NCBI RefSeq assembly: GCF_000315625.1
Contig: NW_005434671.1
Span: 1,041,170 to 1,105,169 of the forward strand
From: Guillardia theta CCMP2712
Taxonomy: Eukaryota; Protista; Cryptophyta
Length of the DNA stretch: 64,000 nucleotides
Direction: 5' to 3'
The translations under genes were made by a program, and so were the position numbers. This document shows, piece after piece, positions 1 through 64,000 of this stretch. How positions within the stretch are numbered: the stretch's first letter is position 1; each line of letters opens with the position of its first letter. The notes under the pieces are model-generated. The model worked only from the letters and a program-made list of their open reading frames with translations, was not told the DNA's origin and made no database searches.

Positions 1-119
1 GCTCTTTCCCACTATCCTTCTCTCTTCATTCCTTCCTCTGTTCTATTTTACCCTTTCTACTCTCCTCCCTCCTTTCCTCTGCCTCGTTTTCTCCTCCCCT
101 TCCTCCTCTCCTCTCACCA

Positions 120-3100
120 AACGTGTCTGGAACAAGATCGCTCTCGACGTATTGTACAAGTTGTTCGGACTGCACAAGAAATTGTCGATCAAACAGAATC
201 ACGGCATCAAGATTTGAAATTTTACCTGAAAAACAGCAAAATGCAGCCTCCTCTCCCAGAGTCCCTTCGAAAGTTGTGAGTTGCTGTGACTTTCGGCCAT
301 TTCTAACCTGGTCAAGAAACAAGTTTGCAAGGAAAACTGCTCTCTCCCTGCGAAAGAAATTCAGACATGCTTTGGAAGGGATGGGGACGAGAACAGCATG
401 TAGACAAGAACAGCATGTAGACGAGACAGAATTGTTCTTGATGTTCTTTGTGATGATGACGATGATGATGACGATGGTGGTGGTGGTGATGAGGAGGAGG
501 AGGAGAAGGATGGGGAGAAAGGCAGAGAGGAGCAGGAGGGAAAAAGGGGCAGGAAGGCACGGGAGCAGGATCAGATTTCTCTTTGATGGAACCTGTCGTA
601 ATTGTTGACAACTCGGACGAACTCCATGTAATGTTTGTGAATTCCCTGTCACCTCAACCATGAGTCCCTTCAAGACTGTTCCCGTCCTCTACCTCCGCCA
701 CATCAAGATCCTCGTCCCTCAGCAGCTTCTCAAACGTTTCACAAAGGACCTGGAAGCTCTTGTCAAGCACGGGCGATGATAGCAAGAGACACGTGTTCAT
801 TCCGTCGACAACAACACAACGAGGGGGCGAAAACACCAGAAGCAAATTCATCACCATCAACACTCATCACCATCGACACTCATCACCATCGATATGTCCA
901 TCACAATCTGTCAACAGCAACATGGCGGGAGGAAGTACCGAGAGGCAGTCCTCGTCGAAGAGGTTCGGGTATAGGTGAATGCTATGAGACATCATCCAGC
1001 GAACGTCCGCTGCCAGCTCGTCAGCCTCGTCCGACCGGTGAACGTCTCTTACATTCATCGTCCTCGCACATGCACTTGTACACTACCAGCGCCTCCGCCC
1101 AGGCCACCCCAGCCTCCTTGCAGAGACGAAGAGCCGCGGGGAACTAAGACAGTGAAACCATGAGGGGGGGGAGAGTTAAGAGAATATGGAAGGGGAGGCG
1201 GGAAGAAGACTTGACAGAGAAGGAAGAGCAGCAGATCAAAGAGAGGAGTACGAGAAGCTGGAGGAGAACAAGGAGGAGGAGGAGGAGGAGGAGGAGGAGG
1301 AGGAGGAGGAGGAGGAGGAGGAGGAGGAGGAGGAGCACTGGAATGAACATAAGCAGAACCTGATAAGCGAGAGCGATTGGGTCGGTGATAGGAGGGACCA
1401 AAAACCATCTTCATCCCATCCTTCAAACGACCAGTCAGTGGAAATCTCCTGTTCCCCTCCTCTATCTCCGTTTCCCCATCCTCCCTCCTCCCTCCTCCCT
1501 CCTCCCTCCTCTCTGCTGTGCTGCCTTCTCTCACCTTGACTGTTATGTAACTTCCATCTTCCGACACCTGACTGATAGTTACATCGAGACTTGAAATCAT
1601 CGCCTCCACCTTCCAAACTCCATCTGGGAGCTCCACGTGTCGTTGAGCAAGATACGCGCTGTAAGAAGCCTATGGATAGCATGAGAAAAGGAGAGGGAAG
1701 GGAGGAGAAGGTGAGGAGAGGAGTGAAAGGATGGAAAAGAAGGGGGGAGGGGGGGCAGAAAGACGAGAGGAGAAGTGAAAGTGGAGGAGAGGCGGAGAAA
1801 AAGCAAGGAAACTAAAGTCAAGGAGCAAGAGAACGATAAACAGACAGATAGACAGATAGACAGGAAGACAGATAGAGAGATAGAGAGATAAACAGACAGA
1901 CAGACAGACAGATAGACAGATAGATAAACAGACAGACAGATAGATAGAGAGATAGACAGACAGACAGAACTTATTCTCACCTGCATTGCTCGAAGCCAAC
2001 AAAGCCTTCGCTCCCATGTCGAGGGGATCACGCTCAAGATGATTGGTAGCTGGAGCAAGTGATGACAAGTGCAAATCAGATTTGAGATTCCATGGCATGC
2101 AGGAACAGAGACATGCACAAGATATTCAAAAGAAGACATGCTCTACAAGCAGTGCATATCAATTTCTCGTCACCTGACAGTGAAGTTTCACAGACAAGTT
2201 CGACGTTCTCTGATCATTCCAACTCCAGGCGCAAACCTTGAGAGTACATGTAAGCTCGACCATCGAAGAAAGTCGGCGACTGACAATGGCCGGATTCAAG
2301 AAATTCTCTTTCACGTCTCCCGGCATGCTCGAACAAACTTCCAAGATGTCCTGTCGGCTACTCAACCATGGAACAAGACCTCATCATACACTCACTTGAA
2401 TCACAGGGTGAAACGCTTCCAACGCTGCTGTCTTCTGCATTCGCCGTCAGCATTCACAGAGCCTCGCTCTGACCTTTTACAGCTTCTCCGCGGAGGTTGA
2501 TGAGCAGGCGGCAGAGACCTGCCGGTTGAGATGAGAGGCAGGGAGGAGAGGAGGAGATCTGTGCTCACTGGGTAGGAACCCGCAGAGATAGACGTGGAAG
2601 ATGAGACATTCGATCATCGCCTGCGAGACAAGATCAGTCGTCAGAGTCGTGTGAAGATGCAGGAGAACAAAAGGATCAAAAATCATGTACAATGTCGCCC
2701 GTCAGTTGCCAATGATCAGAGAGAGAGAGGGAGAGCGAGAGGGGGAGACAGAGAGGGAGGGAGGGAGGGAGGGAGGGAGGGAGGGAGGGAGGGAAGGGGA
2801 GAGGAAAGAATGGGAGCAGGAGGAAAGAATCTCAACCCACAGCAGCTTCTACAAAATCTCTCCTCCTCCTCACCTTCCAGGGCCTTGCCGCATGGCTCCA
2901 ATCGTGCATCTCTCCTCCTCGAAACACTGCAAGTGCTGCTTCCATATACCTGCTCCCTGCTCAACTTCCTCCCTCCGCTCTTGTTCCCTCCCCTGCCTCC
3001 CACCTCCTCCTCCCCGCCCTTTCCCCATGTCCTCCTCCTCTTCCTCCTCCTCCTCCTCCTCCTCCTCCTCCTCCTCTTCCTCCTCCTCCTCGCCTCCCTC

Positions 3101-6100
3101 ACCTCTCTTCGATTGTCTTGATGGCACTGAGCTTGATCTGAGGGTCTTCGTTGGAGCTGCTCTCGTTGTCAGATCAACGGACTTCTGCCCTCCTTTCTTC
3201 CTCCCCCACCTCAACAGGTCCAGGTGCATGGCCCGGATCTCGCTAGCAACGTCGCATCCTGCCTCATCCTTCAACCCTCCTCCTCCCCTCCCGTCAGCAA
3301 CTGACCGCTGTTTGACGCTGAGTAGTGCAACTGCCCCAGCAGCTGCGCCAGTTTGACTTGGTCGACATCCTGGGGGAACTTCAAAATTCCCGCACGAGGG
3401 GTCGGAGAGGCTCACAGGGTGTTGAATGCAGGGCATGGTGAAGTTTTCGATGAACTCTCGCCCGAGAACTCCGCTTAGCAACTGAGATCGCAGTCAGAGT
3501 CATACCAATGGTGACTGAAACATAGTGCTTGTGTAACAACATTACTATTAGCAACATGAACATTATCATTCTTAACACCATCACCATCGCCGTCGTTATC
3601 ATCATGTCATGATCGCTACATTCATGATAGAACATCTCAGACGACAAGGCACACAAGAATCATCTCATAAAACAAATCAATTCACTCATGACATGGAACA
3701 GCAGCGCAAAGGTGATCACTCAAGGTAAAGACCTGCAGAGCGTCGAGCATGCCGTGTTTGGGAACAAGATCGAGAGGTTCTGCGGTGAGTGAGAAGGGAG
3801 AAACGTTTGCTTCCCACTCATCAACCGGAGTATTGTGTGTTTGAAAGACGAAGAGCACCGTGACGAGGGACCTGGAGGAAACATGACGAAGGTGTAGATG
3901 AGAGGAGGATTAGATGTGTAGGCGAAGCGAGGGAGGACGAGAGGAGGAGCAAGCAGTGAACGAGAGATGGAATGCGGAGAGAATAGGACAGGACAGGAGA
4001 GGGGAGGGGAGGAGAACACAGGAGAGAAGAGGAGCGGAGAGGAGAGGAGAGGAGGGGAGGGGAGGGGACAGGACAGGACAGGACAGGACAGGACAGGACA
4101 GGACAGGACAGGAAGTGACGACGATACTCTCGGATCTCATATAGTCACGATGTTGTTATGCTCACCTCGGAGTACTCGTAGGAACCTGACTGCATCTGCT
4201 CCTTGGTGATCTTGGTGCCGTGCCATGTTCTGATAGCAGTCAAGTGCTCCCAAGGTAAACAAGACCATCATGCAGACATGCCACGAGGAGTGCAGAGAAG
4301 TGATGAGTGAGAAAGATGTAATGATGAGGAGAAGCAGAGTGACGAGAACACTTGCAAACAAAAGAGACGGGGAAAGAACAACAAGGGACAACAACAAGGA
4401 ACAACAGCAACAAGGAAGGATAAGAAGAGAAAAGAAGGATGAGATGCACAGCAGCGCTTCTCACCGGTCCAACACCGCACTCTCTTTGAAAGATCCTTCT
4501 AGCCCGATACTGAAGTCATCGTCCATAACGCACAAGTTCTGCAACACGATGATGAGACAGGCGTCGAAGAATGAGCATGCAAGATCAGAGCTTAAGGAAA
4601 ACTTGTCTCTCCTCTCTCCTCTTGCTACCTGTCTGGACATGTTTTTCGGAAGCGACATCAGTTGCCCTGCTTTCTTGAGCACTCGCTTGAAGGCGCTTTT
4701 CTCTGCTTCGTTCCCTAGGTTTCGATCAGAATCAGAAACTGATCCTAGCAAGAGGATGAAGAGTAGAAGCTGAAAGAGAGGAGGAGGAGGAGGAGGAGGA
4801 GGAGGAGGAGGAGGAGGGCGGAGATGGGGAAAGGGACGGGGATAAGGACGAGGACGAGGAATTTATAGGAGAAGGAGAAGGATCCAAGATGTACAAGAAG
4901 ATGTACAAGAAGGTTTGAACGTAAATCAAACAGGAGATGGAGGGCAAAAGCGAAAATAAGAGGTTTTAGGAAGAGGGGGAGGGGGGAAGAGGAAGGGGGA
5001 AGATGATGAGGAGGAGAGGGGGGGGCAGCAGCAGGGATGGTACTGACCCGCTAGTTTGGAAGGGTCTGCCTCTCCGGAGATGTGTATAACAGTAGACGAG
5101 CCGTGCCAAGACCTCTCCTTGACGCTGACCATCTTCTTGGCAGCTGAGAACAAGACAGCGGAGTTACTTGAAACATCGGGAAGCAGCGGAAGGAGACTGA
5201 GTGAGGATGAAGGAAAGGCAAGGCAGGGAAAGAATGAGCGTTCACTTGAGTGGTCGACGGAGTTCGTGTCGCTGATGAAAAGATCTGAGCTGTCTGAAAG
5301 GACATTATAGTCATGACAAATAACACGTAGAGGAAGATAAGGACGAAGAGTAGTATTAGCAGTAGTAGTTGATCTAGCAGAAAAAGTAGGAGGAGAGGGA
5401 GTAGGAGGAGGAGGAGGAGGATGGAGAGGGAAGAGGAGGAGGAGGAGGGGTAGGAGGAGAGCAGAAATGTTCACCTGAGTCGTAGATGACACCGTTCAGC
5501 TCCTTGACAAGGATATCGTATGGAACATGGAGGGCAATAGAGCAGAGCGCCTGCAACAATAACGACGGCACGGGATCAGCAATTTCCTGTCATCTGCTGA
5601 ACAGAACCCTCCATCCCTCCTTCATCCTTCTTCATCCCTCCTTCATCCAGCATTTCTCTCTCTCTCACCTGTGGAGCCTCTCTCGCCAATTCGCGAAGAG
5701 CATCAACACGTTTTTCCCGCGAGCCGTGAAGGAGCTAGAGGGATGTCAGTATATATCTCCTCCTCCTCGTCCATCTCCAACTCCTCCTCCCCCTCCTCTC
5801 TCTGTCTCTGTCTCTCGCTCGCTTGCTCAATCCCCCCTCCCCCCGGCCTCCTCCTCCTCCTCCTCCTCCTCCTCTCCCTTCTTCTCCTCCTCTCCTTCCT
5901 CCTTTGCCACAAGCCTATTGTGTCCCTTCTCCTCTTCCGCACTCACTTGCTCGCTGACTATACGGAAAAGCGTTCCCAGTGAGGACAGTTTTCCGAAATC
6001 TGGAGAAAGTTGAGCGAAAAGGGGGAGAAAAGACAGTTGCAATGAAGTGAAAATCAAGAAGGAAGAGAGTGGAAAAGGACAATAAAAAGGCAAAGGAAAA

Positions 6101-9100
6101 CAATATGAAGACATTCAAATCATTTGATAAAGATACAGAAAGAAAGGCAACAAGTCTAGTCAAGTCAAGTCAGGTCAGGTCAAGTCAAGTAAAGCAAAAT
6201 CAAGTCACCATAAGACCAGAACAGGACAAGAAAAAGAGACAAGGGAGGACGAAGGTGAGGAGAACTATTGGCAGTGGGAGATAGCAAGGTCAGGATATCA
6301 CCGGTGGTATCAAGGTCAAGATCAACCATCACCGAAGGGTTCAGCTGCCCCAGCACTTCGCACGCCTGCTCTTTCGTCAATCTCGTCATGACATGAGACA
6401 CATCGCTGACCGCCGTCCAGGCGATGGAGGCCGACGAGGACTTGAATTGGTTGAGGAAGGAACTGAGGCGATGCTCGTAGATCTGTCCAAGGGCAAGATG
6501 GAAGTCGCCAAGAACGATCAGCGATGATCCGCAAAAAGCAAAGATGAAGACATCGAAGAAGTGCGGGCAGGCGGGAAGTAATGAAGGCAGGCAGACAAGG
6601 ATTGTGGGAGGGAGGGAGCTAAAGAAAGCACGAGAGAACGATCAGCACCATGCAAACATCTCAGGTGGACAGTGTTGACACGAGACATCTGGCTCAAGAC
6701 ATCTCACTCACATCAGTCGTTGAGAAGCTGATGTTCTGATTTCCATTGATCGCTACAATCTCTCCACACGTCGAGGCTCCTCCCTGCTCCCGTCGTTACC
6801 AGACGCCCTCCCAACAGAACCTCGCTGTGCTATTACCCCTTCTCCTATCCTGAGCGCTGATTTCGTCCCCTTGTAGAGGAAAGAAGTTCAGAAAAAAACA
6901 CCACTGGTCACCTCTCACCTTCCTAATCTTGTTCAAGTCTGCATACGACGCTTCTCCGAACTGAAACAAGGCGCTCAATCACACGCGGTAGGGAGGTAGA
7001 TGAAAGGGATACCTTGAACCCCGTGATCCCCTGTGAAAGCATCCGCACCGCACACGAGCGGAACCTGAAGAACGAGTTAGGAAGGAAGGAGCGTGTGAGG
7101 GACAGGAAAGAGTTAGGACGAGGAGGGAGGAGATGCAGGAGAAGGAGAGAGCGAAGGGTGCCGAGAAGGTCGTACAAGCTAGATCCAAGCACAGGTGTAT
7201 GCGGAGGAGATCGGGGAAGGAAGTTGGGGGGGGGAGGCAAGACAGAGGGAGGAAGCAAGGAGAGAACCTCTCAATGTTGCTCCTCGGAGTTGCATTCCCG
7301 GCATCTTTCGTCTTCAATTGATAGTCCTGTCATGCCACGTCACCGACTACCTCGCTCTCTACTGCTGCTTGTGCCTCCGGCGTTGCCATCATCACTACCC
7401 AGTTGCAAATGTTGTGGGGAAGCTGAAGAGGTTGTGAGGAGGACCAGCAGACGAACTCCCAACAGCGCGAACCTCTTTGAAGAACGTTTGAAGATCGACG
7501 GCAAATGTCAATGGAAGCAGCTCCACCTAGTGACGAGAATTCAGAGATAGCACTTTCCGATATTTTATCTCCTTCTTCTGCCTTCTCCTCTCTCTGTCTC
7601 TCTCTGTCTCTTTCTTTCACACGCGTACACACATACAAACACAACACACACTACCTTCCTACCTCCCCCTCAATCTTTCCTCCCTCTCTGCCTCTGCCTC
7701 TTCCCATCCCTCAAGCTCCCCCCCCTCTCCCTCCTTCTGTCTTCCTCCCAGCTTCACTGATCATGCTCGACACCTGAAATATCATCGTCCCTCGGTTGCT
7801 CGCTGACTTCTTCCCTCCTGGTTTGATCAGAGTCCCAGTGAGGCTGACCGCATTCGGACTGTCGCAACTTTGTGAGCTAACAAGGACGAGAGCGGAACAC
7901 GGTCCCAACCTGATCCCCATTTCCATCCACTTGTCTGAAGTATCTTCGTCTTGAATGTCTTGCACTGAGAGGGCAGAAAGATCAGACGTCAATATGCTCG
8001 ATCAAGGTAAGGACGCACTGGAAGAAGAGAACTCATCGAAGGGGATCTTAAAGCTCCCGATGAACTTCGGTCGGAGAACCCTCCTTTCTGTGACCTCGAC
8101 GCTCAACTGACAGGTCAAGTCAGGTTGACAGGTCCGACGGCGCCCCCCGTCCCCCGCCCCCCTTTCCCCCCCCTCGAATCGCTGAAGGGCTTCCAACGCA
8201 CACCTGAGCATTTCGTAGCCGGGGGCCCTCCTGCCGTGATTGTACTCAGCCAAACATCTCAAAGTGAAGTGAAGGAGGGGCAGCAGAGTCAAGCAAGGAG
8301 TGTGCTTCATCCGCCCAATCTGGATCATCAAACGGCAGGGGGAACAGCCATGACATAATCCCTGACAACCCCCGAAATGCGCTCTCTAACTTCCGACCCC
8401 AGGTGTACACGAGTAACAGTACAAGGCAGGATACGATGCTTACATCCAGCACGAAGCTGAGAATGTCGGCGAAGTACATGGTACAGCCATCTGCAACACA
8501 AGATCATCCCTGGTCGGCCTCGAGACATGCCTCCACTGCCCCTCACCGATGTCCAGCTTCACATTCATAGGAGGAGAAATGTAATCGTTGGTCTCAGGGC
8601 TCCAGACCTGGGAGCCGAACTTAGCCAGAGTACGGGAGCTTCAAGTACAATGAAGTTCAATGTCACCCCGATCGAAGCGAGGATCGGACTCTTGGGCGCC
8701 TCATACAAGCTTCCTGTCAGAAGTCGGAACTGCAGAAGAGTTTTAGGAACCGTACTGATTTCCCTGTGTTATACCTTGAACATTCTTGTGGCCACCATGA
8801 AGGATTCAGTGCTGGGAACTGCGAGAAACTTAAGAGGCTTGCGAATCCGTGTGCAATTCTTGCTCACCACAGTGTAGCTTGCCACGACGACTCTGCGAGC
8901 CTCGTCGCTTGAAAGACATCATGTACAATGGCTCAGGTAATGCAGGTGTCTTGTCGCAGAGAAAATCAGATCATTCGTCTTGGTTCAGCTGCAGGCATTC
9001 GCAGTCAGCTCATGAAACCCTGCTACTTCCGCTGACGGCACGAGGAGACTTGAGGAGAGGTGCAGGATCTCCATCTACCCTCAGACTGTCTGGGCCTCCA

Positions 9101-9230
9101 TGGCAGGGCATCTACGCCTGTAACTGGATCCGCTTCTTCCCCTCAAGCTCCCGCCCCTCTCCCCCCATTCCCGTCCCTGCTGCCCCTCCCGGCCTCCCCA
9201 TCCTTCACGCTTTCCCCCATCTCGCCATGA
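120..9230 (-). CDS. Large multi-exon hypothetical protein (possibly more than one gene), weak C2-like segment near the N-terminus; probably continues past the left edge
   Basis: Chain of minus-strand coding-like exons separated by GT-AG introns filled with GA/CT microsatellites, e.g. LSVEVTERRVLRPKFIGSFKIPFDEF (~8030-8110, C2-like), KSAFKRVLKKAGQLMSLPKNMSRQVAR (~4630-4750), poly-Glu (~3030-3090), ELPDGVWKVEAMISSLDVTISQ (~1570-1636). No family recognised; ends approximate. Confidence 0.5.
1273..1335. repeat. (GAG)n microsatellite
   Basis: About 20 perfect GAG units. Confidence 0.95.
1838..1968. repeat. (GACA/GATA)n compound microsatellite, intronic
   Basis: Mixed GACA/GATA/GAGA tetramers. 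Confidence 0.9.
4020..4112. repeat. (GGAGA)n/(GGACA)n pentamer repeat, intronic
   Basis: Tandem ggaca units from ~4066 preceded by ggaga units. Confidence 0.9.
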
Positions 9231-9975
9231 GGTCCTCAGACTCGCACCGCTTGAGGTTAAAATATTGTCGTGCAATCTATAGAGATATCAGAAAATGAGT
9301 AAACTTAGTATGGAATACTGATATTAAATTGGTTTTAGAAGTCATCCAGTACCACCACGTACCAGCTAAAATATATTTAAATACAAAGGGCTCCTTACGA
9401 AATTATGTTCTGTTTATTTCAAATACATAAAGGTAAGTACAAAATTTTAACTCCGATTTCAGCAAAGCCCTCATGAAAAAAAGAAGGTTCATTGCAAGCC
9501 GAAATTAACCAAGGGGGGTAGTCCGAATCAACATAGTACCCGTCCTATTGTCCTACAAACAACCGGATAGGGGCACATAGTACCCCTACCACTATCAGGC
9601 AGTCCTGCTCCGCCCTTTTGCAAACCACCCAGCTTATTGGACCCCACTTTTCCTGGAGAGAAGCACCGGTAGCACAGCTACAATCGTGTACTCGACCCAA
9701 AAAGTGCCTGGGAAGAGCAATGGGATAGGAGCGGGGAGAGAGGAGCTAGGAGCGGGGAGAGAGGAGCGGGGAGAGAGGAGCGAGGAGCGAGGAGCGAGGA
9801 AAGGAGGAGAGAGGAAAGGAGGAGAGAGGAAAGGAGGAGAGAGGAAAGGCGGAGAGAGGGGGTAGGAGAGGTAGTTCTCAAAGACGCGCTGAACAAGAGC
9901 AGCAAGAACAGTTTCCGAGTAACATTTACGAGTAAACAACGGTGAGACAGTGAATCCGTGCAGGCTACATCGGAG

Positions 9976-12098
9976 CTATTCAGCGGCCGCCTGCCCTTCC
10001 TCAGGCACAGGTGGTGGCTCCAGGTTCAGATCGCCTGCACAAACAAGTGTGTAAAGATGATGTGTGAAAATGGTGAACGGAAGCGGGTGAAGATGAACGC
10101 AGAGAAAGCAATTGAGTTACCTGCAACTCCTTTACACTTCTCGTTGCGTTTGTATTCGGGCAGGCTGGGTTCTGGCAGAACCTTGCCGACGACCGGCGGT
10201 GTGAACATGGCACCAGTCTGAGAAACTGCTGTTGAGTACCGATCAAGCTCCCGCATCGCGGTACCTCGTAAACACCCCAGCCACAGTAGAAGTTGACGAA
10301 GGTATATCCCCATCCGACCGTAACGGCTCCAGGCCATGCCAGGCTGCGGACAACAGCGCAGGCATACTGCGGAGCCTTTCCTCCTGCTAGATGAGCAGTC
10401 CATGCGGGAGAGTCGTACTTAGGGATCTGTTCAGATGTCAGAGTAAAGCAAGGAGAGGAGAGCGGAGAGCATGACGACCTTGTCGAGGTGTATGCTCTGT
10501 AGTGCAGGGCGATTCTTCTCCAATCGTGGATCTTTGGCATCAGGATTGCTCTCAGGAGGCGTCCAGCCATAGTCATAGTACTTGCAGCGACCCTACAAAA
10601 AGAGAGATGAGGAACACGAGTACAAGAATGGACAAATAAACCTGCGGCAAGAGATCCAACGAGGCATGTACCCAGCTTGACTTGTGCAGCTCACAGAGGG
10701 CATGCCCGGTCATGCCAAAGAAGGTCCCTTCTTCCGATAGCCCGACTGTCAGCTCACCTCCTCCCTCGTAGTCCGTCACATCTGCCAGATGCCCCCGAGG
10801 AGCGATGCGACAGTCCGCGCTGATTCGTGCGATCTGCGCTCGGAGATAGTGAAGCTCTCTGCCCGGGAAGGAGCTCTTGGAGAGGACAGGAGCATCCAGG
10901 TTGCCAGTGAAGAATCTTCTTATGTTTCTAGCCTGTCGTGAAAGATCAGGGTCGTTCGAAGGTAACACATAGAAACTGTCATACCGCGATGATCGTCTTT
11001 GGCTCGACGTCGGGAAGTCTTCTCCATGGGCTGGAATGCCCTGAAGTAACGTAGTACACGAAAGCGTTGCTGCTCATCATGAAATCTACAGGAGCTTCGG
11101 ATCCGATCGAGTCGGGCGGGACGATAGAAGGATCCTGTTCTCCCTCAGGAAGAGGAGGGTTTGGCTGTCGCCCGCTCATCAAGCATTCCGCTATGATCTA
11201 ACAAACAAAGTCAAAGGAACATACCCTGTTTTCATTGATCATCTCACATAATCCTTCTCAACACCCATGATCTTGCCCCACAGCCGCACGGACGATATCT
11301 TCTCGCCCTCAACTGCATCGGGGTTCTTGTGCAACAACGTCTGTCATGTAGACGTGAGGAGGATGCCATATGAACTCATCAACCAAACCTTTAAACTGAG
11401 GTAGAGTCTCACTGCTTCTTCCTTGCCAAACCCAACGCCAGCTCTCTCCAGGAAGCCGAGATCGTGTAAAACATCTCCCATGTCGCCTTCCACCTCGACA
11501 GGCAGAAGCTCCTCGACCTCCTGGCCCTCTACGGGTTCAGCTGGAGGTGCGGCAGGATCGACAGGAACAGGAAGCTTGAAAGGCCTGACCTTTTCCTTCA
11601 AATCCTACAATGACGTTACAACACGGGGGTGGTTACATGGAGAATATTTGTACGTGAATATCCTGCTCTTGTGGCAGGGTTGTCTCTGTTGACAAGTTCT
11701 CAAAGATAAATGGGAGGAGATCAGGAGTCAAGTCTGATGGTTGAGTTTCAATCAGATGCAGAAGTCTTTCCTGGAATAACAGAGGGTCAGCGCACGTTAC
11801 TCTACGTATGCAAACTATCAGGATCTCAGTGGTATCGGAGAGAAGGCAAGATCTCATCAGGGGAACGATAGCAATACTAGAGCTGGAGACATCGAGAGGA
11901 AGCAGGAGCAAGGTGCTGAATATCAAGGATGCGGTGGAAGGCGGGTAACGCTGGCAGAACTGGTGGGTTGGGCAACAAGGCGGGAGGGCAGCAAGAGAGT
12001 GGACAGGAGTGGGCAGGCGCAGCAGCAGCAGGGAGGAGCAAGAAGAAGTGAGATCAGGCATGTTGTCTCTTGTGTGTTCTTGCCTTCAAGAAGCCCAT
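9976..12098 (-). CDS. RSPH4/6: Radial spoke head protein 4/6 family (flagellar)
   Basis: Spliced motifs LERAGVGFGKEEAVRLYLSLK, VRLWGKIMG, NAFVYYVT..WRRLPDVEP, RRFFTGNLDAPV..FPGRELHYLRAQIARISA, AVVRSLAWPGA..FVNFYCGWG; stop TAG 9976-9978; start approximate. Confidence 0.92.
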
Positions 12099-12147
12099 CA
12101 GCGCCTCCTTCTCCCCCATCGCGCGAATCCCGGACATGGTCCCCTCA

Positions 12148-12227
12148 AACGGTCGGCGGTTGCCGTGGACCCCATCCCCACCACATACCGAATACCAAAA
12201 CAACGGAAATGTAACGGACAAACCGTT
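12148..12227. promoter_or_regulatory. Cluster of AACGG/CCGTT (MYB/MSA-like) motifs in a short divergent promoter
   Basis: AACGG at 12148, 12202, 12213 and CCGTT at 12223 between the head-to-head RSP4/6 and ARM genes. Confidence 0.35.
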
Positions 12228-12419
12228 CGAATGTGGAACCCGTGGCAGATGTCGGGCGAGAGGGAGACTGTCTGAGGGCGAGGACGAGGGGAGACTGAGG
12301 AAACAGGTTCTTGTTTACGCACTTCATCTGCTCTGTCAAGGTGCAAGTTTGACTCGCTGCGAGAAGCTTGATATTTCTGGAAATTTGAGGCATTCTGCTA
12401 TACTTGAAACCTCAGCATT

Positions 12420-13750
12420 ATGGAGGTCGAGCTCACAGGAATCTTGGAGGATGATGTTCGAACCCTTGTGATCGAGATATTGAATGGAACCCAGGAATCG
12501 CTGCCAAGAGTTACTTCAACTGTAAGTCTCCTTGTCGCTTGTTTGCCTCATGCTTTTCTTTGCGAAGGGAGCTGACCGTTTGTGCACTCAAGATCGCAAG
12601 ATTAGCCAGGACGGGAGTGGAAGAACGAACATCGTTGTTTGAAGGTGAAGCCTTAGGTGCGCTATCTACTCTATGCACCAAGGACAACGAAATCAAGATT
12701 CAAGTTCATGCCGCATATGCAATTTCTGCTCTCGCAAGCAATTTCACTTCGACAATGGATGAGAACAGAGTTTACGCATACGGTGATGTTCAAACAGAGG
12801 CCCTTCAACTGAAGCTTGTCCACACCTTGACCTCAAGCTTGACCTCGTGGCATCCCGAGCTGCAGGCGGCGGCAGCTGATGCGCTGGCCTCCTTGTGTTA
12901 CCGGAACACTGAGGTTCGGAGGGAGATGGGAAGACTGGATGCGTGTCGTTTGCTTGTGAATCTGCTGTACAGCCAACACGTCGATGTTCATAAAGCAGCT
13001 CTATGTGCCCTTCGTGCATACTGCGTTGATCCTGCAAGAGCTCAAGAAATTGAACAGAGGGAATGCTTGTCACAAGTTTGCAAACTTGCCAGGAGCGACA
13101 AAGATGATGTAATCTTCCGCGCTCTCTCCCTTGCATGGATGCTGGCTGGAGTGGACTCGATCAAAGAAAAGCTAGCATCGGAAGAAACCGGCGGCTTCCT
13201 CAAGCACGTTGTCCTTCTGTTAAGATCGAATAACAGGCACGTGAAATCCATGGCCGCCATTCTGCTGCGAAAACTCAGCCTGATTCGAGAGAATGCCAAA
13301 AAGGTCTTTGGTGAGAGAGAACATTTCTGTTGCAGAGCTATGATGCAACTTGGATGACTTGAGTCTAGATGAAGGGGCTCACACCGAGCTGGTCTCGGTG
13401 CTTTTCGATACAGATGACACCACCAAGGTCAACGTCGTGGGATGCTTGCACTTGCTCTGCTCGGAGGAACTTGTTTTGCTTCTTCATGCTCAAGTCTGAT
13501 TCTTGACAGCAGAGACGACAACGAGAGACGATCGCCACGAATCAAGACCTCACAGAGTTTCTTTCGACGACGAGACACGTGCAAAGGAGAGGTGGTAGCT
13601 CTGGTGTCTGTGGTCGCAGCTGAACAACTTTCTTGTAGAAGGGAAAGCCAAGCCGAGCAGCGCGCTAGTCTCGAGCTCCAAGAAGCTTTTCGATCTCCTG
13701 TTCCCTTCCAAAGAAGAAGAGGGTGAGGACAGGTTCTCGCTGAGATAAGT
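12420..13750 (+). CDS. Armadillo/ARM-repeat protein
   Basis: MEVELTGILEDD..., then helical repeats such as VHAAYAISALA, LQAAAADALASLCYRN, VHKAALCALRAYC; 3' end approximate. Confidence 0.8.
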
Positions 13751-13942
13751 CAAACAGAATGTACATTTTTATTAATCTTAAAGGGCACAAATGGGTTGCA
13801 ATCATCAAAACTGACAACTCCTGACAATGCTTCTCATCATGAGGATACCCTGTTTCAAATCCTCACCACCATGAAGTTCCTACACTCTCACGTTCACATG
13901 TCCAAGGAACATTTAGCTCCAAACCCAGAGCTCTGTTTACCA

Positions 13943-14524
13943 TTAGAAATCAAATAGAGCATCCGCTAGCAGAAGGCCTCCTACAAGATTTGCCCATCAG
14001 ACAGAGTCATTCGAAACAATCAAAACTCACCGAGAGCTCCTGCTCCAGCAGCGAGTGCGGTACTGCCTCCCCCTGAGTTGGCTGGGCGGCCATAGTAGGT
14101 TGGACCAGGAGCATACTGCTGACCAGGAGCATACTGTTGATACTGCTGACCTGGTTGAGGCAGGGGAGCGAAAACGAAGCCACCTGGCTTAGCTCCAGGG
14201 GGGACTTGAAACTGTGAAACTTGACCAGCCTGGGGGTACCCTTGAGGGACAGTGACACTCATGACTTGTCCAGGACGCGCCTGCGAATCTTCAGAGGGGA
14301 AGGCCAACACAAACAACCCTCACGTTGTAAGGAAGTTGAACTTTGAAGGTTCCGGGTGGACAGCTTGGTTGCTGCTGCTGCTGCGGCTTTTGCAACTTCT
14401 GCGTCATCTCATACGAAGGAGGCGCAGAAGGCTTGCCCGTAGCCACTTGCACAGGTTTGCCGCAAGAGGAGCAGAATTTAGAGGCATCTGGCAGAGACTG
14501 CCCACAGTTGGCACAGAACACCAT
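13943..14524 (-). CDS. Small zinc-ribbon protein with Pro/Gln/Gly-rich body and glycine-zipper-like tail
   Basis: MVFCANCG..KFCSSCG (two CxxC), PPSY motif, C-terminus AAGAGALG|GLLLADALFDF*; three coding exons. Confidence 0.8.
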
Positions 14525-14902
14525 CTTGAATCGAGGTAACGCTTCTGCCAACAAAAGCAGAATCGTCAGAATACATGCAATCGTTGTGGTTGCCGAGTTC
14601 GAGGCCATGCTCTGACACATGTCTAGGTCTCAGGTCATGTACTTGAAAGAAGAAGGTTGACAGCTCAAAATGGCGTGGGTGGAACACAGGCCAACGGGAT
14701 CATTCTTGTACACAACAAAAAACCTTCAACAAGAGCAAAAGCAATCAAAACAAAAAATAAACGGAGCATCCTCCAATGCACAAGACAAGAAAGGAATATT
14801 AAGATGAAATCAGAGCATCATCGGGGAGTGAGTGGTCCACGAAACAAGATCTAGGAATCGCCATGGATGGGAGGATAAGATTGAGGGTAACGTTCGTTCC
14901 GC

Positions 14903-15255
14903 CATCATGGTGGCTATACAATCGCAATCGCGGTTTCGCTCCGGCAATAAAGGTTGTTTTCCGTTTTAAAATTATAATAAATGTTATTGTTAGTACAGAA
15001 ACGATAATTTTTATAATTAGTATGAGACCTCACTATACTACAACATGTTAAAATTTGAACCAGGATATTTACATGTATATTTGTTTGAAGTCTTGTGTAA
15101 AATAGTACTAGTATTAGATTAGTGATCGCATCCAAAAACGGAACCATTTGTACCAATACTCACAAACCAATCTAATTCTATAATTACTTTTGTAAAGTAC
15201 GGCTTTAGGACGGCATGAAACCATCGCAATTGCGACAAATGTAACTGCCATAATG
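14903..15255. mobile_element. Putative degenerate MITE/non-autonomous DNA transposon
   Basis: AT-rich non-coding core bounded by imperfect inverted ends: left CATCATGGTGGCTATACAATCGCAATCGCGGTTTCGCTCCGGCAATAAAG versus reverse complement of right CATTATGGCAGTTACATTTGTCGCAATTGCGATGGTTTCATGCCGTCCTAAAG. Confidence 0.4.
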
Positions 15256-15513
15256 TAACGGTCGAGAGTTAGACGTAACGTCTTTTCGGCACCATGCGAA
15301 TGTCCCTTCATACCGGGTGGCGCTAGGAAGGGAGAAGGCGGGAGGATGCGCGGGAGAGGAGGTGAGAGGAGGTCAGCAGAGAAGTGAAGAGTTGAAGGTA
15401 GCGGCTGGAGGGAGCGAGCTTCGGTCGTCAGGAGAGGATCGCCCAAGTGTTGCGGCTGATGCTAAGACTCTGAAGCTGGACGTATGCGACGATAACAGGC
15501 GATTCCAGCGACC

Positions 15514-18400
15514 ATGGCGTTTGAAAGATGGTCATGGTGCTCGTTCACCATTCTAGTCTTCCTTGCTGCATGTGATGGTGAACAGATGTGCCCTGCTCCA
15601 GACACAACGCTGGTTTGCTCCAGATGCCCCAATGCCTGCCCAGGCCCTGAATGCGCTCAGCTTTCATACGGGTCGAAATGTGCAGGAGGCAGTTGGCTGA
15701 ACATCAACTCAACTTTCATGAGCCTGAACTGTGCTCCTCCGCCAGGATTGCCTGCAGAAAAATATCCTGCGCCTCTCATAACCAGTCCACAAGTCAAAGT
15801 GCCCCTTTCATGCGAAGGTCAGATCAAGAAGGGTTTGTGGCCTTTCGACGCTGACAACATGACTTTCTCATTGGAGACCATGTTTCAAGTCGACTCGTCG
15901 CAAACAGCAGACGTCTACACATCCTGCCTAGAAGTCTCTCTGCAACCAACGGAGTCAGGAGCTTCGGATCTTGTCAACACTGACGAGGCCCTCGCGTGCC
16001 CCGTGACGTCTTCGCAGCTGGCCTCGTACGCATACAGTGGTCTTAGTCTTTTTGTGTGTCTCGGAACGAAGCTTTCGCTGGATCCTTACTGTCGTCAAGG
16101 CCGCTGGGTGGAGGTGATCACAGGAGCTTGCGTGGGGGAGAGAGTCTTCGGGGACATCGAGCTGACCGACCCCGGTACGAGGCTGCTGATGCGAGTTGGT
16201 GGTCCTACCAACATCACTGGATGTCAGACCAAGTGGAAGGCAGACGTGACAAGGACTAAGGGAGGATGCAGGTCGCTGCATCAGGGGTATGGGAGCTGCT
16301 GTATCAGCTCCTGCGTTAGAGGATATAGGTTGTTGCCCAACAGTTGCCAGTGCATTTGCCCTGCCGGATATGCTGGAATTCTATGCGAGAAGACTGAGCC
16401 GCATTTGGACATTGTCTTGACCGTCTTCAACATCACACAAGCTGATTGGGTTGTTTTGAACACAAACAGCATCGGCAAAGGACAGATGCAGAACCAGTAC
16501 AAGGTCGTCTCCGCGATTGCTGATACTCTCAGTATCCCGCGATCTCGTGTAGAGTTCGGGTGGGCCGATGCACCAGCAAGTCGACGAAGGGAATTCTCCT
16601 CTGAATCTCCAGCAGGAAGCCAAGTCTCGGTAGCGGACCCAGGAAGACGTGCTTCCCAGCGCTGCGACTCGCCTGATGTTTCTGTTGCCAACAGCAGGGG
16701 CATATCGATGTTGAAGATTCGTTTGCTTTCCACGTTTGAATATGAGCTGCCTCTCCTCAGTCAGAAATTCAGTGCCAACGTCGAGAGTGGCGCATTTGAA
16801 AACGCCTTCGGTGCATCGGGCCTGTACATCTGTATCATATCCTCTCAAATCACATTTTACAACGCGTTTGCGTATGAGTTGCAGTCCAAGACTTTGGTGC
16901 AAAAAGCACAAGGCATAACCATAAGTGACGTGATTCTGATCGTTTTTAGCATCTTGGGAGCTCTGACTGCACTGTTCTATCTTTTCTTGTACTACATGAT
17001 TCATCGATCTCATACAAGGGACGCTACTGAGCATCTTCGCAAGTACAAGCCGGTTCAGCCCCTGTTCTCGCAAGCTCTGGGCTGGAGCTTTGCTCACCCA
17101 ATAACGAAAGAGGTCATCAAGCTGCCGAGCAGTGTCAGCAGGATCCTGGAGAACGCCTATATATTTGATTGGTTGCAAGATGGTAGGACCAACGTGAAGC
17201 TCACGGTCCCACTGCAAGGCAAGTGGATCGCAGACTTCAGTGAGATGAGGGCGTACGAGACGCTGCATACCTCCAAGTTCGCCATCACTAGGATAGTTGA
17301 CGCCATCACGTTCGGGCTGGATGCCTCGGCTCTCCCGCAAGACCACTTTTACGATGACAGGACGATCTCCGTCACCGAGGTGACCAGCTACGATGAGAGC
17401 AGAAACATCGGACAGGTCAGGAAAGTGATTTCTTACAACGGAAAACTGCGGGAGCTTAAAGTTGATCGACCGTTCATCGTCATCCCAACCATCGGATGTC
17501 AAGTGCAGCTAGGAGGCAAGTCAGGGCTGGGATACTACAACCTGCTGCCGCCTGGGATGGACGTGTACGAGCTGGACAAGTTTGCAATTCCGCCGAAGCC
17601 TTCAGTCGCTCATCGCAAGAGGATGGAGAATTGGTTGCACGAGACCAGGGAGGTGGCGCGAGGGCGACTGGCGGAAGAGATTCACTATCCCACCTCCCGC
17701 CCTCTTCCACCTACTGCGCAGGCCAACCTACAGTCCATGGCCGCTCGAATGAAATTGGCCCAGCAGGCATCGGGCGAGGTTGAAGCGCAGGACCCGAAGC
17801 ATTCAGAGGAGCTCGTGCAGATGTCAGGGAAGGAGCTGCGTGACTGGCAATCGAGGCTGCACGAAGATTATGTGAGGAGCCGAGACGCCAGGGACAAGAT
17901 CCTGGCGGTGCTGAACATGTTGCTCCCTCCTCCTCCTCTGACTTTCTTGGTCCGCAGACAAAGAGAAGAGATAGGGAGAGGATGCAAATCCACAGCGCCG
18001 ACTCGCTCACTCAGATCCGAGACCAGGTGAGGGTGTGGGCGAGAAGGTCGGTGGAATGACGATACCCGCAGGTCTACCTGAAGGAACTCTTCAACCCGGA
18101 CTCAGGGCAGGAAGTCCTGCAGGAGGTTGGGGTGCGGGACGCGTCTGCTGAGAATAGGGTGAGCTTGCAGAGGATGGAGTCGACGATGCGAGACTCCTCC
18201 GCGAGCTCGAGCCTAGTGCTTCCTCGTCAGACGAGCGGCAGGGGGTCGTTCGCTTCGCGCCTGCAGCAGGTGAGGAGGGAGGCAGGGAGATTGGCGCGTG
18301 ATCATGACCATGGCAGATGGCGCGTGCTAGCGGTATCACCAAGGTAACCAACAGAGAGGTTGTGGAGGATGAGGTAGCAGTCTAGCCTCGTGTGTAAATG
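15514..18400 (+). CDS. Type I membrane protein: signal peptide, Cys-rich and EGF-like ectodomain, TM helix, cytoplasmic WWE-like domain
   Basis: ~2.4 kb first exon; N-terminal hydrophobic FTILVFLAAC; EGF CQCICPAGYAGILCE (~16345-16388); TM VILIVFSILGALTALFYLFLYYM (~16930-16998); several short 3' exons after 17908, end approximate. Confidence 0.8.
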
Positions 18401-18844
18401 TATATTCTTCTTCCGTCCCCTCGGGAGCTACGGGAGCCTTGCTCTGGATCCCAGCACATCTCTGCTCCTCTCACCGTCTCCTCCCTCTCATCCTCCCCCT
18501 GTCCTTCCACACATCCTGCTCCTTTGCTCGGCCATGTCAGTTTCCCAGCACTGGAAATGCGCAGAGAATTGAGAGAGGCAGGAACAGTTGAAGAATGTTG
18601 AACTCGAAGCACTCCGTAGCTCAAGACTCCGAGACTCGGATGAATGGGAGGGACAGAGGGAGAAGGGGAGAGGTCATGTGCAAGCGGAGCAAGGCAAGAC
18701 ATTATAAACCTACAATATGTACATCAAGATTGTAGCGAAGAACCGGTTTGAGGCCAGAAGAAAGGAGGGGGGGGGGGGGGGGGAAGGGGGGCCGTGACAA
18801 AACAACTTGGCATTTTCCCGGGCCGGGGGGGGGGGGGGGGGGGG

Positions 18845-18944
18845 NNNNNNNNNNNNNNNNNNNNNNNNNNNNNNNNNNNNNNNNNNNNNNNNNNNNNNNN
18901 NNNNNNNNNNNNNNNNNNNNNNNNNNNNNNNNNNNNNNNNNNNN
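18845..18944. other. Assembly gap (100 N) with low-quality poly-G flank
   Basis: Run of n; homopolymer G runs at 18766-18844. Confidence 0.98.
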
Positions 18945-19149
18945 GGTTCTTTTGCCCATCATCATGCTGTAAGGCCGCGTGATTGTAGTTTGTTTGAATG
19001 ACCTCATGCTGTCAGGGGAATACAGACCAACGAAATGATCAGAGGTGAATGTTCTTGGCTCTTTCTTTGATCCTGACAGTTTTGCAGTGAGTTGTCGACG
19101 CGACTCGGTAGGTTACGATGATCTCAGTGTGCTGGGTCTTTTACGTGTG

Positions 19150-21900
19150 ATTTAGGAGTGCCGTGGGACCATACCATCCGCGAACCTGCATCCGAAGTTT
19201 CTTCTCCAAATGAAACTCCGGTAAGAATGATTCTTTTGTTTCCCTCGTCGTGATTGTAGTCTGAGTGTATGTCCCTGATCTAGTTGTTTTTTGAATACAT
19301 TCTTGTCCCCGTTCTCGCCCTTCGAATTCCTGTCTTGTGGGGGTTGGTTCGGCTCTAGATCCATCCTGTCGTCCTCTGCGGTGTCAGGAGTCAGTATAAG
19401 GAAGCTCTCGTGCTCTACACTCACTTGCTGCACGTCCCTCCTCCCTCGAGGATCCGCCATGGCTGCCGCAGACGAGCCGATGCTCCGAGAGAAGCCGCCG
19501 GCCTGCCATGACGCTCCATTGGTGACCTGGTGGGTGAAGTAGGGGATGGAGGATGAGGAACTTTGCAACGGCCCTGGCAGGGAGGTCAGGAGGAGACTGA
19601 TGGCAGGTCGAGTCGCAAGAGCTCACTGGGCTCAGCGACGGTGGAGAAGGAAGGGGAAGCAGCTGAGACCGTCGCTGTCCTCGGGTAGGAGGGGCCCGCT
19701 GACATGTTGATTGGGCGGTGGGTTTGCCAGGTCTGTCCAGAGCTTGGGAGGTACTGGCAAGAGGAAGGTGACGGGAGTCGAGGAGAAGCTTCTCCTCTCC
19801 TCACCTGATGACGGAGGGGCGGCTGGGGTTCGTTGACTCGGATGAAGATGCCGGGAGGAGGAGGAGCATAGAGAGGACGCGCGTAGGTCTGGGGAGCATA
19901 GGGGGGGTACATGCGGCCATCATAGCGATCGGGAGGCGGAGCTCGGCCGGAGCTTGCAGCCCGTTCAGCCTGCAAAGAGGAGGTCAAAACCCCAGCGCCA
20001 TTCCCCCTCCCCTCCCAGCACCAGCAGAGCCCCTGCTGGTCGAGCGCGGTCTTCTCTCGGGGCCTGGGGAGCTGGGGAGCTGCTGGGGACAGCACCTGCA
20101 CGACGAGAACTCTGAGAGCGGAGGAGGAACTCATCCGCCTCAGGAGCAGCGTGTCCTTGCATGCTCGTCGCCTGTCCCGAGAAATCGCTCGCATGCACCT
20201 GCACGCATGGGGTGAGGAGGGGAACAGCCGGTGGGCTGCCACTGACATTGTAGAAGGGACGGGGGGCAGGAGGAAGCGGCCTCGTTTCAGCCTCAGGTTC
20301 GATCAGAGGGCTGTAGGATAGGAAGAGATCGATGCTCGCTGTCCTCCCCGGGCCCATAGCCAACAACCTGAGCCAACCGCCCCGTTAGCTACCAGCAGGC
20401 CACAGGGCCTCCTCCTCTGTATCTCAACCTGCCGCTTCTATCCATGAGGGTAAGAGACATGGACGGGAAGAGGTCCCCGAGTCGAGATCGTATCCTCGCC
20501 TTCCCCACCAACTGAAAGTCCTCCCCGTCCCTGTCGTTGCACAGGAACAACACGATCATGATGTCCCTCTCGTGGTTGTCCGTGACGTGATGTACGTCCC
20601 CGGACGCCGCGGCCTCCCGGCTGTAAGTTTGCAGCAGGACCGACGAGGAAGCTGGGTGCTGGAGGAGCGACGCGTCCTCCATCGGCGGCGCTTCTCCTGG
20701 GTCCAGGAACAAGATGCAGCCATGCAGGCGCCTGCCTGGCGCAACGGCAGGCAGGGAATGCAAGCGCAGAATCTTCATGACGATCCTGTTTTGACCCTTC
20801 AAGAAGGTCTGGGGGATGTGGTAGGCCTTTGCCTGCATGCTGTGGGTCCCATCGTCATGCCAGGAGGAGGAAGATGGTTGCCTGACTTGCTGAGAAACCT
20901 GCGGCGTATTCCCCTTGTCAACTTTCTGCACAGGAAATTTCGAGCGAGCGGAGGAGCGATACGCTTCGAGACGAGGGAACTTGAACTGCGAGAACTTGAA
21001 GAGGCCCTTGATCTCATGCCGCGAGCCTGTCTCGTTGTTCAGGATAGACATCGCCTCCTCTGCGTCTTGACATGCAAGCAGCCGCTTCTGAACCTTGCTG
21101 ATGAAGGCCATGGATACTCGGAAGAGACAGCCGCTGTTTGAAGAGAAGAGCTTGTCGAGGATCTTGAGGATCATACTCTGGTCAAAGACCACGGTGAACA
21201 AGCTCAGGAACCATCTCGTCGCAGGAATCTCCAGAGGAAGCTCCAGCTCCTGAAGTTTCCTGTGGACCTTAGGAAACGTCTCCACAACGAGGTTCTGCAG
21301 AACGAGCAGGTCCACACGCAGACCATGCATGTCCTCAGTGTAGTAATCTGGTAGGTAGTCTTCCACGATGCAACTGAGAATCCAAAAGGCGTCCTCCTCC
21401 TCCATCACCATGAGCAGCGTCCCCACTATGAAGTTCATCGACTGACAGTACCCTATCCTCGGGTTGCGCAAGCTGTAAGCACAGAGCACCCTGCGAAGGG
21501 GTCGAAGAAGGGGCCCATCTTGTCCTACCGTCTGACCTGCTTCTCCTGGACCCCTTGGAGGATCCGAGTCCTGAGTAACTTTGCGAAAGAGGGGGTTAGC
21601 AGGAAAGGTCCTACCAATGTCCTTGTCAATCTGCTTGAAGTGCATCATTCTCCTCTCCTCAGCATCTGCGTCGCACATCCCCGCCCATCTCCCATCTTCA
21701 TGCCCACTCGTCTCATTCAGAGCACCATCGCCCTGAACGCTGGCTTCACTGGGCACCCTCGCCAACAGCTCGAGGTACCCTTCGGAAGCCCTTTGCTTCT
21801 TCATGGTGAACCTGCATGCTTGCTTCCAGGAGAGCACGCGTGCCTTCTCTCTCACTCTGCCTTCCATCACGTTCCTGGCCTTCTCTTCTCTCTCTGCCAT
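19150..21900 (-). CDS. TBC-domain Rab GTPase-activating protein with a C2-like domain and low-complexity C-terminal exons
   Basis: QIDKDIGRTF (IxxDxxR), LRRVLCAYSLRNPRIGYCQSMNFI (YxQ), EEDAFWIL, TRWFLSLF; C2-like end LVGKARI..LTLMDRSG|RLLAMGPGRTASIDLFLSY; 3' end uncertain, near the gap. Confidence 0.85.
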
Positions 21901-22253
21901 CGTCACTCCGCCATCATCCCGCCATCATCGTCCAACCATGCGCCTCGTGGTGCATGGCAGCGGGCTCACGTTACAAGAGGGCCAACCCCTACAAATCGTT
22001 TTCACTCAAAGATTCCTCCTGCTATTCCCCCAGTCACCCGGCCTCCGTCCCGCTGGGGCTGTCGGGGCCCCGCCGGACCGGGTCACAATAACGAGGCCAA
22101 CTCGAGTACGAGATTCTACGGGCATGCACAACTTCTGACACTGCGAGTCTAGTTTTCAGTAAAGAGATGTCTGCTGGAATATCACCATCCACATCATCTT
22201 TTAATACTTATTTCATTTCGTTTTTCTTCGGCCCTCCTTACTCAGTTGTCTCC

Positions 22254-24254
22254 TCACTTCTTGCCTCCTGCTGCTGCTGCCTTACCCGGCTGCTTCTTCG
22301 TGACCTCCTTGATGACGCCGACAGCGACAGTCTGTCGCATGTCACGAACAGCGAATCTTCCCAGAGGAGGGTATTCTGTGAACGTCTCGACACACATGGG
22401 CTTGCTGGGCTGCATGATCACCATGGCGGCGTCGCCATTCTTAATCATCTTGGGCTCATCCTCAACTTTCTTTCCACTTCTGCGGTCGATCTTGGCTTCC
22501 AACTGCGCGAACTTGACGGCAATATGAGCAGTATGGCAATCCATCACGGGCGTGTAGCCAGCATGAATCTCTCCAGGGTGGTTGAGGATGATGACTTGAG
22601 CCTTGAAGGTCTCACAGCCAAGAGGAGGATCATTCTTGGTATCACCGCAGACGTATCCACGCTTGATATCCTTCACAGAGAGACCCTTGACGTTGAAGCC
22701 GACGTTGTCACCTGGCACCGCCTGTTGCAGCTGCTCATGATGCATCTCAACAGACTTGCACTCAGTGGTGACGCCAGCTGGAGCGAAGGTGACCGACATT
22801 CCAGGCTTCAAAATTCCAGTCTCAACACGGCCGACAGGAACCGTTCCGATTCCTCCAATCTTGTACACATCCTGTAGAACACAGTTGAGTCCACGACAAC
22901 AATGAGTATCGAACCATCACCTGGAGAGGAAGGCGGAGAGGCTTGTCAGTTGGGCGCTTTGGCGGTTCAATGGAATCGAGCGCCTGGAGGAGAGTTGGTC
23001 CAGAGTACCTGAAAGAAGAGGAGAATCAGCTGGCAAAGAAGCATGCATTTAGAAACTGACCATTTCTTCAAGGGGTGGTCAGCAGGAACTTCCTCGATCA
23101 AGTTCTCTCCTGTCCATCCTGAAAGAGGGATCTGATACCAAGGAGTGAGGCTAATCTCATGGAGGGAGCTAGAGCTATGATGCGCTTTTACCTTAGGGAT
23201 CTTGTCCGGGTTGTAACCGATCTTCTTGAGGTACGAGTTCATCTGACAGCACGGCATGAGGGCTGACGAAACTGCAAGAGAAAAGGAGAAAAGGCCATGG
23301 AGAAGGATACGAAAGGATCAAAGACGCCACGATCATGAGGTCGGGAGGAAGGTAAGAAGAAGACCTCCTTGCAGATCTCATCATAGCGATCCTTGCTCCA
23401 GTTGACCTGGAAATTCCTCGTGAGACCTTCATCGAGAAAACCCTGGTTTGAATCACCTGCTTATCATCCTGCTTGTTCAAACCAACAATGAGCTGCTTCA
23501 CACCTGTACAAATTCAATCAAATCATAACGACAGCACCGCCATCATTCACCGAGAGTGAAAGCCAAGAGGGCGTGCTCCTTGGTCTGGCCGTTGGTGGAA
23601 ATTCCAGCCTCGAACTCACCTGCACACGATTACAACCCAGAGCGGAGAGAGGAAGACGTACCGGGAGGAGAAGCAATCATCAGGATGCCAACATCGGCTT
23701 GCGATGTGCCAGTGATCATGTTCTTGATGAAATCTCTGTGTCCGGGGGCATCGATGATGGTGAAGCTGAACTTCTCAGTCTGCAAGGTGCCAGTCAGCCT
23801 CAAGCATGTCAGCAGCAGCTGACCTCACCTCGAACTTCCAGAGAGCAATGTCAATGGTGATACCACGTTCACGCTCGGCCTTGAGCTTGTCAAGAACCCA
23901 GGCATACTTGAAAGATCCCTTGCCTTTGTTCCAAGTCATCGCTCATGCGCTCAGACAAGTCACAATACCCATCTCGTTGGCCTCCTTCTCGAATTTCTCG
24001 ATCACACGCTTATCAATACCACCGCATTTGTAGAGCAGATGCCCGGTTGTGGTAGACTTTCCGGAGTCAACGTGGCCAATAACAACAATCGAGCAATGGT
24101 GCTTTTCCTTCCCTCCTCCCCTCAGGCGCAGCATGCTTGGAGAAGTACCAGAGGGGATCATGTTCATCCTATGACCCATGGCGCTGAATGTCCTTCCTGC
24201 TGCTCCCATGGTGGTGGCCAACCCCATCAAGAACAGGACAGCAACGCACTTCAT
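22254..24254 (-). CDS. EEF1A: Elongation factor 1-alpha with a 47-aa N-terminal presequence (signal peptide + transit-like linker ending LRLRGG); 10 coding exons
   Basis: [83 protein letters not shown]; nine GT-AG introns can be spliced in frame. Confidence 0.97.
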
Positions 24255-25034
24255 AACGGAGAGATTTATCTGTCCACGGTAAATTCAGAAAACAAACCGT
24301 CTTCGCAACAGGAGACCACAAGATGAAACATCGAAAAGTAGGGAATCCAAGATTAAAATCTCAAGAGATGCATATCTTCGCTCAAGAAAACACAGTTTCA
24401 GATCAAACTCCACAAATCTCAACCACGTTGTTCACCAAACAAAGAGTCCTGTCTCACACACCCCCTCGGATTCAGACAAGAAAAGCAACCACAGGTATCG
24501 AAACTCGGATCCGCCATGTTGCATCATGTTTTCGATCACATTCCGCTGCATGTTCCCCTCCATCCCACTGGGGCCATGCGCCTCTTCCGCTCATACCTGC
24601 CCCGCAGCCGCCATACTAGCACGAGAGCGACTTGCACCCCCCGCTACCCACCTCCCTGATAGCTTCGCTGAGTACCCTACCTCCTTTTCGACCGGAAAAT
24701 ACCCCAATGAGACACGGAAAATCCTACTGCTGCTATTCGTTCAGCCACCCCCACCCCATCAAATTCGCTACGGGGAAGCTACGAGTAAACTCCGCCTCAG
24801 GATATATAGAACGCACACCCCTACCCCTACCCCGTGACCAAATCCCTACCCCCTTGAACACGACACCACCCCTTTATTTCCCTGTATTTACCCTAGCAAT
24901 TCCACGGTTGTACCCCTACCCACCTAAATCCTAACTGTGCGAATGGAGAGGGTGATCGCGGCAGGGAGAGGAGCAGAGGGATAGGAAGGGGAACGAATAA
25001 ATGAAGGACGAAGAAACAGGATGAGGGCGAGCGT

Positions 25035-25140
<106 letters not shown>

Positions 25141-25207
25141 ACTGATAGTCCCTTGGTGGGTGCTGACAGAGTCGGCAGGGAGAGGAGAGAGCAGTGGACT
25201 GAGCCTA

Positions 25208-25776
25208 TGGATCGCCGTCGAAGCCCTCCCAGGGTGTGTTGCTGAGGTGGTAGGGAAGGATGGGCGCCTGAAAGTGCTGACAGGGCGACTACCGCGATCG
25301 CGATCATCCCAGCTATGACATGGGGAGGAGGGATCGTATGATGCCGCGCGATATGCGCTACGATCCCTACGGCTACCCCGGTGGATATGGGAGACGTTCC
25401 GATCCCCAGCAGGGCAGGAGGAGCAGGAGCAGAAGCTTGGACCGCGGGTATCGCGGACGCGGTGGGGGCTTCCGCCCAGCCAGAGGAGGAGGACGAGGCA
25501 GGGGGCCGAGAGCTTCAGTTGAGGACCTGGACCAGGCGATGGACAACTACTGGAAGAAGGAGGTGAGTTGATCCGCAGACTGTGCGTCCCTGACGAGCCT
25601 GTTGGGTGAAGGAGAACGAGGGAGAGGGGGAAGCCGGTGAAGGAAAGGATGCGCAGGAAGCCGATGCCAAGGATGAGAAGCATGAGCAGAAGCAGCATGA
25701 TGAAGAGCAGCATGACGAGCAGCATGACGAGCAGCCAGGGGAGGAGGAGGAAGCAGAAGGAGGAGGTGAGCCATAG
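25208..25776 (+). CDS. RGG/RS-rich RNA-binding protein with FoP-duplication/UAP56-binding-like motif (CHTOP/ALYREF-like) and acidic tail
   Basis: MDRRRSPPR|GDYRD..RSRSRS..RGRGGG..SVEDLDQAMDNYWKKE|ENEGEG..EP*; three exons. Confidence 0.75.
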
Positions 25777-25900
25777 AGTGCGTAGTAGAGCCGAAGGAAG
25801 GCAGGACAAGTCACTATTTACAATCACCCAATGAATGCCATCGAATGGATCCTTTCGGCAAATACTCTCTACGATCATGATCCAGCAACCTCCAGCATCT

Positions 25901-28900
25901 TCAGTGGAGAACGGAGACGGAGAGGACAAGATGGTACGGCCGTTCCTGGTCCAACATCACGATAACTCGCTGCTAACTCGTCCTTACCGTTGAGAGCTTC
26001 AGGTCTAGCCCAACTCTCAATAACCTCACAGCATCTTCGGCCCACGGGCAGTGAGGAGATGTGAGGAGCTGGGGGTAGTTAGGAGTGCCGACGCTCTTCC
26101 TTCCAGCCTCCTTCCCTGCCGTCTCCACTCTGCTACCGTAGGCCTGAGCAAACCCAAGGAACTCCTGTGACTCGCGCAGTATCGCACAGTCTTGGCATCC
26201 CATCATGATGGCCTGAATGTAAAAGCAGCGTGAACGAAGAGAACAGGATGAGGAGAAAGGAGGAGAGCAGGATGAGGAGCAGGGCAGAGATGCAGAGGGG
26301 CAGGTGAGAGAGAGGAGAGGCGAGGAGAGGGAAAGGGAGCTGTAGACGGGAGACGATCACATGCTCAGCGCCCGTGCGGGAGGCGAAGCTTTCTCGAGGA
26401 AAGACAATAATGCGCTTGGATGCCACAAGCGCTTGTCCTATGAGAGGACCGGAGGAGATCGACCAAGTGTCGACCACGATGCTCACATGGCCCCTGAGAC
26501 CAGGAGGAGCGTCAGGGGCGGGGCTGAAGGAGAGCAACGAGAGCGTACAGGCGGTTCATGGCATCTACTTGCTGATCTGAGAAGGTACAAGAAGATGGCG
26601 AGTCAGTGACGAGAGGAGAGGTGAGGAGAGGAGAGGAGAAAAATGAAGCAGCAGAGAAGTAGAGAAGTAGAGGAGAGGACGGATAGAGGAGTGGAGGACA
26701 GGGGAGAGAAGCAGGGCAGTGGAGGGATAGGAGAGATGAGCATTGTGGTCCTCACCGACGCTGCAGACTGCATGCGAACTTGAACGATTGGAGCACAACT
26801 GGGGGAAGATGGCAGCCAGCTTGTCAACAGAGAGGCTGGGATGAGGAGGAAGGGAGAGGATAATGTTGCTTGACTTGCTCAGGCTTTCATCCACAACTTT
26901 CACAAGCTGATTGAAAGTCGTGAGATAACAAGCGCTCTCTTCCCCTTCTTCCTGGCTCAACACTTCCTGCCCTCTCCCACTTCGCTCTCCTCTCTCTTCT
27001 CCTCCCCATCCTCCTTCCTCCTCCCCATCCTCCTCACCCTCCTGCCTCCTCCAGATTCCGATGACTACCTCGTGAGATGTCGCTTGTGGAGGACCAAACA
27101 TTCCAAAAACCGTTCGATTCCTGCCAAGACGTTATCGACCTCCTCCCTCTCCGAGCTCCTTCACTTGTCATCTTCTCGCTTCTCCTCCTCGTGTGCTGCC
27201 GGCACACACGTGACGTGCGTGGAGCCGTGGAGGATCCTCGAGACGCAGGGAGGAAGATAACCTGACGGGAGGAGCAGGAGAGGACAAGGGCAGCGAGGAG
27301 AAAGGAAAAATTTCAGAGCGGCTCGAATGAGGATGTAAAGGGCAACCGAAGGTGTTGTAAGACAGCTTCTCCTTGTACAAGTGCTGCAACTCCGGCGGAG
27401 CAGAAATCTGTCGGAGGGTTCACTCTTGCAGAGCAGGGAGGGGACACGAGGACACGCAAATGACTGTTATCAGCACAAGGACCGCTGGCGTCACCTTGCC
27501 AGCAAGCAAGAAGTCGACGAGAACTTCACTGCCCATGGAGCCTCGATGGCCCAATGCTGTTACTTGAAGCAGACAGGGTCTGTGCGCCAGGATCTCGTTG
27601 CGGTTCCTTCCAGCAGTCAGAGAGGCAGGCAGGCAGGGAGTCAGGGAGGCAGGGAGGAGGAGGAATCATGAAGTTAAAAATCAGATGGATCAGGTTTGCG
27701 GGAAGATCATGTAGGGGAGGAGGAAGATGGCTGTGGGTGGCGGATGGTGGGTGACATGTTGAGCAGCCAGAAACACACATGACTACGAAAGATGGCATGA
27801 CATGTGATATGATATGATGTGATGTGTGGTGATGAGACGAGACGAGAGCAGATGCGATGGGATGGAAGGGAAGGGATGAGAGAGAACTGAAGGAGCTTAC
27901 TCACCGACGTTTCCATCCATCAAGGTTGACGAGAACGTGAACTTGGTCCTCATTGATCCTCCGAGCATCCTCGTAAGAGTTAGCTCGACCAATAACCACC
28001 TGTGAGATGTCATCGGAGAAACATCATTAGCTGTTGAGATTTTTCATCACCTCTCGCAGCTTGTTCGGCCGGTGTCCCAGCTCATCGAAGAAATCAACAG
28101 ACTCGCTCGTCTCCTCCCCTTCCTCACTGTCCACAACGGGATTCTTGCACCAGTCGTACAGGATCGTCTCATGCAGATGTCGCAATGAAGCCTGATTGCT
28201 CGTTGTCACTCGCAGAATGCTGATCAACGCGCTGATATCTGCTCCTCTCATCTCTTGGCTGTTGGGATCACCAAAGTCAGAATGCTTCATCGCCCACTGC
28301 CTCTCGTTTCCTCCTTCCCTCTCCTCCTCCTCCTCCTCCTCCTCTCCTCCTCCTCCTCCTCCTCCTCCTCCTCCTCCTCCTCCTCCTCCTCCTCCTCCTC
28401 CTCCTCCTCCTCCTCCTCCTCCGTGTCTGGCTCGCCTGCAAAGGAGGAAACCCAGTCGCAGGGCAGGTGGAGCAGAAAAGTGCGACGGGATCAAAGAGGG
28501 AAGATGCTGAAAGATCGAGTGAGTCCGCTGGACTCTGTAAGGAACGACTGGTCAGAGGTGGAGGAGACGGGGGGTGGGGGGCAAGGGGGCAAGAGGAGAA
28601 GAGGAGGCGACGAGAAAGGGAAAAGGGGAGGAGAGGAAGGGGAAAGGAGAGAAAGAGAGGGAAGGAGGAGAACACAAGAACAAACAACAACAGAAGATGC
28701 AAAACAACAGACAACAAAAAACGTCGAAACCAGCTACAGAGGAACCTAAAGAGCTACTGGCTCCCTCCCCAAGGCGCAACCCTCTCCCTCTCCTTCCCCC
28801 TTCCCTACTCCCCCTCTCCCTCTCCCTCACCTCTGCATCGCATACAACTCCGTCATCCTTGCAAGTCGTCGCTGGTCAACATCGAGGTGCTGGACCATCC

Positions 28901-30361
28901 ACGGAGGGCTGGACTCCTCCTCCAGCATCACCCCCACCTGACTCAAGTCCTCTATCCCAGCTGTGAGGTCCAGGAGGCATGCTCTGGTGTACAGGCTGTC
29001 CATCTTGACGGAGCTCATCTCAAGGGAAGGATTCATCTGGTTCACCTCATCACACACTTCAACGCGCATGTCAAATTCCTCGCCTCCATGGCGGCGGAGA
29101 AGGAGGAGTTAGCCTCCGCAAACAGCCCCAGCAGCATCTCAGCAGTTCCAAGGTCGACGAGCTGCCAGGGATCTTGCTTGCACTCGTCCGGCCGGGGATG
29201 AAACGTGCATTCACAGCGATGAAGCGCCGTCCTCAAGACCGTGAGGGCATCTGCGTACCTGCCGAGCTGCAGGGCCGTCAGTGGGAGCCGCTCGACCCTC
29301 CTGCTCACCTCTAGGAGCATGCGGCCCAAGGAAGAGAATACATCGCATCCCCCGTAAAGAGATTGTTTTGAGATGAGGCTCGTAGCCGTTCGCATCGCAT
29401 CGATGGCACACTTGTACTCCTCAACCTCGAAGCATTCTTCTCCCAGGTACCGATGAGCGTCCGAGTTGTTGGGATTGATCAACGTAGCGTTAGCAAACGA
29501 CTCTGCCGCTGCCCGATGCTGCTCAAGGCGAGCATAGGCCCCTCCCAGGTAGAACCAGGACTCGAAGGAGGAGGGCTCTACTTCCGCAGACAGCCTCAGG
29601 AGCTCCACTGCCTCACTCGCATTGTTTGCTCGAAGGTAAACACCCGCCAGGTTTCGCAGGACGGCAGGATGATTCCGCTCAATGCTGAGCGCAAGTTTGA
29701 AGTTGTAGATCGCCTCCTCGTCCTTCATCATGTCATAGTACAAGAGTCCCATCGAGTTGTACACTGCCCACTTGCTCTTTCCCTTCCTCGTCTTCACAAC
29801 CTTCTGGTACGCCGCTATCGCTTCCTCTGCTCTCCCTACCTGCACGAAGGAGGTGGCTGCGTTGTAGTAGTTGCGCATGATGTCCTCCTCCTTATCTTGG
29901 CTCTTGCCTCCCTTCTCAAACAGCTCTGCTGCCAGCAAGAACTCATCCGCCGCCTCCGTGAAGTTGTGCCCCTGAGCGAGACGCTCGGCATGAATCGATC
30001 TCAACATGGGGTCCCGAGGAGCGAGAGAAAGAGATGCGCGGAAAGCTATATCAGCATCCTCGGTCTTGTTCACGTCCGTGTGGGATCGGAAGGCCCAGTA
30101 GTGACAGGCGCAGTTGTCAGCAAACTTTCCCTCCTCGACGCCATTACAGCTGCCCTTGAACCATGCCGATGCCTTCTCCCCTTCGTTGGCGTAAACCAGT
30201 TTCATCCCCTCCACGATCATCTCTATCTCTGCTGGAACCAGACATTCTTCGCGTCCTGCTCTCTCTCCCCCCTCCTTCGCTGTCTCGCCATCAGCAGGTG
30301 CGACGGAGGCAAGCAGGGCGGAAGAGAGTAGGCAAACCAGGGCAGCCACAAACCTCCCCAT
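25901..30361 (-). CDS. TPR-containing O-GlcNAc transferase/SPINDLY-like (GT41) protein with N-terminal signal peptide
   Basis: MGRFVAALVCLLSSALLASVAPA; multiple TPRs (YNSMGLLYY, LRNLAGVYL, WFYLGGAY); GT41-like ARRINEDQVHVLVNLDGW, VVDTWSISSGPLIGQALVASKRIIVFPRESFASR; last exon ERPYHLVLSVSVLH*. Confidence 0.75.
28320..28420. repeat. (TCC)n microsatellite, probably inside a GC-AG intron of the GT41 gene
   Basis: About 33 TCC units with one interruption. Confidence 0.9.
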
Positions 30362-30956
30362 GCCCCTCTGACCCTAGACGGGCAGCCAGTGAGGATGGAG
30401 AGGAGGAAGAAAGGGGAAGGAGCAGATAAGGGGTCGGATAAGAGTCAAACGGAAGAAGCTAGTGATGTGCAGAGGGGGTTAAGGGGAGGCAGAGAGGAGT
30501 GATAGAGAAAAGTCGGAGAGGGAGGAAGGCGGGGAGAGGAGGGTCAGTGAGCAAAGGGCAAGGAGCAAGGAGCAAGGAGCGATGTTCAACTTCTCCTCAG
30601 CAGTAGAGGAAGCAAGCTTGCGCCATCTTCGAGCAACGCGCCGCCGTCTTGTCGCCTTGCCGGCATACCGCAACTTCCAGGTCGCAAATTTCAGTGATGA
30701 GGCGGATTTGTTGCTCCTTTCCCTCCAGCAATGGCTTCGGGCGCCGCCGTCCATTGCTCGCCTCCCTTCCTGTTCACTTCCTCCCTCATACCCTCGTCCT
30801 CCTCTCCCTGTTCCTCGTTCCTCCAACGCTCAGCTCCTCTCATCCCCTCCGTCCTCAACCCCGACTTCCTGCTCCTGCTTGCGCCAGCAACCTGATCCCT
30901 GCGCACAACCGAACACAGTCACCTTGTGGGTTCTTGCTGCGTCATCTCAAGGCGCC

Positions 30957-31325
30957 ATGCTGCTGGTGCTCGGATTCCTCTCTCTCTCCTTCATCGGCAT
31001 GTTTGCCTTCTCCGTCCTGGTTGCGATGACGATCAGCGCGCCATGCTGCCTCATCGCCTGGCCCATCATTTTCGTTTGTGTTGCATTCCTGCTTCCATTA
31101 ACTCTCGCCGCATTTCTGTCCCTGGTATCAGTCGCGTTCATCCTCAAACTCTCCTTCTTCTCCTCCTCCAAACGAGCTGAACCATCCCAGGGAAGGCTGA
31201 CGGCTGTGTCAGCGGATGATTCGCACATTCGAGCCCGCATCAAGTTGCTGATGGAGAAGGCAAGGAGAGCTCCGGCGCTGATGATCTTTTTCGGGGGGCT
31301 GCCGACTGCTGGTTCTCACAAGTGA
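30957..31325 (+). CDS. Small protein with ~60-aa uninterrupted hydrophobic hairpin (oleosin/promethin-like)
   Basis: MLLVLGFLSLSFIGMFAFSVLVAMTISAPCCLIAWPIIFVCVAFLLPLTLAAFLSLVSVAFIL followed by a polar amphipathic tail; ATG at 30957 within ORF 30582-31325. Confidence 0.6.
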   Translation: MLLVLGFLSLSFIGMFAFSVLVAMTISAPCCLIAWPIIFVCVAFLLPLTLAAFLSLVSVAFILKLSFFSSSKRAEPSQGRLTAVSADDSHIRARIKLLMEKARRAPALMIFFGGLPTAGSHK

Positions 31326-31421
31326 AGCTCGTCCTACAGCACCTCTCAGCAGGACTAGAAGGACAAGGATTGGAGATCAAACGAAAGGCCCAAGTTTTCA
31401 ATGCAACCCATTGGCAAGGTG

Positions 31422-31490
31422 GAGACCTTGTTTATGTTTCAAAGATTGAGACCTTGTTTATGTTTGAAGATTGAGACCTTGTTTATGTTT
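31422..31490. repeat. Three copies of GAGACCTTGTTTATGTTT between convergent genes
   Basis: Copies near 31422, 31448 and 31473. Confidence 0.85.
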
Positions 31491-31543
31491 CATGTTAATG
31501 TTCAATCATTCTCGGAAAAATCATCTCTTGGCTAGGGAGAGAA

Positions 31544-33496
31544 TCACCAAGATTGAAGCAAAGAATCGATTTCCGTCCAGAATCGCCTCAACACAGCTTC
31601 CTCAAGGACTCTTAGTCGCCCTCTTTCCCTCCGCCTGTGCGCCCTCCTGCTCCTCTGTCGCTGTCGCGCGGGGGCATCGGAGGGATCGAAGGCGGGGCCA
31701 GTCTGACAGGACGGGTTGCACATGCTGCCGCATCGGTCGAAGAGAACTTTCGGTCCTTCAGAGATACCCAGCCAGTTAGCGATGACGTCCTTGAAGCCCA
31801 GGCCGTCGATGACGGGCTGACAAGAGCGTGAGCAGAAGCTTGCGTCTGCACACCTTTCTCACCTGACCCACTGTGAAGTTGTCGTGAATGAAGCAGGCGG
31901 GAGCAAAGACTCCGTTGTGCTTGACGTCAGAGGAATAAAACTGCTTGCAAACGTCACACAAGAACAAACATACTGCTCTGAAACAACGCACAGCATGCAA
32001 GGCCTGTGTCATATTCTGTTGATATTCATGGATGTAATCGTAGACTTCCTTGGACCAATAACTAACACTCATGGGGATGCGATTGTGCCATTGCAGTTGC
32101 TGTTGTTCCTAGTTACCACATTATAGATGCAGGAAAGAGAATACCGCTTGATCGGACAAGGATTCAGCAGCGAACATCGGCGATTTCACAAATGGAAACT
32201 ATAAACCAGATTAGAGACCATGATCCCACCTCACTATGTTCGCATCCACCGAGTAGTTGGAAACCATACAGGCCCACGAAAAATTCCCAAGAGCGGTGGC
32301 GCATTCCTGATTCATGTAAGCGTTCCACAGCTTCACCTGTCAGAGGGTCAAGGAAACTTTCGCCCTTTCCCGTCTACTCACGTAGTTGGCCCATGAAGAC
32401 TCGGTGAAGTCTGACAGCCCTGCATCCATCGCGTCAATGTCGGCCAACGAACTCGAGGGAAGAACCAAAGGAAGGATCCTCTGCGTGAGGCCCATCATAG
32501 GGATATGAGAAGGCATAGTAGCCGGCGATGGCAACTCCTACAACTTGAGCCTTCTTGTAGCGTTGCGCCAGCATGTCCACGTGCAGCCAGACGCCCATCC
32601 CTCCTGCACTGTTGCCTGCAGTTGATGTGAGGAACCCGACGTGGTCAGATAGCAAGTCAACCCGACAAGATGATCAGTTCTGCATCTGCAAAGACAGTAA
32701 GCTTGCCATCTTGATCGAGGAATTAACAACTCACTCTTCAACCCGAGATCGTCGAGCCTGTTCAAAACGGCCTTGAAGATGAAATGCCCAGCATAGATCA
32801 CGTTCAGGTTTCCTGTCAAACTTGGAGAGCGTTACAGACATGACAAGTCACATGACGTGATATACTTGGTCCAGTTTGTCTGCCGACCAGACCAGAGATC
32901 TTGCGAGCAGTATGGAAGCCAAACATGATTGAAGCCAAAGAAGTCTGGGTTCGAATCCGAACTCCCATCGCACAGCCACCACCCAAACTTTCCCCAACTC
33001 GCTTCCACTGATGACTGGTTTGCACATCCCGAAGAGTCCCATGTGAGGTTGATCTCCGGGGGAAAGAACTTTGATGACGCCAACGGCTGTTCAAAAGCCT
33101 TCACAAGGGTGAACCAACCGAAGGCAGCACAGAACTCACAGCATTCAGCTTACGCGAACACTCGCTAGCAGAGACGCATTCTCCACCTGACAAGAAACCC
33201 TGAGATGAACATGTGACGCAGAAAAACGAGCACCTCCTTGGAGATGTATGATCCAAGAGTTCTTCTTCGAGGCCAACTGCGAGGAACGAAAGTAGAAACC
33301 CGCGTTTGATCCATCCAGGCATCTTTTGCACGCACAGGAATCTCAGCGTATGCCCGCTTGCAGCACAAGCTCGTTGAGGTGAAGGTCCTGACCTTGCAAG
33401 AGGATCGTCCAAAAGTCTCAGACGAACAGCTTGGAGAGTCGCCTGCGGAAGAACGAGCACGAGGAAGAGCGCTACTGCTCCGCTCGTCGCCTTCAT
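31544..33496 (-). CDS. Secreted pectin acetylesterase/Notum family hydrolase
   Basis: Signal peptide MKATSGAVALFLVLVLPQATLQA; CLDGS.AGFY, WIIHLQGGGEC, NHVWLPYCSQDLWSG, nucleophile G-NSAGG, ACFIH, C-terminal CNPSC. Confidence 0.9.
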
Positions 33497-33841
33497 CCCT
33501 GCATGAGAAAGAGAATTAGATTATGAACAGAAGAAGCAGGAGAAGGAAACCGTGAGTTCTACGACATGAACTTTGCAGGCATTCACCCCCTCGTGTCACG
33601 TGACCTGTAAACAACTCACTACAACCTTGTTTATATTCGCGAGACTTTCTTGCTGCCATCATGTCTTCGAGGTTTTCCATGTCTTCTAGCCTCCTCTCCC
33701 TCTCATCTCATCGCTTTCTCACCCTCGATCCATCCTCTACGCGGCTCCCCACCTCTGCCTCCCCCCTCCGCTCTGCCATCGCTTTCCCGGCATTCCAAAA
33801 CAGTAGGCGTAGGAGACCGCAAGGAGCAGGTATAACCATAT

Positions 33842-33877
33842 TGTAATGCTTTTAGACGGCCATCTAAAAGCATTACA
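33842..33877. repeat. Perfect 15-bp inverted repeat (hairpin)
   Basis: TGTAATGCTTTTAGA-cggcca-TCTAAAAGCATTACA. Confidence 0.9.
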
Positions 33878-34194
33878 TTTCATAGATGCCGATCAGCGCG
33901 GCGTACTCGCCGTCGGAGCCGGGCTGCGGCCGGGCCGCGCCGTGTCACTCTCCTTCACATGAGTGCAAGTTCCGACTCGGCCGGCACGGGCAGCAGTAGA
34001 GCAAACTGAATGATGCGTAGTGGAAGCACGGGGAGAATGCATTCAGGCGATTTCAAGTGAACGGAATACTAGTATTCATCAGGTCACAGGAAAACTACAA
34101 TCTAAAACGTGGAAAATACAGAGAGCCTGTATGCATCAATGCTCAAAAGAAAGGTAATTGGGAATTGCAAAACAAGAAAAACACCATGGGTAGG

Positions 34195-35094
34195 TTACAG
34201 GTCACTCACAAACCGGTTATCAAATCTCTCGTCGGATAACCGGCATTCATCCGATATCCCGAAGAAGTTGTAGCGGTTATCAGCAACAAAGTCGTAGAAG
34301 ACATCTCGCACTGGGGAAGGAACAATCTTCAAAGCTGTCGTAGACACAACAGGGGCCAATGGCCACAGAACCGTTCCTTGGCCAAGGCCCTGGAAACGAG
34401 TCAGAGGGGAAGCGAACAGGCTGATTGCAAACCTTTCCGATCCTCAGAATCGCCTCACTCTTGACGTAAGTCTTGCCATCCTCACATGCAAGAACGATGC
34501 TTGATATGTCGTCTGGTCTCCTTCCTCCCCGTTGCAACAGAGCTCTTCCAACTTCTGACTGCAACGCTGCAAACCGGAAGTTTCCTCGCAACTGAGTCGG
34601 GTTGTCCCAATCTAGCATCTGAAGACCATGAATCAGAAGCCTTTACATCCCCATCCTCTATCAGAAGTCATCTCATTTTTCTTACAAAATTCACTCCTCC
34701 GTTGCAAAGATTGCAGACGCCGTCGTAAAGTATCACCGGCCTCGAATCTTTCTCAAAAACCTTTCGGACGATTTCTTGCCACGATGGTGAGGCCATTTCA
34801 CCTTGCGCTGAAAGAAGGCAGTAAGAATCAGAAATCTTAGTGAGATGGAGTAGAGTGACAGCAAGAGATATCCGGACAGCGGAGAGACGATCTAAGAAGG
34901 GACAAACAACCTGTGGCGCTTGCCTTGCATGTTAACCCTGTATATCTGGTGATGCAAGCATTGGTCCTGGAGAGACCCTGTTCTCTTATATTGCGTACAG
35001 CCTTCGAGCAATGTGACACAGCATGGAAACTGGAGCATGGCACAACCAGTAACAAGAGGAGCGCTGCCGTCATTGGCTCCTTGGTTCCTGCCAT
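34195..35094 (-). CDS. DCC1-like (DUF393) thiol-disulfide oxidoreductase, predicted plastid-stroma targeted
   Basis: Signal peptide AALLLLLVVPCSS followed by F and a basic/Ser transit peptide; VILYDGVCNLCNGGVNF, FRFAALQS, YVKSEAILRI, RDVFYDFVADNRYNFFG..C; start 35094 or 35073. Confidence 0.9.
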
Positions 35095-35961
35095 CTTTCC
35101 CTTTATACCTCTGAACCCATTCTTTTCACTCAACTTCCGCGGGCCCAGTGGCGAGTTGTCACTGGGCCGGCGGTCCGTCACCTCAGTGACCGTACGCCGT
35201 CCGACGGCGACGGTCGGTCCGGGGGGGGGGGGGGGGGGGTGCCGCGGCCGCTATTGGCCGCTGAGCCTGGACTGACCGTCGCGGCGGCCCCGCGGCCTCG
35301 CCGTCCGATCATGATCAGCCGCCGCGCCTCAGGCCCGGGCTGCCATGATCGTGTCGGAGACTCAGAGCTTGGAGGCAGATTCGCACTTGATGAGTCCGAT
35401 CCCCTGTGATTTTAGTCATCTCGTGCGCTGTACGGTACTACTAGTATTAGTCCTCGTACTGATTTTCACTTAACTTTGAGTAAAGTAGTACCACAGGCTG
35501 GGCCCGGTACGGTAGTAACTCGTCCGACTCCGGGCGTCACAGTACCCCTATTTCCCTCCCATGATAGTAGTCTCATCCACCCGGTCCTACACCCCCATCA
35601 CTCTCGCATTTCAGCCCGCCTCCGCCGGAGCCGGCAGGGCCCGGGGCACTACGGCATGGGGGGTGGGGGTCCTCTGCCAGAGACGTTCGGTGCCCCGCTT
35701 GAAATGCCGACCGTACCGCCATTGCTGCGACAGCGCGAGATGAAGCGACGATGAATGAAGTAGAGCGAAGAATGACATCTGAAACCAGGAAGATGAGCGA
35801 CACATTCCGTGTGCCATGTGAGGAATGACTGCAACAACGGGCCCTTTCTGACTTGCTTGCCTCGTGAAAGCTGCAAATCAATCTGACTGTAAAACCAAGG
35901 CTTCTGCGGGTTCGAAGTAGGGTTTTTCTCTTGACAACTTCGGAACAGCTCGGCCATCACT

Positions 35962-38900
35962 ATGACATCTCATCCTTATAAACTGTTTGTTCAAGCATGC
36001 AATCAGGATGAAGAGGGATTGAATATGATATTCCTGTCAGAATATGATTTCAATGATGTGTTCTCGCTCCAAGATAGCGGTGAACTTTCCAGTCCCAGGT
36101 ATCCCGTGAGCATCAACAACAAGTACGTATACTATGCGAAAATGAGCAGAGACGTAGAGAAGGGATATGTTGCGATGGATTTCGCGCAGAGAAAAACTAT
36201 GAACCTTTCGTTTCAGGATCTAATACAGGTGTCCCCCTTTATGGATAGCCAAGGGAGTGCAAAGGTACTGGATCCGATCCTCTCTCTCGATGCAATCATG
36301 GACTACGGGAGTATCAGAAATGAAGATACTAGCTTCAACCTCAAAACATTGAACAGGACGTTGAGAGACTTGTTGTGCCACCAGGTTTTGCTTCCAAAGC
36401 AGGAGATCATATCCCATGTGCAGGGCCATCGACTGCATTTGAAGGTGTCAAAGTGTGAAACGCTGCTATGTGAGAGCAAGATTTCTTTATGCATGAGCAA
36501 ACATTCAAGGTTAGGAAGTCAATCTGCCTTGTCGCTTCTCCCGAGCACGATCATAAGATCGATTCTTGACATGGCATGGCGAGAAAAGGACACGTTTCCT
36601 GTTGTTACGAAGAACACGACGCTCTGCATTTATCCATCTATTCGTCATGAAGCCATACATGAGCAGTTCAGCCCAATCGTCAACAGAAGCAATTCTGGCA
36701 TAATCTTGGATGACCCGCATAAGCTGTATACTTCACAAAGTTCCAAGAGCTCAATTGAACGAGAAAAATCTTACATCATGTCAAGGAGTCCTGACACATT
36801 CTCAAAATATTTTTCATCAGGAGAACGAGGAACGCTCGCAGGTCTCAAAAGTTCTCGCTCAGAAATCTCAGAAACGAATTTGGTTGGTCACGATGCATAT
36901 GGTGTCATAGATATTGAGATTGTGAGGCGAGGAAAGGATCTGCTTCTGAGTGTAGTCAATGTTGATGCTGGGCTGACTCACCAGCAGTTAAAGGTAGGTG
37001 ACGTTGTCGAGTCGGTGAATGGAAAGAGCGTCATCAACTGGATACCAAGGGATGTCTATCCCTTGTTGTGGGGAGCCTGTGGAACGTTCGTCACCTTTGG
37101 CATTTTGCGAGCTGGTCGGCGAAACTTTGTCACTGTTGAACGCACTCCAGTCAAGTCCAGTTCTGCACTTGAAGATGTAGCATTTGCGAACAGAAAGAGT
37201 ACAAGCAATTTAGATAGAAGTGGTGACAGCTATTCACACAACTTTTCCTCTCCCAACGAAATATCAGCAGAAGATCAGCACAAGAGCAAACAGGTCTGCA
37301 AGATGTCACATGCGAGATCATTGAATAGTCAGTCGTAATTTCTTGGTCTAGATGAATAACATCCCAGCCGGGACACCAGAAGCAGTTTTCAAGGAAGAAC
37401 GCGAGAAAGAGTTCAGGAAGCAAGGTAGGACGTTCGTGTTATCCTGTACCAGAAAGTTTTCACGAGATATTTGAACAGATAGCTTTGATTCTTCGAATAA
37501 GACTGATCAGAATGGAGGCATATATACCGAAGCGATCTTGAGAGCCAAAATGACACAAGTCGAGGAGCTCAATGCAAAGCTAAGCATGGAAAAGGCCAAG
37601 AATGATGACCTTTTGAAGGTGATCTGCCTTCCCTGCTAAAAATTGAGTTTGAGAGCACATTCCTAGCGCTTAAAGGATGCTGAGAGGCAAATATCAGACA
37701 AGGACGAGGAGATCCGAAGGCTGAAACAGGTCTTGCCTAACTATCTCACATTGTTCGAAGTTGAACTTCCGTGCTCAAGATTTGCTCATCTGCAAACCAA
37801 TCGAAAGAAGAAGAAGAGTGCGAAACAATCATCAAGTTAGAAAATGTGAACCCAACACAGATCTGTTTCTACGTGTGATTTTGCTTCTGCAGATGGTTGA
37901 AACGCTTCTCAGCCTCGGGGAACAAGAAGCAGGGCTCTTGAATATCCAGCTGAAATCTGAAAACTCAGAGCTTAAGGACATTCTGCAAATTTTGAAGGGA
38001 ATAGAGTTGACGCAATACGGCTCGGGTACCTTTTGTTTTTGTGAGTTGAACAATCTAACGTACACTCAAGAAATGGCTAATTCGCTCGCGCAAAATGGCA
38101 AACCAAGGAAGACAGACGGGGATTTGCATGTGTCAAGTCAGAACAGGCACGAGAGCGAGTCTGGTCTGCTTTTCTCCCTGCATCAACGAGCATCTTCAAA
38201 AAAATGGGAGGATGAAAAGTCAGCATATCGACATGAATCAAATCATGAGCATCAATTTAGCAATGTATCCCAACACGCCAAAGTCGGAAGCTTAGAAGTC
38301 AGAAGGGAAAAGTCTCAGCTCTCAGATTCCATCTTCGCGGCGACTCAGTCGTTACGTTGTTCGTCACCAGAACTAGAGGAGTTGGCTGAAAGCTTGAGCA
38401 CCACTTCATCGTTCAAACCTCCTCGCAACCAGCACACGTGGGACGAAGTGATATCTACCATTGCAAAGTCACGATCGTATGACTCCAGCGCTGCATGGGC
38501 ATCATACATACACGAAGAAGCGAAGAAAAGGTCGTCATCGCGATTCAGTGACTTCTCGATGCGTTCTGCAGGTCGCACAGAATCCTCAAGAGTTCCATCT
38601 ACTCAGTATTCAGTAAGGACATTCGAGACGAGTTCACTTCCGGAAGCTGTCATCTCAGACGTGGAGAAACTTCTTAAAAGGGGAAAAGCTATCGGACAAA
38701 TCGTCAAGAATCACAAGCTACAGGCATACAACCTGAATGAGCTCCAGGTTGAGAACTATATCAGCTACCTGGCCTCTCTTCCCGGCCGCAAGCCACGATG
38801 GCTTGCCTACTATCGTACGAGAAAATCTTGCTCCCACGCCAACCGGCAAGATCTGGCAAGGATGGAAGACATGCAGAACTCAGACTGCAGCCCAAGCATA

Positions 38901-39083
38901 CATGACAGCGCGTTCGAATCAACATCGAGCCTGTCTGACTTCATGTCCGATGGAAGTTACGATCACAACCTGACCTCGGAGCACGCAGATGCTTGCAAAG
39001 AAATGATGTGTACAGAAGAACAAGACACGACCAACATCCTCATCAACCTGGACAGCAAAGACCCTCAGTACGTTCAAAACTAA
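35962..39083 (+). CDS. Protein with NSF/CDC48 N-terminal-like domain, HxRLG insert, PDZ domain, coiled coil and long low-complexity C-terminus
   Basis: N-terminus IFLSEYDF..INNKYVY..VEKGYVAMDFAQRKTMNLSFQDLIQVSPF..QVLLPKQEI resembles the NSF N-domain; PDZ LKVGDVVESVNGKSV..LLWGACGTFVTFGILR; short coiled-coil exons 37480-37730; joining to the 37.9-39.1 kb exons is inferred. Confidence 0.65.
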
Positions 39084-39373
39084 TTCTGTGGATAGAGCAC
39101 CCCACCATGAATACAACCTCACATTCCCGCATCCAAAGGAAAGTGATGCATGTGGTTTCGAGATGTATTACATTTCAAGGATCTACTAAACCATAATTCT
39201 ACATTTCATTGTCAAAGAAGTAATAATCTTCTACTGCACGAGCTTTAAACCTGCCTCCTTGAGATGATGTAGATGTAATCTACATCATTCAGAATCTAAG
39301 CCATCCTATACGAACTCTCCCACAATCAAACTTGATATCATCAAGTTTGCACGATTTGCACAGGTGAGCCTAA

Positions 39374-40479
39374 TCAGAAGTTGTACACCCTTGGCTCGAT
39401 CTTCTTCAATGTGTAAACCTGTTGACAGTCATTATCTCTTGGCGTCCACGGGTCCGAGCCACATGAGCAAATAAATTTACCTGATTGCAAGTTGGGCACA
39501 CAAAGGGCTCTTTTGAGGTGACAAGAAACCAGCTGAAGACATCATCAGAAAATCATGCCCAGATGTACCGTGATGCCTACCGGATTTCATTGTTGTTACG
39601 AGTATCACCGCTGGCACAGTCGCCAGGGCATCCAACAATGCGTTCGTCAAAAATAGACTCTATAACGACAGGATTCTCCTTGGTACCAAAAGGAGTAATC
39701 ATCTGTCACCAAGTCATGATGTTGAAAGATGCATGCAAATGCATAAATGCATGCATACGTGCTCGTCAAAAATCTTTTCTCCATTCATTTCTGCCAACAT
39801 TTCTGCTCTCTCGAGACCGGTGGCCTGATCCAGGTTGGTGGGGACTACATTGTCAAGGTTGTCCTGCTGCTTCCAAGTGGGTTCAGGGAGAGGAGCTCTG
39901 CCAGAAAAAGTCCTGACAGCGGATGCACCTGCGGGGAACCCATCAAATATGTGGAGACCAACAGAAAATTAGGTTGCACTGATCGTGGAAGTGGCGTTCG
40001 AGATGATACATGCGCGATCATGCATAGAAGGAGTAACGAATGACATGGATGCATTGAAAAATAGACAACGCATTATCAAGCCGCAATGTTTCCAACACGT
40101 ATCGAAATGAAATGGACACATGTACAACGGAGGAGGAAACTGGAACACGCTGATGCAGGCATCATATTTCCAAACAATTGGAATCAAGAAATCGAGATAT
40201 TTCAACTCAACATGACTCGTATTTCAAGAAGAAATCGTTCCACAGGCGAGCGATTCAAAGGAACAGACAGGGATACTGCAAACATCTCGCGGGTCGCAAG
40301 AGCATCCAACAACCCTAGAAAGGGAATCGTTGCAAACAAAGTGGGGCCAGGGATAGACGAACACAGAAGTGCATTAAACGATGAAGTGCATGCTGAATGG
40401 ACTCACCAGCTGAAACGGATGGTCTGAGGATGCTGCGAGCAGTGAGCGTGAGCGTGCGGGAGAGCGCGCGAGCCGCCAT
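39374..40479 (-). CDS. COX5B: Cytochrome c oxidase subunit 5b (yeast Cox4 family), mitochondrial; five exons, not visible in the ORF track
   Basis: Spliced product MAARALSRTLTLTARSILRPSVSA|GASAVRTFS..VPTNLDQATGLERAEMLAEMNGEKIFDEH|MITPFGTKENPVVIESIFDERIVGCPG..NEIR|WFLVTSKEPFVCPTCNQ|VYTLKKIEPRVYNF*: mitochondrial presequence, QATGLER motif, zinc-binding Cys. Confidence 0.93.
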
Positions 40480-40509
40480 GGAGGCGCGAGGAGAAGCCGC
40501 GAGTGGTTG

Positions 40510-42010
40510 GACCTAGGGGTAGGGTACTGTCACTCTCATGGGGTAGGGTACTACAGTGGGGTTACAGAGAGAAAGGAGGGGTACCTTACAAGAAGAGCGT
40601 CGAAGTGGGGTGTAGTGAATGCTGGGATTACATACTGGATAATGGGGGTGGGGTGGTTTTCGTTGGAGTTCAAGTGACAGTTCTATGTTTTCGTGGGTGG
40701 AGGTACAAGGCTCAAGCATGCTGAAGCACAGGGGGTGGGTAACATCCTGGACTAAGGGAAGGGTAGGGTACTTTAATGGAAGAACGGGGTATACCTCTCA
40801 GAATATGTGGGGTTGTCGCTAGAAGGAGGGGTCTATCGGGTGTTGTTGCCAATTTGATAAGGGGTGGTGAAATAGGAAGGGTGGGTGATGAAGAGTTGTG
40901 GTATTGTGAGAGTACGCACATCATAACTAAGGGGTAGGGTCCTTCAGAAGTTCTTTGTTTTTGCAAGGGGGTGGAGTAAACACCGTCACATTCTTATAAA
41001 AGTAGGGGGTCTCAAGGTAGGGGTGGTGTAGAGAGACAGATGGGTAGTGGGGAAGAAAACCAGGGTAGGGATCATTTCCAGAAAGTCCATCATTTGGAGG
41101 GTGATGAAGGTCATAATTTTTGTAAGTGGTATGAAGGAAATTTGCGATATGTGCTCCCCATTGGGAGATCCCGTTGGATCCAAGAGGAGGGGTAGCTAAG
41201 ATAAGAGTGAGAGGGGTTGGTGAAGGTCAAGAAAACGATTTTAGATATTTCCAGAAACAGAATCCATCGAAAGGCGAAAAGAATTTTCTTTGATTTGGAA
41301 TGAACTCCGAGTATTTGAAATGTTTTGCTGACGTGTAAAATTAAAATATATCTAAATTTGTACTGTCTGAACAAAGATCCACCCCTTTGTTGTACAGGTT
41401 AATGACATTTAAAGTTTTACAGACGAAAGCCAGTAATCCTTTGAATCATAAAATAATATTCGTTCAGTTTTAAATTGTTCTTTTTGATTACCCTACCCTG
41501 TCAGGGTTCCATCACCCCACCCTACATCTGAGACCTCCATATCTGCTGATTTCCCACACAGGTCATGCCACGACCCCACCCCTTAGTGCAAACTCTCAAA
41601 CAGACGTGGATGCGTTGCCTCACCTACCCCACCCTCCCTACTTTCCTTCACCCCACCCTCCGAGGTCCCTGGCCCCACCCCACCGCTGACACGTATCGAG
41701 CTTACAACCGTTTCGAGAATAACGAGCTTAACGTCTTGTAACGACCTGTTGCAGGGAAGAGACCTTTTACAGATTTTTTTTAAATAAACCAGGGAAGATG
41801 GCAGACCACTTCACGTGTCACCACCCTAGCAACCCACCCTAGCAAACCATACCATAAAAGTACCCCACCCCAGGACTTCTGGAAATCTTCCGCCCTGAAC
41901 CCACCCCCAAGACTCCGCGAATGGTGGGAAAAAAAGACTCTCATTACTACCTAGGGTAGTTTTAAAAGTGGGTCCAAGTACCCCCATCATACAGGGTGCT
42001 ACGGGGGGAT
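40510..42010. repeat. Foldback-like GGGTA/GGGTG-rich ... TACCC/CACCC-rich intergenic element with AT-rich core
   Basis: G-rich top strand 40510-41225, AT-rich 41230-41485, mostly C-rich top strand 41490-42000. Confidence 0.5.
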
Positions 42011-42281
42011 TGAACAGATAACCATCTCGAAAAAAAGAGAATTGTTGTCTTATTCGAGCGGCATACTTCATGGCGATGCGTATGTCGGCAGCACGGAGAG
42101 GGGGGCCATGTGGTGGAGGGCGTACGAGGAGTTGGCGAGGAGAGGGAGTAGAGAGAAGGAGAGATGATGTGTGCTCACAGGACACAGATCAGTCTTGACA
42201 ACTGGAACTCTGAATTGATTGTTTCACGACCAGGTTGGTTTGCACTGGGGCTCGATATCGAAAGGGACGGATCTTGTAGGA

Positions 42282-43908
42282 ATGGCAGCGCAGGGAGACA
42301 AGTCCTCTGCAGTGAGATCCTCTGTCATTTCCTTCAAGATGTCTTCATCTCCCTTGTATCCTCTTTCATGATTGCACTCCCCTCCGCAAATTGTGTTTGA
42401 GTCCACCCTTTCTCTAATCTTGCCCTCGTGGAAATATTTCCTACTAACACTGCGCTTGAAGCTTGAAGACGATAATGCGCAGACCGCTCCTATCAAGTTC
42501 AAAATCCTCGCAGGTGTTTGTGTTGTACTGAGTGGCTGGCGTTTACTCTTCTTATAGGTCAAAGCAACTATAAGCTTGCAGAAGAAGTCGCAGCATTCCT
42601 TGGAATGCCATTGATGCAAGCAACAGTTGGAAGGTTCTCCTTACTGCATCCTATCCGAGCCAAATTTGACTTGATATTCAGGTTTTCTGACGGAGAAGTT
42701 AGCGTACAACTTAAAGAGAGCGTGAGAAACGTCCATATATTCGTGATACAGGTCTTGCGATTGGTTGCTCATTGCTATCGTAACCGAGTGCATGCTACCA
42801 GTCAACTTGCCCTCCAGTGAACGAAAATCTTGTCGAGCTCTTCTTCATGATCCGCTGCTTACGTCGCGCTTCAGCAAAAACTGTGACGGTATGTTGGTAG
42901 CGCAAGAGCGCAGGCGTTTTCATGTTTCTCAAATGTCCCATAGGCGATCATCCCGTACTTCGGATACGCTCGTCAGGTCTGCCGAAAAAGATGCCGCCTA
43001 TTGTGCTTTTGACAATCGTGGTGATTGGTCAGGACCGCAAGACACAAGCTCGAGTGCCCATTTCTGCTTCCGATGTCGCCATGATGCTTGAATCTGCGGG
43101 TACAGACCGAGTTCTGGCAGTAGATTTGCATTGTGGGCAGATTCAGGTGTTTTGAACCATTTTCTTTCGATCTGTATCTCATGCACTTCACTCTCTCCAG
43201 GGATTTTTCCATCATACTCCAGTCGACAACCTCACTGCTCTCCGAGACATCGCTCCTTACTTAGTCCGAGAGGTCATCCCTAACTTCAAGGACGACCCGA
43301 TCTGTATCGTTTCACCTGATGCTGGGGGTGTTGCAAGAGCCAAGCTCTTCATGGAGGCAAGTCTTTCTGTCTGCAGTGATCAGGTGTAACAAGTGCTGCA
43401 GGTGCTCGGAAAGTTGGGAGTCTGCAACTTATCACTTGCCATCACGGTGAAGCATCGCTCTTCACCTGGTGTAGTCGAAGGGATGAACGTCGTTGGGGAG
43501 ATCGAGGGCAAAGTGAGTTTGCAGGAAAGAGAATGAACCTGGAAATCCCTGACAATGATGCAGCACTGTATCATCGTGGATGACATGATTGACACTGCGG
43601 GAACCCTGTGCAAAAGTGCAGATACTTTGGTGAGCATTTGAGACTTTCGTACAATGCTGTTTTTCCCTTGAATGTCTGGTTTCGCTCATCTTACACGCCA
43701 TGGTATCCAGATGGAAATGGGTGCGAAGAGTGTGTTGGTGATGATCTACTTCTGGTCTCCTCATCGTTGATTTGTCTCTTCAGGCTTGCGCTACGCACGG
43801 TTTGTTCAACGGAAGCGCGTTGGAACGGATCGAGAAGAGCGTTATGTCGCACGTGATTGTTGCCGACACAATTCCTGCCAAGAAGAACGCTCCCTCTAAG
43901 ATCAAGGT

Positions 43909-43948
<40 letters not shown>

Positions 43949-44328
43949 GGCCAAGAAAGTCGATTACGAGGAGGAGGGGGATAGGAAGACGAGGAAAAGG
44001 AGGAGGGGAGGAAGGAAGACGAGGAGGAGGAGGAGGGTGGGTGGGGAATGGGTGCAGGGGTAGGATAGGGGAGGATGATCCAAACAACAGACAACAAGCA
44101 GAATGCAATGAGATCGAACTTGTTCCTCTAACATGCCGCACAGATTGTCTCTTGCTCGGCCCTCCTGGCGGAGGCGATTGCGTGCATCCAATTTGGTCAG
44201 GTACAGATGATATCCCGGCTGTCTGTAGCAGGTGAATTGACAGGTGCGTGCAGAGTGTGTCGAGTCTCTTCGAGGTCAGAATGACGCCGGTTGCTCAAAG
44301 AATCTCCCTGGCAGACGTTCAGCCATGA
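42282..44328 (+). CDS. PRPS: Ribose-phosphate pyrophosphokinase (PRPP synthetase), multi-exon
   Basis: [22 protein letters not shown]|[13 protein letters not shown]|[33 protein letters not shown]; GC-AG intron 43357-43401; start inferred ([10 protein letters not shown]). Confidence 0.95.
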
Positions 44329-44496
44329 AGGCAGAGGCCTTGCTCCCTCCCACTCGTGTGCTCGAATTTCCCAATGGTACTTCAAAGGGATTTACATTAC
44401 AAGATGTTTCTGTGCACCTGATGCCTCTGAAGAAGGAGGACAGGCAGGCAGTTGCGGCCTGCTGACTCCTCGTTGGAACAAGACAAACATGAAAGA

Positions 44497-46303
44497 TCAT
44501 GCTCGCCACGCTTCTTGCAGATGTCTCAGCACAGGCATCTGCGTCTTCATCGCACTCCACCAGTCGTAGATTCCCTGCAGAAACGCAGGCATGCCGGTGA
44601 TGGGAGACACGTTCTTCTATCCGCCGCTCGTCAGTGCTCAGCGCAGCAAGTGCAGTATGGGATCACCTTGCTGATCAGAGGGCTGGCGTGCACCTGCCGG
44701 TACATGAGCCGCATGTTGAGAACATCCAGCTGCCATCTCAGCGGGCGATCGCCCGGCTCCCTTGCGTCATCGTCGCTGCCGTTGGTCGCTGGCAGAGGAG
44801 AAGAGATTCCTAGAGCATCGTGCCGTAGCAAGAGCTCTTCTTCAGCATCGAGGTAACATCCCACACCATGAAGCGCCGAGCACGTGTTGAGCACCCAGTC
44901 CCTTTCCTGTCTCAACCTGGTCAGGACTCCTCATCCTCCACTCCAGTCAAACAACCCTCATCTTGGGTTTCACTTGAGGATTGTGGGCGTCAGCGTTCAA
45001 GACAATGAGCGACCAAGTCAGGATATAGACGGCATCATGAGAAACCTGAGAAACTTCAGGGAGATTTCTCGTGTCGTCTCGTCCCGTCCAACCTCCACCC
45101 TTCCCCTCTTCACACACCTCTCCCTCCCTTCCCTCTCCTCCTCTCCTCATCTTACCCAGGGTCCTCCTCTCCCCCCCTCGCTCACTTCACCCTTGGTCGG
45201 CTCGTCCAGTTCTCCTCGTGACCCTCCGTTCTGTGTCGCAAACTCTCCAGAGAAGTCCCACAGCATCATGCAGATCTTTGAGGCCCCCGTCGGCATTCTT
45301 GTCTTCAGCTCATGTCACGCGGGAAGCGAGCAGGCAACTCTTCACCTTCGCAAGGAAGACCCTCAGGGCATCCACGAGGCCTAGCCCGCGCATGTCGAAG
45401 TTGGACATGTAACACCTTGAGGAGGAAGACGAGTCATGACATGCTGTGTAGCCGATGTTTGCAAGGTTATGCAGTACCGTCTTACATGCAGAGCTAAGCT
45501 TCCGAACTCAGAGTCTTTCTTCGATTTGGTGATATACTAGACAGCAGTTCTTTCAGCTTTGCATAGCAGGCAGTGTTGACATCTCACCATCGAGATGATT
45601 TCTTTTGTCTTGTCAAGATGCTCGGCACCAACACTCTGCCGGATCCGCCAGAAGAAGAAGTTGACGATCACCTATCACATGATGTCAACCAACTTCACGA
45701 CATCATCCGAACACCTTGGCTTTGTCTTCCTCCCTCCGATTTTCCCTCACAATGTCTGCAATCCACTCGTTGTAATTGTGATTGAAATCGAACTTCGCTA
45801 TCCTGATCCAGATGCAAACACTTGTTACCATGCCATGAGAACGTCAGAAACATTCAAACAACCTCTCAAGTACGCCGAACGCTGTGCGTATGCTGGGGTT
45901 GTTGTTCCACTCGAGGCATCCTTGCTGGAACGCATCCTCCCCCTCGATCCTAGAGAATCTGACGAGCCATGTCGGGCATGAGATCCTCTCTCCACTCGAG
46001 AGATGAACGTCGTGCTGGTATTGAACGCTGTTCTCTAAGTTTGTACAAACATCATTCAACAACCCTTGTCCCCAAATCCGCGCGAAGATTTCTTTCCAAA
46101 GGGCATCGTTGCAAGCAGCATTCTGAATGTTCTTGTTTTTTCTGCATTGAGTCGTCAATTTGACAGGAGAGGTTGTCTGAGAACAAGCGTTACATCATGC
46201 ACATCAAGTTGCTGGCGAAAGGGTCCTGGATCCTAATGAAGATTGACGACAAGATGTCCGGGGGGAGATCTTGAATCTTCGAGGCGGCAGCTTGATGCTC
46301 CAT
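44497..46303 (-). CDS. F-box + Sec7 domain protein (FBXO8-like architecture)
   Basis: F-box IQDLPPDILSSIFIRI..CNDALWKEIF; Sec7 FDMRGLGLVDALRVFLAK|TRMPTGASKI..F, DAVYILTWSLIVLNADAHNPQVKPKM, MYRQVHASPL. Confidence 0.85.
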
Positions 46304-46809
46304 CGACACCTGTCATGATCTCTTGTGTGAGTCTGAATGCTCGCTTGCTCATCATGTTGGCATTCATTTCTTGTACTTGGCGGTGAGACTTTCTCAATCA
46401 AATTCCACTGAATTCTTCACCTGCCCCCTTCCCTCTGACTATCCTCTTGTGTCTCCAGCACTGTTCACTGACGAGTCTCCTATCTTTCAATCTCCGTCCT
46501 CTCGGTCTCCTTCCTCCTCCCCTCCCTCTCTTCCTCTTCCCCCACCCCCCCTCCTTCGCGATGTTGCCGTGCGATGCCATAGCACAAACTCTCTTCTGCC
46601 CCAGCAAAACTACTCTACCTTTTGATCAAGGAGTTTTTGCTGTCCTAGGTATCTTGTAAACATTTCCACTAGGCGGACTGGCGAACTAATCTCCAAAGAA
46701 AAATACCACGAAAATGATCGGTGGGTCTGTACAGCTTCAAATCTGGAAGAATAGAGAGGCGGAAGCCGAAAAGACTTTGAAGTACGAGAGATTTTATTGT
46801 TTGTTGCGA

Positions 46810-49058
46810 TCACTTCTTCGACAGTTTTGCTTTCTGTGCTTTCAATTCAGCCACCTGAGCCCTGAGCTCCTTAATGCGCTGCTGCTCGTGCTCAACGGCT
46901 TTGTCAAGATCAGCCTTTCCCATCCTCTTTCCCGACTTCTTCTGCGCAGCCTTCTTGACAGCAGCAGCTTGTCTGAGCATCTTGAGCTTAGCCTGGTAGA
47001 CAGCAGGGTCAAGCGGTTACAAACCCAGGGAAAGCGTTACCTCGTTTGCAGGCTTGTCAGTCATGCCGATGGAGGCATCAGGGATGAAGGCAGAGATGGG
47101 AAGAGAGCACTCGGTGGCAGACACTCTCACAGCAGACTCGAGCTTGGAGGCGAACGAGGCCACGCGGGTCTGAGCATATTGCTCGATGAGGTTCATGTCG
47201 GCATCGTCAATCTTGCCCGCAAGTCCAACGCCTTGAGCATGGAAGGCGCCCATCTGAGCCTGGTAGTAGGTCAAGATCTGCTTCACCTTCTCGCAGTCAG
47301 TGCCGTAGGTCTCGAGAGCGTTCGTCAACTGCTGCATGAGAACAACAACCGAGTCTACGAGCTCTTTGGCCTCAGCAACTGGGGCCTCCACCTCAGCAGG
47401 AGCCGGCTGGGGGGCAGCAGGAGCAGCCTGCGGCCTCGTGCCCCAGTCGAGAGGAACCTGTCCATACACATAGGGATGTACAGCCGCCTGGGCAGCTCTG
47501 GCGTACTCCATGGCAGCCTGAGCGCCAGCCTTGGCCGAGTGAGCAGAGGCGATGGCTTTCAAGCCTCCGACCATGGCAGCCTTCTCACCCTTGAGGGCTC
47601 CGTTTGCAGCAGTCGCAGCAGTGATGGCAGCGGCTCTTGCATGCTTGGCAAACCCAGTGGCAGCCTTGTCGGCTTCAGAGATGTGCTTGAGCACGTCATA
47701 AGCCTCCCTGGCGTCGGCTTCGATCTCTGATACTGCATGATCAGCAGCCGTCACATCCTGATTCATGTGCTCGACAGAGGCGATGGCAGCCTCGTGCACG
47801 GCCTGAGAATCATGGAAGATATTGTGCAGGTATCCTGAGATCGACTGGGCGGCAGTGGTCACAAAGCCGGAGTCCTGGGCCACGGCTTGAGCTGCATGGG
47901 TGTTGTAGTCCACAATCTGGCTGCTCTGTTCCAGGGCAGCTCTCATGGCGTCCTTCGCTTCTTGTGTGAGGCGGGCAGCGTCCACGATCTTGGTGGCCTG
48001 CTTCTCAGACTCGTCGGCCAGGTCTCCAACACGAGAGGCAACTTGCTGAGTGTACGAGAGCGCATGCTTGGCAGCATCTGCGGCATCACTGCTGGTTCCA
48101 GCAGCAGTAGCAGCAAGGGCAGCATCTCTCAGGCGCCTGACGTATGGAGCAGTGAAGTCAGAGTCGCCCAGGTCCTCGCTCTCGGAGCTGCTCTCCAGGT
48201 TCTTGGTCAGGGCATTGTTGCCCTCCGCTGCCTTGATCTGAGTGACGAGGTCACCTCTAGCCGCGTCAAGGCTCTTGACTTGGTTCTGAAGCTGCTTCTT
48301 GAGCGCATCAAACTCCTCATGCAGGCTGGCAACACGCTTCTTAGCCTGGTCATACTTGCGCTTGGACATCTCAATGCTGAATGAGAGGTTAGAGGTGCCT
48401 GACAAATGATGCAACACCAACCTGAGAGCCTTCTGGGCATCAGATTGCTCAAGAGAAAATGGCCCAGAGAAGGAATCAGACAACGCAACAAACCCCACAA
48501 TGCAGCAGATGGCGACGGCAACAAAAACTGCCACAGCCTGACAAGTTCGGTCAAACAGGTTCAGTCGGGTGATGATGATGCTGGAAGCGTCAATTTGCAC
48601 CTGGTAGTACTTGGACGCAGAGTTGCCCGATCGTACAGACTTGACAGATTGCGCGGACCCATACTGAGCCTGATAGATTCATTATTCATTTGTCTACGAA
48701 ATATCGCCAAAAATTGAACCCATGAGATTCAAAGAGCTCAACATATGTGCAAGTCAGGTCAAGACGAGCGCTCTCCACAGTTGACATCAAATTTGACAAG
48801 AAACACACAAGTATGAGACACGTTCCTAACTTCTTCCTTCTTGCGCGGATGGATGAAACATACAGAGAGCTGATCCACCTCACCCAGCGGGCACAAGGAG
48901 CAAACGAGCACGATAGCACTTGCACGTTCACATCAACACAACAGCTGGTACAACTTGGTGTCTGAGGTTGAACACAATGATCTTGCATAGTCGCTCATCT
49001 CTCATCTTCTCCTCACCTGAGCGCCATGGGCGCTGATCGGCGCCTCCAGGTCCACCAT
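46810..49058 (-). CDS. Type II membrane-anchored Ala-rich coiled-coil protein
   Basis: MVDLEAPISAHGAQ|AQYGS..YYQ|AVAVFVAVAICCIVGFVALS then ~500 aa of Ala-rich heptads; basic final exon ending KLSKK*. Confidence 0.75.
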
Positions 49059-49437
49059 CACGCGCCTCTTCGTGTCGAGATGAAGTTTTACTCAACCCCG
49101 AATCGGCAGCATACCCTCATCCCCGCTCATGAGATTACCCTCATCCCCATATTACCCTCCTTGTTGTCGGGGAGTTGAAATGCTGGTTGAAGGGATGGCG
49201 TGCCAGTGAGCGGTAGTGTGCGGAGATGATGGTGGAGGACAAGAGATGAGGGGGGGAGGAGAGGACGAGGGCGAGAGAGATGACAAGGACGAAGAAGTCT
49301 CTATGGTCCTCATATTTCACCGAGGGGGACAGGGAGGGAGGGGGCAGAGGCTAGATAGTGAACGGGGACAAAACTCAACGCAGCGCAGGCCGCTGGTTCA
49401 AATTCCTTGAGCATTCTTTGGTGAATCAGGATAGGAG

Positions 49438-52400
49438 ATGGATCAAGAGGGCGAAGATCGCAAGCAAGTGGAAGACGAGATCATGTCTCGCTACGTTGAA
49501 GGGATGTTGCACAACTCGAAGAACCACCTGGTCGAAGCTGAGGCAAGCTTCAAGCGTGCCTACCAACTCGCCAAGGACCTTTACAAGGAAGCTCAGGAGT
49601 CGATCCGGTTTTATGAGGAAGCATGGAAGTCAGCACAAGACAAGTTGCAACAAGAAAAAGCTGCAATAGCAACAAGTGAAGTCAAACAGGTTGAGGAAAA
49701 GAAGGAAGCTGGTAGTAGTGTCCGTGATTCAACCTTGTATCATCCGACGGGAGAAGCTCGCAACCAGGCGAGAAGAAGTTCAATGCAACTTGCGATGTTT
49801 CATCGCCGATCTGCGCTAGACTCCATGTCAGAGAGGAGGAAGAACAAGGCAAGGATCGTAATTCAGAAGCTGATCAATTCTACCCTCCATTACGCTCTGT
49901 CAGAATGGCGCAAGGCCGCGAAAAGCAGCTTAAAGGCAGAAGCAAAAGATGGAGGAGGAGCTACGGATGATGGTGAGTGAGGAAGTGCTGTAAAGTAACT
50001 CTTGCTCTTGTCCTGTCTCGCTGCTTCACGGCATCGCCGAGATGATTGAGGTATCGCAGGGGTCAAGGAGGCGAATCGCAGCAACGACGACGAGAGTCTG
50101 GAGCAAAAGTTCGGGTTGGTCAAGATGACCATGGGGGAATTGAGGAGAAGAGTAGAGGCTTCGAAGCAGCGACATGAAGCCGTGAATGAGGTGGATTTAC
50201 ATGTCATGTTGTTTGTTGTGTCTGACAATCGTTTTCCAGGGCGGAAATGTTGTATCAAACACAAAAACTGAGTTCTTAGAAGACATGCATCTGTTTCCCA
50301 TCAGCACTTTGATTCGAATGTCAGCAGAAGCAAAGCAAGCTGTGCAGGTGAGCGTAACAAGTCTCTCTATTTCCTCTGAGACATCGCCAATCCCGAGGAT
50401 AACTTTGATATGCAGGAAGCAATCTCTGTCAGAGACGAGCTTGAGAATCGCTTATCAACAATAAGAGATGTATATCACGTTAGAAGGATCAAGTTTTTGA
50501 ACGACGTAGAAGACGAGGAAAGAAGAAGAGATGAGAGAATCGCAAAGATCACTGAGGAGGAGGAGAGGAAGAAGAATTTCTACGTGAATGCCAAAGGTGG
50601 ATATGAAAAAGCGATGAATTTGACGCAGTCAAGAGAGCATCTTGAGAAGGTGGGAAATGAAATGTCAATGATGTTTCAAAGAGATTTCTCTCGGCTCGAG
50701 CAAGAGAAAGAGAGAGTTGGCAAAGATTTCAAAGACTGGAGGACCAAGCAGGAACAGGAGATACAGCAAAAGGAGGCAGAGTTGGAAGAAACGAAGAGAA
50801 GATATGATGAAGCATCCAATGCAGCAGAGATGCAGTCTCAAAAGTCTGAGATGATTGCGCGAGCGTTGAAGTTTTCAGAAAGGATGGAGCTCGAATATGA
50901 CACGGCAGCGGAGGTGGAGAAAAACTTGATTTTGAATGAGATTGAGAAGGAGATGCTATACCATGCTGGACTTGATAAGTTTGAGATAACTCGCAAGAGG
51001 CAGGAGGAGGAGGAGAGGGAAAGAGAGAGGTCTCTGACTGATCAGTACAATGCTATGATCCTGAGAAAATTTGGAACGAGCAGTAGGGCGAAGCTCAACG
51101 AGTTGAAGTCTCAATTTGAGTTTTTACACGACGGTCTTTTCAAGACGCAGTGCAGTTACGATGACGGAGATGTGAAGGAACGGGAGGAGGAGACGGCGGT
51201 GGTGTTTGCGCTTTCAAAGAGCAGTGGAGCAGGAGAGGACGAGGATGCACTGAGCATGAGGGAACTGCGGACTGAGGACCTCGTGGCTGACCTGCTGCTG
51301 ACTGGAAGAGTTGGAGAGGAGGTCAGTCATGAAGCTACAGAGGGTCTGCAAGGGAAGGAAAGGATAGAGGACATGAGGAGATCTTGGCTGATCAGCATGC
51401 GGCAGCCTCTCCTGTCCGTCCTCGCTGACTTGTCGGCCACTGTGGGAGAGGGTGGAGCAGCTCAGCTGAGTGCCATGGCCGGTGAGGGATGTCGCGATTC
51501 CAAGGAGAGGATGCGTTCCTCCTGCCTGCAGCAGCTTCAGCTGGCGTGCGATGCTGCGGCTGAGAGCAGAAAGCTGATTGATGCTCTGCTGGCCGCCGGC
51601 AATCAACTCGCGGCCCACGCGTCGGAGACGCTGGGAGGAGGAGGAGGAGATGTCACAGCGTTCCTTGACGCGCTTGCGGAGGGAAAGAGAGCTAGAGATC
51701 TGTTTGCTGTTGCAGGATCGATAGGAGCCTGGCGCCTGTCGGAAAGCAGAGCAGGCGAGGCGACTTGCAAGGAGATGGAGGAGAAGGCAGAAGGAGAGAT
51801 GGAGAGAAAGTTCGGCAAGGGGGTCACAACAATGAGCAAGGGGAATGCAGCTGTTTTGAACTCAGAGATGGCATCCAAGTTCTTCAGTGAGCAGCACCAA
51901 CGCTTCTCCTCCTCCTCTGAGCTGAGTGTTCAAGTCCGAACAGACTTGTACGGGATGTTGAGCCAGGGGAGGTCCGACGAGGAGATCCTTCACGACAGAA
52001 AGCTGCAGGCTGCAGGAATCGTCCTCACTCGCGCGACAGTCGCGGCTGTGCGCGAGGATTGGAACGCAAAGAACGAGATGAGGAGAGCGATCCTGGGGCA
52101 TCGCTCTGAAGCAGCAGCAGCAGATGGAGACAAGGGTGAGGAGGAGAGAAGGGTGGGGGAAGGGTTCGTAGGAGGGGACAGGCAGACGTGGACGCTGGTT
52201 GCCGGTCGGTGGCACTCAGTGTCGTCACGGCCTCAGCGCGGGTTGTGGTGGCGGCCCAGCGACTTCTTGCAGGTAGCGCATGTTGACTTCGAGGTCATCA
52301 GGAGATCGAGCTTGCACCAAGTCGTCGCAAGGGTCCCTCCCTCCGACAGGACCCCAGCAGACTCGCACGTGCCGTCCCATCACCGTCCAAGTGAGCACGG

Positions 52401-54064
52401 GAGACCCTCCCTAGTCCCAGGAGAGGAGCTGGTCCTGAGAGGCCCGGAGCAGCCCTCCTCTCCTTCATCCTCCCAGCAGGTCAGCCCCTGGATCGGAACG
52501 TCCAAGAAGAATAAAAACGCAGACGCGCCGGCTGTGGCCTACGACGCGAGCGAAGACTACCAGAAGCAGGTCAATCTCCTCCCGCACGGCGATCACCTCA
52601 ACGTCTCCAGCAAGCCTCGATCGCGATGGAACTCTTCCTCCTTCTCTGACGGGACTGCAGGCCCGATGGTGAGGAGGAGGAGGAGGATGCTCGAGGGTCT
52701 GACCGTCGCGTGCAGGTGCTAGAGGCTGTCAACAGAATCTCTCACGGTCGAGGAGCTGAGAACCTGCCGGGGAGGCGAAGAGACGTCGAGGTCAACATCG
52801 TCGACATGATCAGAAGCTGCTTGCTCACTCGTCATGACACCGACCGACACGTCTCACTGGTCGCCATGGACATCGACGATGAGACTTGCGAGTTTCTCTG
52901 CGACCTGGAGCACGACCTCGTGCCTCCTCTCCCATCTGAAAATCTTCATCTCCATCTCCGGTCCAATAAGATTGCAGACAGAGGGATGCTTGCGGTCTCG
53001 TTGGCTATATGGCAGGAGAGGAGCGTCTTTGGCAACCTGCGCTATCTGGATCTTCGCTCGAACATCATCGGGGACTCAAGTATGATCGTCTTTTCTCAAC
53101 TTCTTGCCGTCAACAATCGCATTGCTCATCTTAACCTTGCTGACAACAAGGTGATTCTTCTGCTACCTGACCTCCTCTCGCCGACCTCTTGCTCCTTTCG
53201 TCCTTCTCCCTCCTTCTCCCTCCTGCTCTCTCCTTGACCACTCTTGATCACCTGCGTCTACTTTGCATCCTCATCAGATGTCACCTTACATAGTCTGCAG
53301 ATCGGCAAGCTCGGCGTGCTTGCCTTGGCCTCGTCTCTTGGTCTGAACTCTTCACTCCTCGAGCTCGACCTCAGCTTCAACCTCATCTGCCAAGAGGACG
53401 TGGCTCCCCTTGCGGCAGTCCTCTCCTGGAACAAGAAGCTCCTGCTCCTCGTTGACCCTGACAAGGTGAGGGAGGAGGCAGGGAGAATGAGTTAGGATGG
53501 AAGGAACAAGGGAGGGATGGAGGACGAGGCGAGGAGGAGGAGTGGGGAAGTACTCAGACAGGACCTTAGACCTTGTTCAACTCGACCCTTCGGGTCCTCA
53601 AGCTCGACGGGAACTTTCTTGCCGACAAAGGGATGGCGTGCATGGCGGCCTGTATGGCAGCAAATCCGAGTACGGGGAGACCGCGAGGAGGCGGCGAGGT
53701 TGAACATGCGCGCAGGTTTGCAACGCCTCAATCTCAATGGCGTCAGTGCAGCTCGTGAGAGTTTGTCGCTGATGGCGAAGGCCATCGAACTCAGTGAGGG
53801 GACGATACGGCATGTTGAGATTGCAGACAACAACCTTTGCGATGAAGACTTCCAACCGCTCGTGCAGGTCGAGTCTGTTTGAGTTGTGCTCTAGAGTCAG
53901 TCACGCTGCTCCATCAGGCGTTGAGCTCGAAGATGAAGCAGCAAGGCGAGGCAGATGTGCAGGATCAACATCTGATGTCATACCTCAACGTTCGAGGCAA
54001 CAGAGTGAATGACACAACAGCTGACACGTTGGCAAAGTTCGTTAGCAAGCTGGACAGGAGCTGA
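49438..54064 (+). CDS. Large coiled-coil protein with C-terminal RNI-like leucine-rich repeats
   Basis: E/K/R-rich coiled-coil exons 49438-52100; LRRs LHLRSNKIADRG, LRYLDLRSNIIGDSS, IAHLNLADNK, LLELDLSFNLI, LRVLKLDGNFLADKG, YLNVRGNRV; joining into one gene inferred. Confidence 0.7.
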
Positions 54065-54289
54065 ATCAAGGTTGGAGCCGCAGCATACAATGCTGAATAT
54101 TATGAGATGACGGGAAAGAGAACTGAATATTGTATTCAAACTTGCAAGGGCATTCACAATCGTTTTACTTTCGTATTCCTTCCCCGCCTCTCTCATCTAT
54201 TCAGCTTCAACTCCGTCCTCATGTGCATGATTTTTCCCCTCCTTTTTCCTGCCTCTTCCTAAACTTAACCAAGATGACTTCTCACTGCA

Positions 54290-55096
54290 CTGGATGCCAC
54301 AGACAGGGTTTGAGACATGAACATAATCTACAACAGGAGGGCCTTCTCAGTGCTCCTTCTTCTCCTTGCTCCTTCACGTCTTCATCCCTTACATCCTCCT
54401 CCAGTCCTCCCTCACCCTCCCACCCTTCCAAGTCTCCACCCTCATCGCCCCCTGCAGCATCCGTCCTCCCTCGCAAGACACCTTCCTGACTCTTCTACAC
54501 TGATCCCACCACGTCATCGATGTAGCTCTGCATGGCGGCAGAGATACCCTTACTCTTCCTCCGTCCCTGCGTCTTCGACTTGTCATGCTGATACTTCATG
54601 TACTGCTGCATCGGCTCCATGGGATCGAGGAACTCTTTCTTTCGGAGTCCTCCTCCTCTCCCCCCCCCGCTTGTTCCACCCCCAACGTTCAAGGCTTTCA
54701 GTTCATCCTCCATGTTCTGGACTGATCGCACTTGGTCATCGAGGTCTTTCGCTGCCGTTCGCTTCCACCCTCGTCTGGTCGACATGCCCATCAAGGTCTT
54801 ATCCCAGTCGTTCTGCTGTAACTTCTTGTCTCTAGCAAACATGTTTCGACTCTTGATCCTCCCGTGGGCCCCGTGAGTCGCTCTGATAGAAGCGAACAAC
54901 ACGATGGCACAAAAAAGGATGAGAGCAGTGGTTCCCGCGCATACGATGTTGCATCCCTTTGGTAGACCATGCATGCTCAACCTGTCGGCCAAGCTGCGAG
55001 CTTTCTTCGAGCGATACACGTCATTGTTGATGTCGTCATCATCTGCAGTGCTGACGTCAGTGAAACCGAAACAGGAGATCAAACTTGAGATTCATC
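54290..55096 (-). CDS. Hypothetical single-pass membrane protein
   Basis: ORF 54495-55082 with TM IVCAGTTALILFCAIVLFASI; terminal exons uncertain. Confidence 0.5.
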
Positions 55097-56049
55097 AGGC
55101 AGTCCAACAAGAGGCAATGCAAGCTCGTACTGCCCTCAACCCCTGCCTCCTTAGAGTATGGAAATGAGATCGCCAGCAACTGCCTCAATCATCTCTTCCT
55201 CCCACAAGCTCCTTGCCCTCTTCATCTTGATCCTCGTCCTCGGCCTCGTCCATGTCCTCGTTCTCTCCTCGTCCATGTCCTCGCTCTCTCCTCGTGCATC
55301 TCCTCGCTCTCTCCTCGTCCATGTCCTCGTTCACCCTGGCCTCCCTCCTTCCCCTCGCTGTTGTTCTTGTCATGGTCGTGCATCACTTACCATCGCGCCA
55401 CCTCACCGTCACCATGTTGACAATTTCACAGGATTTGAGAAATGCTCTGTCAAAATTGAAATCTACAATACACCAGATTGAAAGATGAGCCTACACTGCT
55501 AGCTGTGATACACGGGTACAGCACTGCCGGGCCGGGCTCGGAGCGGTCCCGAATGATGAGACGGCGCCCGGCTGTTGGCTGCACCTCTGCCAAGTTGCGA
55601 CGCCGCCGGGTCCCGGCCCGGGCTTCCAGTGCCGGACTCGGGGTGATGATCAGCCAGTGACTCCGAAACTTACTAAGCTACGACTCTTGAAACCGTCACT
55701 GCGTTGGGCCGGCGCATGGAGATCCAATCAGCTCTAGAGACATGTACCGTACTACGGTAGTATCGCCGGTTCAATGTTTTACTATATGACAGACCCTTCA
55801 TACTACACACCGTTGGGTTGTGACAACTAAGTTGAGGCTTCAGGCTCAGCTTGACAACGTGACAGAGGCTCGGCCCGGACTCGGCCTCCGACTGAGACAT
55901 GCGGACTTCACAAAAGTGGCAGTTCTGAGGTGGACTCGCTGTTACTTTGTGTAGGTCTGTCGCTACCAGCCATGCAGGCGTTGGCGTCCATGGCAAGTGC
56001 GTCCCCTCCAAGTCCAGTGAGCTCCTGAGCTGCCGTAGAAGCGTCTTGC

Positions 56050-58900
56050 ATGTCCAGCAACGTCGGGGACGCGGCGAGTGTCTACCATGAGCGAGCGGGT
56101 CGGGCAGTCACTCCCTTGGATCAAAGGAGAGCAATCCTGCGATCGGGAGGTAGCCTGAGAGTGAGTTTCTCAGCTCCGACGGAGCATCAGGGGAAGGAAG
56201 AGACCGCAGAAGCTGCTGCTGCCCCCACACCCCATGAGCAGCTCCTGCCCACCAACCCGTCCACTACAGGCCCTCCCGCCGCTCTCACTGCGGCACAGCA
56301 GGTTGAACCTGAGGCTGTCGCGCAACCTCTGCAGCAGGTGGAGGATCAACCGAGCCTGCTGCAGCAAATCTTTGGGAAGTTTCAGTTCGACGTGTCCGAT
56401 TTCCATCGAGCAAAGGAAGCGAGAGTCGGAAGCGATGATCGTTACGTTGCCAAGGAAAAACCAACTCAGAGACATGAAACAATGGAGCAAGTGCAAGAAA
56501 TCCAGAATCGACCGCAAAGAGAGGGGAAGAATGAGGAGAAGACGGGAGTGTCTGACAACGCGTTCATCCATCGACGAATGAGGTGTGTTGCAAATCGATG
56601 TCATGGAGCATGACTGCTACCTGAAGCTACATCCATCACTCCCACGATTCCTTCAATCGTCGGAAGGAGGAGAAGAACCGTCGGCAGGTCGACTTGCCCT
56701 CCTGAGATCCGAATGAAATGATTATCTGGCAGGAGAGGGAGGCAGCAGAGAAAGCAGCAGTTCAAGCAGCTTTCTTGCAGAAGAAGATTGCGGCTGATAA
56801 CGCAGCAGCAAGGTTGAGTGAACATTCGTACTGATCTCTGACCTCTGACATTGTCTCAGCGTGCTGCAAGCATTCTGCCGAGCATCCACCTGGAGGGCCT
56901 TCCCGGACAAGAGAAAGATCTATTTTGAGGTGGTGGTGTACCTTGCATTCGAACAGGCTCTGTTGATCCGAAAATTCGCGCTATCATCGTTCTTGAGACG
57001 GAAGTACCAACACGATCCCTACATAAGCGAGAATGTTTTGCGATTTTTCCCGTCTGTTGGCAGAAGCAGGTTCCTCAATTGTTGCGATAGATGAGAACTC
57101 ATTTGTTCCATTGTAGCCTGACGATCAATTGGAAATGCAAACAAGTGGCTCAAAAGATTGATCAACGCCTTTTCATTGAAGCACATAAATTGCTAGTTAC
57201 AGCTATGTATGATCTTCAAGAGTTCGGGGTGTGAATGCTCCTGCATCTTTATCATCTTTTGACATCTTGATGGAAGGAAGCAATTGGCACTAAGGAAGAA
57301 GATCTCTTGACCATGCAATTGGTGCGGAGAGATAATGAGTTTTACGACCAAGACAATCCGTTCTGCTCTGCTCCAGGTCTCATGCTCAAACCAACATGTT
57401 TGTTTGTGATTCCAAGATCAGGATGCTCCCGCAAACCGATCCGTGTGTGCGAATGGGACAAGAAGAGTAAGATATGTGACCGGCACCAGTATCATTGTGT
57501 TTGGGATAGGTGAAAGCCCACTTCTGATCTTCGAAACATGGGATGAATGTTGGATTACAGAGACTCGCAGTCTCTTTTGTTCATGAGCCAACATAAGATG
57601 AACATCGCGTATAACAATAGGAAAGAGCATTTCTGGCTCACTATTCTCACTTCTTTGCATCAAAGGTGCGGACAAGGCTTCTGTTCTTCAGTGAATGCTT
57701 GTTGACCTCCGAGGCAGACTTGGAGCAGGAGAAAGCTGCATGATGAAGCAACTTGTCTTGTCAAAGAAGACTGGCGCCGAAAAGTAGCTCACCATTGAAT
57801 CGACGCTCTTGCAATCTTATTGTATGATCAGGTATCAGGGAAACCAGTTGCACTTGATACAAACCATCCTCAACAGAGCATGGACGGTCATGGTGCCTGA
57901 CGACGTGCCATCTGTCGAGGTCAAAGAACTACATCGGGATAGAAGATGTGACCCGATGACCCCGCAGGAGGCGGTGAGGACCTGCAAGGATGGGGTCAAG
58001 ATCATCATCAGGGAGGGGTACTACTCTTGGACCCACCCCGTCGAAGTGAGGAAGAGAGTCGAAGTCCAAGGAGAGAAGGGTATCTGCTCGGCGAGCTTGT
58101 TGCTGTGCTCACTGCCATGTCACAGGAGTGTTTCTTCATGGACCATGGTGCTTCGATGAGGACAGCGGTCACGGGAAGTTTGACAACATCACATTCATCT
58201 CTTCTTGTGGGAAGGGCCTGCACGTCTCTGGAGGGAGGTGGCACTTCACGGACTGCGTCTTTCAAGGACATGGCGATGGATGTAGTGTAGTCTCCTGTGG
58301 GGGGAACTCAGAGGTCTTGATGGAGCAGTCGATGATTTGCGGGCTCAAGACAGAAAGAGAAGTTCTGCATCCCTTGTTCTGCATCAGCGCCTTTGATCGC
58401 AGTAGCGTGAAGATGCATGCAACAGTGATCAAAGATGCATCTGGCAGTGGGGTAAGGGTCAGCGGCAGCGCGAGAGTGGAATGTATTGACTGTCATCTAC
58501 GGGATCATTCTCTCTCTGCCCTCAAGATTGATGAGGTGAGTTGTGCGATCTGCAGTGGATTAGCTTGATGATACATGCTCTCAGTGCTGTGAAGTGATGA
58601 TTCAAAACTCTCTTGCTCATCATAACGGATCGTTTTTGGATGCTCATTTCAACCCTTCAATGGCCTCATACTTTGACAAAACCCTCGGAAGTTCTGTCCA
58701 ACTATACGACAACATAATCTATGGAACAATGTGGGCAAGCAGACATCGCCCTGTTTACCTTCTTGGCAAGCGAGGAAGCAAGATTTCTATAGACAAAGGC
58801 GATGTTTTGCAGAAAACAAATTCTATCCTGAAGAGTTCACAATGCCTCTTGCAAGCACTCTGACCGGAAATGAACCCTTAATTTCCAATCATGTTCTCTC
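56050..58900 (+). CDS. Multi-exon protein with C-terminal right-handed parallel beta-helix domain
   Basis: VMVPDDVPSVE|EAVRTCKDGVKIIIREGYY (typical beta-helix cap), repeats GLHVSGGRWHFTDCVF, GVRVSGSARVECIDCHL; disordered N-terminus from 56050; linkage of 5' exons inferred. Confidence 0.65.
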
Positions 58901-59214
58901 TAGCTCTTGGAAAGTTTTGACAGGAAGAGACTTGGCACCACAATATGTGTTGGAGCGAGAAAGGTGGTGTGAATGCGAAGGTTTGAAACAATCTGATACA
59001 TCTCTTGTCTTGCAGAATTCTGAATGCAATCAAAACTTCCAACACCTAGTCTCTACTAACTAGATCACAGTTGTACTTTAAAGTTGTGTAATGATGTACA
59101 TGAATCCGCATAAGCGCGCCAGTCAGGCGTAACGGGCTCCCTTGTCATCACGAGCTGACATCCATGTGTTTATTCTGGGCTGAGCATCATGACAGGACTC
59201 TGGAATCTTTGAAA

Positions 59215-60229
59215 TCACATGTCCAGTGATCTTCCATACGAAACGACTGATTGAAATTGATTGGGCGGTTGCATTGGAGCAGGAGAAGCATGATAAAACT
59301 GATTGGAGATCATTGAAGGTCCAACGGGAATCATGTGAGGTTGCTGAACAAACACTTGAGGTTGCGCCCCCCTCGATGAGGTGTCGATGGTGGATGAGAA
59401 CTCATCGCCGCCTGCATGCATTATTTTCCCTTCGGCGTAGATGCTCTGAGCTGCTCCAGCCTCAAGGAACTGACGAGCGAGGAGCAACGGCATGTGTTGC
59501 ACGGATCCATCCAAGAGCACAACCTGGCATGTGGGGCCTTCAGTGGGAATTTCTGTTAAAGATTCGTTGAAGACAGGAAGACTGCCAGCCGATGACACTG
59601 GTTGCCCGCTGTAGGACCGTGATGGGTAGCCCGGCATGGACGTTGCCATGGAGCCATTTTGATTCGGCAGAGCATATCCATGTCCGTTGACATTGCCCTG
59701 GTGCAAGATTCAGAACGTCAACATGATTGATGCAGACAAATCAGTCACAGTCCCTCACCTGCTGTGGATTGCTGTTGTATCCAGTAGGGTAAGGTTGCGG
59801 ATGAGGATGGGCACCTGGTCTAGCCTGTTGCGGGGGCTGCTGATAATGTCCACGCTGTGATGCCACCCGATGTCCATGGGCTGCCTGCGGATGCCTCCAA
59901 TGATGATGCGTAGGAGGGGACCGAGCTCGGGCATGCGTAGGAGGGGACCGAGCTCTGGCATGGGGAGGAGGAGAGCGGGCCCTCATGTGGGGAGGAGGAG
60001 AGCGTCCTCGCACATGAGGAGGTCCTTGAATTGGATGGGCAGGGGAGCGCCCTCGAGAAGCGGCCGCCGTTCGACTCCTTGTACCAGAGGGTTGTCCAAA
60101 CCCAAAGTGCGAATGATGATGCTGTAAATCAAGCGTCAGATACATTCTTTTTGAGCTGTAGAAACAAGCTGATTGCAAGCACGCCACTACACAGATACGG
60201 ACACTTGGCCATAAGCGAGCCATCGTCAC
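59215..60229 (-). CDS. Low-complexity Pro/Gln/His-rich protein with RARSPP repeats
   Basis: Four or five (R)GRSP/RARSPP units encoded by a ~27-bp tandem repeat at 59905-60015; second exon 59215-59706. Confidence 0.55.
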
Positions 60230-60589
60230 AAATTCACATGCGGCAACATCTCATCAGGGACATTCGATTCTTCAGACGATAAAGCTGCGGGCTGAGTCAG
60301 CAGCAGAGTGTCTGGCAATCATTGGATGCGAGGGGACTTTCATCCTAGATCGAGCGGAAGGGCACTGATAGAGGGAGGGCCACGGCAATCTGAGCAAATG
60401 ATCCGAGCACAACAGACCGTACTCATAGCCGGCGTTACTTTGTACAAGGCACGCAGCATCGACAGCAACGGATCGTCATTCATCCCATCGACACCATGCA
60501 GTCAACGCGTTTCTGTCTTACCGCTCCGCGCCCTGTCCTCTGCATCGTCGGCCGCCCACGGTTCCGGTACCGGAGTAGGTCCAAACGTC

Positions 60590-61340
60590 ATGGTACAAAT
60601 TGAAAACAAAATGATACAAATATTGTAAATTTTCTACTGGCAGAACTGATCCAAAGTCAAATTTTTGTACCTCAATTTGCTCTTACAACAAGAAGTAATT
60701 TTCTTTTAGCTCACTTCTAAAACTTTGGTTGTTTGATCACTACAAAATTTTGATTTTAAAAATTATTTAAGATGCCTGGTAAAACATGCTGTAGTTTTAG
60801 AACTGTTTTTGGTCTGCAGTTAGTTTTAAAATCGCCGGATGCATTCCGGGAATTCTGATTTGTGCACTGCAGATCGAAAACAGTTCCGAGGCAAGCCTGT
60901 GAAAGTCAAGAACTTTTTAAAATCGCCGGATGCACTCCGGTAATTTGCCTCGAGGCAAGCCTGGTCCGAGGCAAGCCTGTGAAAGACAGAACTTGTTGCC
61001 GACCGATGCAGAAGTCATTAATTTTCCGAAACTTGGTTCTGACAAAATTCTTAAGTTCTAAAATATTTTGATATGAGCTATTTTACCTTCAGAAATTCAC
61101 TTTTCTGGAATATATTGGACAAATACTTCCCAAAAGTTGTTCTACAAGGACACACACTGAAAGTAGTCCAATTGTCGTTCGTCCTGGGGTACTCAACTTG
61201 AGCATCAAACGAAGGACACGACACACCAGGGGTAGGCTCTGATGGCAAACCCCGGCTTCAGATTGTGATGCAGAGGTAGAGGTTGTACTGAGTGTCATAA
61301 TAGCATCAGGCCTTGAAGTCAATACCCCGAAGGTCTGGAT
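60590..61340. mobile_element. AT-rich repeat/transposon remnant with internal direct repeats
   Basis: TTTTAAAATCGCCGGATGCA(T/C)TCCGG twice (~60824, ~60915) and CGAGGCAAGCCTG three times (~60886, ~60951, ~60966); no coding signal. Confidence 0.4.
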
Positions 61341-62105
61341 AGAGCCATTCGAGAATCCCCTTCGTTATGAGGGGTAGGGTAGTCAAAGCGTGCCCGAGGG
61401 TAGTGGTATCCGCCCTCGTTGCTAATAGGAGAGCTCCTGGAGACTACAGGGGTACATGGAGAAAGCGGTTTCGTCCCATTGGGTGGGGTGGGGTGGGGTA
61501 ACTGGGTGGGTGGGTGGGTGGGCTGGATGTGTGGAGGGACATGGTGGGTGGGAGGAATAAAAGCGGGAGAAAAAATAGACCTTGAGGGGTGGGGTGGTAA
61601 GGTATTTTCCTTCAGAGGATTACTATTATCAGGGTCTCCGTGGTGAGTTTCATGTGGAAGGGGGTAGTTATAGGATTGTTGTGGGGTAGGTTGGGTCAGA
61701 GTGATGTGGGGGTGGGTAAACTATGTGGGGTAGTGGATCCTTTGGCGGGAGATCCCGCTCCTCGTCCTGCCCCTGCAGCGTTTCGTCGATCTTGGTCGCA
61801 GCGCCTGCCCCCCCCTCCCCCCTCCACAACCTCTGTTCCTCTCCCTCCTCGTTGCAGGCATACCTTGTTCTGTCCGTGATCTGACGGGGAACTGTGCGTC
61901 TAGCTCGTGTCGGTCTCATTGAGCCACAATCACAAGAATTGCCAATACCCTCGATATCCTCGGAGGTGTTCTGCTTCGTTTGATTGTGCTGTAGTGGCTA
62001 AGAGGCATCTGTGGATAAGAGAAAAATCCTATCCTCCTGAGGGGCCAGAGCGAATCGCAGTTCGGATTGATTCAAAGGTCTGAGCGAGAAAAGTGCACTC
62101 CTAAA

Positions 62106-63090
62106 ATGTCTTTGGAAGAGAGTATTGCGAAGCAGATTGGTGATACAAAACCATTAGACGTTGAGAGGCTGTGTCTCGATCAAGCAAAATGTGGCGATAA
62201 CCTCGCTGCATTGTCTCCCTACAAAAACTTGGTTTCATTATCCCTGCAAGACTGTGGAATCACTTCGTTGGAAACCTTGCCAGAACTTAGCCTTTTGACT
62301 ACTCTGAAATTGGGCGATAATAGAATCAAAGGAGGTTTGGAGTTCATCACTAAATCTCCCGAACTAGAGAAGCTCTATCTTGCAGGAAACATGATACCTG
62401 ATATTGAGGCGTTGAAGCCTTTGTCCAAGCTGACTAAACTGGAATGGCTTGACCTGGAAGGAAATCCTGCCAAGGAGGAAGATGGCTATTCAGCTAAGCT
62501 GTTTGATTTGATTCCGTCGTTGGTGGTCCTAGATGGAAAGGACAAGGGTGGAGAAGAACTTGATGAAGCAGATGATGATGACGAGGTGGGGAACAAAAGT
62601 CATTAAAGCTCTGTGTTGTAACCTTGTACTCACTGTTCGGATTCTTATCAGGAGGAGGAAGAGGAAGAAGAGGGAGAAGATGAGGTGAGCGACAATTGAT
62701 GTAGATTCATTATTCTGATTCTTCTGACAGGACGAAGAAGTATTGAACATTTGGGATTTCCTGTAGATGTGCTAACAAATTTTTAGGGGGCGGAGGGCGA
62801 AGAGGAGGAAGAGGAGGAAGAAGACGATGAAAATGATAACTATCGCGCAATTCTTTCAGGAGACCAGGTTTACGAAGAAGACGAGGAAGATGGTGAGATT
62901 TCTTTTTTCGCTTTTAGCGGTATATGTTACCATGACGTTGTGGGTCAGACGATTTTCAACCTCCAGCTGAGGAACCTGAGGATCTTGAGATCGAAGAGGA
63001 AGAAGATGCGGATTTGGGTGAACAGACAGTGCTTGGAAAGCACGAGAGAGAAGATATCGATGATGGAGAGGACGAGCCCAACAAAAAGTG
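62106..63090 (+). CDS. ANP32: ANP32 family acidic leucine-rich nuclear phosphoprotein
   Basis: LRRs LVSLSLQDCGITSL, LTTLKLGDNRIKGGLE, LEKLYLAGNMI, LEWLDLEGNP, cap YSAKLFDLIPSLVVLDGKD, acidic tail over several small exons ending EPNKK; final exon uncertain. Confidence 0.9.
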
Positions 63091-63581
63091 AATGCTGACA
63101 ATTTTGAAGCGTTCACAATTTGGAAAATTGATCGTACATATTTAACGATGCCCACAAGACGGGAATGCTGACTTACGAGCGTTCGACTTCATGTAAATTC
63201 CGATATCGACAACAATGCTCTCTGCGGTTGAAGGCAAGGGTCTTCGACCTTTTATTGCAGGCGGCGCAGCCTCAACTGAGGGTGCCTTTCTTGAGAGCCT
63301 CGTATTGCTCCTCTATAGACAAAATTTTTCGTTTTCCAAGAGGTGCGCTGCTGCCTTGTGTCTGCAAAAGCAATTAAGTTATTGATTAATTAAAAATCGA
63401 AACAAGTTAATGATGAACCTTTGTGCCTGAATCTGATGATGCAGTGTTGAAGGTTGAAGATGGCGATCGTCCGACAAAGTTACTGCCGTATTCAACTTTA
63501 AGCGGAGGAGCATCAGGAGGAGACCATCTGCTCCTGGGAGGACCATGAAGAGTTCAGTTCAAGCATGAGATGAAATGGCAA

Positions 63582-64000
63582 CTAAAACCTGTACACCCGA
63601 ATCTCATTTGGCTTCAAGGGCGATGTTGAAGTCAATGCAGGCCGGAGAGAAGCCATCTTGTAAGGGAAGAAAAATCCAAATAACATTGGGAGAATCTCAA
63701 GGTACTCCTTGTTTTTAGTGTAAGCGACAATGAGAACGAGAAGGAGCCCAAATCTTGCTGGTGTGCTGGGATCGAACATTGTGCTTCTGTTCCCCTACGC
63801 AAAGATATCAAGCCAACTCGCACAGAGACATTTTGAATTACAGACTCTCCCAGCCTGTCTGCCGTGCGCGTGAGGAGAAATGCATACGCAAGACTTGAGA
63901 CGGCGCCTGCATGGCATCATGTTGTATCGGGCAGTGATATCATCGTACCTATCACAAAGCTATTCACGGTGGACTCGGGCAAGAAAAGATTCATCATTGA
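63582..64000 (-). CDS. 3' part of a CGL160/Atp1 (ATP synthase assembly)-like thylakoid membrane protein; truncated by the window edge
   Basis: Spliced SFVIGAVSSLAYAFLLTRTADRLG..PARFGLLLVLIV..LEILPMLFGFFFPYKMA resembles the CGL160 C-terminus (..LIPMLVGFFTYKIA). Confidence 0.65.

Follow-up and report, generated by a model that had tools for sequence, protein, structure and literature searches.

Signal-peptide-like leaders ending in the ubiquitin-tail hexapeptide LRLRGG on EF-1alpha and other nuclear-encoded proteins of Guillardia theta

The EF-1alpha gene and its N-terminal extension

The window, that is, the whole stretch of 64,000 nucleotides analysed from Guillardia theta CCMP2712, carries an EF-1alpha gene on its minus strand. 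The spliced model has 10 exons (24254..22254) and encodes 494 amino acids, comprising a 47-residue N-terminal extension and a complete EF-1alpha. The NCBI protein 'translation elongation factor 1-alpha [Guillardia theta CCMP2712]' (P0192, 505 aa) ends in exactly this 494-residue sequence and has 11 further N-terminal residues, MAAAGQINLSV, which a small exon farther upstream contributes (ATG 24614). This 18-nt coding exon, found in the annotated model and in one spliced contig, lengthens the leader from 47 to 58 residues and leaves its nature unchanged. The protein was assigned to eEF1A by Pfam matches to PF00009 (GTP_EFTU, 5e-52), PF03144 (D2), PF03143 (D3), and PF22594 (eEF1A_C), and by alignment of its leader junction with the M|GKEK of canonical proteins. 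The features of the locus are as follows.

24597..24614, minus strand: optional 5' coding exon, MAAAGQ (sequence, P0192 N-terminus, RNA contig X12)
24270..24596, minus strand: 5' intron of 327 nt, GT..AG (sequence; X12's loose end agrees with splicing)
24195..24254, minus strand: signal-peptide-like segment, 20 residues from ATG 24254 (hydropathy)
24132..24194, minus strand: transit-peptide-like stretch, 21 residues (composition)
24114..24131, minus strand: LRLRGG (sequence, ORF translation)
22254..24113, minus strand: EF-1alpha proper, GKEK... to stop (gene model, RNA junctions, Pfam)
Exons 1-5, minus strand: exon 1 ends 23969; 23923-23829; 23779-23662; 23619-23551; 23503-23457 (gene model)
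Exons 6-10, minus strand: 23406-23365; 23242-23192; 23131-23061; 23008-22921; 22871-22254 (gene model)

On the minus strand, the ATG at 24134-24132 is followed by CTG CGC CTG AGG GGA GGA (24131..24114), which encodes LRLRGG, and directly 3' of these codons GGG AAG GAA AAG encodes GKEK. The ORF from ATG 24254 gave exactly the peptide quoted in an earlier note on this DNA, which had located the ubiquitin-tail hexapeptide here in exon 1 and exactly at the native N-terminus. The latter position was also confirmed: canonical EF-1alphas recovered together with the orthologs open with M|GKEK, and the place of their initiator Met is here taken by the motif's second G. As for the neighbourhood, a RabGAP-TBC domain protein (20389-21906, minus strand; Pfam 4e-44) lies downstream, and a perfect (GCAG)n microsatellite of 26.8 copies (25035-25141), whose translation in long spurious ORFs is a CLPA/GRQA repeat, lies just upstream of the locus.

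RNA-derived contigs from three runs were mapped over 22100-25000 of the window. All of the nine coding introns were seen as CT..AC joints in contigs X1 and X2 (9/9). X1 was colinear from 23968 to 24626, and hence no splice separates ATG 24254 from LRLRGG. This intron-retaining contig keeps the 5' intron, and the upstream ATG then runs into a stop after seven codons; in X12, which joins ...CGGCTGCGGGG(CAG) to ATAAATCTC at the 5' exon junction, the intron is spliced and ATG 24254 stays in frame. Thus, the transcripts include ATG 24254, on which the leader proposed in the earlier note depended. The raw-read run X20 gave coverage at the 3' end of EF-1alpha only. Contig X2 departs from the gene at 24247, only seven bases past ATG 24254, and its continuation maps to C72:38721-38750 with no shared splice signal; we considered an alternative 5' exon there and rejected it, reading the exit as an assembly chimera.

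The leader has the look of a targeting peptide, as the earlier note had supposed, judged by hydropathy and composition: a signal-peptide-like segment is followed by an acid-poor stretch rich in Ser and Thr. The best Kyte-Doolittle 10-mer of the leader scored 2.84, hydropathy being the only measure by which the signal peptide was judged. The ortholog of Hanusia phi has the same start Met, and by hydropathy every full-length ortholog leader has a comparable hydrophobic core, though the sequences differ. The 21 residues of the transit-like stretch include 6 Ser/Thr and 2 Arg but no Asp/Glu, so that it is acid-poor, hydroxylated, and net-positive; it showed no conservation among orthologs.

A Pfam search (E<=1) showed no ubiquitin domain in the 47-residue leader, in agreement with the earlier note, nor any ubiquitin match near the EF-1alpha gene on contig C3. 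A hidden ubiquitin exon spliced in before LRLRGG was considered and rejected on that ground and by the colinearity of the RNA over exon 1. The locus therefore has the hexapeptide of a ubiquitin fusion directly before the mature partner and lacks the N-terminal beta-grasp fold. Ubiquitin genes of G. theta end in ...LVLRLRGG, so that the commonest leader ending is the exact tail of the organism's own ubiquitin. Two further loci (L009 and L011; G000:C258 and C99) encode ubiquitin in frame with a Cys/His-rich zinc-finger-like tail (AKK..CDHDGC..CKYC.HKFCG.HR), and these fusions are separate from the usual Ub-eL40-like fusion (L013).

A six-frame search of the genome (87.1 Mb, 669 contigs) with the last EF-1alpha exon returned this gene as the sole high-identity match, together with two distant paralogs of 35% and 29% identity. 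The leader-bearing gene is therefore the only canonical EF-1alpha of the G. theta genome. The 29% paralog is of the eRF3/HBS1 type. The 35% paralog is an intronless EFL-like elongation GTPase of 476 aa, which starts MAEKEHLSIV and has no N-terminal extension.

L002 (G000:C2:877142-880741), ORF 1477-2907, minus strand: EFL-like gene (six-frame search)

EFL use is known in cryptomonads (Gile et al. 2006, as cited in PMC4217694), and G. theta is entered in PMC3938643 as 'co-maintaining' both eEF1A and EFL. The EFL-like protein is presumably the factor of the host cytosol. Because the leader sits on EF-1alpha, the pair suggests one elongation factor per cytoplasm, which would recast the reported co-occurrence (PMC3938643) as two factors for two cytoplasms.

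Conservation and genome-wide recurrence of the leader ending

Orthologs were collected by phmmer with 95 residues of exon 1 and by a word-based search (genomic loci L089-L094), and 15 leaders from Hanusia, Hemiselmis, Baffinella, MMETSP, and environmental sequences were right-aligned at the junction. All of the orthologs share diagnostic residues with the G. theta EF-1alpha and carry N-terminal extensions. The leader ended in LRLRGG in Hanusia phi and in an MMETSP cryptophyte (taxon 2898), LRMRGG in Hemiselmis andersenii, MRLRGG in a second MMETSP transcript, and MHLRGG in Baffinella frigidus; environmental contigs gave LRLRGG, LHLRGG, LNLRGG, LQLRGG, and MRLRGG. Conservation of the motif, on which the earlier note had staked its proposal, was borne out: positions -1, -2, and -3 were G, G, and R in 15/15 leaders. 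Position -4 was L in 14/15 and M in 1/15, -5 was R, H, N, or Q, and -6 was L or M. From -7 upstream no residue was fixed, and the leaders were otherwise unalignable. The sequence [GA]K[ED]K directly followed the motif in all 15 orthologs, so that GG coincided with the natural N-terminus, the initiator Met of EF-1alpha being replaced in 15/15, as the earlier note had asked to see. Since P1-P3 are invariant while the upstream leader varies freely, the alignment indicates that the motif is under selection. In an environmental cryptophyte-like contig (L089:4627-5205), an intron lies right after GKDKMH; leader, motif, and six mature residues there form a first exon of their own, unlike in G. theta.

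The genome was then scanned with a degenerate DNA pattern for LRLRGG, which gave 353 matches against 255 for a reversed control. The first 100 of the 353 matches, from the 22 largest contigs (C1-C22), were listed, and among these matches 72 sites beyond EF-1alpha truly encode LRLRGG; none of these 72 listed sites was a ubiquitin gene. Each of the 72 sites was examined with 600 nt on either side for a signal-peptide-like leader, defined as a Met 25-85 residues upstream in the same open frame, followed by a hydrophobic 10-mer with a Kyte-Doolittle value >=1.9. Such a leader preceded the motif at 40 of the 72 sites among the matches listed, as judged by hydropathy. The same leader test was passed by 3.4% of the codons sampled over the window's six frames and by 3.9% in the examined loci, and against this baseline the binomial p is about 2e-37. 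The enrichment after signal-peptide-like leaders predicted in the earlier note was thus observed, on the measure of hydropathy only. The motif is, however, no peculiarity of EF-1alpha, as that note had presented it; its recurrence at 40/72 sites makes EF-1alpha one member of a genome-wide leader class.

After one duplicated gene pair was merged, 39 independent leaders remained among the matches listed, in which the motif was encoded by 38 distinct 18-mers; hence, it is not a copied DNA element. In the 39 leaders, the share of Asp and Glu was 5.3% over the 20 residues ahead of the motif and 16.4% over the 20 behind it (Fisher p 7e-13). Directly after GG stood Met in 4/39 (p 0.01) and Pro in 0/39. 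By scaling 41 per 100 listed matches to 353, about 145 genes are roughly estimated to carry the exact hexapeptide, and variants would add more; the leader ending is thus estimated to be used by one to two hundred nuclear genes. A chance origin of the EF-1alpha motif is excluded on these comparisons, because it is conserved in 15 orthologs and recurs after signal-peptide-like leaders.

One pair of LRLRGG-leader gene copies (L078/L079; G000:C18:773674 minus, 775174 plus), with a weak glycosyltransferase-4 match, lies 1.5 kb apart on opposite strands. Their translated leaders and first 50 post-motif residues are identical, which points to a recent inverted duplication. A similar pair occurs in tandem on C13 (L056/L057); its second copy has no in-frame signal peptide.

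Cargo was named by Pfam at the sites whose first exon extends far enough past the motif. Behind LRLRGG leaders were found a HAT1 N-terminal domain, ribosomal protein eL22, a class II aminoacyl-tRNA synthetase OB fold, a methyltransferase, a RETICULATA-like membrane protein, and a weak match to glycosyltransferase-4. The HAT1 and eL22 orthologs of Hanusia phi retain the ending as LRMRGG and LRLKGG, respectively. For one site (L038), the 31 residues after GG gave no match in Pfam or PDB sequence searches; the peptide, MKLFTHNLL..., may correspond to the N-terminus of TRM112. As far as Pfam matches identify it, the cargo (eL22, HAT1, and aminoacyl-tRNA synthetase) is of cytosolic or nuclear type. 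A signal peptide on a cytosolic or nuclear housekeeping protein would be sensible only in the periplastid compartment (PPC) or the nucleomorph. The one nucleus-encoded protein placed in the nucleomorph with an antibody is the histone H2A GuiTh_1001763 (PMC5443833).

Proposed processing of the leader and competing readings

The anatomy, expression, conservation, genome-wide recurrence, and cargo type of the leader described above are observations; from here on we infer that the protein resides in the PPC, that it is cleaved, and by which enzyme. Taken as a whole, the explanation that we regard as best, with a probability of roughly 0.5, is that the gene encodes an EF-1alpha of the PPC whose leader ends in a ubiquitin-tail motif and undergoes a deubiquitinase-like cut after GG. 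The PPC is what remains of the red-algal cytoplasm, where nucleomorph mRNAs are still translated, and this protein would be its elongation factor, the host cytosol being served by the leaderless EFL paralog. The precursor would consist of a signal peptide, a short acid-poor transit-like stretch, and a terminal [LM]-x-[LM]-R-G-G, a copy of the ubiquitin tail that adjoins the ancestral N-terminus and is found as the same ending in other cryptophytes. After passage through SELMA, a protease resident in the PPC and specific for the ubiquitin tail, either a deubiquitinase or a relative, would cut after GG, with the motif as P6-P1 of the cleavage site. The cut would remove the transit-like peptide and regenerate the native N-terminus, GKEK in the case of EF-1alpha. 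Because the import signal would then be gone, the protein would be kept in the PPC and make no onward move to the stroma.

Import into the PPC uses SELMA, a machine derived from ERAD/ubiquitin components (PMC12412216). The SELMA deubiquitinase assigned in diatoms, ptDUP, belongs to a clade absent from cryptophytes, and the authors expect 'an alternative enzyme' in its place there (PMC12412216). All four sequenced nucleomorphs (4/4) encode a putative deubiquitinase of the ZUFSP/C78 type with no assigned role (PMC6559170), and we found one further C78 gene in G. theta's nuclear genome. When 32 USP loci were scanned, a leader with an xRGG motif was found only in one gene, on contig C13.

G000:C13, about 4750-7975 (5' part L107:2650-4400): USP-family deubiquitinase gene (Pfam, leader scan)

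Its product opens with a signal-peptide-like leader whose last residues are LSLRGG; behind this come a weak ubiquitin-like domain and then the USP Cys-box (GLENLGNTCYM). The product may be a periplastid deubiquitinase. The layout is like that of the proteasome-bound Ubp6/USP14, and it is not an obvious processing enzyme. The nucleomorph-encoded orphan ZUFSP/C78-type enzyme, represented by Gt2_270, and the leader-bearing USP are candidates for a putative presequence peptidase.

An unlikely alternative shares the cut and differs in the enzyme: a periplastid processing peptidase unrelated to deubiquitinases would act at the motif, and the likeness to the ubiquitin tail would be convergent, accounted for by small residues at P1 and P2, Arg at P3, and a hydrophobic residue at P4. 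The boundary evidence fits it equally well. Given the variants LNLRGG, LQLRGG, LRMRGG, LSLRGG, and LRLKGG, only x-[LM]-[RK]-G-G is really fixed. Deubiquitinases, moreover, usually need the ubiquitin fold; most require the globule as well as the tail, and bare LRGG peptides are cut poorly. Convergence leaves unexplained, however, that the most frequent form matches the last six residues of the alga's own ubiquitin exactly, that this exact hexapeptide stands after leaders far above baseline among the matches listed, and that the import machine of the compartment is itself ubiquitin-based.

We also consider improbable, to a similar degree, that the motif stays uncleaved and acts in sorting or recognition, where a SELMA component or a PPC retention factor would read it as the mark of cargo that must stop in the PPC. 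Such a role would suit the enrichment of the motif on cytosolic- and nuclear-type cargo, and the aromatic +1 residue, the only known discriminator between PPC and stroma, leaves some G. theta aminoacyl-tRNA synthetase copies unassignable (PMC4494062). There is also a precedent in the Toxoplasma apicoplast ubiquitin-like protein PUBL, whose leader carries an RGG just before the functional domain; its authors discuss this RGG as a potential deubiquitinase site and report it as unprocessed and dispensable (PMC5487736). By analogy, this outcome would count against deubiquitinase cleavage in G. theta. A recognition element, however, could sit anywhere in the leader, and neither the exact abutment on the ancestral N-terminus, with Met replaced in 15/15 orthologs, nor the Met after GG in 4/39 leaders is explained by it.

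Two further readings fare far worse. It is very improbable that the motif survives from an old fusion of ubiquitin with EF-1alpha or matches by chance and has no function: ubiquitin fusion genes do exist in the genome (Ub-eL40-like and Ub-zinc-finger), but there is no upstream ubiquitin exon or domain and the transcripts are colinear, the motif is kept while the rest of the leader decays, and dozens of unrelated genes share it with different codons. Translation of a cytosolic protein from Met41 (ATG 24134), with the upstream 'leader' as a 5' UTR, could draw on the Met at P7 or P6 of several orthologs, but can be practically dismissed because the ORF is open from ATG 24254 with a strong hydrophobic core, as in every full-length ortholog, RNA contigs cover the whole leader, and the interchange of L and M at P4 and P6 makes Met there most simply a conservative substitution.

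A cut after GG by a periplastid deubiquitinase-like protease, as the earlier note had proposed, thus appears to be the best-supported mechanism on the sequence evidence. More tentative, though still quite possible, is its generalization, in which presequences of periplastid and nucleomorph proteins in cryptophytes would generally be cleaved at the hexapeptide, with a deubiquitinase as the peptidase, and the cut would set PPC against stromal residence. With or without cleavage, the leader ending suggests a putative, undescribed sorting or trimming signal for proteins bound for the remnant cytoplasm. The aromatic +1 residue is the only known rule for PPC versus stromal sorting and leaves cases unassigned. 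The leader-terminal LRLRGG offers a simple sequence marker for the nucleus-encoded PPC and nucleomorph proteome of cryptophytes, a concrete candidate cleavage site, and a possible function for the orphan PPC deubiquitinases. If the proposal is true, an organelle import system has borrowed its maturation step from ubiquitin processing.

Relation to known systems

We found no description of a leader-terminal LRLRGG in open papers and preprints; an earlier description is possible in subscription papers, which lay outside the search. The papers on G. theta targeting, including PMC4494062, give only the aromatic +1 rule.

Ubiquitin fusion precursors are processed by deubiquitinases, which regenerate the native N-terminus whatever its first residue. 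The EF-1alpha precursor is like these precursors (polyubiquitin, Ub-eL40, and Ub-eS31) in that LRLRGG stands directly before the first mature residue. Unlike them, it has no ubiquitin fold, and about 20-45 unstructured-looking residues lie between signal peptide and motif in the leaders. Cysteine proteases that cut a Gly-Gly motif without a ubiquitin fold act at the LXGG sites of coronavirus papain-like proteases and on C39 double-glycine leaders. These sites resemble ours, in an analogy drawn from general knowledge, as short linear motifs ending in Gly-Gly; unlike in G. theta, their contexts are viral or bacterial, and here the corresponding protease is only putative.

Toxoplasma PUBL shares with the present case a complex red plastid import system and an RGG before the functional domain; it differs in being a single protein rather than a proteome-wide leader ending. 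The periplastid EFL of chlorarachniophytes (Gile and Keeling 2008, as cited in PMC4217694) is likewise a nuclear-encoded elongation factor sent to the nucleomorph compartment. In that case, unlike in G. theta, the factor is EFL, the endosymbiont a green alga, and the import system a different one. To our knowledge, no ubiquitin-tail motif occurs in chlorarachniophyte EFL leaders.

The closest likeness is to the bipartite periplastid leaders of cryptophytes and diatoms, which are made up of a signal peptide plus a transit-like stretch that lacks an aromatic +1 residue (Gould et al. 2006; cited in PMC4494062 and PMC5443833). The leaders described here resemble them in a putative signal peptide at the N-terminus, ahead of an acid-poor, hydroxylated, positive stretch, and in their probable cargo, housekeeping proteins of the remnant cytoplasm and the nucleomorph. 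No terminal consensus motif for bipartite periplastid leaders was described in the papers searched, and what sets the present leaders apart from those described is that a large number of G. theta genes end theirs with the ubiquitin-tail hexapeptide.
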